Positions 1 through 64,000 of a stretch of 64,000 bases of DNA are shown here, one piece after another. How positions within the stretch are numbered: the first letter of the stretch is position 1; the number at the start of each line of letters is the position of its first letter. The translations under genes and the position numbers were made by a program. This stretch comes from Promethearchaeota archaeon (GTDB taxonomy: Archaea; Asgardarchaeota; Lokiarchaeia; Sigyniarchaeales; SOKP01). The notes below the pieces were generated by a model. The model was not told the DNA's origin. It saw only the letters and a program-made list of their open reading frames with translations, and did not search any database. The stretch is from assembly GCA_016926735.1 (NCBI GenBank), contig JAFGOA010000066.1, positions 1 to 64,000 of the forward strand. The letters are read 5' to 3'.

Positions 1-387
1 AGTGGATTTGATGCTACAGGTATAGGTCCAAGCTCAAATCTAGACTTCTTAACAATAACATGGAAAGCAATTAAACCTGGAGAAAGTATGTTGGCAATAG
101 ATATTAACGTTTTAAAAGATGAAAGCACAGCTGATGTAGGTACTCCTCATGGTGTCAATAGTAATGTAATAATAAAATCTGTTATGGGTGATGTGAATAA
201 TGATGGATTAATTGATAGTGTGGATGGTTTACTAACGGCTCAATATTATGCAGGATTAGATCCAGAACATTTTCTTTATCCTGAACGGGCAGATGTTAAT
301 GCAGATGGATTTATTGATATTGTAGATGCTTTAATTATTATACAATATGTTGTAGGATTAATTGATACATTCCCAGCTGATTTATAG
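1..387 (+). CDS. C-terminal part of a cohesin-like + dockerin protein (5' end outside window)
   Basis: Frame is open from base 1 (SGFDATGIGPSSNLDFLTITWKA...LAIDINVLKDE..VGTPHG, cohesin-like beta-sandwich). It is followed by two dockerin Ca-binding repeats, GDVNNDGLIDSVD and ADVNADGFIDIVD, and a poly-T tract after the stop. Confidence 0.75.
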   Translation, partial: SGFDATGIGPSSNLDFLTITWKAIKPGESMLAIDINVLKDESTADVGTPHGVNSNVIIKSVMGDVNNDGLIDSVDGLLTAQYYAGLDPEHFLYPERADVNADGFIDIVDALIIIQYVVGLIDTFPADL

Positions 388-570
388 ATTGAAAATCTTT
401 TTTTTTATTTATTATAATTATTTAAAATAAATATGATTTGAGTATAAAAAAAATCAATATAATATATCATTATATTCAAAAAGTATAATAATTTGATAAA
501 AAATTTAATATTTTGATAAAAGATATTTCAAAAATTATTAATATAGATACTTAATTTCCTAAAACACAAT

Positions 571-600
571 AGTTCTGAATTTTAAAAGGTTTTCAGAACT
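571..600. promoter_or_regulatory. Inverted repeat upstream of the GH5 gene (operator or leader hairpin)
   Basis: AGTTCTGAA-N12-TTCAGAACT, perfect 9-bp arms, followed by a T-run, about 30 nt before ATG 630. Confidence 0.35.
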
Positions 601-629
601 CTTTTTTTATTAACTAAAGGGATATAAAA

Positions 630-3290
630 ATGAATAAAAGATATTGTCTGAAAATATTTAAGTCATTTCTTATAATTTTACCTCTTTTAATTACTTCAAT
701 CATTACTTCTATTAATTTCAGCATCATTAAATCAGAAGACAAAATTGAGATTAATTATGTTCCAGATGTTCCCACATTTAATTATATCGAACCAAAGAAT
801 AATGCAATTCTTCTTCAAGCAGAAGATTATGATAATTGTTATGATACAACACCGGGTAACCATGATCCACTAGCAGGGTTTTATAGACCAGATGATGATG
901 CAGATATTAGTCAAAACTTCTATTTTAACAAAAGTAGTATTGATTATGTGATGGCTCCGAGTTATAAAATTTCTAATATTGAGGCTAATGAATGGCTAGA
1001 ATGGAATGTGGATTTTAAAGTTCCAGATTGGTATAATTTTATTATTCGTCTTACTGGAGAAGAAAACGCCAAAATTCATATTGAAATAAATGATAATTCT
1101 GTGACTGATATTATTGATATTCCAGCAACAGGAAATAAGGAAACATGGTGGCAAGATTTTAAAACACCTTCAGTTTTTATCAATTCAGGAGAAAAGAGAG
1201 TTAAGATTGTTTTTGATGAGGTTATAAGTGGAACATTAGCATTTGATTATATTTATATTATCTCTGCAACACATCCCCCTGCAAAATTACTTTCGGATTC
1301 TGATTTTATTGTTGATTTTGGGCCTTCACCAAGTGCTCCAGAAGGATATATTAAACCAGTAGAAACATATGGAGATTTAAGAGTTGATGGCAATAAAATT
1401 GTTGGAAAGAATGGTCTTCCTATTCAATTCAGAGGATTTGCCTCTCATGGTCCTCAATGGTTACCATGGATTCCTGATTATACAGCTCTTAATTTAGCAT
1501 ATAATTTCGGGGCAAATATCTTAAGATTAACGACCTATATTAGTGAAGGAGTTGCATGGGAGAATATAGAGATGAGACCCGTTATAGATCATATTACTGA
1601 AGAAATTGTAAAAGATTGTATTGAGGCAGGAATATATGTTGTAATAGGATTTCATCAACATGCTAACACTTCAGAATTGCTAAATTATGTGGATGATGCT
1701 AAAGTTTTTTTTGAGCATTATGTTCCTATGTTTGGTGGCTATTCAAATGTTATTTTTGAAGTTTTAAATGAACCTGTTGGTATTGTGGATGGAAAACCAG
1801 GAGTAGATTGGTCTACAGCTAAGAATTATGCAGAAGAAATTATACCCAGAATAAGGGAACTAGATCCAGACGATGATAAAAATCTAATTTTTGTAGGTAC
1901 TCCAACTTGGTGTCAAGATCCTCATACAGCAATAACAGATCCTATTGAAGATGAAAACATTGTATATACATTTCATGTATATGCTACAGCTCATGATATA
2001 AACCTTCAAAATAATATTGATAATGCTCTAAGAAAGGGATTTCCAATTATTGCAGATGAATGGAGTCCTGGTCATTGGAATTGGCAAGAAAATCCAGATG
2101 TAAATTGGGATAATGCAAATAGCTGGATTGATTTTTGGGAAGCAAGAGGAATAGGTTGGATTGATTGGAGTTTTAATATCAAAAACGAACCATTATCAGC
2201 TTTAGTTCCTAATCAATATTTAATAGCAGGATTTTGGAAAAATGATCAATATTTAACTGACATCGGAAAATATATCCGCGATAAAATTATGTCTCCATAT
2301 AATTCTTGGTGCTATAGTGAGGATATTAACTTAGGCTATTTTTCCCAATCAAATGGAAATAATATTGGATTTGCGGATGTTTTAGTAAAAGATGAAAATG
2401 GAGAAATATTACCAAATGCAGAAGTAACTCTTGAATGGAGTGGTGCTTTTAGAGGTTCAACTAAAAAAATCACAAATAACAAAGGATTAGCTATTTCAAA
2501 TACACTTGAACTCCCAGAAAATGGGCAAATAGTTACAAATGGATATTTTTCAAATGGAAATTTTCTTAAAGGTTTAAAATCATGGACAACATCACAATCT
2601 TGGAGCCCTATCGCAACTTTCAATGTAATAAATAAAGAACTTGTAGTGGACATTATAGAAGCAGGAAATAATGACTGGGAAGTCCAGCTTGTACAAAGTG
2701 GCTTAGCAATTGAGGTTGGTTTTGAATACACAGTAAGTTTTGATGCGCGAGCAGAAGACATTCGTGATATATCTGTTTCAGTTGGTGAAGAGGGAGGGAA
2801 TTATGCCACATATGGAGCACGCACGTTAACATTAACAACTGAAATGACCCATTATGAATTTACTTTTATGATGGAACAAGATTCAGATTTGAATGCACGC
2901 CTTCAATTTAATATGGGATTGGATATAAATGATGTAATAATTAATAATGTATTATTAAAAGGAATTCACCCTAATTTAACATCTGAAGATCTCATATGTA
3001 GAGTTATTAATATTATTAAGAGTGGATATACACAAGATCCATCAAATATGAATTCTGAAAATACAAATACTTTAGCGATTAGTACATCTGAAGTTATGAT
3101 AGGTGATGTAAATGAAAATGGTCGAGTTGATATAATTGATTCATTACTTATACAACAATATTATGAAGGAAAAAATGTAATAATCAATTTAACAGCTGCT
3201 GATGTAAATAATAACGGAATAATTGATACTATAGATGCCTTGATTATTGCATTATATTATTCAAAATTAATAACAGAATTCACCTCTTAG
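630..3290 (+). CDS. Secreted/anchored multidomain GH5 glycoside hydrolase: signal/TM, CBM6-like, GH5, Ig-like with CBM4/9-like, dockerin
   Basis: Hydrophobic N-terminus; LQAEDYD..EWLEW (CBM6-like); GH5 motifs RGFASHG, FEVLNEP (acid/base), FHVYA, IADEW (nucleophile); NGNF..WEVQLVQ..YTVSFDARA (CBM4/9-like); GDVNENGRVDIID/ADVNNNGIIDTID dockerin. Confidence 0.85.
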   Translation: MNKRYCLKIFKSFLIILPLLITSIITSINFSIIKSEDKIEINYVPDVPTFNYIEPKNNAILLQAEDYDNCYDTTPGNHDPLAGFYRPDDDADISQNFYFNKSSIDYVMAPSYKISNIEANEWLEWNVDFKVPDWYNFIIRLTGEENAKIHIEINDNSVTDIIDIPATGNKETWWQDFKTPSVFINSGEKRVKIVFDEVISGTLAFDYIYIISATHPPAKLLSDSDFIVDFGPSPSAPEGYIKPVETYGDLRVDGNKIVGKNGLPIQFRGFASHGPQWLPWIPDYTALNLAYNFGANILRLTTYISEGVAWENIEMRPVIDHITEEIVKDCIEAGIYVVIGFHQHANTSELLNYVDDAKVFFEHYVPMFGGYSNVIFEVLNEPVGIVDGKPGVDWSTAKNYAEEIIPRIRELDPDDDKNLIFVGTPTWCQDPHTAITDPIEDENIVYTFHVYATAHDINLQNNIDNALRKGFPIIADEWSPGHWNWQENPDVNWDNANSWIDFWEARGIGWIDWSFNIKNEPLSALVPNQYLIAGFWKNDQYLTDIGKYIRDKIMSPYNSWCYSEDINLGYFSQSNGNNIGFADVLVKDENGEILPNAEVTLEWSGAFRGSTKKITNNKGLAISNTLELPENGQIVTNGYFSNGNFLKGLKSWTTSQSWSPIATFNVINKELVVDIIEAGNNDWEVQLVQSGLAIEVGFEYTVSFDARAEDIRDISVSVGEEGGNYATYGARTLTLTTEMTHYEFTFMMEQDSDLNARLQFNMGLDINDVIINNVLLKGIHPNLTSEDLICRVINIIKSGYTQDPSNMNSENTNTLAISTSEVMIGDVNENGRVDIIDSLLIQQYYEGKNVIINLTAADVNNNGIIDTIDALIIALYYSKLITEFTS

Positions 3291-3411
3291 AAAACTCTTA
3301 GAATTAAAATATAATTCTTTTTTTTTTTAATACTTTATAAATATATGTCTTAGATCTGATTTTATCACAATATAAAAGAATTTATTTATTGAAAATTTTA
3401 TTGAATTTATT

Positions 3412-4194
3412 ATGATTAATGATAATATTCTTTTTTATTCAAAAGGAAGAATAGCCACATTAATAATAAATAGAGAAGAAAAAGCAAATGCTTTCAACAT
3501 TGATATGTTGAAAAAAATGTATAGTTATTTAACAGAAATTGATAAAAATGACAAAATTAGATGTATTATATTAAAAAGTGCAGGAAATCACTTTTTCTCA
3601 TCCGGATACGATCTAGAAAAAATAAAAAATAGTAATGAAAATGCTAAGGAATTTATGGAATGGGGAAGAAAAGTAAATCAATATCTACTCCTTATGAAAA
3701 AACCAATAATTGTTCAAGTTCAAGGAATTGCTGTAGGTTTTGGTGCTATGTTAATTCTTGCATCTGATTTAAGAATATTTGCGAACAGACCAAAGCAAGA
3801 ACTTTATTTGAAATTTCCTGAACTAAAAATGTCGATATTTCCTCAAACTGGTGGAACATTATTACCATTATTAGTTTTTGGGATTAATATAGCCAAAAAT
3901 CTCTTATACACATGTAAAGGAATTGGAATTGATGAATTAAAAACTCTAAATATTCCTACTCGTATATATCCTATAGAAGAAATAGATTCTGAAACAATGC
4001 TTTTTGCAAAAGAAATTACTAGATATAAAAAAGAATTTACTTTCCTTTTGAAAGCTATGCTAAATATAATGAATAAAAAGCAAATTATCTCTTGTCTTGA
4101 TTTAGAAGATGAATGCAGTAAAATAGCTTATAGTGAAAAAAAAACAATGAAGGAACTTGATAAAATTATAGAAAAATTATATCATAAATTCTGA
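3412..4194 (+). CDS. Enoyl-CoA hydratase/isomerase (crotonase) family protein
   Basis: INREEKANAF, FFSSGYDL, KPIIVQVQGIAVGFG, LASDLR, FPE motifs. Confidence 0.85.
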   Translation: MINDNILFYSKGRIATLIINREEKANAFNIDMLKKMYSYLTEIDKNDKIRCIILKSAGNHFFSSGYDLEKIKNSNENAKEFMEWGRKVNQYLLLMKKPIIVQVQGIAVGFGAMLILASDLRIFANRPKQELYLKFPELKMSIFPQTGGTLLPLLVFGINIAKNLLYTCKGIGIDELKTLNIPTRIYPIEEIDSETMLFAKEITRYKKEFTFLLKAMLNIMNKKQIISCLDLEDECSKIAYSEKKTMKELDKIIEKLYHKF

Positions 4195-4476
4195 ACAAGA
4201 TAATGATTAAAAATTGATTTTTATGATGATAATAGAAATATCAAATCTATAAAATTGAATGGAAATTACTCTATTTAAAAGTTATAAATTACTCAAATAA
4301 TTGGATTTAACCTATTTATATATATTTCAAAATTCTTATGAAAATAACTTATATTTAATCATAGTTAATAATAAAATTTCAATTGATAACCTTAATATAT
4401 TTTTACAGATAATTATACTAAATATATTTCTTTTTAAGAGAAAATAATCATCATAAAAAATCGATATGTGATTTTT

Positions 4477-5778
4477 ATGGGTTTTAGAGAACATATAAAA
4501 AAGTTAGAAGAAGAAGGAATACTTCGAAAAGTTGATATTGAGGTCTCTAGGAATTTAGAAATTTCTGGAATATTAAAAGAGATTGAACCTACACCTGTTA
4601 TTTTTAATAAGATAAAGGATAATAATTTTCAAGTAATTGGTAATCTATTTTGTACTAAGCAATCTATTGCATCATATTTTAACACAATTCCATCAAATCT
4701 AATTCCATTGTTAACAAAAGCAATTGATAATCATTCCGAACCGGAGATCATAACAAATGCTTCATGTCAAGAAATTATAGAAAATAGCATTGATTTAGAT
4801 AGTTTACCTATATTAACTCATTGTGAAAAGGATGGGGGTCCTTATATTAGTTCTGCAGTTGTTGTAACACGTGATCCTGAATATGGACAAAACTTAGATT
4901 TTCACAGAGCAATGCAATTTTCAAAAAATAAATTTGCAACCCGAATCGTTAGAGGACGTAATTTTCATACGTTTTTAGAAAGAAATGGAGAATTAGATGT
5001 AGCATTCTGTATTGGAAATACACCTAATGTTCTTATTGCAGCAGCAACTTCTGTAGACATTGGTATTGATGAATTAAGGATTGCAAATGCACTTGAACCA
5101 ATTAATATTACAAAAGCTAAAACAGTGGATTTGTTAGTTCCAGCGGAAAGTGAATTTATTTTAGAAGGTCGTGTATTTTTAGAGGAAAAACATGCTGAAG
5201 GTCCTTTCGTTGATTTAACAGAAACATATGATATGATAAGAGAGGAGCCTATATTTGAAGTAAAAGCAATAACACACAAAAAAGATGCTATTTGGCAAGC
5301 ACTTCTTCCAGGAGCTCTTGAGCATAAAATTCTTATGGGTATGCCAAGAGAACCTACTATATTTAAAAAAGTTAATGAAAAAGGAGTTAAATGCTTAGAT
5401 GTAAATGTTAATCCAGGTGGATGTTCATGGCTTCATGCTATTGTACAAATTGAAAAGAAAAATGAAAATGATGGTAAAATTGCAATCGAAGGAGCGTTTG
5501 AAGGGCATAAAAGTTGTAAACATGTCTTTATTGTAGATAAGGATATAGAGATCTATGATCCTTTATCAGTTGAATGGGCAATGGCTACTAGATTTCAAGG
5601 AGATAATGATATGATTATTAAAGATAAAGAACCTGGTAGTAGTTTAGACCCAAGTGCAGAACCAGGGACAAAATTAACGACAAAAATAGGTTTTGATTTA
5701 ACAGCCCCATTAATTGTTAAAGGTAAAAACTTTGGGAAAGCAGATTTTCCTAAAGTTGATATCAATAAATATTTTTAA
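4477..5778 (+). CDS. ubiD: UbiD-family prFMN decarboxylase, probable anhydromevalonate phosphate decarboxylase
   Basis: DGGPYI, EGPFVD, VEWAMATRFQ, GSSLDPS motifs; clustered with AcnX subunits, mvk, ipk and ubiX. ATG 4477 follows a GTGAT RBS (the ORF track starts at GTG 4468). Confidence 0.85.
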   Translation: MGFREHIKKLEEEGILRKVDIEVSRNLEISGILKEIEPTPVIFNKIKDNNFQVIGNLFCTKQSIASYFNTIPSNLIPLLTKAIDNHSEPEIITNASCQEIIENSIDLDSLPILTHCEKDGGPYISSAVVVTRDPEYGQNLDFHRAMQFSKNKFATRIVRGRNFHTFLERNGELDVAFCIGNTPNVLIAAATSVDIGIDELRIANALEPINITKAKTVDLLVPAESEFILEGRVFLEEKHAEGPFVDLTETYDMIREEPIFEVKAITHKKDAIWQALLPGALEHKILMGMPREPTIFKKVNEKGVKCLDVNVNPGGCSWLHAIVQIEKKNENDGKIAIEGAFEGHKSCKHVFIVDKDIEIYDPLSVEWAMATRFQGDNDMIIKDKEPGSSLDPSAEPGTKLTTKIGFDLTAPLIVKGKNFGKADFPKVDINKYF

Positions 5779-5796
5779 GAATTTTAAGGTGACATT

Positions 5797-6990
5797 ATGA
5801 AATTAACATCAAAAGAACAAGATATGTTGGATGGTAAATATGGAAAAGCGACACAAAAATCTATGGAAATATTAGCAACATTAGGGGATATATATGAAGC
5901 AGAAGAAATGATTGAAATAAAGAGTGTTCAAATTTCTGGTGTTTCATATGCTAATCTTGATGAAGCAGGATTAGATTTTTTAAATGAAATGGCTATTGAT
6001 GGAAAAGCTAGAGTACTTACTACATTAAATCCTGCTGGAATGGATCGTGATAATTGGCAAGCTTTAGGAATTGATGAAAACTTTGCTATGAATCAAAATA
6101 GAGTTATTGATGCTTTTGCTAAAATGGGTGTTATAACTACTTGTACTTGTACACCTTATTTAATAGGTAATCTTCCTCATTACGGTCAGCATGTAGCATG
6201 GGCAGAAAGTAGTGCTGTTTGTTTTTGCAATTCTGTAATTGGAGCTTACACAAATCGAGAAGGAGGACCAAGTGCACTAGCATCTTCCCTAACAGGGAGA
6301 ACACCTAAATATGGATATCATTTGGAAGAAAATAGACATGGTGAAATTTTATTTGAAATAAAAACTCCGATAAAAGGAACCAATATGTTTGGAGTTCTGG
6401 GTAAAGTTATTGGAGATAAATTAGGTGAATATAAGAAGAAAATTCCATATATCACTGGTATATCTAAGGCAACAGTCGAAGAATTAAAGTCATTTTGTGC
6501 TTCAGTAGCAACTTATGGTGGAACAGCACTATTTCATATGGAAAATATCACACCTGAAGCATCAAAATATCCAATACCGACCGAAAAAAAAATAGAAATT
6601 AATACAAAAGATATAGAAAGAGGATTAACAGAACTTATTGATGAGGATATTGAAGTAGATTTTGTAAGTATAGGATGCCCACATGCTTCTATCGAGGAAA
6701 TATCACAAGTTGCAAAATTATTGGAAGGAAAAAAGGTTACAAAAGAATTTTGGATTACAACTGGAAGACCTACTAAAAAAATAGCTGATGAAGCTGGTTA
6801 TACAAAAATTATTGAAGAAGCAGGCGCTAAATTTGCTGCTGATACTTGTTGCGTAGTAGCACCTATTAAAGGAAGATTCAAAGGTATAGTTGTAGATTCA
6901 GCCAAAGCATGTTATTATGGGAGAGCGAAAAATAAATTTAAAGTTAAGATAGCAACAATCGAAGATTGTGTAAATGAGGCGATAAAATAA
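5797..6990 (+). CDS. Aconitase X large subunit, probable phosphomevalonate dehydratase large subunit
   Basis: QISGVSY, TTLNPAG, TCTCTPY, WAESSA, NREGG, IGCPH, DTC motifs; mevalonate cluster context. Confidence 0.88.
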   Translation: MKLTSKEQDMLDGKYGKATQKSMEILATLGDIYEAEEMIEIKSVQISGVSYANLDEAGLDFLNEMAIDGKARVLTTLNPAGMDRDNWQALGIDENFAMNQNRVIDAFAKMGVITTCTCTPYLIGNLPHYGQHVAWAESSAVCFCNSVIGAYTNREGGPSALASSLTGRTPKYGYHLEENRHGEILFEIKTPIKGTNMFGVLGKVIGDKLGEYKKKIPYITGISKATVEELKSFCASVATYGGTALFHMENITPEASKYPIPTEKKIEINTKDIERGLTELIDEDIEVDFVSIGCPHASIEEISQVAKLLEGKKVTKEFWITTGRPTKKIADEAGYTKIIEEAGAKFAADTCCVVAPIKGRFKGIVVDSAKACYYGRAKNKFKVKIATIEDCVNEAIK

Positions 6991-7383
6991 ATGGATTTGA
7001 AAGGAAGAAAAATATATAAAGGTATTGCTAGTGGTGAAGCTATTGTAACAACACAAGGGATTTCATTTTTTGGAGGAGTAGATCCTGAAAGTGGCATAGT
7101 TGTTGAGAAAGATCATGAATTAGAAGGACAATCTATCTCAGATAAAGTATTAGTATTTTCTACAGGAAAGGGTTCTACGGTAGGATCCTATACAATGTAT
7201 CAAATGAAAAAAGGAAATAACGCTCCCTTGGCAATAATAAATGAAACAATTGATACAATTATAGCAGTTGGGTGTATTATTAGTGAAATTCCATGCGTTG
7301 ACAAAATAGATATAAGTAAGATTAAAACAGGTCAGAGAGTAACTGTAGATGGAACAAATGGAATTGTCAAAATTGAGGAATAA
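6991..7383 (+). CDS. Aconitase X swiveling small subunit (DUF126), phosphomevalonate dehydratase small subunit
   Basis: ISFFGGVDPESG, GKGSTVGS motifs; abuts the large subunit. Confidence 0.88.
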   Translation: MDLKGRKIYKGIASGEAIVTTQGISFFGGVDPESGIVVEKDHELEGQSISDKVLVFSTGKGSTVGSYTMYQMKKGNNAPLAIINETIDTIIAVGCIISEIPCVDKIDISKIKTGQRVTVDGTNGIVKIEE

Positions 7384-7602
7384 TTTTTTTTAATTTTATA
7401 TTTCTTTTTAATAATTTTAAAACCAAAATCATTTTTAATCATAAAAACATATAAATTAAAATCTGTTTTTTAAAATCCTTTTAAAAATAAGCAGTAATAA
7501 TTAAAAAGAAATGTAAAATTATATAGTAAATATTAAATCATATACCAAATAAATAAACAACATTTAAATAAATAATAATATAGTTAAAAATAAAGTGATA
7601 TT

Positions 7603-8569
7603 ATGGGATTTGGAAAGGGTTATGGTAAGACTATACTTTTTGGCGAAATTAATTTCTAATTTAAGAAACTAACGCAATCATTTTGTTGTTTATGGTCTAC
7701 CGGCAATTGCATCTGCTTTGGGTACTTATACCACAGCTGAAGTTAAAACAACAGAAGGAAAAGGATGGGAAGTTATAGACAATAGACCAGCGACACCAGG
7801 ATATAAGAAACAAAAATATGAGGAAGCTAGACAATCAATTACAAATGTCTTATCATTTTTAAACATTGATATAGAAAATCAAAAGTTACTTTTAACATTT
7901 GAGGGTGATCTTTATGCTGCAAGTGGAGTAGGGGCTTCAGCTGCACAATGTACATCATTAGCTCGAGCATTAAATGATGAATTCAATTTAGAATTAGACG
8001 ATGAAATGATTAATAAAGCGGCTTATGAAGGAGAGAAAGGTTATCATGGTACACCTTCAGGTATAGATAACACAGTATCAACTTATGGGGGATTAATTTG
8101 GTTCGAAAAAAATCTCAGTGGTGGTAAGAATCAAATGGATAAATTGAAATCTAAAAATAAAATGTTTTTAGTAATTGGAAATACTGGTGAAACAGCTTCT
8201 ACAACAGAAGTTGTCAAAGATGTAAAGAAATTAAAAGAAGAAAATCCTGATAAATTTGAAAAAATATTTGAGAATTATAAAGATCTTGCAATTGATGCTA
8301 AAAAGGCATTAATCGAGAGCGATGTAAAAACAATCGGCCATTTAATGAATAAAAATCATGAATTACTGCAAGAAATAACTGTTTCAGGAAAAATAAATGA
8401 TCTTATTGTAAAATTAGCTCGAGATAATGGTGCTTTAGGAGCTAAAATGACAGGGACTGGTAGAGGTGGTTTGGTTATAGCATTAGCTTCTGATAAAGAT
8501 ACTCAGGAAAAAATCTCTAATACTATTCAGAAAAACGGATATATGGCTTGGAAAACAACTATTGGATAA
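7603..8569 (+). CDS. mvk: Mevalonate kinase, split: exon 1 7603-7647 + exon 2 7679-8569 (311 aa if joined)
   Basis: ATG 7603 after a GTGAT RBS reads MGFGKGYGKTILFGE, then hits a stop. A different frame from 7679 reads HFVVYGLPAIASALG. Joined, they restore the GKxILFGEHxVVYG motif. GHMP motifs GVGASAA, HGTPSGIDN and GAKMTGTGRGG are intact. Confidence 0.9.
7648..7678 (+). other. Putative 31-nt bulge-helix-bulge-type mRNA intron in mvk
   Basis: Sequence ATTAATTTCTAATTTAAGAAACTAACGCAAT. Both junctions fall after the 2nd nt of 3-nt bulges (AA|A, AU|C) flanking the helix GGCG/CGCA. An intron hairpin and an exon-exon helix are present. Confidence 0.7.
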
Positions 8570-8657
8570 TGAGTAAATTAATTAAAAAGAATTAATTTGT
8601 AAAATTATCATTTTTCTTTTTTAATAGTATGTATATATAATTTAGAGGACTTTAGAG

Positions 8658-10553
8658 TTGGAAGAAACTGAAGGAATAATTTTATTGAAATTAGGAGGGA
8701 GTTTATTAACAGAGAAGAATAAACCACTTTCATTGAGAAAAGATGTAATAAAAAATGCAATTCAACAAATAGGAAAAAGTAGTAGAAAAATTATAGTTAT
8801 TCATGGAGGAGGATCATTTGGACATCCTCTTGCAAAGAAATATGATATATCTCAGGGATTAAACAATTCTATTAAAAATCAAATAGTAGGTCTTGCAGAA
8901 ACTCATGACACAATGAATAAATTAAACTCTTATATCGTAAGAGAATTTTTAAATCAATCAATTCCAGCTATTTCTATTCAATCCTCAAGTATTTTTTTGA
9001 AAAAATCTCAAAATTATATATTAAAAACCATCGATATAATCGAGACCTATCTTAAATTAGGTCTTATTCCTGTATTGTATGGAGATATAATTCTTGAAAA
9101 AAGTGGAAATTTTTCAATACTCTCAGGAGATCAAATTATCTTAGAATTGTGTAATCATTTAGATAAATTTAGAGTAGAAAAGGTCATTTTTGCAACAGAA
9201 ATTGATGGAGTTTATGTTGAGGATAAAAATAATAGAGATGATTCAATATTAGCTTCCAATATTAACTATAAAGATATAGATAATATTAAATTAGCTAATC
9301 TTGGACAGAAAATAGATGTTACTGGTGGAATGAAGGGAAAACTTGAATCTATAAAAAAAATATGTGAATTGGATATTCCTGTTCAAATTATAAATGGATT
9401 AAAACAAGATTATATCCTTAAGGCAATAAAATCTGAAAAAGTAATTGGCACATATATCAGTGTCGATGATTCATATAGAAAATTAGATATAAGTAAAAGA
9501 AAAATCGAACATTTGAAAATACCCATTGATTATAATGTACAAAATAAAAAAAATTATTTTGATGATATAGAATTAATTTACCATGCTTTTCCTCAATATA
9601 ATTTTAATGATATTGATTTATCTGCAAATTTTTTTGGAAAAGAAATTTCAGCTCCAATATGTATTGCAGCAATAACTGGTGGACATTCTATTTCATATAA
9701 AATTAACAAAATCCTAGCTAGTGCTGCTGAAAATCAGAAAATTATAATGAGTGTAGGAAGTCAACGCGCAGGATTATTAGATTCAGAACTTTCAAAGTCA
9801 TTTAGTATTGTCCGAGAAGTTGCTCCTAATATACCGATTATTGGCAATTTAGGAATAGGTCAATTGAGTAAACCTGATTTTAACATTAATGATTTTATAG
9901 ATTGTATTGAGATGATTAACGCAGATGTCATGGCGATTCATTTTAATGCTTTACACGAATTATTTCAAGAAAAAGGAGATAAAACATACAGTAATTTAAT
10001 TGAAAATTTTAAAGAACTAAAAAAAATAACAAAGATCCCAATAATTGCAAAAGAAGTTGGAGCAGGATTTAATCAAGAAGTTGCTCAAACTTTGAACAAT
10101 ATGGGTTTTGATGGATTTGATGTAGGAGGAATAGGAGGTACAAGTTTTGCTGCTATTGAATCATATAGAAATAAAAATCTTAATGAATTATACACAAGGA
10201 ATCCGTCAAAATTATTTAGAGATTGGGGGATTCCAACTCCAGTAAGTATAAGTTATGTGCGAAATATAACTCAAAAACCAATTATTTCTACAGGAGGACT
10301 TAGAAATGGGATCGATATTGCTAAATCTATTGTTTTAGGAGCAAATATTGCAGGATTTGCTTATAAATTTCTATTAACATCTTGGAAAGATCTTCAGACT
10401 AACTCAAATTCAAATTCAATTAAAGAAATAAAAACATTAAAAAATGAATTACAATCATGCCTTTGGTTAATGAATGCATCTAATGTAGAAGAAATTTTTA
10501 TGAATAAAAAGAAGCTTATTATTTTAGGGGAATTAAACAAATGGTTTTCTTAA
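8658..10553 (+). CDS. fni: Fused isopentenyl phosphate kinase + type 2 isopentenyl-diphosphate isomerase
   Basis: N-half has AAK-fold IPK motifs LKLGGS, HGGGSFGH, SGD, DVTGGM; C-half has IDI-2 motifs RKIEHL, AITGG, GSQR, KEVG, GGIGGT, WGIPT, TGGLRNG. Confidence 0.9.
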   Translation: MEETEGIILLKLGGSLLTEKNKPLSLRKDVIKNAIQQIGKSSRKIIVIHGGGSFGHPLAKKYDISQGLNNSIKNQIVGLAETHDTMNKLNSYIVREFLNQSIPAISIQSSSIFLKKSQNYILKTIDIIETYLKLGLIPVLYGDIILEKSGNFSILSGDQIILELCNHLDKFRVEKVIFATEIDGVYVEDKNNRDDSILASNINYKDIDNIKLANLGQKIDVTGGMKGKLESIKKICELDIPVQIINGLKQDYILKAIKSEKVIGTYISVDDSYRKLDISKRKIEHLKIPIDYNVQNKKNYFDDIELIYHAFPQYNFNDIDLSANFFGKEISAPICIAAITGGHSISYKINKILASAAENQKIIMSVGSQRAGLLDSELSKSFSIVREVAPNIPIIGNLGIGQLSKPDFNINDFIDCIEMINADVMAIHFNALHELFQEKGDKTYSNLIENFKELKKITKIPIIAKEVGAGFNQEVAQTLNNMGFDGFDVGGIGGTSFAAIESYRNKNLNELYTRNPSKLFRDWGIPTPVSISYVRNITQKPIISTGGLRNGIDIAKSIVLGANIAGFAYKFLLTSWKDLQTNSNSNSIKEIKTLKNELQSCLWLMNASNVEEIFMNKKKLIILGELNKWFS

Positions 10554-10571
10554 AACTATCCTTTTTAATTA

Positions 10572-11123
10572 CTAAATTGTGCCCCATCTTTTTATATCAT
10601 TATCAATATTAAGTAAATCTAAGATTCTCCCTGCTGTTTGTTTTGTCAATTCATCAACATTTTTAGGTTTAATATAGTAAGAAGGAATTGGAGGTGCAAT
10701 TATTACCCCTAATTTTGCTAATTGAATCATATTTTTCAAATGGATAACACTAAATGGACTTTCTCTGACTGATAATATCAAAGGTCTTTTTTCTTTTATT
10801 GCAACATCAGCTGCTCTAGTTATAAGATTATTTGCATAACCATGAGCGATACTTGCTAAGGTCTTCATAGAACAAGGTATAATAATCATTGCTTTAAACT
10901 TATGGGAACCACTTGCTGGAGGAGCTGATAATTGATCGTCATCATAACTATAAGTAGCTAATTTTTTTATTTCAGAGATATTACAATTAGTTTCTAATGT
11001 GATTACTTCCTCTGCTGTCTTTGATATTATTAGTTCTGTCTGAATTTTCTTTTCTTTTAAGGTATTCAAAATTTCTATCGCTAATGTTATTCCTGTTGCT
11101 CCAGTTATAGCTATAACTATCAT
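10572..11123 (-). CDS. ubiX: UbiX flavin prenyltransferase
   Basis: IVIAITGATG, PASGS, IPCSMKTLA, NLITRAADV, RESP motifs; likely ATG at 11123. Confidence 0.92.
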   Translation of the reverse strand: MIVIAITGATGITLAIEILNTLKEKKIQTELIISKTAEEVITLETNCNISEIKKLATYSYDDDQLSAPPASGSHKFKAMIIIPCSMKTLASIAHGYANNLITRAADVAIKEKRPLILSVRESPFSVIHLKNMIQLAKLGVIIAPPIPSYYIKPKNVDELTKQTAGRILDLLNIDNDIKRWGTI

Positions 11124-11385
11124 TTTTATTATTATAAAAATATCTTTTTTTATAGAATTCAAAGAATAATAATTATTATAATATATCTTTTATATTTTTA
11201 TTAAGGATCAAATAAATCTATAGATATAATTAATAAATAGTTATTAGTCTTATGTTATAGCTTTATATATGATAAAATTTTATGAAAACATAGGATAATT
11301 TAATTAAATATATTGATTATCATTTAGATAACAGCGAAAAGATTATTAATTCTATGCAAAATAAATTCTTATAAAATGGATTAAA

Positions 11386-12126
11386 ATGAGTGTTGATTGG
11401 AGTAAAGCGGAAAAAAATCCAGAAGCAAAACAAAAAATCTCAGGAAGATTTATGTTGGATATTAGAACTAAAGTAAACGAGCTTGAGAAAGAAGTAACAG
11501 GATTTAAGCAGAGCATGAAGCAAAAATCAGATTTTCTAAAAGAATCTCTTGAACAATTAAAGAAAAAAGAGGTTATTATAAATGAACAGAATAAAATTAT
11601 TGAAAATAGGAACAAAACAATTCGTGAATTAGAAGTTGAGATACAAAAAAATTTACAAGAAATAACTGCACAAAATGCAAAAATAATGACCCTAGATGAT
11701 AAAGTTATTTCTTTAGAACAAGAGCAATCTAAACTTAATATTAATATTCAAGACTTAGAAAAATTAAAAGAAGATCTAACCAATAAAATATTAATATTAG
11801 AATCTAATTTAGAAAAATCAGAGTCTGTAGTAAATAATTTAAATCGAGAAATAATAGATTTAAAAGCAAATTACTCAGAAAAAACAAATCAGATTGATGA
11901 ATATAATAAAAATATTAAGCAAAATAATGATAAAATAGCTCAATTAAAAGCCATTATAGAAAAAAATGAGAAAGAATTGGAGAATCTAATAAATAACCAA
12001 GAAAAAGGGAACAATAATCTAAATGTAATTTTAGATCAAATTAAAGAAATAATGGAACATAAAGGTTTTCTTTCCGATAAGGAATTAGAAAAACTGTTAA
12101 AAGAAGAGAATCCAATCATTTTTTAA
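11386..12126 (+). CDS. Long coiled-coil protein of unknown function
   Basis: E/K/N-rich heptad pattern over about 200 aa with short non-coil termini. Confidence 0.7.
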   Translation: MSVDWSKAEKNPEAKQKISGRFMLDIRTKVNELEKEVTGFKQSMKQKSDFLKESLEQLKKKEVIINEQNKIIENRNKTIRELEVEIQKNLQEITAQNAKIMTLDDKVISLEQEQSKLNINIQDLEKLKEDLTNKILILESNLEKSESVVNNLNREIIDLKANYSEKTNQIDEYNKNIKQNNDKIAQLKAIIEKNEKELENLINNQEKGNNNLNVILDQIKEIMEHKGFLSDKELEKLLKEENPIIF

Positions 12127-12322
12127 ATCCTTAATGTATAAGCATTAAATATAAAAAAAAAGTATTAATATCTTTAAGAAATATAATGAAAAATGGTTCT
12201 TGGTTCTATATCATTTTAAAATCATATTTTTCTATTTATTCAATATTAAAATAAACCAATAGAAAAACTGATATTTTAATAAATAATTATTTAAAATAAT
12301 TACAAAATAATCTTTAATTAAA

Positions 12323-12592
12323 ATGAAAGCAATAGTTTCAGTAGTAGGTTTGGATAAACCAGGAATTGTAGCTACAGTATCTACCACTTTAGCGAATTAT
12401 AATATAAATATAATTGATATTACCCAATCATATGCTCATGATTTCTTTACTATGCTTTTAATTGTAGATTTTGAGAAAAGTAATATTACTTTAAAAGAAA
12501 TTTCGGAAAAATTAAAGGAAGCAGGAGATAAAATTGGGGTTTTTGTCACAATACAACATGAAGACGTTTTTCGCGCTATGCATCGTATTTAA
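12323..12592 (+). CDS. ACT domain protein (UPF0237)
   Basis: KAIVSVVGLDKPGIVA, NINIIDITQ, QHEDVFRAMHRI; precedes DUF711 as usual. Confidence 0.9.
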   Translation: MKAIVSVVGLDKPGIVATVSTTLANYNINIIDITQSYAHDFFTMLLIVDFEKSNITLKEISEKLKEAGDKIGVFVTIQHEDVFRAMHRI

Positions 12593-12608
12593 GGAGGGGA
12601 AAATCTAA

Positions 12609-14069
12609 ATGGAATCCTATACATCAACAGAAATCTTGGAAACGAAAAGAATGATCGAGGAACAAGGATTAGATGTGCGAACAATAACAATGGGTATTAA
12701 TTTATTAGACTGCGTAAATCCTTCTTTAGATAAAATGAAAACTAATATTGAATCAAAAATATTTTCCTTGGCAAAAAATCTATCTAGGGTAGCAACTTCA
12801 ATAGAAGAAGATTATGGAATTCCAATTATTAATAGAAGAATAACAACAACACCAATATCATTATTACTAGGAGCTTTGAAAATAGTTCAAGAAATCCCAT
12901 TAGAAGATATTCAATCTTATAATGATCCTCTCTTTCAAAAATACAATATAAAAGATCTTAAAATAAGTCATGAAGCTATAACTTCTTGTATAGAAATTGC
13001 GCAATGTTTAGATAACATTTCAGAAAAAGTTAAAGTTGATTTTATTGGAGGTTTTTCAGCACTCGTCCATAAAGGTTTTACAAGAGCTGATTTATGCTTA
13101 ATCCAGAGTTTACCAAAAGTATTATCTATCACGGAAAGAGTATGTAGTTCAGTTAATTTAGCTACCACTCGATCAGGAATGAATATGAATGCTGTAAAAA
13201 TAATGGGAAATATAATTCATCAAATAGCAATGAATACTAAGGAGAGAAATTCTATTGGATGTGCGAAATTAGTAGTTTTTGCTAATGCTGTAGAAGATAA
13301 TCCTTTTATGGCTGGTGGTTTTCATGGAATTGGAGAATCTGAATGTTGTATAAATGTAGGGATTTCAGGACCCGGAGTAATAAGAAGTGTAATTAAGGAT
13401 CAAAAAAAAGCAGATTTTGAAACTCTAGCTGAAATTATTAAAAAAACTTCATTTAAAATTACTAGAATGGGGCAATTAGTTGCGCAAGAAGCAGCAAAAA
13501 GATTGAATATACCTTTTGGGATTGTTGATGTCTCATTAGCCCCAACAGATAGACCATATGATAGTGTGGCAGGAATACTTGAGGAAATGGGTATCCAAAT
13601 TACTGGAGGACCAGGTACTACAGCTGCATTAGCATTATTAACAGATGCTGTTAAAAAAGGAGGATTAATGGCTTCCTCTTATGTGGGAGGTTTATCAGGA
13701 GCATTTATTCCCGTAAGTGAAGATAAATTTATGACAGAAGCAGCTAAAAAAAAAATATTGACAATAGAAAAACTTGAAGCAATGACATCAGTATGTTCTG
13801 TTGGTTTAGATATGATATGTATTCCAGGTTCTACCCCACCTTCAACTATCTCTGGTATAATAGCTGATGAAGCAGCAATTGGAATGATTAATAACAAAAC
13901 TATAGGAATAAGATTAATACCTGTAATAGGAAAACAAGTAGATGAAATAGTAGAATTTGGAGGATTACTTGGTAAATCAATAATAATGCCTGTAAAGAAT
14001 ACTTCTTGCGAGATATTTATAAACAGACAAGGAAGATTACCAGCACCTGTTCATTCACAAAAAAATTAA
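12609..14069 (+). CDS. DUF711/UPF0210 (PFL-like) protein
   Basis: LDVRTITMGI, EDNPFMAG, GGLSGAFIPVSED, VCSVGLDM, GRLPAPVHS motifs. Confidence 0.92.
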   Translation: MESYTSTEILETKRMIEEQGLDVRTITMGINLLDCVNPSLDKMKTNIESKIFSLAKNLSRVATSIEEDYGIPIINRRITTTPISLLLGALKIVQEIPLEDIQSYNDPLFQKYNIKDLKISHEAITSCIEIAQCLDNISEKVKVDFIGGFSALVHKGFTRADLCLIQSLPKVLSITERVCSSVNLATTRSGMNMNAVKIMGNIIHQIAMNTKERNSIGCAKLVVFANAVEDNPFMAGGFHGIGESECCINVGISGPGVIRSVIKDQKKADFETLAEIIKKTSFKITRMGQLVAQEAAKRLNIPFGIVDVSLAPTDRPYDSVAGILEEMGIQITGGPGTTAALALLTDAVKKGGLMASSYVGGLSGAFIPVSEDKFMTEAAKKKILTIEKLEAMTSVCSVGLDMICIPGSTPPSTISGIIADEAAIGMINNKTIGIRLIPVIGKQVDEIVEFGGLLGKSIIMPVKNTSCEIFINRQGRLPAPVHSQKN

Positions 14070-14313
14070 AATTATTATCTTTAATCTTAAATTATCCTAA
14101 AGATATCTTATATATGATAAAAAAAAAATATCGTTTCAATAAATTGATATTCATTTTTATTTTATTCAATTTTATTTGTAATATAATTTAATTAGAAAGG
14201 TTTTTTATTCATTTTTAAGCAATTTTCTGAATTAAAAAAGTATAAATAAAAACAAAACTAATACTATAAAATAACAAAAAACTAACAAAAATAAAAAAAT
14301 AAGTGATATATAA

Positions 14314-14505
14314 ATGGATTTACTAGCAGGATGGATGACGATTCTTATCGTCTTAGTTGTTGTATGGTTTGTTGTTGCTCTGTTAATAGCAATATGGGTT
14401 TATAAAGATGCTAAAAGCAGAGATATGAATGCTGCTGTCTGGTTATTAATTGTCTTATTAACTGGTTGTATTGGTTGCATTATATATCTGGTTGTGAGAG
14501 ATTAG
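14314..14505 (+). CDS. Small two-TM membrane protein (PLDc_N-like)
   Basis: IWVYKDAKSRDMNAAVWLLIVLL..IIYLVVR pattern; GTGAT RBS; poly-T terminator. Confidence 0.75.
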   Translation: MDLLAGWMTILIVLVVVWFVVALLIAIWVYKDAKSRDMNAAVWLLIVLLTGCIGCIIYLVVRD

Positions 14506-14571
14506 TATCATCACTACTTTTTTTTTTTTTCTTTCTTATTTTCATTTTAGTAAAATTTTATATGAGTTAGA

Positions 14572-14760
14572 TTGAAATCAGTATTTGAAGGTATTATTAA
14601 AAGTTGTACAAAATCATCTTAAGAAAATACAGCTTGTCATTTAGTTAATAAGAATAATATAAATCTTTATTGTTTTAATCAAAAGAATTTTAATATAGGC
14701 GAAATTTCTGATAAACTAATAATAATGAATATTCGATTTGATATACAAAAATTTGAGTAG
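14572..14760 (+). pseudogene. Degenerate third copy of the 14965/15749 paralog family
   Basis: Translates as LKSVFEGIIKSCTKSS*ENTACHLVNKNNINLYCFNQKNFNIGEISDKLII, which aligns with LIIKLEGTIKEFTKTESGNTAFYMIDKYGNTHYCFLTNSYRIGNPSDEIII; internal TAA at 14620. Confidence 0.65.
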
Positions 14761-14964
14761 TTTTTTAAGAAGGTTTACGTCAATAAAGAATTTATAATTT
14801 TCTTGAATAACTCGTGAAAATTTTAATATAAAAAAGATAAGGGAATTGTTTTTAGATAGATTTTAAAAATATTAAAAATTCAGCAAGAATAACATATATT
14901 ATCATTTTAAAAAAAATAAATATTTAAAAATTCTATAATTAATCATAATAATCCAATAAGAAAG

Positions 14965-15675
14965 GTGATAAAATTAATAATTAAATTAGAGGGGACTATT
15001 AAGGAATTTACAAAAACAGAATCAGGTAATACAGCTTTTTATATGATAGATAAATACGGAAATACTCACTATTGTTTTTTAACAAATAGTTATCGAATAG
15101 GAAACCCTTCAGATGAAATTATAATTATAGGGGTAAGTAGCAAATATAAAGATAAAATCAGAGTAGAATTTGCAGAAAATATTACAAACTATCAAAGATA
15201 TGAAAAAAAAAGAAAATCAAGTTCTATTTATTGGTTGTCAATTTTCCTAATATTAATCTCAATTGCAATTCTAGCATATTCAATATATTATCTAATTACT
15301 GGTGATTTTGGTGATCTTACTGATGAAGAAAATGTAGAAGGAATAACAAATTTGGCTTTTGGAATTGTATGTTTAGTACTAGCTCTAACACTCATAATCA
15401 CGCTAATTCCTCTGTTATATGTTCAGAAAAAAACTCTTAATTTTCAAAATGATGTCGACAAGTTTATAAGAACCGACGGTAAAGGATTTTCTGCTGATGA
15501 GTTTATTCCTTATAAGAATATTTCATCAAATATAAAGGCTAAAGAAATAAATATTAATGATTTTATTCCCTCGGAGAATTTAACTACCACTTCAAATGCA
15601 AAATATTGTTCTAATTGTGGAGAAAAATTACCCCAGAATATCAAATTCTGTCCCGAATGTGGAAGTAGACTTTAA
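14965..15675 (+). CDS. Membrane protein: N-terminal beta domain, 2 TM, C-terminal zinc ribbon
   Basis: Two hydrophobic helices; C-terminal CSNCG..FCPECG. Confidence 0.75.
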   Translation: MIKLIIKLEGTIKEFTKTESGNTAFYMIDKYGNTHYCFLTNSYRIGNPSDEIIIIGVSSKYKDKIRVEFAENITNYQRYEKKRKSSSIYWLSIFLILISIAILAYSIYYLITGDFGDLTDEENVEGITNLAFGIVCLVLALTLIITLIPLLYVQKKTLNFQNDVDKFIRTDGKGFSADEFIPYKNISSNIKAKEININDFIPSENLTTTSNAKYCSNCGEKLPQNIKFCPECGSRL

Positions 15676-15748
15676 AAATATTTTATATTTAAAAAAACAA
15701 GAAAAAAATTATTAAATATCTTGATTTTTTTTATAAGTAATAACAAAG

Positions 15749-16201
15749 GTGATAAAAATATTAACAAATATAGTTGGTAAAATCAGTTATTTTCCTAAAA
15801 ATTACTCAGGAAATATAGCATTTCAAGTATTAGATCAATATGGTCAAGATCATTATTGTTTTTTAACAAGAAGAGCTCCTGTAGGAAATTTATCAGATGA
15901 ACTTAATATTATTGGAACAATAACAAGAGCCAATAAAATTAGAGTACATTATCTTGAAAATATTACAAAGAGAAAAACACTATTTATAAGTACAACTTCA
16001 AATAGAAATTTAAGTGAATTTATTCAATTACATAGACAACTTGATTCAAATGGAAATTTATTAGTTCCTCAAGAAGCAATTCAAGTTAAACAGAACGAAG
16101 ATAATAAAGAAGAACAAAAACCTAGTTTTTGTTCTGAGTGCGGTTCAAAATTAACAACAGAAATGAAATTTTGTTCTTTTTGTGGTAATAAGATCGAATA
16201 A
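15749..16201 (+). CDS. Soluble paralog of the preceding gene with C-terminal zinc ribbon
   Basis: Shares SGNxAF..D.YG..HYCFLT..GNxSDE..KIRV..ENIT; FCSECG..FCSFCG; lacks the TM segment. Confidence 0.75.
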   Translation: MIKILTNIVGKISYFPKNYSGNIAFQVLDQYGQDHYCFLTRRAPVGNLSDELNIIGTITRANKIRVHYLENITKRKTLFISTTSNRNLSEFIQLHRQLDSNGNLLVPQEAIQVKQNEDNKEEQKPSFCSECGSKLTTEMKFCSFCGNKIE

Positions 16202-16354
16202 TATATTTTTCTAATTATCTTACAATAAATCAATAATCTTTTATTTAATTCTTGAATAAATTGAATAAGGTAAATTAAATGATATTAAAAACAACTGGTT
16301 AACGCTTAATTTCCATCTATAAATAATTATAAATTTTTACAATCAAATGTTAAA

Positions 16355-16936
16355 GTGAGAATTATTTTAAAAAAAATAAAAAGAATAAAACTATTTTTTT
16401 CAGATATAAAACCAATACTTCTTTCTCACCATCCAAAATGTGACCATTTCTACAAACATGTATATCATATTGGAAGTAAATGGTTTTGTATAGGTTGTTT
16501 TACCTATTATCCAACAATAATAATTACAATTATTGTATCTCTCCTAATATTTAATTTTGATATGACTACAATAACAATTCTTTTTTCAAGTTCTTTTATT
16601 TTCGCATTACCCGTTTTTCTAAACGTATTTAATTTAACAAAGAGTAAATTTCTAAAGATAATATCAAAGATTTCATTGGGTATAGGTACTGGATTATTAA
16701 TTATTTCAACATTTGAAATGGAATTTTTACCTCTAATTCTTAAAATATTAGTATTAGTTCAAGTTAATTTTATGGCTGGAGCAATAGGATACATAAGAAC
16801 TAACGGAATTATAAAAGAATGTCAAGCTTGTGAATATAAAAAGGATTGGAAAAATTGCCCGGGTATGAGTGAAATAATAAAAAAATTATATGCTCATGGA
16901 TTTAAAATTGAAAAAAAAAGAAAGAATGATAATTAG
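16355..16936 (+). CDS. Membrane protein with Cys/His metal-binding motifs (DUF2085-like)
   Basis: LSHHPKC..H..FCIGC, about 4 TM helices, CQACEY..CPG. Confidence 0.65.
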   Translation: MRIILKKIKRIKLFFSDIKPILLSHHPKCDHFYKHVYHIGSKWFCIGCFTYYPTIIITIIVSLLIFNFDMTTITILFSSSFIFALPVFLNVFNLTKSKFLKIISKISLGIGTGLLIISTFEMEFLPLILKILVLVQVNFMAGAIGYIRTNGIIKECQACEYKKDWKNCPGMSEIIKKLYAHGFKIEKKRKNDN

Positions 16937-16961
16937 AATAAACATCTAATTCTAAAAATGT

Positions 16962-18029
16962 CTAATATTCTCTTTCATAGACAAAATTTAATAGATCTTC
17001 AAAAACTTCAAATTCTTCTTTATTGATCGATGATTTCAAATCCTCTAATGATTCCATAGCTTCTTTATAAAAATTATTAGCAATTGTTTTACATGACGTT
17101 AAGACATCTGCTTCCTTATATAATTCTCTAACTCTATTTACATTGTCATCATTCATATTTGGATTCTCAAATATCTCAATTAATTCTTTTTTTTTATTTT
17201 CATCTAATTTATTCAATGCTTCAATTAATAAGCAAGTCTTTTTGCCTTCCTTAATATCGCTATCTGCTGGTTTTCCTGTTTTTGCTTCATCTCCAAATGT
17301 TCCTAAAATATCATCTTTTATTTGAAATATAATTCCTAGATCCATTCCATAAACTCCGATTTTTTTTTTATCCTCAGTACTTGCATTAGCATATGTTGCT
17401 CCAATTAGAATAGATTTTTCAATTAAAGCACCTGTCTTTAGAGAAATCATCTCAATATATTCATCCATAGTTATATCTCTCTGATTTACCATATCAATTT
17501 CTATCAGAACTCCATTAGCAATTTCAATAAATGCTTGCTTATATAAGAAAAGAGCTATGAGATTAATACTAACATCAAAATCATTTGACAAATATGGCTC
17601 CATACCGATAAAATAAGCAGAATCGCCTCCAATAATTCCCATTGAGGTTCCAAATTCAAATGTTTGCATTCTTTTTAAGTTATATTGTTTATGATACTGT
17701 TGATAGCGATAATGAAAAGTAGGTTCCCCTCTCCTAAAATTATCATTATCTATTATATCATCATGAATAAGGGAAGCATTATGTAAAAATTCTGTACCTA
17801 CACATGTTCTTAAAATTCTATCATCTTTATTTTTTGAAAAAGCATTATATGCAGCAATACATAAAAGAGGTCTTATTCTTTTTCCACCGGCTAAAAAATA
17901 CTCTTTTAATTTAGTATAATATTTTTTCAAGAAATTATTTTCTACTGATTTTATTTTATCTTCATAAAATGAGCCAATTACATTATTTATTTTTGATATA
18001 TAAATCTTAGAATATTCCAAAAATTTCAT
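16962..18029 (-). CDS. idsA: Polyprenyl (probably geranylgeranyl) diphosphate synthase
   Basis: GGKRIRP, LIHDDIIDNDNFRRG (FARM), LKTG, FQIKDDIL (SARM), SDIKEGKKT. Confidence 0.88.
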   Translation of the reverse strand: MKFLEYSKIYISKINNVIGSFYEDKIKSVENNFLKKYYTKLKEYFLAGGKRIRPLLCIAAYNAFSKNKDDRILRTCVGTEFLHNASLIHDDIIDNDNFRRGEPTFHYRYQQYHKQYNLKRMQTFEFGTSMGIIGGDSAYFIGMEPYLSNDFDVSINLIALFLYKQAFIEIANGVLIEIDMVNQRDITMDEYIEMISLKTGALIEKSILIGATYANASTEDKKKIGVYGMDLGIIFQIKDDILGTFGDEAKTGKPADSDIKEGKKTCLLIEALNKLDENKKKELIEIFENPNMNDDNVNRVRELYKEADVLTSCKTIANNFYKEAMESLEDLKSSINKEEFEVFEDLLNFVYEREY

Positions 18030-18135
18030 TTTTTATCATATATCTATTCAAATTAATAGATTTTCTAATTATTAATAAGAATTAAATTTTTCGAGTATGT
18101 CTGAATTTTAATGTTATGGAAATAAGATAAAATAA

Positions 18136-19101
18136 TCATATTTCAGAATTATTTGGCAATAATGCTTTAAGCAAATTTCTATCCCATAACTTAGTTTTTA
18201 AATTATAAATCCCAAAATCTTCATCACAAAAATTCCAATATATCCAAATGATATTTCTCTTTTCTGCTTCTTCTCTAATGAATTTTGTCCACCTAACTCT
18301 CGAATTATAATCTGCTTTTGAAATTACTCCAAATTCCCCTAAGAAAAGGTGAATATTATTTTTATTAGCCCAATCTAAAGCAAAATCTAAAGCTATATTG
18401 ATTGTTAACCTTTCTTGGGTTGTTCCGTGCCATTTTGTACCCAACCATCTATCACTATTTAGTTCCCAATTTGCTCCTTGATGTGTAAATTCAAAAGGAT
18501 CATAAAAATGAAAAGTAACTAAAATATTAGCATCATTTTTCGGTACTTCTAACATATTTAAATGCCTTAATTTATTAAAAAATACAGGACCGTATATCAG
18601 CGTTCTTTTAGGATTAGTTTTTCTTATAATAGGAATAATTTTATCAATAAATTGATTCCATAGATATGGATTTCTATCAAAAGCATTACAAGGTTCATTT
18701 AAAATTTCAAAAAATAGATTATTTGGATAATTTTGATATCTTGTAGATATTTGTTCCCATAGCGATAGAAGCCTCTCTTTATGAATTTCAGGAGAGTTCA
18801 TAATCTCTTTATAGTGATGAATATCGATGATTACTATTAACTCTTTTGATAAGGCATTTTGAATTATTTCATCTATTCTTTCAAAAAAAGAGGGATTAAT
18901 TGTATATGGTGAATTAATATCTGCATGGGCAGACCAGCGTATAGGAATTCTAACTAAGTTAAATCCAACATTTTTTACAAGGTCGAAGAAATAGTTTTGA
19001 AATGTTATTCCCCACTCTCCTTCATTTGGAGCGTCTAACATATTTCCCAAGTTAATTCCACGTAAGTTATGTAAAAATTCTTTATCATTATTTGAGTTCA
19101 T
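18136..19101 (-). CDS. Cytoplasmic GH5 endoglucanase (Thermotoga Cel5A-like)
   Basis: RGINLGNMLDAPNEGEWG, RIPIRWS, DIHHY, EILNEP, FHFYDPFEFTHQGA, LGEFG; likely ATG 19101, no signal peptide. Confidence 0.88.
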   Translation of the reverse strand: MNSNNDKEFLHNLRGINLGNMLDAPNEGEWGITFQNYFFDLVKNVGFNLVRIPIRWSAHADINSPYTINPSFFERIDEIIQNALSKELIVIIDIHHYKEIMNSPEIHKERLLSLWEQISTRYQNYPNNLFFEILNEPCNAFDRNPYLWNQFIDKIIPIIRKTNPKRTLIYGPVFFNKLRHLNMLEVPKNDANILVTFHFYDPFEFTHQGANWELNSDRWLGTKWHGTTQERLTINIALDFALDWANKNNIHLFLGEFGVISKADYNSRVRWTKFIREEAEKRNIIWIYWNFCDEDFGIYNLKTKLWDRNLLKALLPNNSEI

Positions 19102-19316
19102 ATTATAAATAATGAAAGGAGAAAAAAAAGGATAGATATATTTTTTTTTGTTGGTTTTACTTTTTTTTTTAATATTATTTATATGTATATTCAAAGGTTT
19201 TTTTTAAAGGCCTTTTTAATCTTAATTATTCTGTTAAATATAACATCAGACTTTTTCTCTTTATTAAAAAGAATAATCTTTTTATTAAACAAGAAATCCT
19301 CTTTCAAAATAAAATT

Positions 19317-20261
19317 CTATTCATGCATTAAATTATTCTTTTTAAAACTATTAATAAGATCTTCAATAATACTATGAATTAATTCATCTAATTTCACTTC
19401 ATTAAAGCTCTCTGAAATAACAATTAAATAAGAAAGATCAGATTTAAGAAAATTTAATTTATGGATTTTAACAATTCTTACTTTATCGTTTGATTTGAAT
19501 AAATGACTTTCATTATCCAGATAAGATGATAATCTGTTTTGCTCCCATAATTCATAAAAAATAAGAAAAGAATCATAAATTAGATTTATATTATATTCTT
19601 CTGATTTTGATAGGGTAACAACTTTATTTTGATTATTAGTTATCAAGCATAGTATATTATGATAATTTTTTATATGGAGATCTAATATATTTTTAATTTT
19701 AGCGACTTTATTTGAAAAACTACTTAAAATTTCTGAAAAAGTATTGTGAATACTATAGATAAATTTTTTATCAATACTCGTAAAATACATATCAGGTTTA
19801 ATTTTTAGATTCATCAAATTCTGAATTTGATTAATCAGTAATTTTGGATTTTTTTGGAATAATTCTGGAATAAGATCGATCTTATGATAAATTAGAACTA
19901 AACGACTGCTTTTTTTTTTTTTCTTAATAATATTATCAATAGTTTCTATATCATCAACAATCTCTTGTGATTGCTCTCTAAGAGATCTGTGATCAAATAT
20001 ATAAATAACAATATCAACATTTTCAAAAACAAAATCCTGATTTTCTCCTTCTTCTAAGAAATTTTTAATTTCTTGACCGGGTATATCAAAAATATTTAAA
20101 TTAACATCACACCAATCACAATTAAATATCTCTAATGTGCGTGTAGGTTCTAAGGAATTCCTTAATAATAAGTCGGGATTTGAATTTTCAAAAATAATTT
20201 TCTTTAAACTTGTTTTTCCTACACCCTCTTTACCAAGAAGAAGAATTTTATTTATTATTAT
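19317..20261 (-). CDS. Rag/Gtr-like small GTPase with C-terminal roadblock/longin-like region; non-canonical (ATA) start
   Basis: Open frame extends about 148 codons upstream of the ORF-track start: KILLLGKEGVGKTS (G1), LEPT (G2), FDIPGQ (G3), YHKID (Rag-type G4), FTSI (G5). Only ATA codons follow the upstream stop. Confidence 0.8.
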   Translation of the reverse strand: MIINKILLLGKEGVGKTSLKKIIFENSNPDLLLRNSLEPTRTLEIFNCDWCDVNLNIFDIPGQEIKNFLEEGENQDFVFENVDIVIYIFDHRSLREQSQEIVDDIETIDNIIKKKKKSSRLVLIYHKIDLIPELFQKNPKLLINQIQNLMNLKIKPDMYFTSIDKKFIYSIHNTFSEILSSFSNKVAKIKNILDLHIKNYHNILCLITNNQNKVVTLSKSEEYNINLIYDSFLIFYELWEQNRLSSYLDNESHLFKSNDKVRIVKIHKLNFLKSDLSYLIVISESFNEVKLDELIHSIIEDLINSFKKNNLMHE

Positions 20262-20539
20262 TTATCAACTTACTTAGATTTTTTTTTAGTTTCTATTATA
20301 GTTAGTAATATATTAATTATACTAATTTATAAATTTCCTTGAAATAGAAAAGATCATAATGGGTAATTATATTTTCTTAAAATATTTCCTTAGAATTGAT
20401 TTTTTATTATGATTTAACCAGTAATTTCAAATATTTTTCTATTAAAAAATTAGATTTAAATTAAAATTATGATTTTATAAATTTTAATCATATTAAATAA
20501 TAACAGAATTCAATAGATAAAATATATATTCTATTATAA

Positions 20540-21157
20540 TTAGTTTTCAATTAATATAACCCTTGCGGGAGCTCCATCACTTTCAATTTTTAAAGGTAAT
20601 CCAATAAATAGATACTCTCCAGATTCAATTTTTGATAAATCAAGACCCTCAAACAAAGTCATATTATCAATAATAATTTCATGTACTTCATCATCATTAC
20701 CAAATTTTTTAACACTCAGATAATCAACACCCAAAGTCTTTATTTTTTTTTGCACTAAATATTTAGCAGCATTAAATTTAATATGAATAAAGTCCTTCCG
20801 AAAATCTTGATAACCCTTAATAGAATTTTCTGTTTTTAGAAGAATAATATCATCTTGATTTATTGAAAATTTCTCTAAATCTTTTCTGTATATTGCTGAT
20901 GTTATATAAGTTAAATCAAATACTTTACATTTACCATAAAAACTTTCTAAAGGTAATTTATCTGCGAAATATCCCTCATTTCTTATATGTCTTGGAGAAT
21001 CTACATGAGTACCGGTATGACAACCAAATTTTATCCAAGATTCATTAACTGATTTATTTGGAATAGAGGAAAATTGAAATATTGATACTTTTTCATTTCC
21101 AGGATATACTATTGTATCTTTATTAATCTTTAAAGAAATATCATGAATTTTAACCAT
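20540..21157 (-). CDS. Cyclase family metal hydrolase (kynurenine formamidase-like)
   Basis: HTGTHVDSPRH, GVDYLS, DGAPARV motifs. Confidence 0.9.
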   Translation of the reverse strand: MVKIHDISLKINKDTIVYPGNEKVSIFQFSSIPNKSVNESWIKFGCHTGTHVDSPRHIRNEGYFADKLPLESFYGKCKVFDLTYITSAIYRKDLEKFSINQDDIILLKTENSIKGYQDFRKDFIHIKFNAAKYLVQKKIKTLGVDYLSVKKFGNDDEVHEIIIDNMTLFEGLDLSKIESGEYLFIGLPLKIESDGAPARVILIEN

Positions 21158-21250
21158 ATTATTTATTTATTTTTATATTATTAGAAAAATTTTATTGCTA
21201 TAACATGTCATTAGTAAAAATTATACCCGCGCAAGGTTATTCAACAAATA

Positions 21251-21285
21251 ACATCCTCAAATAGGTTTCTTATTTGAATCATTAT
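21251..21285 (-). promoter_or_regulatory. Candidate eukaryote-like SECIS element in a 3' UTR
   Basis: Minus strand reads AUAAUGA-UUCAAAUAAG-AAAC-CUAUUUGAG-GAUGU: AUGA/GA core, about 8-9 bp stem, apical AAA. AUGA starts 10 nt after the stop of a gene with an in-frame UGA. Confidence 0.7.
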
Positions 21286-21292
21286 AAAATAA

Positions 21293-22234
21293 TTATTTAC
21301 TACAGTTTCTAGCTCTTAATTTATTTAGTTTTTGTAAAGATTCTTCAGGGATATTTCTCTGCTTAGATTTTATATTTCTATTAACTTGTTTAAGATAATT
21401 TATTGCTTTTTTTTTTCCATTCGATATATTTTCAAAAAGTTCTTTTTTATTATCTCCTCCAGAAATCGTTAATGCAGTCTGAAAACTTTTATTAGGTTTT
21501 AGAGTCTTAAATTCTATTTGAAGTGCAGATAAGATTTCTCCAGGAGAATTATGTAATTTATTTGATAATTGTGTTTTTTCTTTATTTATTGCAAAGTCTT
21601 TTGTCAAACTAGATTCAAAATATGTCGATTTTGAAATTAATGAAAAACCAGCATACAAACCAGAAGAATCATACTGAAATATTGTATCAGAAGCATTATC
21701 GTAATTAGAAAAATCATTATCAAAACCATCTAACCCGTTAATATCAAAATCAAAAATAAAATAGATATTAAAATCATAGAAATTATAGTTTGATTGATTT
21801 TTAAATGTAAAATATGTATTAAGATATGGCAAATTTGGTTCATGAAAAACATCTATGTATAATCTTAAGACTTGATTTTCTTCTATAATTTTTGTTATCA
21901 AATTTTTTATCTTATTTTTGGAATGTTTTTTAAAATATTCACCAAGATCAAAATCTAAAGTTATTCGATCAATTCCTTTTCCAGTTCTAGTATTGATTAA
22001 TTGATAAACCGGTGTTGGTTCTATATTCTTAAGAATTATTAAAACAGGTTCTAAACCCTTCTCTTTAACTTTAAAACTAACCCATGGACCAGCTAATTCT
22101 TCTTTGGAGGAATATAAAATATGTTTATTGTTATACGTTAATTCTTTTATTGAAAATCCCATTAAATAGCCAGATGAATTTCAAAGAGCTAAGATATTAT
22201 TGAATTTAACATTGAGAGAATTTAAATTTATCAC
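21293..22234 (-). CDS. Uncharacterised protein, candidate selenoprotein (in-frame TGA at 22181-22183; 313 aa from GTG 22234)
   Basis: GTG/RBS at 22231-22235 opens (M)INLNSLNVKFNNILAL-UGA-NSSGYL-MGFSIKE..., in frame with the 289-aa ORF; SECIS-like hairpin downstream. Confidence 0.65.
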
Positions 22235-22321
22235 CTTTTTTTAAAATTAACCTCCTTTTATTATAATTGATTAATATATTGGTGGAATCTATAAAAATAA
22301 ATGTTTTAAGAAGTAATTTTA

Positions 22322-23290
22322 TTATAATCTTTCTAGTACCTTACTCGCCATATATGCAAAAGCATCATGAACATTTTCTCCCGTTTTGGCAGAAGTTAGA
22401 ATATAATTAAAACCCAATTCATCAGCAACAGCCTTAATATCCTTTTCTTGAACAACAATATTATCTAATAAATCACTTTTATTTCCTACTATTACCATAG
22501 GGAGCTTTTCTTCTAATGAGTTTGTAATATCATTATACCATTTTTTCACATTCTTTAATGTCTCCTCTCTTGTTCGATCTAATACTATTATAGCACAATG
22601 GGCTCCATTATAAAAATTCTTTCTGTAAGTTAAAAAATCTGATTGTCCTGCGACATCCCAAATAATAAAATTAACTATTGTTTTATCAGATAATTTATAT
22701 GTGTGTTTAGTAATATCTACTCCTATTGTTGATGTATAATTTTCTTTAAATTTTTGATGTACAAATCTTCTAATCAAAGAACTTTTACCAGCTCGATAAT
22801 CACCTATTAATACTAATTTAGTTGCAAAGTCTCCTTCAGGAAATTTACCACTACGAGTTTTTGAAAGAAGTTTAATAATATCTGGTATTTCTAAACTGAT
22901 ATTTTCGTTTCGATCTAATAATAAATCTATTTTAATTGCAATATGTTCAGAAAATACCTTTAATTCTACATCTGAGGTATTTGGTTGAGCCAGAGTAGTT
23001 AATATTGAATTTTGACCCTTTGAGCAAAAAGCAAATTTCTTATCTCCAGTTGATGTAATATTAAAAAATCCAACTTCTGTATTAAATTCTTTTTTGATTC
23101 TATCAATAGAACTATCAATCATAGAAGATATTGCACCCATAATAGCATCAGAGTCACTTCCCGTCCCTTCTTTATGTTCTGAAGCAATTAATAATCCATC
23201 TTTATCAAAAATAGCAACAGCTATAATTCCTTCAACATTATTAACATAATTCTTTAGAATAATGTTTAATTTATTTTCCATAATACACAA
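22322..23290 (-). CDS. Roadblock-domain + Rab-like small GTPase fusion
   Basis: GIIAVAIFDKDGLLIAS (roadblock); GDYRAGKS, STIGVD, WDVAGQ, GNKSD, TSAKTG. Confidence 0.9.
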   Translation of the reverse strand: MCIMENKLNIILKNYVNNVEGIIAVAIFDKDGLLIASEHKEGTGSDSDAIMGAISSMIDSSIDRIKKEFNTEVGFFNITSTGDKKFAFCSKGQNSILTTLAQPNTSDVELKVFSEHIAIKIDLLLDRNENISLEIPDIIKLLSKTRSGKFPEGDFATKLVLIGDYRAGKSSLIRRFVHQKFKENYTSTIGVDITKHTYKLSDKTIVNFIIWDVAGQSDFLTYRKNFYNGAHCAIIVLDRTREETLKNVKKWYNDITNSLEEKLPMVIVGNKSDLLDNIVVQEKDIKAVADELGFNYILTSAKTGENVHDAFAYMASKVLERL

Positions 23291-23388
23291 TTCTATTTAT
23301 TCATCTATACTCTTAAAATAATAATTTTAATTCGTTAATTTAAATCTGTTTAAAACCAATTTTAAAATAAGTATTAATAAAGAGTTTT

Positions 23389-24309
23389 TTATTTTTTTTT
23401 CATAGATTTTTTATATATCTCATCTATTATTGTTTTATAAATACTCCTAAAAACAATTGAGAATTCTTTAGGATTTTCCAAATTATCTGGTAATCCTAAA
23501 TTTTCTAATATTTCAATATATTTTCCAGGTTTTTTGAAATGAAAGGTTACTTCATTCTCCTTTTCAAATAAATTATTTTTATTTTTAATTTCTTCAACAT
23601 TTAATTTAGGAACATTAAAATCATGACTTTCATTTTTTTCTCTTTTTTCCTCAATATTGATATTTGAAGTTTTTTCCAACTCTTCTTTATGAAAACCAAT
23701 TTTTAATTCTTTTAATAATTCTTTTTTAGTTTTACCTCTAATCTTAAGTAAAATTAAAGGATTATAATCTAATATTTTTGAAATATAAAGAATTGTTGCT
23801 GCAATATGTTTACAAGGAATTGCTTTATCCGGACAAGAGCATGAGGAATTTAAAACCTCATTTACTTCAGGAAATAATGATTGATTATTTTTTTCAAAAA
23901 TATTAATAACCTCCTCAGTTAATTTACCTTGTAATAACAATAATAAATTGAGTAAATTTTGCCCAATTTCAGATATAATATTTACCCACGTATCTTGAGA
24001 AATTATATTAAAATTGATTTTAACTCTATATGGCATTGGTGCTGTTCCTTGAACCAATGCAAATATTTGACCCTTGTTTATAATTAAATTATTGATTCTT
24101 TCTTCCTCTTTTGCATATTGGATTCCACGCTTCATTCTATAAGGTCTGCCTATCTTTAAAATAGAATAGATCCATTCTTTTCCCCAAGGTGTTTTCGCAT
24201 AATTATTTAAATCCTTTCTAATTTGATTTATTTCTGCTTGTTTCTTTTTTTTATCAGTTATAAAATTTTCATCCTTTAGCTTTTTGTTATAATTTTTTAA
24301 ATCTCTCAG
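23389..24309 (-). CDS. SWIM zinc-finger protein (SNF2 partner); likely CTG start
   Basis: CSCPD..PCKHIAA. The conserved N-terminal TPWGKEW..RMKRG..YA lies partly upstream of the ORF-track ATG. RBS GGTGAG precedes CTG 24309. Confidence 0.82.
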   Translation of the reverse strand: MRDLKNYNKKLKDENFITDKKKKQAEINQIRKDLNNYAKTPWGKEWIYSILKIGRPYRMKRGIQYAKEEERINNLIINKGQIFALVQGTAPMPYRVKINFNIISQDTWVNIISEIGQNLLNLLLLLQGKLTEEVINIFEKNNQSLFPEVNEVLNSSCSCPDKAIPCKHIAATILYISKILDYNPLILLKIRGKTKKELLKELKIGFHKEELEKTSNINIEEKREKNESHDFNVPKLNVEEIKNKNNLFEKENEVTFHFKKPGKYIEILENLGLPDNLENPKEFSIVFRSIYKTIIDEIYKKSMKKK

Positions 24310-24328
24310 TTTTCTCTCACCATCTTTT

Positions 24329-24525
24329 TTATAAATCTAAGGATATTAGTTCTTTTATCTTATTATTATCTAATGTTGTAAGCCAAGATTCCCCACTTAT
24401 TATAATTGAATCAGCTAATTCCTTTTTTTCATCAATAAGTTCGTCAATCTTTTCTTCAATAGTTCCAACAGTAATAAATTTATAGACATTAACATTCTTT
24501 GTTTGTCCAATTCTATACGCTCTAT
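24329..24525 (-). pseudogene. Orphaned duplicate 3' end of the SNF2 helicase gene (probably the original C-terminus)
   Basis: RAYRIGQTKNVNVYKFITVGTIEEKI..GESWLTTLD..ELISL duplicates the SNF2 end; similarity starts abruptly at 24525. Confidence 0.8.
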
Positions 24526-26052
24526 TCTTTTTTTTTTCATTCAATAATATAATATTTATTTGTTTATATTTTCTTTCCGACTCCAATAACCAAGCGGGGG
24601 AATTTCAATTTTAAATTTTCTGCAATAATCACCAACCAAATGACTATTTATTGATATCCCAAAGAATTTTTTATGTAATTTTGCAATTTTACTATGGGGC
24701 ATTAACCAGACAAGATTTTCTAAGTCATTTTTTGAAAATCTAAATTTGATTTTTTCTTTTGCTAATTTAATAGCACGCTCAGTTTTTTCTATACTAGTTT
24801 GTAACCGAATTCTTTTTCTAGGCATACTTTTTTTATAGTTATTTAGCATTTTACTAAATAAATCTGCTCCCAAAGTTAATCTATATACAGATCCTTTAAT
24901 AAATCTATTATCTATATATCCTCCTTTACTTTCTTTATATTTTATATCAAATTTAATTTTAAAAAATTCTTTTATTCTACTTAGAAATTTTTTACTCCTA
25001 CAGTTAATTAAAGAAGTCCCTTGATCTCCATCTCCATCAAAATATCCAAGTAAAAAAGCTAAATATAAATCATTGGTATTAAGAGATGGTAATTCAATAT
25101 GATATGATTTTCTTTTACCAACTATAAATCCATGTTTTATTAGATTCTCTTTAAATTTTCGACATTGGAAAGTCATTTCTAAATAATCTGCATCTATATA
25201 ATTTTTTACTCTTTGTTTTCCTTTCCTATAAGTTAAATACTTAATATTCAGACCAATAGTATTTATATATCTAAATATTTGTAAACCATCCTTTTTACTA
25301 ACTCCAACACCAATAACATGATCCTTATATTTTGATGGTTTTTGAATCCATCCTTCAGCAAATAACCATCCTAGCCAATAACTTTTTTCTTTATTATCAA
25401 TTACTTTAAAATAATCAGGATTTAAATTTGGATGATAAATCAGATATTTCTTTTTGGTGGATTTTGGTAATATATTTCTATGTTGATATTTTTCAATAGT
25501 TTTGATTACATTTATACTTTTTTTACCAAATCGAAATTTTAAATTGATTATATATTCTTCAAGAAAATCTAAAGCAATTTTAAATTCTGGATTATACTTT
25601 GCTTTATGAAAATAATTTTCAATATGTCTTTTTGACTGACCTAAAATTAAGCTTAATTTTTCATTACTTAATCTTTTCCTATATATAAATTGAACTTGTT
25701 TTTTTAATTCATTAAGAAACATTTGAGTTGTAATGGTCTCTTCGTTATTATCTATGTTAATATTTTTTATATATTCAAAAAAATCTTCTTTTTTCTCATC
25801 CATAATAATTCTATATTAGATAATTTTAACAATTATTTATCTAAATTCAAATTTAAATATCAGGAGTCAAGAAACTTATTAATTCTTCTTTATTAAACTT
25901 AAAGATAAAAGATCCACTTTGAATGTCAATAATTTTATTTGCTAAATTACGTTTTTGTTCAAGTAAGACTTCAATTTTTTCTTCAATAGTTCCAAGCGTA
26001 ATGAATTTATAAACATTCACATTTGAGGTCTGTCCAATTCTATAAGCCCTAT
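24526..26052 (-). mobile_element. Putative homing element: replacement SNF2 3' end + free-standing LAGLIDADG endonuclease
   Basis: Bounded by the two homologous G|AT AGR GCN TAT AGA ATT GGA CAR junctions (26052 and 24525). Confidence 0.65.
24556..25803 (-). CDS. Double-motif LAGLIDADG homing endonuclease
   Basis: YWLGWLFAEGWI and AFLLGYFDGDG motifs, C-terminal HTH-like ..PPLGYW; own ATG and stop; no intein termini. Confidence 0.85.
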   Translation of the reverse strand: MDEKKEDFFEYIKNINIDNNEETITTQMFLNELKKQVQFIYRKRLSNEKLSLILGQSKRHIENYFHKAKYNPEFKIALDFLEEYIINLKFRFGKKSINVIKTIEKYQHRNILPKSTKKKYLIYHPNLNPDYFKVIDNKEKSYWLGWLFAEGWIQKPSKYKDHVIGVGVSKKDGLQIFRYINTIGLNIKYLTYRKGKQRVKNYIDADYLEMTFQCRKFKENLIKHGFIVGKRKSYHIELPSLNTNDLYLAFLLGYFDGDGDQGTSLINCRSKKFLSRIKEFFKIKFDIKYKESKGGYIDNRFIKGSVYRLTLGADLFSKMLNNYKKSMPRKRIRLQTSIEKTERAIKLAKEKIKFRFSKNDLENLVWLMPHSKIAKLHKKFFGISINSHLVGDYCRKFKIEIPPLGYWSRKENINK

Positions 26053-29000
26053 CTGTAGCCTGATCTTGAGTTGCGGGATTCCAAGGTGAATCATAATGAA
26101 ATACGGTTGTTGCTTTTGTAAGATTAATTCCAGTTCCACCTGCTTTTAGAGAAAGTATTAAAATAGATGATTTTTTACTATTATCAGATTGAAATTCTTC
26201 AATTATTTTCTTTCTATTTTCTGTAGAAACACTTCCATGATAATATAAAATAGGATGTTTGTATTTATAGGTAAATAATTCTTGTAATAAATCACCCATC
26301 TGGGTATATTGGGTAAAAATTATGCATTTTTCATTATTATCTATAACATCCTCTACTTTTTCTAATAATCGCTCAAGTTTTGGAGAAAGAGAGATAATTT
26401 TGCTAAATTTTTTTTTAGAAATATTTTTAGTAATCGATTTTTTTAAATATTGGTATGGGTGATTACATATTTGTTTAAATTTAGTTAGTAATCCTAAGAT
26501 AAAGATATTTTTATTTTTTTTATTTGAATCTATCTTGTCAAATTCTTCTAGAGAATCATTTACTAATTTTTTATACAGTGATAACTGAAGCTCACTTAGT
26601 TCTACATAAATTTTTATTTCATTTTTCTCGGGTAAATCTTTTATTATCGATTTATCTGTTTTAACTCTCCTAAGGATAAATGGTGCAATAATTTTTTTTA
26701 ATTGCAATATAACATTTTCATCAGAATATCTTTCTATTGGAATAATTGTATCCTCTTGGAATTTTTTTCTTTCTCCTAGTAATCCAGGATTTAAGAATTC
26801 AAATAAAGTCCAAAGTTCTTCCAATCGATTCTCTATTGGAGTACCACTTAAACATGCTTTATATTGACCTTTTAATTCATAAATAGCTTTAGTCTGTTGG
26901 GCGCTAAAATTCTTTATATTTTGGGATTCGTCAATAATTATTCCTGTAAAAGAAATTGTCTTTAAAAAATCTATATCATTTCTTACTGTAGCAAATGAAG
27001 ATAATATAATCCTATGAGGTGTTAAGTTTTTTATAAATTTAGAGATATTTTTTTCACGATTGGGACCATGGTGAAGAATAATTTCAAGATTAGGAGCAAA
27101 TTTATTTAGCTCATGTTTCCAGTTATACAACACAGATGTAGGACAAATAATCAATGTACTTCCAAAATTATCAGGATATTTTTCTTTAAAATATAATAAA
27201 AGAGCAATTATTTGTATAGTTTTTCCTAAGCCCATATCATCTGCTAAACATACTCCAAAATTTAATTCACACATATTTACTAACCAAGTTAAACCATCAT
27301 TTTGATAAGGTCTTAACTTACCTTTAAATGTTTTTGGAGGATTTACTTTTTCAAATTTTTTTAAAGTTTTTATTTTTCTTACTATATCTTCAAATTGATC
27401 TTCAATAACAATATCATAACTAATTCCTTCCTCTAATTGTACCTTTCCAGATAATCCTAATTTAAGAGCATTTAAATAATTAATATTCCCTTGTAACTGA
27501 TTAAATACATTAGAGGTTTTATTAGAAGTAATAATTTGTTTTAAATTGTTGATGTCTTGTTGTTCTACTAAAATCCATTTATTTTTCCAGTTTATTAGAG
27601 ATTGGTTTGAATTTATTATCTTCTCTATCTCGTGATTTTCTATAATTTGATCCCCAAGCTTAATCTCCCATTTATATCTTAATAAATCAGATAATTGAAA
27701 AATAGGATTTAATACATTGGAAGATACACGGTTTTTATGATTTTTTTGAGGACTTATTACTATTTTAGAAGTTAGTCTCTGTTTTCCTCCAATATTAAAA
27801 ACATCGGGGAGAATTATGTTGTATCCACTTTGAATCAGCAAATCTTTAGGAAAACTAAGAAAATTCATGACTTCATTAGAGTCTATTTCAATATCTTTTG
27901 GATATGATTGATTTAGTGCTTTTTTTATAGGAGGATATATAATTGTTGCTAAATAAAGGCTTTTTAACACAGACTCAATCAGATCCTCTTTATTCTGCAT
28001 TTGATTTTTTATTTTTTCAACATTTTTATTTCCAAGCCAAAAATCTTGTAATGAGACAAGCTCTATAGAATCTCCTGTGGATATATAAAATTTTAAAATC
28101 CAATTATGCTTATCTTTTTCAGGATATTCTAATTGAATTGTAAGTCTAATTCCATATTTAGCTATTGATAGTTGGATGGAATCTGCCCAATTATTTATAA
28201 GTTTAGGAATAATTGATTCATGTAATTTAGAAATATTGAAAGAATTATTCTTATTTATCAAAGATTTCAAAAATTTATAATCCCAACTTAGATTGAACTC
28301 TCGATTTTTTTCTTTTAAGATATCTATATTATAAAATTCATCTAAAGAGTGGAAATTTGTAGATTTTAAAATATATCTAATTAGAGAATCTCCTAAATTT
28401 TTAATATAATGTGAAAAAATATAAGAATTATGCCATAATTCATCAGTATATTGAATTCTTCTACTTTTATTTGATTTATTTTGATATTTATAACTTGCTG
28501 GAATATTAAATGCTTGCCATGAGCTATTATTTAAAATATAATTAAATCGGTCATGATCTTTTTTAGTTTTGAGAAGAATTTGCCATTCACATTTAAAAAC
28601 TGAATCTGTTTCTTTTTTAAAGTGTGGAACAAAATTACCTTGCGATAAGAGTTCAAAATTTAACTTTGTTAATAAAGCCCAAGTTATAACAGAATTAGAT
28701 AAACTACTTTCTGATTTATTATGAGTATTAATATCATATATTTCTAATTTATTTAATAATCTAGAGGCAGGAATTATAGGTAAGATTTTTGAATTTATTC
28801 TTTTGATTATAAAATAATCTTTTTTGAGTATAGCTAAATTGATATAACATGACATTAAATTATCAACTGGGATTTCTGGAAATGTTTGAGAAATGTTTAA
28901 AACTATATCTTCTTCAGAATTAGATTCCTCAATCCATAATATAAAAAAATTTGAATTTTTTGGAATTTCTTTTGTGTTTGAAAATAAAGAAAATTTACTT

Positions 29001-29062
29001 AATTCATGATTCCAATAATCTGAGGGAATATATGTTAGCTGTAAATCTGAATTTAATATCAT
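25853..29062 (-). CDS. SNF2-family (YwqA-like) helicase/ATPase
   Basis: LRPYQ, LADDMGLGKT, DESQNIKN, LSGTPIEN, LRRVK, LSLKAGGTGINLT, QATDRAYRIGQ. Confidence 0.95.
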   Translation of the reverse strand: MILNSDLQLTYIPSDYWNHELSKFSLFSNTKEIPKNSNFFILWIEESNSEEDIVLNISQTFPEIPVDNLMSCYINLAILKKDYFIIKRINSKILPIIPASRLLNKLEIYDINTHNKSESSLSNSVITWALLTKLNFELLSQGNFVPHFKKETDSVFKCEWQILLKTKKDHDRFNYILNNSSWQAFNIPASYKYQNKSNKSRRIQYTDELWHNSYIFSHYIKNLGDSLIRYILKSTNFHSLDEFYNIDILKEKNREFNLSWDYKFLKSLINKNNSFNISKLHESIIPKLINNWADSIQLSIAKYGIRLTIQLEYPEKDKHNWILKFYISTGDSIELVSLQDFWLGNKNVEKIKNQMQNKEDLIESVLKSLYLATIIYPPIKKALNQSYPKDIEIDSNEVMNFLSFPKDLLIQSGYNIILPDVFNIGGKQRLTSKIVISPQKNHKNRVSSNVLNPIFQLSDLLRYKWEIKLGDQIIENHEIEKIINSNQSLINWKNKWILVEQQDINNLKQIITSNKTSNVFNQLQGNINYLNALKLGLSGKVQLEEGISYDIVIEDQFEDIVRKIKTLKKFEKVNPPKTFKGKLRPYQNDGLTWLVNMCELNFGVCLADDMGLGKTIQIIALLLYFKEKYPDNFGSTLIICPTSVLYNWKHELNKFAPNLEIILHHGPNREKNISKFIKNLTPHRIILSSFATVRNDIDFLKTISFTGIIIDESQNIKNFSAQQTKAIYELKGQYKACLSGTPIENRLEELWTLFEFLNPGLLGERKKFQEDTIIPIERYSDENVILQLKKIIAPFILRRVKTDKSIIKDLPEKNEIKIYVELSELQLSLYKKLVNDSLEEFDKIDSNKKNKNIFILGLLTKFKQICNHPYQYLKKSITKNISKKKFSKIISLSPKLERLLEKVEDVIDNNEKCIIFTQYTQMGDLLQELFTYKYKHPILYYHGSVSTENRKKIIEEFQSDNSKKSSILILSLKAGGTGINLTKATTVFHYDSPWNPATQDQATDRAYRIGQTSNVNVYKFITLGTIEEKIEVLLEQKRNLANKIIDIQSGSFIFKFNKEELISFLTPDI

Positions 29063-29399
29063 CTAAATATAGGACTCCATAAAAAAATAATCTCTACTTA
29101 TAAGATCTAAACGATTTATTAAAATTTTTGGTTTTAAACCCTTTTAAAATTATTTTTGAAAAAAAAAAAACCTTTATAATTTCTTATAATCATCCACTAT
29201 AAGTATAGTTAAATGAATTGCCATACCTTAAAGCTAGTGATTTTGTAAATGAAGATAAATAAAAGATCCAATTCTTTAGAATTATATGAATTAATTGGTA
29301 TTATTTTTCTATTTTTTTATAACATTTTAATAAAATGTATAATTTCATGAACTAATACAATCTTTTTTTAGATTTTTATCTACAAATAAAAAAAATATT

Positions 29400-32300
29400 A
29401 TGAGATTGAAAAATATAAAAACAGGAATTTTTATTTTTCTTATACTTTTAGCTGCAACTTTTTTTAGTTCATATTTAATTAATAGTATTTATTTCAAGGA
29501 TAAGAATAATGAACTTCCTGTTGAAATAAATTTAAAATCTTCAACAACTTTGGGTAGGACAATTGGAGGTTTAGATATCAATAGAATTGGCTATGGGATT
29601 ACATATTCAAATAATATTGTATATATTGCAGGAACTTCAGGAATATTTTATATCGATGTTTCAGATGCGACTGATCCATATCTAATTGGTGAGTTTACAA
29701 CAGAAGTAAGTTGTGAGGATGTTTTTGTTATTGGAGATCTTGTATATGTGGCTGATGGACGAGATATTGCAATAGTTGATTTTAGTGATATTAATAATCC
29801 AATAGAAATAGGAAGAACATATTGTCCTTCAGACGCTTTTGATATTATAGTCCATGGGAATTATGCCTATTGTGGATCTTCACGAGCTTTTACTATTTTT
29901 GATATCTCTGATCCATACAACCCTATTCTTCTCGGTCAAATGAGCCTAGATTCACGTCTTTATGAGATGAAAATACAAGATAATATTGCTTATATCGCAG
30001 GATCCTTTGGATTATATTGTATAGATATTTCTGATCCTCGAAATCCAGCAATCATGGGAAGTATAGACGTAAGTTCAGACGCCCTTGATATAATTGATAA
30101 TATTGCGTTTATAGGACAGTATGGTGCGCTTATATATATTGATATAAGCGATCCTTATAATCCAAATATAATTGGTAGTATTAATACGGCAGGAAAACCT
30201 TTAAATATAAAAATTCAAGAAAATATTTTGTATATGGCAGGATTTTATGATGGAATTGCATACTATGATATAACTGAAAGAACAAATCCTAGATTATTAG
30301 GATATATTGAATTGCAAGATATGGAAAATGGATATTATGTATATGAATTATCTATGAGTGATGATATTTGTTACGTTGGTGTAGGTAATTATGGACTTCA
30401 ATGTGTAGATATTACAAATACTCAACTAGCTATGGGAGTTAGCATTGGAATTACACCATATCACGAAGAAGATTTCATTATTCAGGATAATATTGCTTAC
30501 ATTGTCGGGAATAGCCTTACATTATTGGATATTAGTGTTCCCCTAAATCCAGTACGAATAGCTGAACTTTATCTTCCATCAAATGCATATAATATTGTTT
30601 TAAATGGAAATATTGCAATTTTAGCATGTCACGATAAAGGAATACAATGTGTAGATGTAAGTGATCTTTTTAACCCTATATTGATAGGAAATTGCAATGT
30701 TTCTGGAAATGCTAAAAATATCAAAGTTCAAAATAATATTGCTTATATTGCATGTCGTGATATGGGCATAAGTATTGTTGATATTACAGATCCCTTCAAT
30801 CCCTGCTTACTAACAGAATATTATACACAAAGAACGGCACTTTTTGTTGAAATTCTTGATAACACACTCATTATTGGTGATGATTTAGGTTTATTATTTG
30901 TCGATATAACCAATCCTTTAGAACCAGTTACAATTGGTACGTATGATGATTTAGGATATACAGATTATTTTACTATTCAAGATAACTATGTCTATATAAG
31001 TGCATCTTCAAGATATACTATCTTAGATATGCAAGATCCAACCAATCCTGTTTTTATTGGGAGCTATAGTACAGGTTTTACAGGTGCATCTATAAAAATA
31101 TATAATAATGATATATATACTGCTGAATTCTCAGAAGGGGTTGTTCATTTAGATTTCAGTGATCCTTATAATCCTTCTTTTGAAAGAAGATATGATTCAT
31201 TTGGAGAAGCAAGGCAAATAGAAAGAAAAGAAAACTATCTTTACATACTAATTGAAATAGGATTACAAGTTATTGATTTAAATTATCCTATTCTTCCAGG
31301 AAAAACTTATCTTAAAAATATAGAATATAATAGTCAAACAGGGGACGTTCATTTGCAATGGACTGAAGCTTTAAATACAGAAATTTATGCAATATATCGT
31401 GATACTTCTCAAATAATAGAGATTAATGATGATATACAATTAGTTTCAACAACAAATAATCTAGAATATATTGATAATATAAAAGAGGATGGAACCTTTT
31501 ACTATGCTATTACAACAACAAATAATGATGGTGTTGTTTTATCAAATTGTCGTGAAATTAATACTATTTTCTTAGGTTTAGTTTCTCCGAAATTAGCACC
31601 AATAGTTCCATTTCCCTCTACAGATGGAAAAGTATGCTTAACTTGGAATCATGTTCCTAGAGCAGAAGAATATCTTGTATATAGATCCACATCACCAATT
31701 ACTCAAATAGATGATGGGGTGATACTTCTTGCAACTCAAACAGAAACAATGTTTATTGATATGATAACTACAGATGGTATGTATTATTATGCTATAATTG
31801 CTCAAAATGCAATGGATACCTCTTCAATATCAAATTGTGAAGTTATAGACGTATTAATTACCCCTCCTGAAGAAAATACACCAATTGAACATCCAAATAT
31901 TCCCTTTATTGATATTATTTTAGAACCCTTATTGCAATATGATATAGGAATGGATATATGTGTTGACGATCTGGGAAATCTTTATGTAGTAGGAATGGTA
32001 ACTGATTTAAATACAGGAGAATCGGATGTATATCTGTTTAAATTTAATATTATGGGAGAAATAGTCTTCGAATGTACATGGAGTTCAGGTCCAAATGAAT
32101 ATGCAACCGGAATTGCCCTTGATTCAAAAGGAAATATCTATGTTACGGGAACAACAGATAGTGGTTCTGGAAATAATAATATCTTTCTCCTAAAATATAA
32201 CCCAAATGGTGAATTAATATGGGATCTAATATGGGGATCAGAGAATAATGAAGAAGGAAATGATGTAGTAATAAATTCTAAAGATGATATATTTGTCACA

Positions 32301-33203
32301 GGAATAACAAATAGTTTTGATTTGACTTCTACAGAAATTTGTTTAATTAAGATTAATCCATCAGGTAATGTTGATTGGTATAAAACTTGGGGAACTAATA
32401 ATGATGATATAGGAAATGCTTTAGTGATTGATAATTTAGATAATATCTATATTACAGGAACAGCAAATAATGATGTATGTGTATTGAAATATAATTCAGA
32501 AGGAATTTTGATTTGGAGCATGGTATGGGGAGGTGAAAACATTGATTCAGGACAAAGTATTGCTATGAAAAGTTCATCAGATTACATTTATATAACAGGA
32601 TCTACACAAAGTTATGGAAGTGGAACATCAGATATATTCCTTCTTAAATTAGGTATAGACGGACATTTCTATTGGGCAGTAACATATGGTGATGAAGGAT
32701 GGGAAGGGGGTAAAGACCTTACAATTGATTTATTTGGAAATATTTATATTATTGGAAATATTGGAGAACCTCCTTCACATACGGGAATTGTGATCCTAAA
32801 ATTTAGACCATCAGGTACTTTAGTCTGGAATTATATTATAGAGCAAGAGACTCAAACAAATATTGTAGCATCTACTCTCTCTTTTGCTTCAGAAATTAAT
32901 TCAGATAATCTAATGGCTCAGAGTATTTGTATTGATAATTTTGGAGCTGTATTTATAACAGGAAGTTCAGATTCTTCAGATAACCTAATGTTAAATAAAA
33001 TCGAATATTCAGATGGAGACCCAAAAATGGGTGATGTAAATGGAGATGATACTGTTAACATTATTGATGCATTATTAGTTGCGCAATATTATGTTGGATT
33101 AGAACCTTCTGAGTTAATACATATAGAACTTGCTGATGTTAATAACGATGGAATTGTTGATATCGTTGATGCTTGGCAAATTGCGAAAAATTTTGTGTCT
33201 TAA
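29400..33203 (+). CDS. Large surface protein: signal/TM, LVIVD repeats, two FN3-like modules, SBBP-like beta-propeller, dockerin
   Basis: Repeated (Y/C)xDISDPxNP units; LQW/LTW..Y.IYR..YYYAI; GNIYVTG..FLLKY repeats; GDVNGDDTVNIID/ADVNNDGIVDIVD. Confidence 0.82.
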   Translation: MRLKNIKTGIFIFLILLAATFFSSYLINSIYFKDKNNELPVEINLKSSTTLGRTIGGLDINRIGYGITYSNNIVYIAGTSGIFYIDVSDATDPYLIGEFTTEVSCEDVFVIGDLVYVADGRDIAIVDFSDINNPIEIGRTYCPSDAFDIIVHGNYAYCGSSRAFTIFDISDPYNPILLGQMSLDSRLYEMKIQDNIAYIAGSFGLYCIDISDPRNPAIMGSIDVSSDALDIIDNIAFIGQYGALIYIDISDPYNPNIIGSINTAGKPLNIKIQENILYMAGFYDGIAYYDITERTNPRLLGYIELQDMENGYYVYELSMSDDICYVGVGNYGLQCVDITNTQLAMGVSIGITPYHEEDFIIQDNIAYIVGNSLTLLDISVPLNPVRIAELYLPSNAYNIVLNGNIAILACHDKGIQCVDVSDLFNPILIGNCNVSGNAKNIKVQNNIAYIACRDMGISIVDITDPFNPCLLTEYYTQRTALFVEILDNTLIIGDDLGLLFVDITNPLEPVTIGTYDDLGYTDYFTIQDNYVYISASSRYTILDMQDPTNPVFIGSYSTGFTGASIKIYNNDIYTAEFSEGVVHLDFSDPYNPSFERRYDSFGEARQIERKENYLYILIEIGLQVIDLNYPILPGKTYLKNIEYNSQTGDVHLQWTEALNTEIYAIYRDTSQIIEINDDIQLVSTTNNLEYIDNIKEDGTFYYAITTTNNDGVVLSNCREINTIFLGLVSPKLAPIVPFPSTDGKVCLTWNHVPRAEEYLVYRSTSPITQIDDGVILLATQTETMFIDMITTDGMYYYAIIAQNAMDTSSISNCEVIDVLITPPEENTPIEHPNIPFIDIILEPLLQYDIGMDICVDDLGNLYVVGMVTDLNTGESDVYLFKFNIMGEIVFECTWSSGPNEYATGIALDSKGNIYVTGTTDSGSGNNNIFLLKYNPNGELIWDLIWGSENNEEGNDVVINSKDDIFVTGITNSFDLTSTEICLIKINPSGNVDWYKTWGTNNDDIGNALVIDNLDNIYITGTANNDVCVLKYNSEGILIWSMVWGGENIDSGQSIAMKSSSDYIYITGSTQSYGSGTSDIFLLKLGIDGHFYWAVTYGDEGWEGGKDLTIDLFGNIYIIGNIGEPPSHTGIVILKFRPSGTLVWNYIIEQETQTNIVASTLSFASEINSDNLMAQSICIDNFGAVFITGSSDSSDNLMLNKIEYSDGDPKMGDVNGDDTVNIIDALLVAQYYVGLEPSELIHIELADVNNDGIVDIVDAWQIAKNFVS

Positions 33204-33256
33204 TTTCTTTTTTTTTACTTTATTTTTTAAAATTTCTAAATCTCAAGATAAAGAAT

Positions 33257-33829
33257 CTATAGTTTACCTTTACTGGAAGGAATTTCATCAGATACTATTC
33301 TTTTTGCCTGAGAGATCGCTTTTGCTAATGCTTTAAAAGCCGCTTCTACTTTATGATGTTGATCTTCTCCATATAAAACATGAAGATGTAGATTTATTTT
33401 AGCATTTTCAGCAAATGAATTAAGAAAATGTAAGATATCTTCAACAGCCATATCCTCTATATTACATTCTGTTAATTTTAGGTCTAAAATCAATGCTTTA
33501 CGACCAGAAAAATCAATAACACAACGAGCTAAAGATTCATCCATTGGAATGAACGCTGAACCATAACGATTGATTCCTTTTTTATCACCTATTGCAATAG
33601 AAATAGCTTGACCAAGTGAAATTCCGACATCTTCAACAATGTGATGTATTAAATCACCTTTAGCTTTAATATCTAAATCAATCCCAGAATGTTTTGATAA
33701 TAGTATAAGCATATGATCCAAGAATTTTACTCCTGTATCAATATTATTTTTACCTAAACCATCTAAGTTTAATTTAATAGAGATATTTGTTTCAGAAGTA
33801 TTCCTTTTTATTTCAGCGTTCCTATCCAA
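33257..33829 (-). CDS. hisB: Imidazoleglycerol-phosphate dehydratase
   Basis: RNTSET, FLDHM, HHIVED, PMDESL, HHKVEAAFKA, PSSKG. Confidence 0.95.
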   Translation of the reverse strand: MDRNAEIKRNTSETNISIKLNLDGLGKNNIDTGVKFLDHMLILLSKHSGIDLDIKAKGDLIHHIVEDVGISLGQAISIAIGDKKGINRYGSAFIPMDESLARCVIDFSGRKALILDLKLTECNIEDMAVEDILHFLNSFAENAKINLHLHVLYGEDQHHKVEAAFKALAKAISQAKRIVSDEIPSSKGKL

Positions 33830-33882
33830 TTTTAATTCACTTTTTTTAGTATAAATAAATCTAGATAAAGCTTTATTTTAAT

Positions 33883-35784
33883 TTAATTAAAAAAGTTTTC
33901 AATGTATTCTTGATGCTTTTTTTCTATTAGGTAAAGATCATAGATATCAAAATCTATTTCTTTCTGGATCCTTTGATTTTCTTCATTCGTAATATTATTT
34001 TTTAATTGTAACAATTTTTGGATATTATTTCTAATTCTATTAGCTTTCTCTTTTTCAATTTGACTTTCAGGTATTTTAATTGGAAGTTGTCTTATTTTTT
34101 CAATCAAAATACGTGGAAATAACCTTTTGTAAGAACCAAATAATTTTGTATAATAAAATGACAATAAATGAGAGTTTATCAATCCTAGTAGGTAATAATT
34201 ACTTAAATTACTAGATTCTGATTGCTTAATTTTCAAGTTATAGAAACTTTGGGAACATAAACATATTTTTTCAATATATGTAGCGCATAATAACCTGCCT
34301 TGACCAATTTGTCTGATTATAATTCTATCAATATAATTGTTAAAATTTTTGTACTGGATTCCTTCTTTTTTTATATTGATATATTTATATTTTTTAATAT
34401 AATATCGATTAATAGAATAGATATACGGAAGATAATCATTTATATTCTTTTCAGGGGGATCATCAATAATTATTTTTTCAACTTGAGAATTTTTTATAGG
34501 TTGATCACAAAATCTACAATTCTTTTCTTTTTTTGGAAGTGGAAAAAATTTATTACAATGATCACATTTAAAAATAAACCCTTTTTTGGAAAGTTCTACT
34601 CCTCGTTTAATTTTAATAGAAATGCTATCATCATTATTAAGATCTTCTAATTTAGGAAAATTATGATTTAGATGTTCTATTATGTTTATTTCTTCCTTAT
34701 TTAGATCTATTATAAATCGATTATCCCATTCTTTAAGTGATGACTGCTTTATTTTTTTTATATTTTCTGATTTTTCAGAATTAATTTTTACTAATATCTC
34801 ATTATTATTTCTCAAATCTTTATTTTCTATTTTTTGAAGGATAATAATAATATTTGAAACTACAGAATTGACAAATGACGGTCCTATATAGTATAATTCT
34901 TTTATACATGACGTATTTATTATAAACTCTCTTATAATTGATTTATTTGAAAGAACTAATAAAGAATCAGGAATAATATATCCTAATTTACCTTTTTTTT
35001 TAAGAATATTTAATCCTAATTCAATAAATATTTGGTAATAATCATATTGTCCACGATTGGTCTTAAAATTCAATATGTTAATTAAATTTCGTTGATCTAT
35101 AGGAATATCTCTTATAAATAGATAAGGAGGATTTCCTACTACATAATCATATATATTCTTCTGAAAATGTTCAAATGAATTTTTATTTTCAATATTAAAA
35201 AGAGTTATAGGATAATCTGAATCATTTTTAATAATTCTGTTATAAAATTTAAATAAAGCTAATTGTAAAGTAATTTGACATAATATACAAGCAATTGGAT
35301 TGATATCAATACCATAAATTGACTTTTTTATTTTATTAATAATTTTTTTTAATAGTTCACTACTAGAATTTTGTATATTTATAATGTTATATTTTATACA
35401 ATATTTTTTTAGAAGTCTATTTAAGGCTTCAAGTAAAAAACTTCCAGCACCACAGGAAATATCAACAATCTTTTTTTTCTCTATTTTATTTTTACTTTTA
35501 TATCCAATCGAATTCAGAATATATTTTACTATTCGTTTATGAGTATATATCTCTCCTGTTAGTTTTCTACTACTATAAGAAATCATATCCTCATAAATAG
35601 GTCCAAGATAATGTAAATTATTAATTTCATCATTAGAGTAAGCAATTTTATATTTTTGAATTAAAAGATTGATTCTTCCTAGAATTTTATTTTTTTGATC
35701 TTTTCCATGCAGGTTATTAATATAATAATTGATGATATCGGATGAAATTTTATTGATAAATTGAGAATAATTAATATAAATCAC
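33883..35784 (-). CDS. Adenine DNA methyltransferase (TaqI/Eco57I-like, gamma class) with target recognition domain
   Basis: GEIYT, DISCGAGSF, GIDIN, VVGNPPY, LGLINS; CDHC..CRFC insert. Confidence 0.82.
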   Translation of the reverse strand: MIYINYSQFINKISSDIINYYINNLHGKDQKNKILGRINLLIQKYKIAYSNDEINNLHYLGPIYEDMISYSSRKLTGEIYTHKRIVKYILNSIGYKSKNKIEKKKIVDISCGAGSFLLEALNRLLKKYCIKYNIINIQNSSSELLKKIINKIKKSIYGIDINPIACILCQITLQLALFKFYNRIIKNDSDYPITLFNIENKNSFEHFQKNIYDYVVGNPPYLFIRDIPIDQRNLINILNFKTNRGQYDYYQIFIELGLNILKKKGKLGYIIPDSLLVLSNKSIIREFIINTSCIKELYYIGPSFVNSVVSNIIIILQKIENKDLRNNNEILVKINSEKSENIKKIKQSSLKEWDNRFIIDLNKEEINIIEHLNHNFPKLEDLNNDDSISIKIKRGVELSKKGFIFKCDHCNKFFPLPKKEKNCRFCDQPIKNSQVEKIIIDDPPEKNINDYLPYIYSINRYYIKKYKYINIKKEGIQYKNFNNYIDRIIIRQIGQGRLLCATYIEKICLCSQSFYNLKIKQSESSNLSNYYLLGLINSHLLSFYYTKLFGSYKRLFPRILIEKIRQLPIKIPESQIEKEKANRIRNNIQKLLQLKNNITNEENQRIQKEIDFDIYDLYLIEKKHQEYIENFFN

Positions 35785-35949
35785 TTTAGAATATATAAAA
35801 AACCATTCTTTTCTATAATTTTTTAAAATACTTTATTTTTAAAAGTAAAATCATAGATTTTAATTTTTATTAAAAAATAATATTTTTATAGTATAAAGAT
35901 ATATAGAATGTGAATAAGAGATGCAATAATATCCTGAATGAAATAACCT

Positions 35950-37059
35950 ATGATCGAAGCTATAATTCTAATCTCAATTTCAATATTCCTTTCAATATTA
36001 GGAATGGTGAAATTATCTGCTAATAAAGAAAAGAATGTAATGGAAGGTTTGAATTTTAATTTATTATATCTTTATTTTCTTAATGACATAATTTATTTTA
36101 TCCTTTTTAATTTATCATTTGAAACCTGTTTTTCTGCGAGTATTATAATAATAATTTATAAAGTATCTATATCGATAAGAACTATTAAATTAATATTATT
36201 AGGTTCAATTCATAGTTATATTTTAATCCAAACAAAATTAAGATATTTACCAGCATTTATTTATTGTTTTTTAGGGGGATTAATTGGAGTACAATTATTC
36301 AATTTGAATGTTTTTGATATAATCATAAGAGAAGGTCATTTCTTTTTTATTTTAAAAGATAATTTATTATTTTCTTTTATACTAACCTTTAACATTTTAA
36401 TGATAGGAATAATGATGTTAACTCAAATTATTTGTAGTTCCAATATTACATTTAAGAAAATTAGAAAGCTCTTTATTTTATGTACAATGCATTACATTTT
36501 AAACAAAATAATATATTTAATTTATTTTATCTATCCAACTTTCGCTCTAAGATATTTATATTCGGCTTTTTTTCTTAGTTTTCTTATATTAATTAATTAT
36601 TTAAATATTAGTAGTATAGAATTTTTTATTGTAATTACAAATAAAATATATGATTTTTCTATATTTCATAGATCTGGAGTGCTACTATTCTCTTATAGTT
36701 TTGAAAAGGGAGAAGAAGTTGAAGATTCAATGTTAAAAGGATCAATACTTATTGGTATTAATCATATTTTGGCGAATTTTATAAATAAAAAAGATAAATT
36801 AGAATTAATAAAAATGAAAGATAGAGACATAACTTTTGAGTTTAATTCCCAATTAGGTTATGGATTATTACTATTATCTAAATTCAATAATAAAATCATA
36901 TCAAAAACAGTAAGATCATTTATGAATAGATTTGCAACAGAATTTCAAGATTTATTGAATAAAATAAACAATGAAAAAAAGATTATTGACACTTCTGAAT
37001 TTATCAATACTAAAGCTATTATGAAAGAATATTTTTGGTCTTTTCTTCAAAAAGAATAG
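35950..37059 (+). CDS. Multi-TM (about 7) protein with C-terminal longin-like domain
   Basis: Hydrophobic N-terminal about 230 aa, then IFHRSGVLLFSYSF..GINHIL..F...F longin-like pattern. Confidence 0.7.
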   Translation: MIEAIILISISIFLSILGMVKLSANKEKNVMEGLNFNLLYLYFLNDIIYFILFNLSFETCFSASIIIIIYKVSISIRTIKLILLGSIHSYILIQTKLRYLPAFIYCFLGGLIGVQLFNLNVFDIIIREGHFFFILKDNLLFSFILTFNILMIGIMMLTQIICSSNITFKKIRKLFILCTMHYILNKIIYLIYFIYPTFALRYLYSAFFLSFLILINYLNISSIEFFIVITNKIYDFSIFHRSGVLLFSYSFEKGEEVEDSMLKGSILIGINHILANFINKKDKLELIKMKDRDITFEFNSQLGYGLLLLSKFNNKIISKTVRSFMNRFATEFQDLLNKINNEKKIIDTSEFINTKAIMKEYFWSFLQKE

Positions 37060-37124
37060 AGATTATGTTTTTTTTTATAATCAAAGCTTTATTAAATATG
37101 AACACTAATTGATTATTTAATATA

Positions 37125-38243
37125 ATGAATGAAGTATTTTCGAATTCCTTAAGTATCGGTTTATTATTATCTATAGGATTTAGTATCATTGTTATTTTTT
37201 ATTTAATTCTGAAAAAAAAAAAATATGGGACACCCTTTATCTCAATATTATTAATCTCTATAGTATTTATCATTGGTATTCTTTATCAAATTATTATATA
37301 CTTTTCTTTAAATTCTCATTTATCTGAAATAACAAATAAAATTTTATTTAAATTTGTAATAGTTATTGAAAGTTCTATAGCACTATTAAGTGTGATAGTA
37401 TATAGTTTTCTTAAACAATATGGAAAACTACCAATATTTTCCTTGTTGTTCCTCATATTCATATTCAGTTTAATAATTGGAACTTTAATATCAGAGGATT
37501 CTATTAATATGTATATTATAATTGATTCTTCTATACATTATTCTTTTAATTTAACAATTAAGATTACAAGTCTCTTATTTAACATTTTTATAATAATATT
37601 TATAATTCGAACTATAATAGATATTAAATCGATTATAGAATCACGAAGTTTCATTCTTGTATTTTATATATATACATTTATTCTATTTGCTTCTCTGGGT
37701 TTTTTTTTATTTTATATTATTATAGAATTAATTGAAATTAGATTTTTATCTGTTGTATTTTGGTGGATTTTTGTAGTCCTAAATGGAATTATCATTATTT
37801 CAAAACCAGAATTATTTTTAAAATTTTCTAATAAAATATTTATCATTCATATATACCATAAAACAGGAGTTTTGCTATATTCATATCAATTTGAAAAATC
37901 ATCTGAAAATATTGGAGAATCTCAAATATGGGGAAATATCCTTATAGGACTTAATCATATTCTTTCTGAATTTACAAACAAAACTGATCAAATTGATATT
38001 CTTCAGACAAAAAATGCAGATATCTATGTTAATTACAGTAATAAATATGGATTTGCTATTCTAGTATTAGTAAATCATAAAAATTCTTATATAGAACATT
38101 CTGTTAAAATATTAACCAAAGATTTTAAAGAATATTACAAAGAAGAATTATTAGAATTAAGAGATATAAATAAAATCATAAATGTTTCAGAATTTAAAGA
38201 AGCAAAAAGAATAATAGAAAAAAATTTTAGCCTATATCTTTAA
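37125..38243 (+). CDS. Multi-TM (about 7) protein with C-terminal longin-like domain (tandem paralog)
   Basis: IYHKTGVLLYSYQF..GLNHIL..INVSEF mirrors the preceding gene. Confidence 0.7.
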   Translation: MNEVFSNSLSIGLLLSIGFSIIVIFYLILKKKKYGTPFISILLISIVFIIGILYQIIIYFSLNSHLSEITNKILFKFVIVIESSIALLSVIVYSFLKQYGKLPIFSLLFLIFIFSLIIGTLISEDSINMYIIIDSSIHYSFNLTIKITSLLFNIFIIIFIIRTIIDIKSIIESRSFILVFYIYTFILFASLGFFLFYIIIELIEIRFLSVVFWWIFVVLNGIIIISKPELFLKFSNKIFIIHIYHKTGVLLYSYQFEKSSENIGESQIWGNILIGLNHILSEFTNKTDQIDILQTKNADIYVNYSNKYGFAILVLVNHKNSYIEHSVKILTKDFKEYYKEELLELRDINKIINVSEFKEAKRIIEKNFSLYL

Positions 38244-38252
38244 AGAGGATTT

Positions 38253-39851
38253 TTACCAATTTTTCTTATTTTTAAGGAGTTTATAAATATATGAATCAAC
38301 CAAGGCTTCCCAAGATGCTACAATAATATTTTCATGGGCACCAATTGTTCCCCAACTTGTTTCTTTATCATGTGTTTCAGCTAAAACTCTAACTTTTGAT
38401 TCCGTCCCCTCTTGATTTATTATTCTTACTTTAAAATCAGATAAATCTATTTCTTTTATACTAGGATAAAAATATACTAAGGCTTTTTTAAGTGCATTAT
38501 CTAAAGAATTAACAGGACCATTACCCATAGCAGCTGTGTGAAAATCCTGTCCTTCAACTTTTACTTTTATTGTTGCTTCAGAAATGAGATTATCTTCGTA
38601 CATTTCTGTAAAGACTCTAAATCCTTCCAATTTAAAAAATTTTTTTCTGTAATAATTTGGGTCTTGAATGTTCATATCCATACTTCTCATTAAAATTTCT
38701 AAAGTTCCTTCAGCACCTTCAAAGGAATATCCTTGGTTTTCTTTTTGTTTTATTATATCCAAAATCGCTGTCAATTTTGGACTATCTTCTTTAAAATTTA
38801 AATTAAATTTATTTGCCATATGCATTATTGAACTTTTTCCAGCTAATTCAGATACTTTTATATTCCGTGAATTACCAACAAGCTCGGGATTTATATGTTC
38901 ATATGTATTTAAATTTTTAAGTATTGCTGAAATATGAATCCCTCCTTTGTGTGAAAAAGCATTTTTTCCAATAAAGGGTTGATCTACATTACTTGGTAAA
39001 TTTGCCATTTCATAAATAAAATGAGAGATCTCAGTAAGATTTTTTAGATTTTCCTTTTTGATACTTTCAATACCTAATTTTAAATTGAATATAGGTATAA
39101 TTGTAGTCAGATCTGTATTTCCACATCTTTCACCAAATCCATTCATCGTACCTTGTATCATTTTAGCACCATTCTCCCATGCTTCAAGAGCTATAGCATT
39201 AGCCATACCACTATCGTTATGGGCATGAATCCCTAACTGAATATCGCTAAATCTTTGTTTAATCTCAGAAAAAATAGATTTAATCTCATAGGGTAATAAC
39301 CCTCCGTTTGTATCACATAATACAATCCATGAAGCACCAGCTTCTTTTGCAGCAGAAATTGTTTGTAGACAATATTCTTTATTACTTTTAAATCCATCAA
39401 AAAAATGCTCTGCATCAAATAACACATCAATGTTATTTTTTGTTAAAAATGATATAGTATCTTTAATCATTTTAAGATTTTCATCTAAAGTTGTCTCCAA
39501 AGCATCTGTTACATGTAAGTCCCAAGTTTTACCAACGATCGTGGCTTGTTCTGTTTTTGTTTCTAATAAAGCTTTGATACTTTTATCATTATCTACTTTT
39601 GTATTTTTTCTTCTTGTGTAACTAAAAGGATATATTTTTGTATTTGATAAATCTAATTCTTGTATTTTCTTAAATAATTCTATATCTTTTGGATTTGAAC
39701 CAGGCCATCCTGCTTCAATCATTGGAATTCCAAGATCTTCTATTATTCTTTCAATAATTCGAATTTTATCTTCTATTGAAAAAGCTATTCCTGTCTTTTG
39801 AGCCCCCTCTCTTAATGTTGCATCATATATTAAAACTTCATTATTTTTCAT
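38253..39851 (-). CDS. cimA: Citramalate synthase (LeuA/CimA family)
   Basis: YDATLREGAQ, EAGWPGSNPKD, DAEHFFDG, LCDTNGG, HAHND, GERCGN, HKGGIH, GNGPV. Confidence 0.9.
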   Translation of the reverse strand: MKNNEVLIYDATLREGAQKTGIAFSIEDKIRIIERIIEDLGIPMIEAGWPGSNPKDIELFKKIQELDLSNTKIYPFSYTRRKNTKVDNDKSIKALLETKTEQATIVGKTWDLHVTDALETTLDENLKMIKDTISFLTKNNIDVLFDAEHFFDGFKSNKEYCLQTISAAKEAGASWIVLCDTNGGLLPYEIKSIFSEIKQRFSDIQLGIHAHNDSGMANAIALEAWENGAKMIQGTMNGFGERCGNTDLTTIIPIFNLKLGIESIKKENLKNLTEISHFIYEMANLPSNVDQPFIGKNAFSHKGGIHISAILKNLNTYEHINPELVGNSRNIKVSELAGKSSIMHMANKFNLNFKEDSPKLTAILDIIKQKENQGYSFEGAEGTLEILMRSMDMNIQDPNYYRKKFFKLEGFRVFTEMYEDNLISEATIKVKVEGQDFHTAAMGNGPVNSLDNALKKALVYFYPSIKEIDLSDFKVRIINQEGTESKVRVLAETHDKETSWGTIGAHENIIVASWEALVDSYIYKLLKNKKNW

Positions 39852-40374
39852 GATTTATCATCAACTTCTTATGAGTTATTTCTATTTTTTATTAATCTCG
39901 AAATTTTAAACATAGAATAATTATTATGGGAAATTTTATTTTAAGAATAAGTTTAAAATTTCTTTTATGAATTTAAATAATTCCAATATTAATAATTCTA
40001 ACTTCCAATGGAATTATTATTATCTTCATAATTAATAAGAAATTAGAAAACATAATTTTTATTTTTTATTACAGTTAAACTAAAATTTAAACAAAGAAGA
40101 CTAAATAGATTTTAAATTTTCTTACGAGTATAATTAAGAATTTCTAAAAAGAAAAAGAACAGATGAAATAATATATAATATATAATAGCAAGAATTAACT
40201 GAATAATCCAAATAATATTTTTTATTTTATTTAAGTCATTTCATTAAAAAAATCATAATAGAGAAAAGTAATACTCAATATAAAGATTAAATTTTCTAAT
40301 ATTATTATTGGTTAATGAAAAATTAATAGACAGTAATATTTTTTAAGTCGTGTTAACTTGAAAAATATGAATAA

Positions 40375-40626
40375 TTGTATATTATTAAAAATAATCACGG
40401 GGTTATTATTATATCAAGACAAGCAGAAAGCCAAGATATTGAATGGGCGAGGGATTGGAATACAATTGTTAATGTTTTTAATATAATAGAAGAATTAAAG
40501 GTAGAATTAACTAAACTAGATGTCAATTATTTAAGAGAATTGCAGCAAAAAATATTGATTCTTAATTTAGAAAAATATGCATGGTCACTTCAAAATTATA
40601 TTATAGATAAATACACAAAAGAATAA
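40375..40626 (+). CDS. Small helical hypothetical protein
   Basis: Coding-like composition (SRQAESQDIEWARDW...); the true start may be ATA 40411. Confidence 0.6.
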   Translation: MYIIKNNHGVIIISRQAESQDIEWARDWNTIVNVFNIIEELKVELTKLDVNYLRELQQKILILNLEKYAWSLQNYIIDKYTKE

Positions 40627-40740
40627 TATATCGATAGATTTTCACTATTATAAATAAAACTTTAGTATAGTTATATTATATTATAAAAATAAGACTTCTA
40701 ATAACATTAAGATAAAAATATATTATTTGCCTAAAATGAA

Positions 40741-41499
40741 TCAATTTTCCTTTCCTATTTCTTGCTCTTCCTCGATTATTTTTGATTCTTCAATAATTTT
40801 ACTCGTACCATTGTTTTTTTCCAATAATTCCGTAAGAATTACATTATTAAAAGACATAAGTATACGTGGAGTATATCCTTCTGCTAAATAATTTCCATCA
40901 TTTATTTCTTCTTTTAAGGGAAATAACTGTTTTTCCATAATACTTGAACCCATATATTCCTTTTTGTATTCTCTGTATCCATAAATTTTATTCTTTACAA
41001 TTACCATTTTTCTACTATATCCCTCAGGTAATCCAATTTTTTCTAAAATTAATAAGATTTTTTCTCTTGATAATGATTCCAGTAATTGCAAATCTTTTTC
41101 AGTTCCTTCATAAGAGGGGCCCTCTTGAATATGCTCATAGTCTATTTCCTTTTCAAGACCCGTCATAATTTTAAATGCCATTGTCTCATCACCCTCATCA
41201 ACAGCAGTTATTTTATAGGATATAGCATATTGATCCCTTATTTTTGGAGCTATTTTTGCCGCTACAAATTTCATTCTTGTTGTAACGTTATTTCCATGCC
41301 AAATCCAAACCCGATATCTTTTAGGATCGATAAATAAAGTTATAAAATCAGAATCTAATAAATCATATAAGAGAACATCTTTTTGTATTTCTAATTCTTG
41401 GAAATCTTGCATTTCATCATTAAATTGAAATACTACTATCTTTTCGGCTTCCTTATTCGATATCGGAGCTTTTTTAGCTGATTGTTTTTGTTTAGACAT
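40741..41499 (-). CDS. Gelsolin-like domain protein
   Basis: LLDSDFITLFID..VWIWHGNN..KF.AA..A..I...VDEGDE..AF matches a gelsolin repeat pattern. Confidence 0.65.
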   Translation of the reverse strand: MSKQKQSAKKAPISNKEAEKIVVFQFNDEMQDFQELEIQKDVLLYDLLDSDFITLFIDPKRYRVWIWHGNNVTTRMKFVAAKIAPKIRDQYAISYKITAVDEGDETMAFKIMTGLEKEIDYEHIQEGPSYEGTEKDLQLLESLSREKILLILEKIGLPEGYSRKMVIVKNKIYGYREYKKEYMGSSIMEKQLFPLKEEINDGNYLAEGYTPRILMSFNNVILTELLEKNNGTSKIIEESKIIEEEQEIGKEN

Positions 41500-41597
41500 T
41501 GGTTAATTAATATATATATTTTTGAGATTTTTAAAAATTACTCATTTACATTTAGGTAAATTTATATCAATATAAATATGATAGAAAAACGAATAAG

Positions 41598-41702
41598 TGC
41601 GGAAAGGGAGATTTGAACTCCCGAAACTCCTATGAGACTGGATCTCTCAGAGAATCATCTCTTCTGAGTCCAGCGCCTTTGACCAGACTTGGCAATTCCC
41701 GC
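41598..41702 (-). tRNA. tRNA-Leu(CAG) with a 19-nt intron at 37/38 (41644-41662)
   Basis: Acceptor GCGGGAA/TTTCCGC-A, anticodon stem CTGGA/TCCAG, long variable arm, T-loop TTCAAAT; canonical BHB (CTCA/TGAG helix, GA|A and AG|A bulges, GAGA/TCTC intron stem). Confidence 0.93.
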
Positions 41703-41715
41703 ATTAATCTTTTGG

Positions 41716-42393
41716 TTAGTCATTAAAATAAGAATTAGGATTAAAAACTCTTTCAATATCTTTTTCATCGAATTCACCGCTCCAATTTTCTTTTAGAACA
41801 GCAAATTCATTGGTATTATTCGGATTTATAATAGTATGAAAAGTTCCTAAATCATGTTCAAAAATACGTCCAGATTCTACGAAATAATGAACTTTACTAC
41901 CAGTTAGTATAATAGGTTTACCTCCTAATATTTCCCATTTTTCATTTCTTTTTTTATGAGTTTGGATAGAAATACCTAAATTTGGTTTTATAAATAATAA
42001 ATTATAATCAAGATATGTAAATTTTATACTATACCATTTCGATAAAAAATCTGTATATCCAGAAGGAACTTTATGAGTATTTATAAATTCTTGAGGGTCA
42101 ATATTCTTTTTTTCATTATTTTCATATATATAAGGATCATAGATAATCTCATGATTTGATATATCTAAATTGTATTCTATTTCTAAAGGAGACTTAGATT
42201 TATTTATAATCATATAATAATTATTGGGGGCAATTTTTAACTTATTTAAAGAAATATTTTCAATAAGAAATTCTGTATGATTGATAATGAAAATCTTATT
42301 TAACAATTCTTCTGGTATTCTTATTATAAGTATTTTTGGACCATTTTTTCTTAGTAAAGTACCCTTCTCAGGTTCTATTATTTCTTTCTTCAC
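41716..42393 (-). CDS. Cupin-domain protein (mannose-6-phosphate isomerase C-terminal-like)
   Basis: ISIQTHKKRNEKW..FHTIIN..E..FDEKDIERV. Confidence 0.7.
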   Translation of the reverse strand: MKKEIIEPEKGTLLRKNGPKILIIRIPEELLNKIFIINHTEFLIENISLNKLKIAPNNYYMIINKSKSPLEIEYNLDISNHEIIYDPYIYENNEKKNIDPQEFINTHKVPSGYTDFLSKWYSIKFTYLDYNLLFIKPNLGISIQTHKKRNEKWEILGGKPIILTGSKVHYFVESGRIFEHDLGTFHTIINPNNTNEFAVLKENWSGEFDEKDIERVFNPNSYFND

Positions 42394-42540
42394 TTATTAA
42401 AACTCTTTTTTGTTATTGATATATGAAATGAATATTTTATTTTTTAAAAAAACTACATTTGATCATTTTGCATTCAATAAATTTTTTATTAGAAAAGAAG
42501 AGATTTAATACTATTTTTTGAAAAGGTCAAGGTTGTAAAT

Positions 42541-43464
42541 CTATTTTATCACATAGGTTAATTTTTTATTTTCTTCTATATCGAGACATAATTCATTACG
42601 TATAACATTTCGAATAATATATCCGGCAATGTGTAGTATTGAATCTTTTAAGATATTATCTGCATCCATACTTGCACTACATGGATATGAGTGATGAGCT
42701 CTACTGATTTTTTCATTAATAGAACTATCATGATTCTTAAATTTTTTAAAATAATCACCTCTTAACTGCTGCAAAATAAAATATGTAGACCCGCAGGGAG
42801 CACTTATATGTACACATACATCTTCTATGTAATTTTCCTTTTGATTAATTTTTAAGGATACTTTTGGTGTCCCTATTTTAAAAATATCAATAAACTGATC
42901 AATATATTGGTGATTTTTAGTAATATTAAAATCTATTTTATTATATTCATCTTCTTCTTTATTGAGAGCACAGAATGGTTTGGGAAAGGCTGCTTGAATT
43001 CCTTCTTTTTCAAAAGCTTTTAATACTTGAATCTGTAATCCAGGAGGGACCCATGAGGGATCTTCCAACGGTATTATAATAGCTTTTACTTTTTTTTTAT
43101 TCAACAATTCAGGTAATCCTGAGAGTAAATCTTTATGGATATTTATAACTAATAAAAAGTCAAGTTCTGGAAGGTTATGGGGAAGAAATTCATTTGGATC
43201 GTCAATAAATAGAGGAATATTCTCTCCAATTTTCTGATAATAATACAATTTATCTGATGAACTTAATAACCCCCTTCTACATTTATCACATTTAATTTTA
43301 AGTTCTAAATCTTCACAAGCGGTACAAAATTGATCATTATTAATGAGATGACCAATAAATCTCTCTGCAAATGTTTTTGCTTCTGGTGTAGAACCATATA
43401 TAATTCCCAACCTTAATTTATTGTTCTCAAGATTCATTATAATGTTTATTATAAAGAGGTTCAA
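42541..43464 (-). CDS. DUF166 family protein
   Basis: FIDDP, AFPKPFCAL, SAPCGST, HHSYPCSASM, LHIAG. Confidence 0.8.
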   Translation of the reverse strand: MNLFIINIIMNLENNKLRLGIIYGSTPEAKTFAERFIGHLINNDQFCTACEDLELKIKCDKCRRGLLSSSDKLYYYQKIGENIPLFIDDPNEFLPHNLPELDFLLVINIHKDLLSGLPELLNKKKVKAIIIPLEDPSWVPPGLQIQVLKAFEKEGIQAAFPKPFCALNKEEDEYNKIDFNITKNHQYIDQFIDIFKIGTPKVSLKINQKENYIEDVCVHISAPCGSTYFILQQLRGDYFKKFKNHDSSINEKISRAHHSYPCSASMDADNILKDSILHIAGYIIRNVIRNELCLDIEENKKLTYVIK

Positions 43465-43585
43465 AATTTTAATTATTATTATAATATTTCATAATCATAT
43501 TATTTCTTTAGATGAACATGTTCTTTTCTTATAAAAAAAAAACTTTTAAATATTATAACAGAGGTATATCTAATTATTTTCAAAA

Positions 43586-44107
43586 ATGATCGATATGAAT
43601 GAAAAGAAAACATTAACAATTAGAAAAATATTGAGAATTATTTTTGCTGTATTAATGTTCCTTATTCTCGTTTTGCCAATGTACAATATAACAAACTATA
43701 TGAGTATCATTAATCCTTCTTCAAGTGGAATAGCAGAGTTAAAACCTATAAATAGTCTTATTAATTTAGAAAAATATGGGGGTTCTCCTTGGATACATGT
43801 AAATCATATATATGTTATAATTCTCGGAATAATAATGTATCTTGGTATGATATTAGCAATTTTAAGTATAAAAGATAATTTTAATAAAAAAATGAAAGGA
43901 TTTACATGGATAATAAGTTCGATTCTAATACTAATCCCTAGTTTACTTTATATGTTTACCCCTTTTGATGCCGACTTAACTGGTACTATGGAGATAGTCA
44001 CAAATTATAACGGAACAATTATGATAAATGCGGGAGCTATATTAGCTTGGATTATGATAATTTTGATAATTACTGAACAATTTATCCTTGTAAAAAAGAG
44101 AACGTAA
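43586..44107 (+). CDS. Four-TM membrane protein of unknown function
   Basis: Four hydrophobic segments. Confidence 0.65.
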   Translation: MIDMNEKKTLTIRKILRIIFAVLMFLILVLPMYNITNYMSIINPSSSGIAELKPINSLINLEKYGGSPWIHVNHIYVIILGIIMYLGMILAILSIKDNFNKKMKGFTWIISSILILIPSLLYMFTPFDADLTGTMEIVTNYNGTIMINAGAILAWIMIILIITEQFILVKKRT

Positions 44108-44232
44108 TTAAATAATAAAGTTAAAATTATTAAAAAATATTAATTCAATAATCTCTAATTTATATCTCTTTTTTTTATAAAAAAAATCTTTACAAGTTTG
44201 ATTTCTTTTTTAGAATATAATGAAATTTTATT

Positions 44233-45093
44233 TTGAATAATCACTATTGTTCTATTAAGATGAACACACAAAATCATATATTCTCTGAGATTTTAGAGAA
44301 TTTAGCATTTATATTTAATAACTCGGATATAAAATATTCTTTAATTCCTATAAAGAGTAATAAGAATTTAATATATGAAATAAAACTTAGTAGTAAGGTT
44401 AATAATACTTCTGATGAATATATTATAAAGAAATTACAAAAAGAATCTGCGACGATCGAATATAATGTGATCAAACGAGTTAAAAAACAAAATATAAAAG
44501 TTCCTTCTATTTTACATTATAAAAATCCTATTATTATCCAAGAAAAAATAAAAGGACCTAATTTATGCGATTATATCAATACTCCTCTCATTGGAAAGAA
44601 TGATTTTACAAAAGTGAGAAAGAAGGATAAGGATCGTCTTTATGAAATCATAAAACAATTAGCGAAGTGGTTAGCTACGTTTCATAATAAAAATATTGTT
44701 TCTAGTGAAAATGATGAAAAAATAATTGTTTTGAATAAAGGAGATACTCGACTAAAGAATTTTATTTTAAATGAAGCGGACAATATGATATATGGTATTG
44801 ATTTTGAAGAATCATATGAAGGGAATTATATTGATGATATTGCATGGATTTGTTGTTCATTAATTGATACAAATCCAGGTGTTTTTGAAATGGAATGTCC
44901 ACTCCACAAAATAGAATTGTTAAATCTATTCCTTAGAGAATATTTCATTATAAATCATAACTTTAAATTTTCATTTGAAAATTTTACACAGACTTTAATT
45001 GAAAATTTAAATAAGGTAATTATTCGAAGGGGATTAGGTTTTGGATTTCTCAACAAAAATACTTTCCTTAATAAAATAATAAAAGAGATATAA
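44233..45093 (+). CDS. Protein-kinase-like (APH/Bud32/RIO-type) phosphotransferase
   Basis: IIKK, VPSIL, EKIKG, KGDTRLKNF, GIDFE, DDIA. Confidence 0.8.
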   Translation: MNNHYCSIKMNTQNHIFSEILENLAFIFNNSDIKYSLIPIKSNKNLIYEIKLSSKVNNTSDEYIIKKLQKESATIEYNVIKRVKKQNIKVPSILHYKNPIIIQEKIKGPNLCDYINTPLIGKNDFTKVRKKDKDRLYEIIKQLAKWLATFHNKNIVSSENDEKIIVLNKGDTRLKNFILNEADNMIYGIDFEESYEGNYIDDIAWICCSLIDTNPGVFEMECPLHKIELLNLFLREYFIINHNFKFSFENFTQTLIENLNKVIIRRGLGFGFLNKNTFLNKIIKEI

Positions 45094-45208
45094 TTAATAT
45101 TTATATTATCGATTTTATAAGACTTATATTTTAAAGAATAGTTAAAAAGAATTACTTATATTAGATATTCATAAAAAAATCTATAAAAAAATAGTAAGGA
45201 TAAGAAAA

Positions 45209-45961
45209 ATGAGTGGAATTACAGATTCTAAAAGTGCTATAAAGAAGATATTAATGCTTATTGAGGGAATTAAAGGTTTAAATTCAGATTCTATTCCAAA
45301 ATTAATAGAACAGCCTAATAATTTGCTTGGTTCGGTTGAAGCCTTTGAAACTGAAAAGAATAATAATTTAAAAACAATTGAAACAAATACAGATGAAATA
45401 AATAAATTAAAAACGAAAATATCTCAAAATGATCGAGATACATTGAAATTGGATGAGGAAATTAAGGATCTAAACAATAAGAAACAAGAACATTTAAATA
45501 AAATTCAAGAAATTCAAAATAAACTTGTAGAAGTACAAGAAACAATTAAAACCAAAAAACAGGAACTTGAATCAAGAACAAGTAGATTAAAAGAACTAGA
45601 TAATAAAATTTCAAATCTTAAGGTAGAACAAGAAAAATTTGAGGAAAAAATTAATGCACTTCAAAAAGAATTAGAAGGAAATTATAATAAAAGAAAATTA
45701 TATGTAGAAACTTATATGAATCGCGTTGCAGCTATGAATCTTTTAATAAAAAAAGAATATATTCAATCGGCTCAAATTAAATTAATAAAAGCACTTCAAT
45801 TAGATGCATCTTTGGATTTGAAAAGTATTTTAATTGCAATTGATATGAAAGAAGATAAAGCAAAACAAATCCTCAAAAAAATGGTTGAAGAAAATGGACC
45901 AATAAAATATGATGAGAGTGCTGGTACAGTTACCTTAACACAGGAGGTGGACTTTAAATGA
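45209..45961 (+). CDS. Coiled-coil protein with C-terminal winged-helix-like domain
   Basis: About 150-aa heptad region, then LDLKSI..EDKAKQILKKMVE..IKYD..TVTL. Confidence 0.7.
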   Translation: MSGITDSKSAIKKILMLIEGIKGLNSDSIPKLIEQPNNLLGSVEAFETEKNNNLKTIETNTDEINKLKTKISQNDRDTLKLDEEIKDLNNKKQEHLNKIQEIQNKLVEVQETIKTKKQELESRTSRLKELDNKISNLKVEQEKFEEKINALQKELEGNYNKRKLYVETYMNRVAAMNLLIKKEYIQSAQIKLIKALQLDASLDLKSILIAIDMKEDKAKQILKKMVEENGPIKYDESAGTVTLTQEVDFK

Positions 45962-46695
45962 GTACATCAAAAGAAGTTATAAGTTTGATTGAGCAATTTG
46001 AAAATATATTTGATGCATATCAACAATCTCTTAAGAAGAATTCTGATGAAATAATTCAAAATCTTAGCTCAATTTGGAAAAATATGAAATCAGAACAGGA
46101 TGAAATAGTTAAACTCGAGGAAAGAATAAGAACTCAAAACTCTGAATTAACTGAATTGAGAACTAAATCAGCTGAATTAGATAAAAAAATTGAAGATCTT
46201 AAATCAAACAAAGAAGAACTTAATTCTAAAATCATTGAACTTACTTCAACTCTTGAGAGAAACACAACTGAATTAAAGAAACCAGAATTTGAACTTGAAA
46301 CAATTCTTTCTAATTTATCATCAACAAATGAGAAAATCCAAGAAAAAGAAGGAGAAAAAACAGTTTTAGATCAAAAAAAATTGAGTAATGAACAAAAAGA
46401 AGTTGATTTAAAAAACAGTTTCTCTGAAGAAAAAATGGAAGTATTAGAAAATCAGTTAAAAGAAATCCGGATTAAGAATTTCTTTAGTTCTTTCTTAATA
46501 GAACATTCCGATGCAGAAGTACCCGAAGTTGAGATTTTAGCAACAATTATGAATAGAGCAGGACAAGCAAATCTAGAAGATTTAAAGAAATCTTTAGGCA
46601 TTCCTCCAATTATGGCAGTAAGAACTATTAAACAATTAGCTGTAAAGGGAATTATTAATTTAAATGAAAATACCAACGAAATAACTATGAATTAA
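45958..46695 (+). CDS. Coiled-coil protein with C-terminal winged-helix domain (ATGA-coupled partner)
   Basis: Heptad region, then LEDLKKSLGIPPIMAVRTIKQLAVKGIINL; 4-nt overlap with the upstream gene. Confidence 0.72.
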   Translation: MSTSKEVISLIEQFENIFDAYQQSLKKNSDEIIQNLSSIWKNMKSEQDEIVKLEERIRTQNSELTELRTKSAELDKKIEDLKSNKEELNSKIIELTSTLERNTTELKKPEFELETILSNLSSTNEKIQEKEGEKTVLDQKKLSNEQKEVDLKNSFSEEKMEVLENQLKEIRIKNFFSSFLIEHSDAEVPEVEILATIMNRAGQANLEDLKKSLGIPPIMAVRTIKQLAVKGIINLNENTNEITMN

Positions 46696-46897
46696 TTACT
46701 TTTTATTTTTCATTTTTCATTTTTTTTATAAGTTTGATATATTCTATTTTGAATTATTTTCACATATAAAAAGATTATAAAATGATCAATTATGAGGAAT
46801 ATTTTTTTTTGAAATTCAAATTTTCATGCAAATTAATAAGAATAAACATATCTAAAAGCTTTAAATCAAAAAATTCTTATATATTTAAAATATAAAT

Positions 46898-47959
46898 TTA
46901 TAATTTCTTAAGAGAAATTCCTGTTGCTTTAAATGAAGCATAAATTTGATCTCCTTTATTCAAGTTTAAATCTTCTTTAGCATTAGAGGTGATATATGAT
47001 ATTAATCCATTAGACATCGTAACTTGGATTAATTCTTTAGATATTGAAAAGATTTCTTTTATATTTGTTTTTAAATTGTTTCTCATACTACTTTTTAATA
47101 AGGATTTCGATAATACTATATTTTCTGGTCTTATAAAAATAGTTACTTTACCAGAATTGAACTCCGATAAGCAATATATGATATTATCATCAAATTTAAC
47201 TTCGGCTATTCCCTCATTATTATTTATAATAATTCCTTCAAATATATTTTCAATACCCACAAATTTTGCATTGGATACCGATTTTGGATGATTAAAAATA
47301 GATTTTGGGGTTCCAGTATCTACAATCTTTCCATTCATTATTAAAGAAATTCTATCACCTAATATAGCCTCATCTTGATTATGGGTTACTTTTATAATTG
47401 TTAAATCATCCTGTTCATGAATTAATTTTACAACCTTTATAGCAGCTTTTTTAGCAACAGGATCTAAAGCACTAAAAGGTTCATCTAATAATAATATACG
47501 GGGATTAGTGATTAATGCTCTTGCTAATGCTGTTTTTTGCTGTTCACCTCCAGATAAAGTATTAGGGTATCTATCTTTTATATGAATGATGCCAAGCTTT
47601 TGCATAATTTCTTTTGTCCTATCATTTATTTCTTCTCGTTTTATTTTTCTTATTTCAAGACCAAAACTAATATTACTTTCTACATCCATATGTGGAAACA
47701 ATGAATAATCTTGATAGACAAATCCTATATTCCTTTCGTAGGATCGAATTTTTGACATATCATTTCCATTAAATAATATTTTTCCTTTTTTTAATTTATG
47801 AAAACCAGCAATAAGTTCTAATAGAAGAGTTTTTCCGGCACCTGTTGGACCCAATATAACAAAATATTCTTTTTCTTTAATACTTAGGCTGATATTTTCA
47901 AGTTTAAAATTCCCAAAATCAGCAGATATATTTTTTAATTCAATAATAGGAAGATCCAT
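46898..47959 (-). CDS. wtpC: Tungstate/molybdate ABC transporter ATPase with TOBE domain
   Basis: GPTGAGKT, LSGGEQQ, LLLDEP, SSMRN..ASFKA. Confidence 0.88.
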   Translation of the reverse strand: MDLPIIELKNISADFGNFKLENISLSIKEKEYFVILGPTGAGKTLLLELIAGFHKLKKGKILFNGNDMSKIRSYERNIGFVYQDYSLFPHMDVESNISFGLEIRKIKREEINDRTKEIMQKLGIIHIKDRYPNTLSGGEQQKTALARALITNPRILLLDEPFSALDPVAKKAAIKVVKLIHEQDDLTIIKVTHNQDEAILGDRISLIMNGKIVDTGTPKSIFNHPKSVSNAKFVGIENIFEGIIINNNEGIAEVKFDDNIIYCLSEFNSGKVTIFIRPENIVLSKSLLKSSMRNNLKTNIKEIFSISKELIQVTMSNGLISYITSNAKEDLNLNKGDQIYASFKATGISLKKL

Positions 47960-47969
47960 CTTTATATAA

Positions 47970-48782
47970 TCACCTCAATTCTAAATCCTTTACTCCTGTA
48001 AGATAGTGAATTATAATAAATATAAAAAAGCATAATAATATCAATAAGAGTGCAACAGGTCCTGAACCAGCTAATCCTTGTGTATTAAATAGAAAATAGA
48101 CTAACACAGGAGCAATCATAGGATAATATGCTATTAAAATTACAGCACCAAATTCACTTATTCCTCTAGCCCAACACATAACTGACCCTGTGATAATATG
48201 ACGCTTATTCAGTGGAAGCATGATTTTAGTAAATATTTTACGTTCATTTGCACCTAAACTCTTACCTATTTTAGAATAATGAGGATTTATCATTTTAAAT
48301 CCATCTCTCACTGTATTTATATATATCGGCATACTTACAAATAACAATGCTACTATAATTCCATTGATATTTTCTTCAAATAAAATCCCTAATTCTTTTA
48401 ATGGTGCCCCAATTAACCCTCCTCTATAAAATAAAGAAAAAATAATTAATCCCGCTACGCTATGAGGAATCATAATTGGGATGTTAAGAATGGAATTGAT
48501 AATTGATTTACCTCTAAATTTAAATTGTGCTAATAAATAAGATAAAGGAGTTCCAAAAATGATAGTTATTATTGTTGCTACAAAAGAAGCATAAAATGTT
48601 AAGATAATTGTATATAATACATATTCGTCTGCTATTACTTTAATGAAATTATTAAAATTCAATACTAAATGACTAATAACCATCTCTATAATGGCTAATA
48701 TAATTAGCATAAGAAGTAAAGAACCAAAAAAAATAAGAAAAATAAGAAAAAAATAATGTTTAAAAAAATTTCTAAATCTCAT
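47970..48782 (-). CDS. wtpB: Tungstate/molybdate ABC transporter permease
   Basis: GTPLSY, PIMIPHSVAG, WARGISEFGAV. Confidence 0.88.
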   Translation of the reverse strand: MRFRNFFKHYFFLIFLIFFGSLLLMLIILAIIEMVISHLVLNFNNFIKVIADEYVLYTIILTFYASFVATIITIIFGTPLSYLLAQFKFRGKSIINSILNIPIMIPHSVAGLIIFSLFYRGGLIGAPLKELGILFEENINGIIVALLFVSMPIYINTVRDGFKMINPHYSKIGKSLGANERKIFTKIMLPLNKRHIITGSVMCWARGISEFGAVILIAYYPMIAPVLVYFLFNTQGLAGSGPVALLLILLCFFIFIIIHYLTGVKDLELR

Positions 48783-48813
48783 AGTAATATTTCTTAAATT
48801 TATAAATTTATAA

Positions 48814-49854
48814 TTATTCCTGAAAACAATAGGGTTGCAGATTAGTAGGCAAAATTATATAATTATCTGTAAGGCAAGGAATTAGAGGAGGTTGGCCCAG
48901 ATTTGTAAATATTGCTTGTCCAGTTCCATTAATTAGATATTCTATAAATCTTGCTCCTAAATCAGGATGATCTGCGATTTTTGGAACAGTTACTCCATAT
49001 GTTATTGATTTACCTGTACTTATCTCTCCATTATCCTTTATAACTTTAACTCGATTATATGTAGTGTCTAAATTTGAATCTTTTAGATTAATAGCATCTT
49101 CTAAAGTTATATAGTTCAAATTATGTTGTACCGCAACACTTAGATATTCAAATGCATAATCAATAGACCCTTCTTGGAGCAATGTAACTAAGTCAACCGA
49201 TTTATCTCTAATTCTTATTTTTGAAGTATCGGGATTAAGAGGTTCATTAGTAGTTATATTATAGTTAAGACCATCATCAACAACTTCTATATCAGAATGG
49301 TCTACAACACAATTATCAAAAATTGTCGAATTTCCATATTCAATTTCAGCTAATTGTAAAACCATAAGGGTTCTATATCCACAGGGATCCAAATTAGGAT
49401 TAGAAAATCCCCAAATCACACCAGATTTTTCAAAATACTCCCAAAAATTCGTATTATTAATATCATCTTTATAGCTACTATCATCAGTATAACAAATAAC
49501 CATTTCATTTGTTGCAAATTTTATATAATAGTCTTGATATTGTGAATCCATCCCAGGAATTAATGACCAATCAGCTAACGCTAAAACATCTGCCGTTTTC
49601 CCTGCTTCTGTAATCCAAGAAACACACTGTACACTCCCACCTGATTCTAAGAGTATATCTATTTTGGGAAAATCATCTTCAAATTCTGCTTCTATTGATT
49701 GAAGTGGTATCGTAAGACTTCCTGCATTGAATATTTTTACTTTAGTCTTTTGCGCTTCAGGATTTAAACCAAGAATATAAAATCCCCCAATTATTATCCC
49801 TGAAATAACAACTATAGATATAATTCCACTAATAAGTTTTGATTTTGTCTCCAT
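48814..49854 (-). CDS. wtpA: Tungstate/molybdate-binding protein WtpA
   Basis: FNAGSL, GSV, SNPNLDPCGYR, DYAFEYLSVA, ITYGVT; N-terminal TM anchor. Confidence 0.9.
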   Translation of the reverse strand: METKSKLISGIISIVVISGIIIGGFYILGLNPEAQKTKVKIFNAGSLTIPLQSIEAEFEDDFPKIDILLESGGSVQCVSWITEAGKTADVLALADWSLIPGMDSQYQDYYIKFATNEMVICYTDDSSYKDDINNTNFWEYFEKSGVIWGFSNPNLDPCGYRTLMVLQLAEIEYGNSTIFDNCVVDHSDIEVVDDGLNYNITTNEPLNPDTSKIRIRDKSVDLVTLLQEGSIDYAFEYLSVAVQHNLNYITLEDAINLKDSNLDTTYNRVKVIKDNGEISTGKSITYGVTVPKIADHPDLGARFIEYLINGTGQAIFTNLGQPPLIPCLTDNYIILPTNLQPYCFQE

Positions 49855-49883
49855 TTATTTCATCTTAAAACATGTAATTGATA

Positions 49884-49911
49884 TTCGATATGTATATTTG
49901 AACATATCGAT
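49884..49911. promoter_or_regulatory. ModE-like operator upstream of wtpA
   Basis: TTCGATATGTA-N6-AACATATCGAT; perfect 9-bp IR TCGATATGT/ACATATCGA; resembles the ModE consensus ATCGNTATATA-N6-TATATANCGAT. Confidence 0.6.
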
Positions 49912-50112
49912 TTAGTTATATTAATTGGTCTTTTTTTAAAAAGCTTAGTATATTTTTAATTTTCAATCTCCAATTTCCAATAGACAAATTATTTTCTAAT
50001 ATATTTTATTCATCAAAAATTCTATATAATTATAAAAATTAAACAGAATTACATGTAAATCATATTAAATTTTAAATAATTAAGATAAAAAATATATACT
50101 ATTTATTATTGA

Positions 50113-50140
50113 TATGATATGGATAATTATACATTTCGAT
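50113..50140. promoter_or_regulatory. Second, degenerate ModE-like operator upstream of moaC
   Basis: TATGATATGGA-N6-TACATTTCGAT, 21/28 identical to the wtpA box, ending 10 nt before the moaC ATG. Confidence 0.45.
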
Positions 50141-50150
50141 AAAAAATATT

Positions 50151-50585
50151 ATGATAGACATTATCAATAAGAAAGATATTACTAGAATAGCCGAAGCATC
50201 AGGAAAAATATATTTAAGCGCAGATACTATAGATAAAATAAAAAAAAAAGAAATTATAAAAGGTGATGTTGAAACTATATCAAGAATTGCGGCAATAAAT
50301 GGTGTAAAGAAAGTTCCGGAATTAATTCCTTTATGTCATCCAATTCCAATATTAAATATTTCTATTGAATATGATTATAACGATAAGAACTATATACTTG
50401 TCTCTTGTTTAGTAAAATCAATATCAAGAACAGGAGTAGAGATGGAAGCGCTGACAGGAGTAAGTATAGCTCTTTTAAATATCTGGGATTTAGTTAAAAT
50501 GTATGAAAAAAATAAAGAAGGCCAATATCCTCAAACAATAATTAAGGATATTAAAGTTATAAGAAAAGTGAAAATAATTGAATAA
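50151..50585 (+). CDS. moaC: Cyclic pyranopterin monophosphate synthase
   Basis: KGDV, LIPLCHPI, TGVEMEAL, WDLVK. Confidence 0.93.
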   Translation: MIDIINKKDITRIAEASGKIYLSADTIDKIKKKEIIKGDVETISRIAAINGVKKVPELIPLCHPIPILNISIEYDYNDKNYILVSCLVKSISRTGVEMEALTGVSIALLNIWDLVKMYEKNKEGQYPQTIIKDIKVIRKVKIIE

Positions 50586-50594
50586 ATTAATAAA

Positions 50595-51518
50595 ATGAAA
50601 GATAACAATAATAGAATAATAAAACACATTAGATTTTCAATTACCTCTCACTGTAATAGCAATTGTATATACTGTGATAAGGAAGGATTCACTCCTAAAA
50701 TGTCTGAATTAACTGTAGAAGAAATCACAAAATTATGTAAAATATTAGCTAAAGTTTTGAATGTATCTAAAATCAAACTTACAGGGGGAGAACCATTATG
50801 TCGAAAAGAAATAATTTCAATTGTAAAAAATATCTCAAATCTTGGATTCTATAAAGACATATCTATGACAACAAATGGATTATTGTTAGGTAAAAAAGCT
50901 AAAGAATTATTTGATGCAGGATTGAACAGAATTAATGTTTCTTTAGCTACTTTAAACCCACAGAGATATAAAAGAATATGTAATAATGATTCTTTAGAAA
51001 CAGTTCTTAAAGCACTAGAAATTTCTAAAGATATCGGATTTAATCCTATTAAAATTAACTACGTAATCTTGAAAAATATAAATGATGATGAATTTTGGAG
51101 TATGAGTGATTTTTGTAATAAAAAAGGATATATTTTACAATTGATAGAATTACATCAAGTAGCGAAATCAGTAGGAGGAGGTAATAATTTATTTTACCAA
51201 AATTATCATTATAACACTATTCCTCTAATCAAACAACTTGAAAAGAAATCTAATAAAACAATCATTCGTAGCAACATGCAAAATAGAAAAAAATTTATTT
51301 TATCTAATGGAGCTATTATCGAAACTATTGTACCAAGTCATGAATTCTGTATGGGCTGTACAAAATTAAGAATAGGATGTGATGGTAACTTATTTGGATG
51401 TTTGTTTCGATCAGATCTTGGAAAAAACCTGAAAGAATCCTTAAAAGCTCATTATTCCTTAGAAAAATATGATCAAATTATTAGACAAATTGTGGATTCA
51501 AGAGAGCCATATTATTAA
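50595..51518 (+). CDS. moaA: GTP 3',8-cyclase (radical SAM)
   Basis: RFSIT..CNSNCIYC, LTGGEP, TTNG, FCMGCTKLR..CLF. Confidence 0.93.
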   Translation: MKDNNNRIIKHIRFSITSHCNSNCIYCDKEGFTPKMSELTVEEITKLCKILAKVLNVSKIKLTGGEPLCRKEIISIVKNISNLGFYKDISMTTNGLLLGKKAKELFDAGLNRINVSLATLNPQRYKRICNNDSLETVLKALEISKDIGFNPIKINYVILKNINDDEFWSMSDFCNKKGYILQLIELHQVAKSVGGGNNLFYQNYHYNTIPLIKQLEKKSNKTIIRSNMQNRKKFILSNGAIIETIVPSHEFCMGCTKLRIGCDGNLFGCLFRSDLGKNLKESLKAHYSLEKYDQIIRQIVDSREPYY

Positions 51519-51564
51519 TTTTATATATATAAAATAAATTTTAAGAAAGAAGAAGTGAGTTAAG

Positions 51565-51843
51565 ATCGTAGTAGTACTTTATTTTGCTGAGTTTAAAGAT
51601 ATCTCAGGAAGAAACAAGGAATTGTTTACATTGAAGAAAAATAATCTGAAAGAATTAATTAATTTAATAATAAAAAAATATCCTAAAATTAGAGATTTTA
51701 TATTAAATAAAGAAGGAAATAAAATCAAAAAATCTATATCTATTGTTATTAACGATTCCATTGTACCAAATAAAGATGGTTTGGATATGATACTTAAAAA
51801 TCATGATAAAATAGCCTTTTTGCTTCCTTTTTCAGGAGGATGA
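51565..51843 (+). CDS. moaD: MoaD/SAMP ubiquitin-like sulfur carrier; likely ATC start
   Basis: C-terminal PFSGG. The conserved N-terminus VVVLYFAEFKDISG lies upstream of the ORF-track TTG with no ATG/GTG/TTG in frame. Confidence 0.85.
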   Translation: MVVVLYFAEFKDISGRNKELFTLKKNNLKELINLIIKKYPKIRDFILNKEGNKIKKSISIVINDSIVPNKDGLDMILKNHDKIAFLLPFSGG

Positions 51844-51847
51844 TAAT

Positions 51848-52297
51848 TTGAATAAAAAATCAGAAAAAAATATCGATTCAGGTATTTATCCAAAAGAAAA
51901 AATTACTTTTATGGATATTATCAACTCTATAAAAATAAATCCTAAAATTGATGAGGTTGGAAGTATATTAGCCTTTACAGGATTGGTTAGAAAGTCTTCT
52001 GAAGATAATAAACCAGTAAAGGGATTAATAATCGATGCTTATAAAGAACTTGCTGATAAGAATATAAAGAAGATTTGTGAGGATATTTTAAAAGAAGAAG
52101 GGATAATAGATATAAAAATTATTCATTTAATAGGAGAATTTTCAATATCAGAAGAGTTAGTTTATGTTATTATAGCAAGTGCTCATAGAAAGGAAGGTTT
52201 TAAAGGATTACAGACTGCAATAGAACGATATAAAAAAGAATTATCTATATGGAAAAAAGAGCTATATCTAGATAGGGAATCAAAATGGATTCATTAA
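51848..52297 (+). CDS. moaE: Molybdopterin synthase catalytic subunit
   Basis: GSILAFTGLVR, SAHRKEGF, IWKKE. Confidence 0.92.
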   Translation: MNKKSEKNIDSGIYPKEKITFMDIINSIKINPKIDEVGSILAFTGLVRKSSEDNKPVKGLIIDAYKELADKNIKKICEDILKEEGIIDIKIIHLIGEFSISEELVYVIIASAHRKEGFKGLQTAIERYKKELSIWKKELYLDRESKWIH

Positions 52298-52348
52298 AGA
52301 AGAAAAATTAAACATTTATTAAGAAAAAAAAAACAAAAAAAGAAAAAA

Positions 52349-53575
52349 ATGAAATTTCTAAATACAGTTAGCTATAAAGAATTAAGAAATATACTTGAGA
52401 ATATTTCATTTAATACATCTGAAGAAGAAATAATTTCCATAGATAAATCACTAAATAGAGTAATTTCAAAGGATATCTATAGTAAAATCAATGTACCTCA
52501 TTTTAAGAAATCTAGAATGGATGGATATGCAGTAATAGCTGAAGATATATTTGATGCTGAAGAAGATAATGTAATAACTCTTGAATTAATAGAAATTATT
52601 GATGCAGGAACCATCCCTCTAAAAAGAATAGAGAAGGGAAAATGTGCTTACGTTGCAACAGGCGCTGCAATACCAGAGGGAGCTAATGCAGTTATTATGG
52701 TCGAATTTACAATTAGAGAAAATAATAAAATTTTAATTTCTAAAGCTATTACTCCTGGAACATATATAGTTAATATTGGAGCAGATATCAAAGAAAAACA
52801 AAAAATATGTGATAAGGGACATCTTATTAATATATCTACATTAGGAGTACTTTCTTCTTGTGGAATTGAGAAAATACCCGTATTTAAAAAAATAAAAGTA
52901 GGTCTCATCAGTACAGGTAATGAAATAGTTCCAATAACCAGAAAAGACTTGAATATTGGAGAAATATACGATGTAAATTCCATTGTATTAAAAAATGCCA
53001 TGTTAAACACAGGAGTAGATGTAAAATTCTATGGTATAGTTAAAGATAATTTATCCGATTTAAAGGATATTATTTTAAAAACATTAACAGAAAGAGATAT
53101 TATTATTGTTTCTGGCGGAACATCTAAAGGTGAAGGTGATTTAGGACCACTTGTATTAAAAGAATTACAAAATATTGAACTTCTTATTCATGGTGTTAAA
53201 ATAAAACCAGGAAAACCATTCATTTTTGCCCAAATGAAAAATAAAATAATTTTTATACTTCCAGGTTATCCTACTTCTGCACTAAGTTGTTTTTATCTTA
53301 TTATTGAAAATTTTTTAAAGAAAGCATCTAGACTTCCTTTAAAAGAAAAAGATTCAAAAAGATTGGAAATAGGAGAAAGAATATATAGCACAATTGGGAG
53401 ATATGAATTTAAGCCGGTCCTTATTAAGAAAATTGAAGGAAAAAAAAAGATTTTCCCTATTAACACTGGTTCTGAAGCTATTAGTACAATGTATAATGCA
53501 AATGGATATATTGTAATAGAAGAATTAGAATCTATTGTTGAAAAAGGAGAATTTAGAAATTTTTATAAATTTTAG
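52349..53575 (+). CDS. moeA: Molybdopterin molybdo/tungstotransferase MoeA (copy 1)
   Basis: SRMDGYAV, STGNE, SGGTSKG, KPGKP, LPGYP. Confidence 0.92.
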   Translation: MKFLNTVSYKELRNILENISFNTSEEEIISIDKSLNRVISKDIYSKINVPHFKKSRMDGYAVIAEDIFDAEEDNVITLELIEIIDAGTIPLKRIEKGKCAYVATGAAIPEGANAVIMVEFTIRENNKILISKAITPGTYIVNIGADIKEKQKICDKGHLINISTLGVLSSCGIEKIPVFKKIKVGLISTGNEIVPITRKDLNIGEIYDVNSIVLKNAMLNTGVDVKFYGIVKDNLSDLKDIILKTLTERDIIIVSGGTSKGEGDLGPLVLKELQNIELLIHGVKIKPGKPFIFAQMKNKIIFILPGYPTSALSCFYLIIENFLKKASRLPLKEKDSKRLEIGERIYSTIGRYEFKPVLIKKIEGKKKIFPINTGSEAISTMYNANGYIVIEELESIVEKGEFRNFYKF

Positions 53576-53596
53576 ATAAAAATTAAATAATATATT

Positions 53597-54133
53597 ATGA
53601 AAACTCACGAAGAACATAAATTATATGGACCAAAAAAAGTCAATATTGCATTAGTTGTTGTAAGTACAAGTCGATTTAAAGAGCTGAAGCTTAATATAGA
53701 TACAACTGATAAAACTATTCCTTTAGTTAAGAAAATTTTAATGAACAAGAATGATATTATTTTAAAAACAATCAAAATTATACCCGATTCCAAAGATTAT
53801 ATTTTAAATACTTTAGATTTATTACTTAAAAAGAAAGAAATTAATTCTATAGTTTTTAGTGGTGGTACTGGATTATCAAAAAAAGACATTACTTATGATA
53901 TTATTCAACCAAGATTGGAAAAAGAAATCCTTGGATTTGGGGAGATATTTAGATTTTTATCATACCAAGAAATTGGCTCTTCATCAGTTTTGTCAAGAGC
54001 TACTGCCGGAGTAATATTTAATAAGGTTATTTTTTTATTACCTGGATCTCCAAATGCTGTCAAATTAGCGTTCTGTAAAATAATAATTCCAGAAATTAAA
54101 CACATGACTTATATAATTAATAAAAAAGAATGA
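53597..54133 (+). CDS. moaB: Molybdopterin adenylyltransferase MoaB/Mog
   Basis: VSTSR, SGGTG..DIT, GFGEIFR, SRATAG, LPGSPNA. Confidence 0.92.
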   Translation: MKTHEEHKLYGPKKVNIALVVVSTSRFKELKLNIDTTDKTIPLVKKILMNKNDIILKTIKIIPDSKDYILNTLDLLLKKKEINSIVFSGGTGLSKKDITYDIIQPRLEKEILGFGEIFRFLSYQEIGSSSVLSRATAGVIFNKVIFLLPGSPNAVKLAFCKIIIPEIKHMTYIINKKE

Positions 54134-54139
54134 GATTAT

Positions 54140-55387
54140 ATGAATAGATTACATCAAATAGGATTTTCAAAATTATCTTCAGTTGAAGATTCACTAAAAA
54201 AAATATTTTCTGTAATTGGATTAACATCTATAATTCAAATTAATACTAAAGATGCTTTAAATCATAATGTAGCTAATAATATTAAAAGTATTGCTGATGT
54301 TCCTTATTTTGATAGATCTGCTATGGACGGATATGCTATAAAGGCAGAAGATACATTTGGAGCTTCTATAAATTCACCTAAATATTTTAAAAAAATTGGA
54401 AAGATAGAAATAGATGAACTATCAAAAATTACAATAAATTCCTTTGAAACAGTAAAAATATCTACAGGTGCTCAAATTCCTGATGGGGCCAATGCCGTGA
54501 TAAAAATTGAGGAAACTGAAATAAAAGGAAATACCATTAAAATCTATAACTCCATAGTTCCTAATGCAAACATTTCTAAACGTGGAAGTGATACAAAAAA
54601 AGGAGAAATCATCATTGAAAATGGTATTCAAATAAAACCAGAACATATAGCATTATTATGTTCTCAAGGTATTCAAAAAATTAACGTAAGAAAAAAACCA
54701 AATATAAGTATTTTCTCCACAGGAAATGAATTAATAGATATAGAAAATACACGTGAAGGTCGACAAATATATGATTCTAATACGCCTATGATCTCAAACT
54801 TAGTTAGAATTTATGGTGGGATAGTAATTGAAGAAAAAATTATTAGAGATAATAAGGATTTAATAAAAAAAGAATTATTAGATGCCTTAAACAAATCAGA
54901 TATAATTATCTTTTCTGGTGGTACATCAGTAGGAACCAGAGATTATCTTCCAGAAATAATGAATCAAATAGCAAAAGTATTAATACATGGTGTTGCTATG
55001 AGACCAGGAGCGCCAATTTTAATTGCAACCAAAAATAATAAGTTAATTTTTTGTTTACCCGGTACTCCAGTTGCTTCTTATATCGGATTTTTGATATTTG
55101 TAGGACCATCTATAAAAAAAAAAATGAATTCAAATATATTGGATCCAAGAGAAAAATGTGTTGCCATAATTAATCAAGATGTTCCTGTTTCTTCTATGGG
55201 ATATATACATAATTTAAGAGTTAAACTAGAGTTCATTAAAAATTCTCTAGTTGCTATTCCAATCAGATTAAAAGGATCAAGCCTAATAAGTTCTTTAACA
55301 AATTCCGATGGAATTGTTGAAATATTACCCTTTCAAGAGGGAATAAAAAAAGGAGATAATGTAATTGTAAAATTACATCCAAAATGA
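54140..55387 (+). CDS. moeA: MoeA (copy 2)
   Basis: FDRSAMDGYA, STGNEL, SGGTSVG..D, RPGAP, LPGTP. Confidence 0.92.
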   Translation: MNRLHQIGFSKLSSVEDSLKKIFSVIGLTSIIQINTKDALNHNVANNIKSIADVPYFDRSAMDGYAIKAEDTFGASINSPKYFKKIGKIEIDELSKITINSFETVKISTGAQIPDGANAVIKIEETEIKGNTIKIYNSIVPNANISKRGSDTKKGEIIIENGIQIKPEHIALLCSQGIQKINVRKKPNISIFSTGNELIDIENTREGRQIYDSNTPMISNLVRIYGGIVIEEKIIRDNKDLIKKELLDALNKSDIIIFSGGTSVGTRDYLPEIMNQIAKVLIHGVAMRPGAPILIATKNNKLIFCLPGTPVASYIGFLIFVGPSIKKKMNSNILDPREKCVAIINQDVPVSSMGYIHNLRVKLEFIKNSLVAIPIRLKGSSLISSLTNSDGIVEILPFQEGIKKGDNVIVKLHPK

Positions 55388-55634
55388 TATTGTAAATAGA
55401 ATTCTCACAAGAAATAAATTAAATTCTCTCATTTAAAGAAGATTATTGATAATCTGAAAAAATTCTTAATTTCTCATTATAAATATATCACCAATAAAAC
55501 TTATTCAAAAAGATAAAAGTCAATTATATATCTTGTTATAAGCACTAAAATTTTTTTTTTTTTATTTTATAAGTAGTATTAATTTATTATAATAAAAATT
55601 TAAAATTTGTTTTCATTTTTACATTTACATTATT

Positions 55635-56501
55635 ATGAGTACAGATAAAATAAAAGAGATACAAGAAAAATATAATATCATTGGTAGAGTAGATGAAATT
55701 AGAAAAATCCTATTAGCGCGCTCAGTTGGCAAAAATATCCTTATTGAGGGTGAAGTAGGAGTAGGTAAAACAACTTTAGCAGATGCTATTTCTATATATT
55801 ATGATTCAGATTTTTATCGTATTGATTGTTCTGAAGAGACTCTTACACATAATTTAATTGGGTTTTTTGATCCTCCATTGGTCATTTCAAATGGATATGT
55901 AGAAGATTCTTATGTTTTTGGTCCATTAACATTAGCTATGAAAAATGGTGGATGTCTATTTATAAATGAAATTAATCGAATGCCAGAAAGTACTCAAAAC
56001 TCTTTATTAACAGCTTTAGATGAAAAAATTCTTGAAATACCTAAATTAAAAACAATTACTGCAAAAGATGGATTTTTCATAATAGCTACACTTAATCCTT
56101 CTGCTCATGTTGGAGTCAATGTACTTGGAGAAGCTATAATGGACCGGTTTATTTGGATTAAGCTTGATTATCAATCACCAGAAGAGGAACGAGAAATAAT
56201 TAAACAAGTTTTAGATAATATGAGTAACTTAGATGATAATATTATTGATATTTCACAGAAAATTATTGGAGCTACAAGAAAAATAGTATCAATAAGGAGA
56301 GGAAGCTCCATTAGAGGAGGTATAGATTTAGCAGCCCTAATTTCTCAATATGATAATCATCAAAGTACTCAAAATTGGATAGAAGCAGCAGTAATGGCCT
56401 TATTTAATAAAATTGAACTTGAGGATGGAAGTACTAAAACAAAGAACGAAATTATCTCTGATATTGTATTATCCGTATTAAATAAATCTGATTTTCAGTA
56501 A
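55635..56501 (+). CDS. MoxR-family AAA+ ATPase
   Basis: GEVGVGKT, FINEINR, ATLNP, DRF, SIRG. Confidence 0.9.
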   Translation: MSTDKIKEIQEKYNIIGRVDEIRKILLARSVGKNILIEGEVGVGKTTLADAISIYYDSDFYRIDCSEETLTHNLIGFFDPPLVISNGYVEDSYVFGPLTLAMKNGGCLFINEINRMPESTQNSLLTALDEKILEIPKLKTITAKDGFFIIATLNPSAHVGVNVLGEAIMDRFIWIKLDYQSPEEEREIIKQVLDNMSNLDDNIIDISQKIIGATRKIVSIRRGSSIRGGIDLAALISQYDNHQSTQNWIEAAVMALFNKIELEDGSTKTKNEIISDIVLSVLNKSDFQ

Positions 56502-56518
56502 TCGATGATCTTTCTGAT

Positions 56519-57613
56519 GTGAAATATCAAGAGAGGGAGAATAAAAGATTACATGTAAGAAATACTGATCTTCCCTCAGATAGGGATATCTTACGCTTAG
56601 AAATTATTAGAAAAAAGAAAAAAAGACCAAGTTACTATCAACATCTGGCAAATACATTAGATTATAAACAAATTAAAGAATTAACTTATACTGCAATTGA
56701 ACATAAAAATTTAGAAGCAATACAAGGATTATTAAAATCCAATGTCTATGCAGCCACAGATGCATTAGATTGTGATGATGGAGTACGATTTTTTTCAGAA
56801 AAGGCAAAAGAAAATTCAGGATTTATGCCTGAAGTATATTTCTTTATCAGACGCCCAATATCTGAAAAATATAGATATATTTTCCGAAGATTAGCTCGTC
56901 AAAGTATATTATCATCATCTTTAAAGATTACCAGTAAGGGTATAAGAGGATATAAGAGAAAAACTTTACCCTATTATAAATTAAATATGGTAGAGTTCAA
57001 TATAGATGAAACAATTCAACATAATCCTTTAAAAATACAAAATAAATCACTAACTTATAAAGATATATATGGAATCAAGAGAAAACGTCAGAAAAGAAAA
57101 GTTGTCTTAATTCTTGATACTAGTGGAAGTATGTTTGGGCGACTATTATTAAATGCTGCTTTAACTACTTCAGTATTAGCACATAATCTAGATAAAGAAA
57201 ATTATTCGATTATATTATTCAATTCAACAGCAATGGTTCTAAAAGGAATAAACGAAAAGAAACAAATAAATACAATTATAGATGAAATATTAGATTCTGA
57301 AGCAGTGGGATTTACAAATATTTCAATTGGTCTTGAAAAAGGATTAAATGAATTAAATAAACTTCAAAAAAGATCTAAAAATGAATTTGCTATATTGATC
57401 ACTGATGGAGATTATAATCGTGGTGAAAATCCCATCAATATAGCTAGAAATTTTCCAAAACTTCATGTTATTGGAATACCTCCAGATAATAACGCTAATA
57501 CAGGTATAAATACATGTAAGGAAATTGCAAAACAAGGAAGAGGAAAATTTTTTGCTGTAAATGATTATAAAGAAATACCTTGGACCCTAATAAATATTTT
57601 AGCTAAAAATTAG
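56519..57613 (+). CDS. von Willebrand factor A domain protein (MoxR partner)
   Basis: MIDAS DTSGSM, TNI..GL, LITDG. Confidence 0.88.
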   Translation: MKYQERENKRLHVRNTDLPSDRDILRLEIIRKKKKRPSYYQHLANTLDYKQIKELTYTAIEHKNLEAIQGLLKSNVYAATDALDCDDGVRFFSEKAKENSGFMPEVYFFIRRPISEKYRYIFRRLARQSILSSSLKITSKGIRGYKRKTLPYYKLNMVEFNIDETIQHNPLKIQNKSLTYKDIYGIKRKRQKRKVVLILDTSGSMFGRLLLNAALTTSVLAHNLDKENYSIILFNSTAMVLKGINEKKQINTIIDEILDSEAVGFTNISIGLEKGLNELNKLQKRSKNEFAILITDGDYNRGENPINIARNFPKLHVIGIPPDNNANTGINTCKEIAKQGRGKFFAVNDYKEIPWTLINILAKN

Positions 57614-57826
57614 AGGTAGATGGTTATAAATAACTAAGTGGAAATAGTAATTGACTTGATTCTTCTATAATATTTAAATAGAACAAAATCAAAAATTATT
57701 ATAGAAAAGATTAATTAAAAAGTAAATTTTTAAAAATTTTTGAACAAATTTTTTCTCTTTAATGATCAAAATTTGCAATATTTCAAAATATAAAAAATAA
57801 TATTAAAATCAATAAATGAATCACTC

Positions 57827-58585
57827 ATGAATAAATACACTAGGATGTTTTCAATTGGTTTAGAACACCCAAGTGTTAAGCAAGTTATGGAAATTGCCGA
57901 AGAAATTATAAATGATCATAAAATTTTAAATATAAATTCACTCTATATTAGAGCAAAAAAAAAACTAAAAATTCCTCGTAAAGGACTAAATATAATTATA
58001 GAACTTTTATTAAACAATAAAATTTTAGTAGATCGTTCAAGATATACAAAAAATTCGGTTTTATCTAATGATATACGTAAAAAGATTTATAATCTTCTAC
58101 AAGTTAATATAGGATTACATTTTTCACTAATTAGAAAAATAATTTATTCTGATAATAAATCAGAAAGTTCTGGTGAACTCATTTGGCATTTGGATATGCT
58201 TATGAAATTTAATTATATAAAGAAGGTAAATTTTCATAATTATACTATTTTTATTCCTTCTGATATTGATGATGATATCGGTATTATATCTTTTCTTTTA
58301 AATGATACTTTGAATAATAAAATAATAAATCTATTGATTTCCAATGATACTCTTAAAAAAAAACAGATACACGATATTTTAAAAGAAAAAAGAGAAAATA
58401 TTAACTACCATTTGAATATACTAATTGATAACGACATAATTCAATATACTGACAACAATAAATTAATCTTGAGAAAAGATTTAAGAAAAAAAACCATTAA
58501 ATTATTAAGAGAAATAGTAAAGAAAAAAAAGATAGATTATATGAATGTGAATCAATACACTAATTTAAAGAAGGAGGAGTCTTAA
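57827..58585 (+). CDS. Winged-helix (ArsR-like, tandem HTH) transcriptional regulator
   Basis: RKKIYNLL...GLHFS..LIWHL..L and NINYHLNIL..II. Confidence 0.75.
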   Translation: MNKYTRMFSIGLEHPSVKQVMEIAEEIINDHKILNINSLYIRAKKKLKIPRKGLNIIIELLLNNKILVDRSRYTKNSVLSNDIRKKIYNLLQVNIGLHFSLIRKIIYSDNKSESSGELIWHLDMLMKFNYIKKVNFHNYTIFIPSDIDDDIGIISFLLNDTLNNKIINLLISNDTLKKKQIHDILKEKRENINYHLNILIDNDIIQYTDNNKLILRKDLRKKTIKLLREIVKKKKIDYMNVNQYTNLKKEES

Positions 58586-58588
58586 AAA

Positions 58589-59875
58589 ATGGAAATCAAT
58601 TGGATTCCAACAGCAATTTCTGATTTTATTGTTAGTTTTATTTGTATAATTGGTACAATTATTATCTTAAAAAAATCAAAAATTAGACATCTAAAATCAA
58701 TTTTTTTCTTCAAATTAACCCTTTTATTCATGAGTTTTTATTCTTTATCCAATGGATTAGCTGATCTATTTATGTATGAATTGTATAAACAATTCCATGG
58801 AATATTCCTTTTTATGTTATCTGTATTTTTAATTATTGGTATTAATTATATCAGAAAAGAAACATTTTTGTCATACCTTTTATTGATTGTTTTTGGATTT
58901 GGATTTTTATTAATTTCTCTAAGTTTTACACCAGGTAATATTCAATCGGCTATAGAATCAGGATTTCATAGAATTATATGGAAAAATGAGTTATCTATAG
59001 TTGGAACATTAATTGAAATTATCACAACATCATATCTTTTTTATTATGGTTTAAAAACACTACAAAATGTTCCAATTTTAATTAGAAAAGATGGTCTACT
59101 ATTTTTCTTTAGTATTTTTACAATTTTTCCACTTAGTATCATAGTATATTTATTTTTCAATATCTCTCCCTATAATATAATAATCTCAAATTTTTTCTTC
59201 TCAATCGGAATGTTAATTTTTATTATTTCTATTTCAAGAGAGCCTAAACTTTTATATATATTACCTTTTACATTATATCGAATTCTTGTAAAAGATAGAG
59301 AAGGATATCCATTGTTTGATCATGATTGGGCTGAATCAAATATAAATGAAACGCTTTTTACAGGTTTTATTAACTCTGTACAAATTATGAGTGAGGAAGT
59401 AATGAAAGTTGGTGGATTATTAGACATTAATCTTAGTGAAGGTATACTTGTTTTACATGAATTGGACTATATTACTATAGGTCTTGTTGCTTCAAAATCC
59501 TCGAGATTATTAAAAGACTCTTTGGTTAATTTTTCAAACGAATTTCAAGATCGATTTCAAAGAGAACTCAAGCAATCAGATAGAGATAAAAACACTTATT
59601 TTTCTGCATATGAATTGATTGATAAATATTTCTCCAATTTTCCTTATAAATTTGTAAAAAGTAGAAGAGATCCACTTTTCTTGATAAACAAACAAAAGCA
59701 AATTCCAATAGCACTTGATAATAAATTAAAAGAGATCTTTAAGGATGAAAAAGACTATAATATAAAAATACAAGAACTGCTCAAAAATCCTTATGGAATA
59801 TCAACTTCATTTTTTGATCTTTATGATGAATTGAAAGAAAAGTATAAATTAAAATTAGGAGAAGATAATAAATAG
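58589..59875 (+). CDS. Multi-TM (about 7) protein with C-terminal longin-like domain
   Basis: About 7 hydrophobic helices, then YRILVKDREGYPLF..LFTGF..F..EFQ. Confidence 0.72.
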   Translation: MEINWIPTAISDFIVSFICIIGTIIILKKSKIRHLKSIFFFKLTLLFMSFYSLSNGLADLFMYELYKQFHGIFLFMLSVFLIIGINYIRKETFLSYLLLIVFGFGFLLISLSFTPGNIQSAIESGFHRIIWKNELSIVGTLIEIITTSYLFYYGLKTLQNVPILIRKDGLLFFFSIFTIFPLSIIVYLFFNISPYNIIISNFFFSIGMLIFIISISREPKLLYILPFTLYRILVKDREGYPLFDHDWAESNINETLFTGFINSVQIMSEEVMKVGGLLDINLSEGILVLHELDYITIGLVASKSSRLLKDSLVNFSNEFQDRFQRELKQSDRDKNTYFSAYELIDKYFSNFPYKFVKSRRDPLFLINKQKQIPIALDNKLKEIFKDEKDYNIKIQELLKNPYGISTSFFDLYDELKEKYKLKLGEDNK

Positions 59876-60062
59876 ATATATATTATCTCTATTCTTTTTC
59901 TCCTATTCTATTTTTATAAATAAATGATCTGGAAAAAATTGGTCTAAACTATTTTATAAATGATCTTAAATGCACTTCATCTAATAAAAAAACTTTAATC
60001 TAAAAAATCAACTGCTTTAGATTTAAGTATAAAAAAAAAGAGTCTAATGAAGTGTAAGATAT

Positions 60063-62582
60063 ATGAATAAAAAAAAATTTTTCAAAAAATCAAAATCTAT
60101 AAAATCCTTTATGGGACTTTCTATTATATTGGTTTTATTTAGTATCAATAATTTTTATATTAAACAAACTAATGAAAACAAAGATATAATAATCGATGAT
60201 ACTACAAATCTAAAAAATTCGGGATATTGGAATCTTCCCTATATACATATAAATAATGATAACTGGTCAAATGCCGTATCCCAAGGTTGGTGTAGTGGTG
60301 ATGGTTCAGTGGATACCCCATATACTATTGAAAATGTTACTATAAATGTAATTAGTTCACCTACTGGAAATGGAATTTTTATAAATAATTCTACAAATTA
60401 TTTTATTATTAAAAATTGTACTGTATCTAATTCTTATAGTGGGAATTGGAATGCAGGAATACAATTAAATAACACTTGCAATGGTCAATTGATAAATAAT
60501 GATTTTTCATTAAACACGGGTCATGGTATAATCTTAAGAAACAAATGTAATGATATTGTCATTTCTAATAATTCCATAATTAATAATGATCGGCATGGTA
60601 TACTTCTTGATAATGAATGTAATAATAACATAATTTTTAATAATACAATAGATGATGATGATAAGCTTAATCGCGGTATATTATTAAGATATGATTGTAG
60701 TGATAACATCATCTCAGAAAATGATGTTAGTACACATGAAATTGGAATTTTCTTAACCGTTAATTGTATGAATAATATTATTACAGATAATGATGTCACT
60801 AATAATTATAAGGGAATGGTTATATCTGATCATTGTTCTAATAATTCTATTTTAGAAAATAATGTAAATGACAATGATGTTTATGGAATACAAATGGATA
60901 CTTATTCTTACAACAACACAATTTCAAAAAATAATGTAAATAACCATGATTGGTATGGAATATATATATATGAGTATAGTTATAATAACACCATCTCAGA
61001 AAATTATGTGTCTTATGGTTGGCACGACGGAATATTTTTAGAACATTGTTATAATAGTACTATTTCAAAAAATAATGTTACTAATAATCCTGGTTTTGGT
61101 ATTGAGCTAACTCATGCTGAAGACAATAAAATTTTAGAAAATTATATTCGTAATACCGGAGATGATGGGTTATATCTACACCATAATGCAAATAATAATA
61201 CCATTTCAGATAATACGCTAATTGGCAATGATGGAGGGGGGATATATGTCTATTGGAACTCTGATAATAATACGATTTCAGATAATACTCTAATTGGTAA
61301 TAGTGGAGAAGCAATATATGTCTATACAAACTGTAATGAAAATAGAATCTTGGATAATCATGTAAGTTATAGTGCTTTTGGAATATATCTACTTGACTAC
61401 TGTCATAATAGCACTATTTCAAGAAATACTGTTTCTCATAGTGGATCCACAGGATTCGGAATAAGATTAACCAGATGTTATAATAGCACTATTTCAAAAA
61501 ATAATGTAAGTTATAACCCAAACAATGGTATCTCATTAAATGGTGGTCAAGATGATAAAATCTCAGGAAATCTTATAACAAATAACGGAAATCGTGGAAT
61601 ACAATTATATGGGACTTCTCAAAATAATGATGTCTTTGCCAATTTTATATATGGAAATGGTTATGGAATATATGCAAATCCAACTACTTCTAATAATACC
61701 ATTTATTACAATTATATTTCTGGTAGTATTATTATTAATGCATTTAACGAGGGTATAAATAACTGGAATAATTCTGTGGTTGGAAATTATTGGGATGATT
61801 ATTATGGAATAGATAGTAATAGTGATGGAATTGGTGAAACTCCTTATAATATAACAGGTACAGAGAGTAATAAAGATTATAAACCATTAGTAAATTTCTT
61901 TTTTAGTGAAATACCAAGTGATATCACATATGAAATAGGAACAACAGGTCATACTATTGGATGGACTGTTATTAATATAACAAATATTACTCAAACTTAT
62001 GATTTTAATATTTCAAGAAATGATAATTTATTTGATAGTTTCACTGGTGACCTTGGATTTTATGTTTCATACTCTATTGATGATCTACTTGAAGGAATCC
62101 ATATTTATATAGTAACTAGCAATATACTCGATGAGATAAATCCTATAACAACAACAACTATAACGGTTACTAATATGATACCTGAATTTACATCAGTACC
62201 TAATGATATTTTATATAAAGTAGGAGATACAGGAAATAATATTTCGTGGATTTTTACAGATATCAGTATAAATAATCCTACATATACTATTTCCAGAAAT
62301 GGTTCTCAAATAGTATCGGATACACCATGTTATCCTGGAGTTTCTGTTGAAATTTCTGTTGATGGTCTTAGTGCGGGTGTATATGAATATATTATAGAAA
62401 TTAATGATGGATATGGGAAGTCTAATACAGATATGGTTTTAATTATAGTCACAAGTTCAGCAAAGGGAGATATTGCAGGATATAATTTATGGATTATTGT
62501 TGGTCTGAGTTCTCTGATTTTATTATTCATTATAAAAAAAACCAAATTTCAAAAAAGAACAGTAAAATCTAAAGGATTTTAA
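60063..62582 (+). CDS. Cell-surface right-handed beta-helix (NosD/CASH) protein with C-terminal TM anchor
   Basis: GDGSVDTPYTIEN, many N(N)xIxxN..GI repeats, GNYWDDY..DGIGETPY, IAGYN-TM-basic tail. Confidence 0.88.
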   Translation: MNKKKFFKKSKSIKSFMGLSIILVLFSINNFYIKQTNENKDIIIDDTTNLKNSGYWNLPYIHINNDNWSNAVSQGWCSGDGSVDTPYTIENVTINVISSPTGNGIFINNSTNYFIIKNCTVSNSYSGNWNAGIQLNNTCNGQLINNDFSLNTGHGIILRNKCNDIVISNNSIINNDRHGILLDNECNNNIIFNNTIDDDDKLNRGILLRYDCSDNIISENDVSTHEIGIFLTVNCMNNIITDNDVTNNYKGMVISDHCSNNSILENNVNDNDVYGIQMDTYSYNNTISKNNVNNHDWYGIYIYEYSYNNTISENYVSYGWHDGIFLEHCYNSTISKNNVTNNPGFGIELTHAEDNKILENYIRNTGDDGLYLHHNANNNTISDNTLIGNDGGGIYVYWNSDNNTISDNTLIGNSGEAIYVYTNCNENRILDNHVSYSAFGIYLLDYCHNSTISRNTVSHSGSTGFGIRLTRCYNSTISKNNVSYNPNNGISLNGGQDDKISGNLITNNGNRGIQLYGTSQNNDVFANFIYGNGYGIYANPTTSNNTIYYNYISGSIIINAFNEGINNWNNSVVGNYWDDYYGIDSNSDGIGETPYNITGTESNKDYKPLVNFFFSEIPSDITYEIGTTGHTIGWTVINITNITQTYDFNISRNDNLFDSFTGDLGFYVSYSIDDLLEGIHIYIVTSNILDEINPITTTTITVTNMIPEFTSVPNDILYKVGDTGNNISWIFTDISINNPTYTISRNGSQIVSDTPCYPGVSVEISVDGLSAGVYEYIIEINDGYGKSNTDMVLIIVTSSAKGDIAGYNLWIIVGLSSLILLFIIKKTKFQKRTVKSKGF

Positions 62583-62757
62583 AAAATAATAATTATCTTT
62601 TTTTTTTAATAGAAGATATAACTGACTCTGATTTTTTTAATAAAATTTATTATCTATTTAATATAGTTATTAAAAATTAAAACCCACATTCTTTTTTAAT
62701 AATTATATTCAATATTTTATTTATAACATCACAAAATTAACATAAAGAGATTATATA

Positions 62758-64000
62758 GTGGTTAGACCCCCTCAAACAGGTAAAAATGTATGTCTTCGTT
62801 GTAAAGGAGCCAGATTGTTATGTGGAAAAAAATCATGTCCAATTTTAGTTAAAAATTCCATATTAAAATCTATTTTACCTTTTAAAACAGGAGAATCACT
62901 AAGAAACGTTGAAATCTTTGGAGCAAGCCCTCCAGGTTTTTTTGTAGGGCATCATAGTTATCCAAAGGTAAATATAGGACCATTAGTTCCTTTTAATGAA
63001 TTTGAAACATTTAAGGATATATCAGATTATCATATCCTCGATGCTCCAGAATTATGGTTTGGAACATCAATGGAAAAAATAATCAGATATCGAAGTAGTT
63101 TAGTTAGGAACAATTTTAAAGTAGATGTTCATATCGGAAAATTAAATAAAAAAAAAACACTTCCAATTAAAACTAAAAGACTCTTAGAAACATCACAAGA
63201 CCTTTCAATGGCAGCTCGTCCTGTAGATACTGAGACTAAACTAGAAAAAATCAGTTTAAGAATGATTATGGACAATCATGCTCAACCAATTGGACCTTCT
63301 GGTAAGACTGAAAAAATTGAGATTACAGAGAATATAAAAATACACCCCAAAGTAGAGTATTGTGTTTCAGATACTGATTTGAAGGCAGGAGAAGCCGTAT
63401 CAGATTATTTATTTTTCAAAGGAAATGTTCCATTATCAACTATTGAGAGAATTTTCGCAGCGGGATTATTGGGCGAAGAAAAAAATAGAAGATTAGTTCC
63501 TACAAGATGGTCAATAACAGCAATAGATGATATTATTTCAAAATTTTTGATAAAAGAGATAAAAAGATTTCCTGAGATTAATGAATTTCAAATTTTTGAG
63601 GCAAAATATCTTGATAATCATTTCAAAATCTTACTTTTTCCAGGAAAATTTCTTTATGAAATGAATGAGGTATGGGCTCCTAATTCAATTTGGAATTTAT
63701 CTTTGGATAAAAATAATTCAAATATACGACCAGAAATAATGACTGATTATGAGTTTTATCAAGGAAGAAAGAATTATGCAAGTAATATTACAGGGGCTTA
63801 TTATGCTGCAAGAAAATCTGTTCTTGAATATCTTTTCAAAATAAAACGACAAGCTCGAGTTCTTATCTTTCGGGAAGTTGGATCAGAATATATCACACCA
63901 TTAGGTGTCTGGGTTATAAGAGAAACCGTAAAAAATGCTATGGATTTAGGAAATCCAATAATAGTAGATTCATTTGATAATGCTCTAAAGATAATGACTC
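62758..64000 (+). CDS. nreA: Nre-family DNA repair protein (3' end outside window)
   Basis: GTG 62758; CLRCKGARLLCGKKSCP, GASPP.FFVG..YP, RRLVPTRWSITAID, GAYYAAR, PLGVWVIRE. Confidence 0.9.
   Translation, partial: MVRPPQTGKNVCLRCKGARLLCGKKSCPILVKNSILKSILPFKTGESLRNVEIFGASPPGFFVGHHSYPKVNIGPLVPFNEFETFKDISDYHILDAPELWFGTSMEKIIRYRSSLVRNNFKVDVHIGKLNKKKTLPIKTKRLLETSQDLSMAARPVDTETKLEKISLRMIMDNHAQPIGPSGKTEKIEITENIKIHPKVEYCVSDTDLKAGEAVSDYLFFKGNVPLSTIERIFAAGLLGEEKNRRLVPTRWSITAIDDIISKFLIKEIKRFPEINEFQIFEAKYLDNHFKILLFPGKFLYEMNEVWAPNSIWNLSLDKNNSNIRPEIMTDYEFYQGRKNYASNITGAYYAARKSVLEYLFKIKRQARVLIFREVGSEYITPLGVWVIRETVKNAMDLGNPIIVDSFDNALKIMT

Follow-up and report, generated by a model that had tools for sequence, protein, structure and literature searches.

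Gene layout and coding signature

The window (the whole 64,000-nt stretch of DNA analysed here) carries on its minus strand one gene frame of 313 codons at 22234-21293, in which the annotated 289-aa ORF (21293..22162 (-) in the ORF list, with its TAA stop at 21295-21293) makes up residues 25-313. From the 5' end of the gene, the frame reads (M)INLNSLNVKFNNILAL-TGA-NSSGYL-ATG(22162). Codons 2-17 form an N-terminal extension (22184..22231 (-)), the in-frame TGA, a putative selenocysteine (Sec) codon, stands at residue 18 (22181..22183 (-)), and the six codons NSSGYL (22163..22180 (-)) lead from the TGA to the annotated ATG. The probable start codon is the GTG at 22232..22234 (-), the sole canonical in-frame start between an upstream TAA and the TGA, located 16 nt 3' of a Shine-Dalgarno-like GGAGG motif (22251..22255 (-)). 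This motif, common to the window and all 15 related loci, is likely the ribosome-binding site of the extended frame, and it replaces the GGTGA proposed in the initial annotation; no Shine-Dalgarno sequence was found before the annotated ATG. The other sequence facts of that annotation, namely the GTG-opened frame, the in-frame TGA, NSSGYL, an AUGA 10 nt after the stop codon, an annotated ATG without a ribosome-binding site and a single Cys in the protein, were confirmed, and the Cys lies three residues from the C-terminus.

The window and the 15 related loci (16 sequences, 55-96% protein identity) constitute the comparison set. The TGA is positioned exactly 7 codons before the annotated ATG in all 16 sequences (the window and 15/15 loci), and GGAGG ends 49 nt ahead of it in 13 loci; the window and L001 have 67 nt here, and L002 has 70 nt. 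ATG, GTG and TTG are absent in frame upstream of the TGA in 3/16 loci, so a non-canonical AUA start must be assumed there; initiation would take place at GTG in the window and at AUA in most relatives.

By superposing the 16 sequences, a coding signature is observed directly on both sides of the TGA. In the 16 codons upstream of the ATG, the variable sites by codon position are 6/4/14, compared to 6/4/15 in ORF codons 1-16, while the shifted frames of the upstream region give 4/14/6 and 14/6/3. The FN-x-IL-A-x core of the extension is kept in 16/16 sequences, its changes being mostly at third positions, and the six-codon spacer from the TGA to the ATG varies at 1/1/5 sites. In this spacer, pairwise codon differences amount to 187 synonymous versus 52 non-synonymous, compared to 20/237 and 0/224 in the other two frames; the synonymous excess is thus confined to the TGA-containing gene frame. 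The invariant residues around the UGA include F11, N12, A16, N19, S21, G22, Y23 and L24, and Met25 is also invariant. Conservation upstream of MGFS, which the proposal of a selenoprotein had called for, is therefore present, together with a TGA kept in every sequence.

As the initial annotation had stated, TGA is an ordinary stop codon in the window, since it ends 7 of the 50 long ORFs, and 3 of 49 long ORFs have, upstream of an in-frame TGA, an open extension that carries a start codon. Taken alone, the window holds nothing above chance; it takes the 15 related loci to lift the signal far above it. The annotated ORF has 391 database relatives, the 120 listed being 283-292 aa long, and all 31 aligned database relatives start with MGFS. 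Because gene callers stop at the UGA, the database entries listed for the TGA clade begin at the internal Met25 (MGFS...).

The same-strand upstream neighbour (22322..23290 (-)) encodes a fusion of Roadblock/LC7 and a Ras-family GTPase (Pfam Ras 3e-45, Robl_LC7 6e-5). An ortholog of this Roadblock-Ras GTPase is located directly upstream in all 14 loci with enough upstream flank, 37-122 nt from the start of the candidate selenoprotein gene. This strict pairing may reflect a functional link between the two genes and offers a concrete lead on function.

The SECIS-like element in the 3'UTR

Downstream of the TAA, the alignment and RNAalifold consensus of the 16 sequences define a SECIS-like core element at 21239..21282 (-). 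On the minus strand it is composed of AUGA (21282-21279), the 5' stem strand (21278-21270), a GAAA bulge (21269-21266), the ministem CCU (21265-21263) paired with AGG (21257-21255) around the loop 21262-21258, AUG (21254-21252), the 3' stem strand (21251-21243), GA (21242-21241) and AU (21240-21239). Two features lie in the 3' flank (21205..21238 (-)): the small G+C hairpin CCUUGCGCGGG at 21236-21226 and what may be the 3' strand of a lower stem. Because the conserved fold pairs 21278-21270 with 21251-21243 and places GA at 21242-21241, the element runs past 21251, where the feature had previously been ended, to approximately 21233. The hairpin described in the initial annotation (UCAAAUA/UAUUUGA, with a 7-nt loop and a GAU partner) does exist, but it is specific to the window and differs from the conserved pairing; it was rejected as the functional fold, its energy being -3.7 kcal/mol alone versus -5.7 kcal/mol for the conserved fold of the window copy, and it is favoured in 1/16 sequences.

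The conserved element is present in 16/16 3'UTRs: AUGA leads into a 9-nt stem, which is followed by an A-rich bulge, a 3-bp ministem with covarying pairs, and GA. AUGA and GA are invariant throughout. AUGA begins 10 nt after the stop codon (18 nt in L014), and the UGA-to-SECIS distance in the window gene is 899 nt. The consensus of the 16 sequences is an 8-bp stem and a 3-bp ministem, with a bulge whose 5' and 3' sides measure 4-6 nt and 2-3 nt, and an apical loop of 5-6 nt. Counting pairs, 98.4% of cells are paired, and three pairs are changed on both sides: ministem pairs vary as UA/CG/UG and CG/UA, and one main-stem pair changes from UA to AU. The observed covariation score was reached by 0/500 shuffles; since 7 of the 8 main-stem pairs never vary, this support comes from the ministem and a single pair of the stem. 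The main stem appears in the minimum-free-energy fold of 15/16 sequences, and among the 14 distinct sequences only the window shows a stem mismatch, a U.U at the first pair. In the 3' flank, the G+C hairpin appears to recur with altered stem letters (CUCU/AGAG, CCUU/AGGG, CCU/AGG), and the minimum-free-energy fold of 10/16 sequences, the window not among them, is closed by a putative lower stem that takes in the stop codon.

The window copy in isolation does not exceed chance: the 71-nt fold has z = -0.92, and the lokiSECIS descriptor gives 1 match on the window versus a mean of 0.28 per shuffle, with at least one match in 24/100 shuffles. Across 156,644 bases, a covariance model of the element recovered nothing beyond the 16 sequences on which it was trained, the next best score being 17.2 bits (E = 0.44); it provides no independent support and reveals no second selenoprotein gene in the bases searched. 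The Rfam SECIS families gave no match in 21150-21400 at E<=10, a result of little weight because existing SECIS models likewise fail on accepted Asgard selenoprotein genes (PMC4989117, PMC11227280).

The published descriptions agree well with what is seen here. The lokiSECIS is described by AUGA, a 9-nt stem, leading adenines, a closing A-G and then GA, near the stop codon (PMC4989117), and the window-family element fits these features. Type II eukaryote-like elements have the core 5'-GA_[G/A]A-3', usually AUGA_GA, an upper stem of 7-15 bp with <=2 mismatches, a ministem of 2-8 bp, a bulge of 4-12 nt and an apical loop of 2-6 nt, and they lie within 600 nt downstream of the stop with a fold below -5 kcal/mol (PMC11227280); as a matter of fit to descriptors, the window-family element corresponds in core, stem, ministem, bulge and loop, distance and energy. 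The claim of a eukaryote-like SECIS in the 3'UTR thus holds well, the element being kept in all TGA-bearing homologs. Since a single lokiSECIS is reported to serve UGAs spanning approximately 2 kb (PMC4989117), the 0.9 kb between UGA and SECIS is within range.

Cysteine homologues and predicted fold

A phmmer search of 1.84 billion cluster representatives gave 28 matches, and only this exhaustive search brought the Cys-containing clade to the surface; a word-indexed search with residues 1-45 of a read-through product gave 6 candidates, 0 at E<=10, and yielded no close Cys-form relative that carries the extension. In a small alignment, all 7 distant homologs covering the N-terminus have Cys at the position of the UGA. 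In the 90-row alignment, Cys is aligned directly to the UGA in 42/42 Cys-clade rows, and a second Cys three residues earlier (CxxC) is present in 41/42, the UGA position aligning to the second Cys of CxxC; among the three other distant rows covering the column, two have Cys and the third Asn. Trp, Arg or Gly at this site, which would have pointed to a nonsense mutation, is accordingly not what the 42 TGA-free homologs of the Cys clade show. The C-terminal Cys is invariant in 16/16 TGA-form and 42/42 Cys-clade sequences, which is consistent with its earlier suggestion as a redox partner. With the Cys homolog P0126 as query, tblastn gives one segment across the TGA in the window (22216-21302), and the alignment begins at residue 1 in 11 loci. 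A second paralog was not found in the window or the loci by tblastn with five distant homologs (three from the Cys clade and two others).

In a rapid maximum-likelihood tree, the 39 rows of the TGA clade and the 42 of the Cys clade each lie to one side of a branch, with SH-aLRT values of 99 and 96. The Cys clade comprises 41 clusters of 304-332 aa and includes entries named NEF87_004727 (Ca. Lokiarchaeum ossiferum) and DSAG12_02345 (Promethearchaeum syntrophicum), both organisms being cultured Lokiarchaeia; the Cys form in these entries would make the biochemistry of the family testable. In both clades, a short N-terminal lead of usually approximately 13 residues precedes the site, which is followed by the G-Y and G-[FY] motifs; the DFDI-x-G core and the C-terminal Cys are likewise shared. 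On the other hand, the Cys clade is only 18-30% identical to the TGA clade, carries CxxC in place of [LF]-A-x-U, and is encoded by genes with an ordinary ATG start whose full length is correctly predicted. The earlier remark that the protein has no CxxU motif is hence true of the TGA clade, whereas its sister clade has CxxC at the site.

A structure model built from the 90-sequence alignment has a pLDDT of 91.3 and supersedes a first model from 16 sequences (pLDDT 62); residues 1-20 are of moderate confidence, with block means of 74 and 65. The product is modelled as a beta-supersandwich domain that stands alone and leads into C-terminal helices, and the Sec is predicted in the turn of an N-terminal beta-hairpin. 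Among the Foldseek matches listed, the probability is 1.00, E ranges from 1.7e-9 to approximately 2e-6, and query TM-scores are 0.35-0.57 over approximately 300 columns, with 0.50-0.57 for GH94 and cyclic glucan synthase chains. Language-model leads, all scoring below 0.9, agree with a GH94-type supersandwich fold. The fold search gives a supersandwich and not an Ntn fold, and Ntn-hydrolase-like processing at Sec was rejected.

The overall fold of the model is that of the N-terminal domains (galactose-mutarotase-like beta-supersandwich) of GH94 phosphorylases, cyclic glucan synthase, GH116 and GH15. Compared to these domains, the window protein has 9-16% sequence identity, is without the (alpha/alpha)6 catalytic domain, and adds the Sec/Cys-bearing N-terminal hairpin, long C-terminal helices and the C-terminal Cys. 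The window protein had no match at E<=1 in Pfam (including PF06165 and relatives) or in a PDB sequence search, and none in NCBIfam. Because the resemblance is at the level of the fold only, the protein is not filed as a GH94-type member.

Decoding of the UGA and relation to known systems

The conserved UGA, the coding signature on both of its sides, its pairing with Cys, the SECIS-like RNA, the modelled fold and the synteny are observed directly, and every check named in the initial annotation that could be applied came out in favour of a selenoprotein. The best explanation of the locus, to which we assign a probability of about 0.87 from sequence evidence, is that 22234-21293 (-) is one 313-codon gene whose UGA codon 18 would be decoded as Sec through a type II eukaryote-like Lokiarchaeial SECIS. 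According to this explanation, codon 18 would be read as Sec, and the signal would be the Lokiarchaeial element in its type II form, with the apical ministem, 10 nt after the TAA. The Sec may then provide a centre for redox or nucleophilic chemistry and could perhaps join the C-terminal Cys in a selenenylsulfide.

The upstream region is short, AT-rich and just downstream of a conserved GGAGG, and its conservation might in principle stem from a promoter element or from an untranslated 5'UTR RNA that is structured or regulatory. This is exceedingly improbable: changes fall on every third base in one frame only (6/4/14 versus 4/14/6 and 14/6/3), synonymous codons keep the amino-acid identities, and the homology to the Cys clade is at the protein level. 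If the region is translated, it could also encode a separate leader peptide (uORF) of 14-19 codons ending at the TGA, with the 289-aa protein made by re-initiation at the ATG 18 nt on and no Sec involved. The six-codon spacer argues against such an arrangement, as it shows coding periodicity (1/1/5; 187 versus 52) and contains no start codon, and the leader, TGA and spacer align continuously with the N-termini of the 42 Cys-clade proteins. In addition, the annotated ATG is without a ribosome-binding site, and the conserved SECIS-like 3'UTR would be left without a role. We consider the leader peptide very unlikely, even though the 120 listed database predictions start at or near MGFS, Met25 is invariant, TGA is a normal stop in the window, and start-bearing short frames upstream of an in-frame TGA occur by chance at 3/49 ORFs.

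It is comparably improbable that near-cognate or suppressor decoding lets the UGA be read through with a standard amino acid and that the 3'UTR structure has a different role, for example in termination or mRNA stability. Genes for tRNA-Sec, EFSec, PSTK, SepSecS and SelD were not found within the 64-kb window, and Pfam on its 50 long ORFs identified neither Sec machinery nor a known selenoprotein, which would agree with standard decoding, as would the lower stem and GC hairpin that the 3' element has beyond the published SECIS descriptions. At the gathering threshold, Rfam reported one tRNA and nothing else in the whole window, and ARAGORN reported no tRNA; the Rfam hit (41598-41702 (-)) was rejected as tRNA-Sec, since its sequence reads as that of an intron-containing class II tRNA with anticodon CAG. 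Against a standard amino acid, the AUGA_GA core, stem length, adenines and ministem are those of accepted Asgard SECIS elements, and the aligned residue is Cys, the classical counterpart of Sec. Moreover, the family occurs in Lokiarchaeia, and 85.9% of the Lokiarchaeia/Helarchaeales genomes analysed are reported to use Sec (PMC11227280). In the accessible text of PMC13188914, the largest archaeal selenoproteome is that of 'Lokiarchaeota archaeon isolate bin41'; the isolate label of our locus L011 is also 'bin41', a resemblance to that isolate in label alone.

If Sec is indeed inserted at codon 18, the family would extend the list of archaeal selenoproteins, given as 11 families in the accessible text of PMC13188914, and at least 120 database clusters (of 391 matches) would be N-terminally truncated and without the likely active-site residue. 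The type II form of the Asgard SECIS, discussed in PMC11227280 as a possible intermediate toward the eukaryotic element, would also gain a second gene family. A far broader proposal is that this is an unrecognised, Asgard-restricted selenoprotein family, the first on a carbohydrate-enzyme-type beta-supersandwich and AUA-started in most lineages, whose Sec/Cys pair is a selenium-dependent redox switch coupled to the always-upstream Roadblock-Ras small GTPase. Taken as a whole, this proposal is unlikely; if it is true, the switch would couple the eukaryote-like GTPase signalling of Asgard archaea to the redox chemistry of selenium.

Seven Asgard selenoprotein families are reported: SelD, FrhA/VhuU, HdrA, FrhD/VhuD, Prx-like, AhpF-N-terminal-like and DsbA-like (PMC11227280; PMC13188914, accessible text). 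The window family is not among the families listed in the text of these two papers, in line with the initial suggestion of an undescribed family. The Asgard selenoproteome was charted by homology to known families, which yielded these seven (PMC11227280); the window family would be invisible to such charting because it has no annotated residues upstream of its UGA. It differs from the seven in being without any Pfam or NCBIfam match, in its predicted beta-supersandwich instead of a thioredoxin-like, Fe-S or hydrogenase fold, and in its motif L-A-x-U, which is neither CxxU nor UxxC. Like them, it has a conserved in-frame UGA, Cys homologs at the site, an eSECIS-like 3'UTR element and a home in Lokiarchaeia.

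Compared by published descriptions with the Asgard type II SECIS, which is described for SPS/SelD (PMC4989117, PMC11227280), the window-family element belongs to a different gene family, has a main stem nearly invariant in sequence across that family, and is accompanied by a putative lower stem, into which the stop codon falls, and, 3' of the core, by a small GC hairpin; in the window copy, GAAA stands in place of AAAAA and there is one extra U.U mismatch. In both, however, the AUGA...GA core is of the kink-turn type, and the 9-nt stem consists of a U.U position and 8 Watson-Crick pairs. In both, an adenine run opens the apical region and A-G closes it, around a 3-bp ministem with a 5-nt loop. 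Finally, both elements lie a few nt after the stop codon, and the window element would, as in SPS, serve a UGA near the N-terminus.

The 289-codon ORF and its upstream frame in the window

On the minus strand of the window, a GGAGG motif (22255-22251) is followed 16 nt downstream by GTG (22234-22232), the only canonical in-frame start, and then by 16 sense codons, an in-frame TGA (22183-22181), 6 further sense codons and the ATG (22162) of a 289-codon ORF. This ORF is terminated by TAA (21295-21293), and AUGA (21282-21279) lies 10 bases past the stop. The initial annotation had proposed an undescribed selenoprotein family with an in-frame UGA and a SECIS hairpin in the 3'-UTR, and all of its sequence statements proved correct when the window sequence was re-read. 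Taken alone, neither the TGA extension nor the 3' element of the window is unusual. The nearest in-frame upstream stop is TGA in 8 of 49 long window ORFs, and a start-bearing open frame beyond an upstream TGA occurs in 3 of the 49. The fold of the 71-nt 3' region is no more stable than those of shuffled sequences (z = -0.92); a lokiSECIS-style descriptor matches the window once, at the AUGA element 3' of the ORF, and on dinucleotide shuffles gives a mean of 0.28 matches, with at least one match in 24/100. TGA ends 7 of 50 long window ORFs and is therefore a normal stop in this genome of 25.8% G+C.

Several other features of the window are recorded here. The terminal TGA of a MogA-like gene (53597-54133, plus strand) is in frame with a MoeA gene (54140-55387, plus), which starts 3 codons past it, and a gene of unknown function (37125-38243, plus) is preceded by an in-frame TGA with 32 open codons, start codons included, upstream of it. 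Three type I dockerin proteins and, nearby, a second GH5 cellulase are encoded at 88-387 (plus), 630-3290 (plus), 29400-33203 (plus) and 18136-19194 (minus); one dockerin protein carries GH5 cellulase and CBM domains and another LVIVD/beta-propeller repeats. Such components resemble those of cellulosomes, and the genome appears to be Lokiarchaeial. A class II tRNA (41598-41702, minus) with CUCAG in its anticodon loop (read as Leu-CAG) and about 21 nt of inserted sequence was found by Rfam and missed by ARAGORN.

Conservation across the TGA and the cysteine homologs

Database relatives of the 289-aa protein number 391; of these, the 120 listed are 283-292 aa long with query coverage of 98-100%, and MGFS is the N-terminus in 31/31 relatives aligned from among those listed. 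Since gene callers cannot pass a TGA, the DNA of relatives was examined, and a scan of genome contigs yielded 15 related loci (L001-L015; identity 56-95%). The TGA lies exactly 7 codons 5' of the ATG in the window and in all 15 loci, and the flanking codons translate as V-x-F-N-[NED]-I-[LF]-A-x-TGA-N-x-S-G-Y-L-MGFS; conservation upstream of MGFS, on which the initial proposal depended, is thus present. Variable sites per codon position number 6/4/14 in the 16 codons 5' of the ATG, matching the pattern of ORF codons 1-16 (6/4/15), and 1/1/5 in the six-codon spacer between TGA and ATG, which contains no start codon in the window or the 15 loci. Pairwise codon differences in this spacer are 187 synonymous vs 52 non-synonymous in the frame of the gene, and 20/237 and 0/224 in the two shifted frames. 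The codon-position pattern and the synonymous excess show protein-coding selection, in one frame only, on both sides of the TGA.

Directly upstream, on the same strand, stands a Roadblock/LC7-Ras GTPase fusion gene, in the window as in 14/14 loci having upstream flank (that of L001 is too short); in these 14 loci it ends 37-122 nt before the predicted selenoprotein start. The downstream neighbour is not conserved, a cyclase being present only in L001 and L002. The L003 contig, attributed to Candidatus Nanopelagicaceae bacterium, carries this Asgard GTPase-selenoprotein gene pair and is nearly identical to L015, labelled uncultured archaeon; the L003 contig is probably mis-binned.

A word-indexed search found no close relatives carrying the N-terminal extension. 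Exhaustive phmmer of the read-through product against 1.84 billion cluster representatives gave 28 matches, among them proteins 272-318 aa long and 21-29% identical that align from query residues 6-9 onward, ahead of the TGA position; all 7 aligned distant homologs covering the N-terminus have Cys at that position. A search seeded with one Cys homolog returned 41 clusters, among them Ca. Lokiarchaeum ossiferum NEF87_004727, Promethearchaeum syntrophicum DSAG12_02345 and Ca. Harpocratesius entries. In a 90-row alignment, the TGA column is Cys in 42/42 rows of this Cys clade, the residue that the initial annotation had looked for at the site; three positions earlier, Cys occurs in 41/42 Cys-clade rows (CxxC) and Leu or Phe in the TGA clade. 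The Cys homolog P0126 also aligns by tblastn as a single segment across the TGA in the window (22216-21302). In a quick maximum-likelihood tree, single branches set off the 39 rows of the TGA clade and the 42 of the Cys clade (SH-aLRT 99 and 96). A third small homolog group has CxxCxxC and no C-terminal Cys. The predicted proteins P0130 and P0135, distant homologs, begin just past the Sec/Cys position and keep the C-terminal Cys; both may represent additional members, from other lineages, truncated at a TGA.

Predicted translation start and protein fold

No ATG, GTG or TTG occurs in the open frame of L005, L008 or L009. An ATA stands 13 codons (39 nt) before the TGA and 10 nt past GGAGG in 13 loci (L003-L015; in L003 at 2941-2943), most Cys-clade rows have their initiator Met at the same offset, 13 residues before the aligned Cys, and the tblastn alignment of P0126 begins at residue 1, on the ATA codon, in 11 loci. 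From these three observations we infer that AUA may be the start codon in most of the TGA clade. To our knowledge, AUA initiation has no precedent in these organisms.

Pfam, NCBIfam and PDB sequence searches with the TGA and Cys clades gave no match. An AlphaFold model from 90 sequences (pLDDT 91.3, pTM 0.90) places strands 7-14 and 22-34 in an N-terminal hairpin with residue 18, the TGA position, in its turn, followed by a beta-rich body and helices 263-304. The predicted fold is a beta-supersandwich: Foldseek against PDB matched GH94 cellobiose phosphorylases, cyclic glucan synthase, GH116, GH15 glucoamylase and galactose mutarotase (E down to 1.7e-9, query TM-scores 0.35-0.57, identity 9-16%), and language-model neighbours belong to the same families, with all scores below 0.9 and as leads only. 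In 42/42 Cys-clade and 16/16 TGA-form sequences, a Cys lies three residues from the C-terminus. The window protein has exactly one predicted Sec and one Cys, and a putative selenenylsulfide between residue 18 and Cys311 is reasonable. For the Cys clade, whose CxxC lies at the hairpin turn, metal binding by the CxxC and the C-terminal Cys could be an alternative.

The 3'-UTR element and known Asgard SECIS

A conserved 3'-UTR block is common to the window and the 15 loci (16/16), beginning 10 nt past the TAA (18 nt in L014). RNAalifold predicts an 8-bp stem, UCAAAUAA with UUAUUUGA, inside which lie an A-rich bulge and a 3-bp ministem with a 5-nt loop; with flanking U.U, G.A and A.G included, the order is AUGA, 9-nt stem, apical region, 9-nt return strand and GA. 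Standard pairs fill 98.4% of cells, and 27-54% after a shift of the partners by 1-3 columns. Changes on both sides occur at three pairs (UA/CG/UG and CG/UA in the ministem, UA to AU in the stem), and 0/500 shuffles reached the observed covariation score; 7 of the 8 main-stem pairs are invariant and therefore uninformative on covariation either way. The conserved stem is in the minimum-free-energy fold of 15/16 sequences, the exception being the window, whose ministem loop offers the 5' strand a second partner. The resulting structure is the hairpin initially drawn, a window-only alternative at -3.7 kcal/mol vs -5.7 for the conserved fold, and it was rejected as the functional fold; the proposed 3'-UTR element stands and its drawn structure does not. 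In 10/16, the minimum-free-energy fold is closed by a lower stem (UAAACC/GGUUUA, AAAUCC/GGAUUU) that takes in the stop codon. The core is followed, at 21205-21238 (minus) in the window and at the corresponding place in the loci, by a short hairpin whose loop is GCG and whose stem letters vary. A covariance model built on the 16 elements recovers its training set only and thus gives no independent support. An Rfam search for known SECIS gave no match on the window's 3' element, because existing models also miss accepted Asgard selenoprotein genes, according to the available portions of PMC4989117 and PMC11227280.

In the portions of text available, PMC11227280 describes seven Asgard selenoprotein families, each recognised through homology to a family already known, the review PMC13188914 counts 11 archaeal families, and PMC4989117, PMC9723677 and PMC11291895 name only SelD/SPS, HdrA, VhuD, VhuU and Prx-like. 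These portions of the five papers do not mention the window family, nor do those of the review contain 'supersandwich' or 'mutarotase', and no other papers on the family were found. An earlier listing of the family outside these texts is conceivable. Based on the conserved TGA, the Cys at the aligned site and the SECIS-like 3'-UTR element, the core proposal is supported, and it is very probable, on sequence grounds, that this is a new predicted selenoprotein family relying on the Asgard SECIS mechanism already described. The UGA and the SECIS are 899 nt apart; one lokiSECIS reportedly serves UGAs spread over about 2 kb (PMC4989117, available text). The same text gives as lokiSECIS features AUGA ahead of a 9-bp stem, an apical region that opens with adenines and closes with a G that has an A before it, GA past the stem and a nearby stop, together with a type II-like variant on SPS. 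The family's 3'-UTR element matches all of these stated features, as well as every feature by which the available text of PMC11227280 defines the Asgard type II SECIS.
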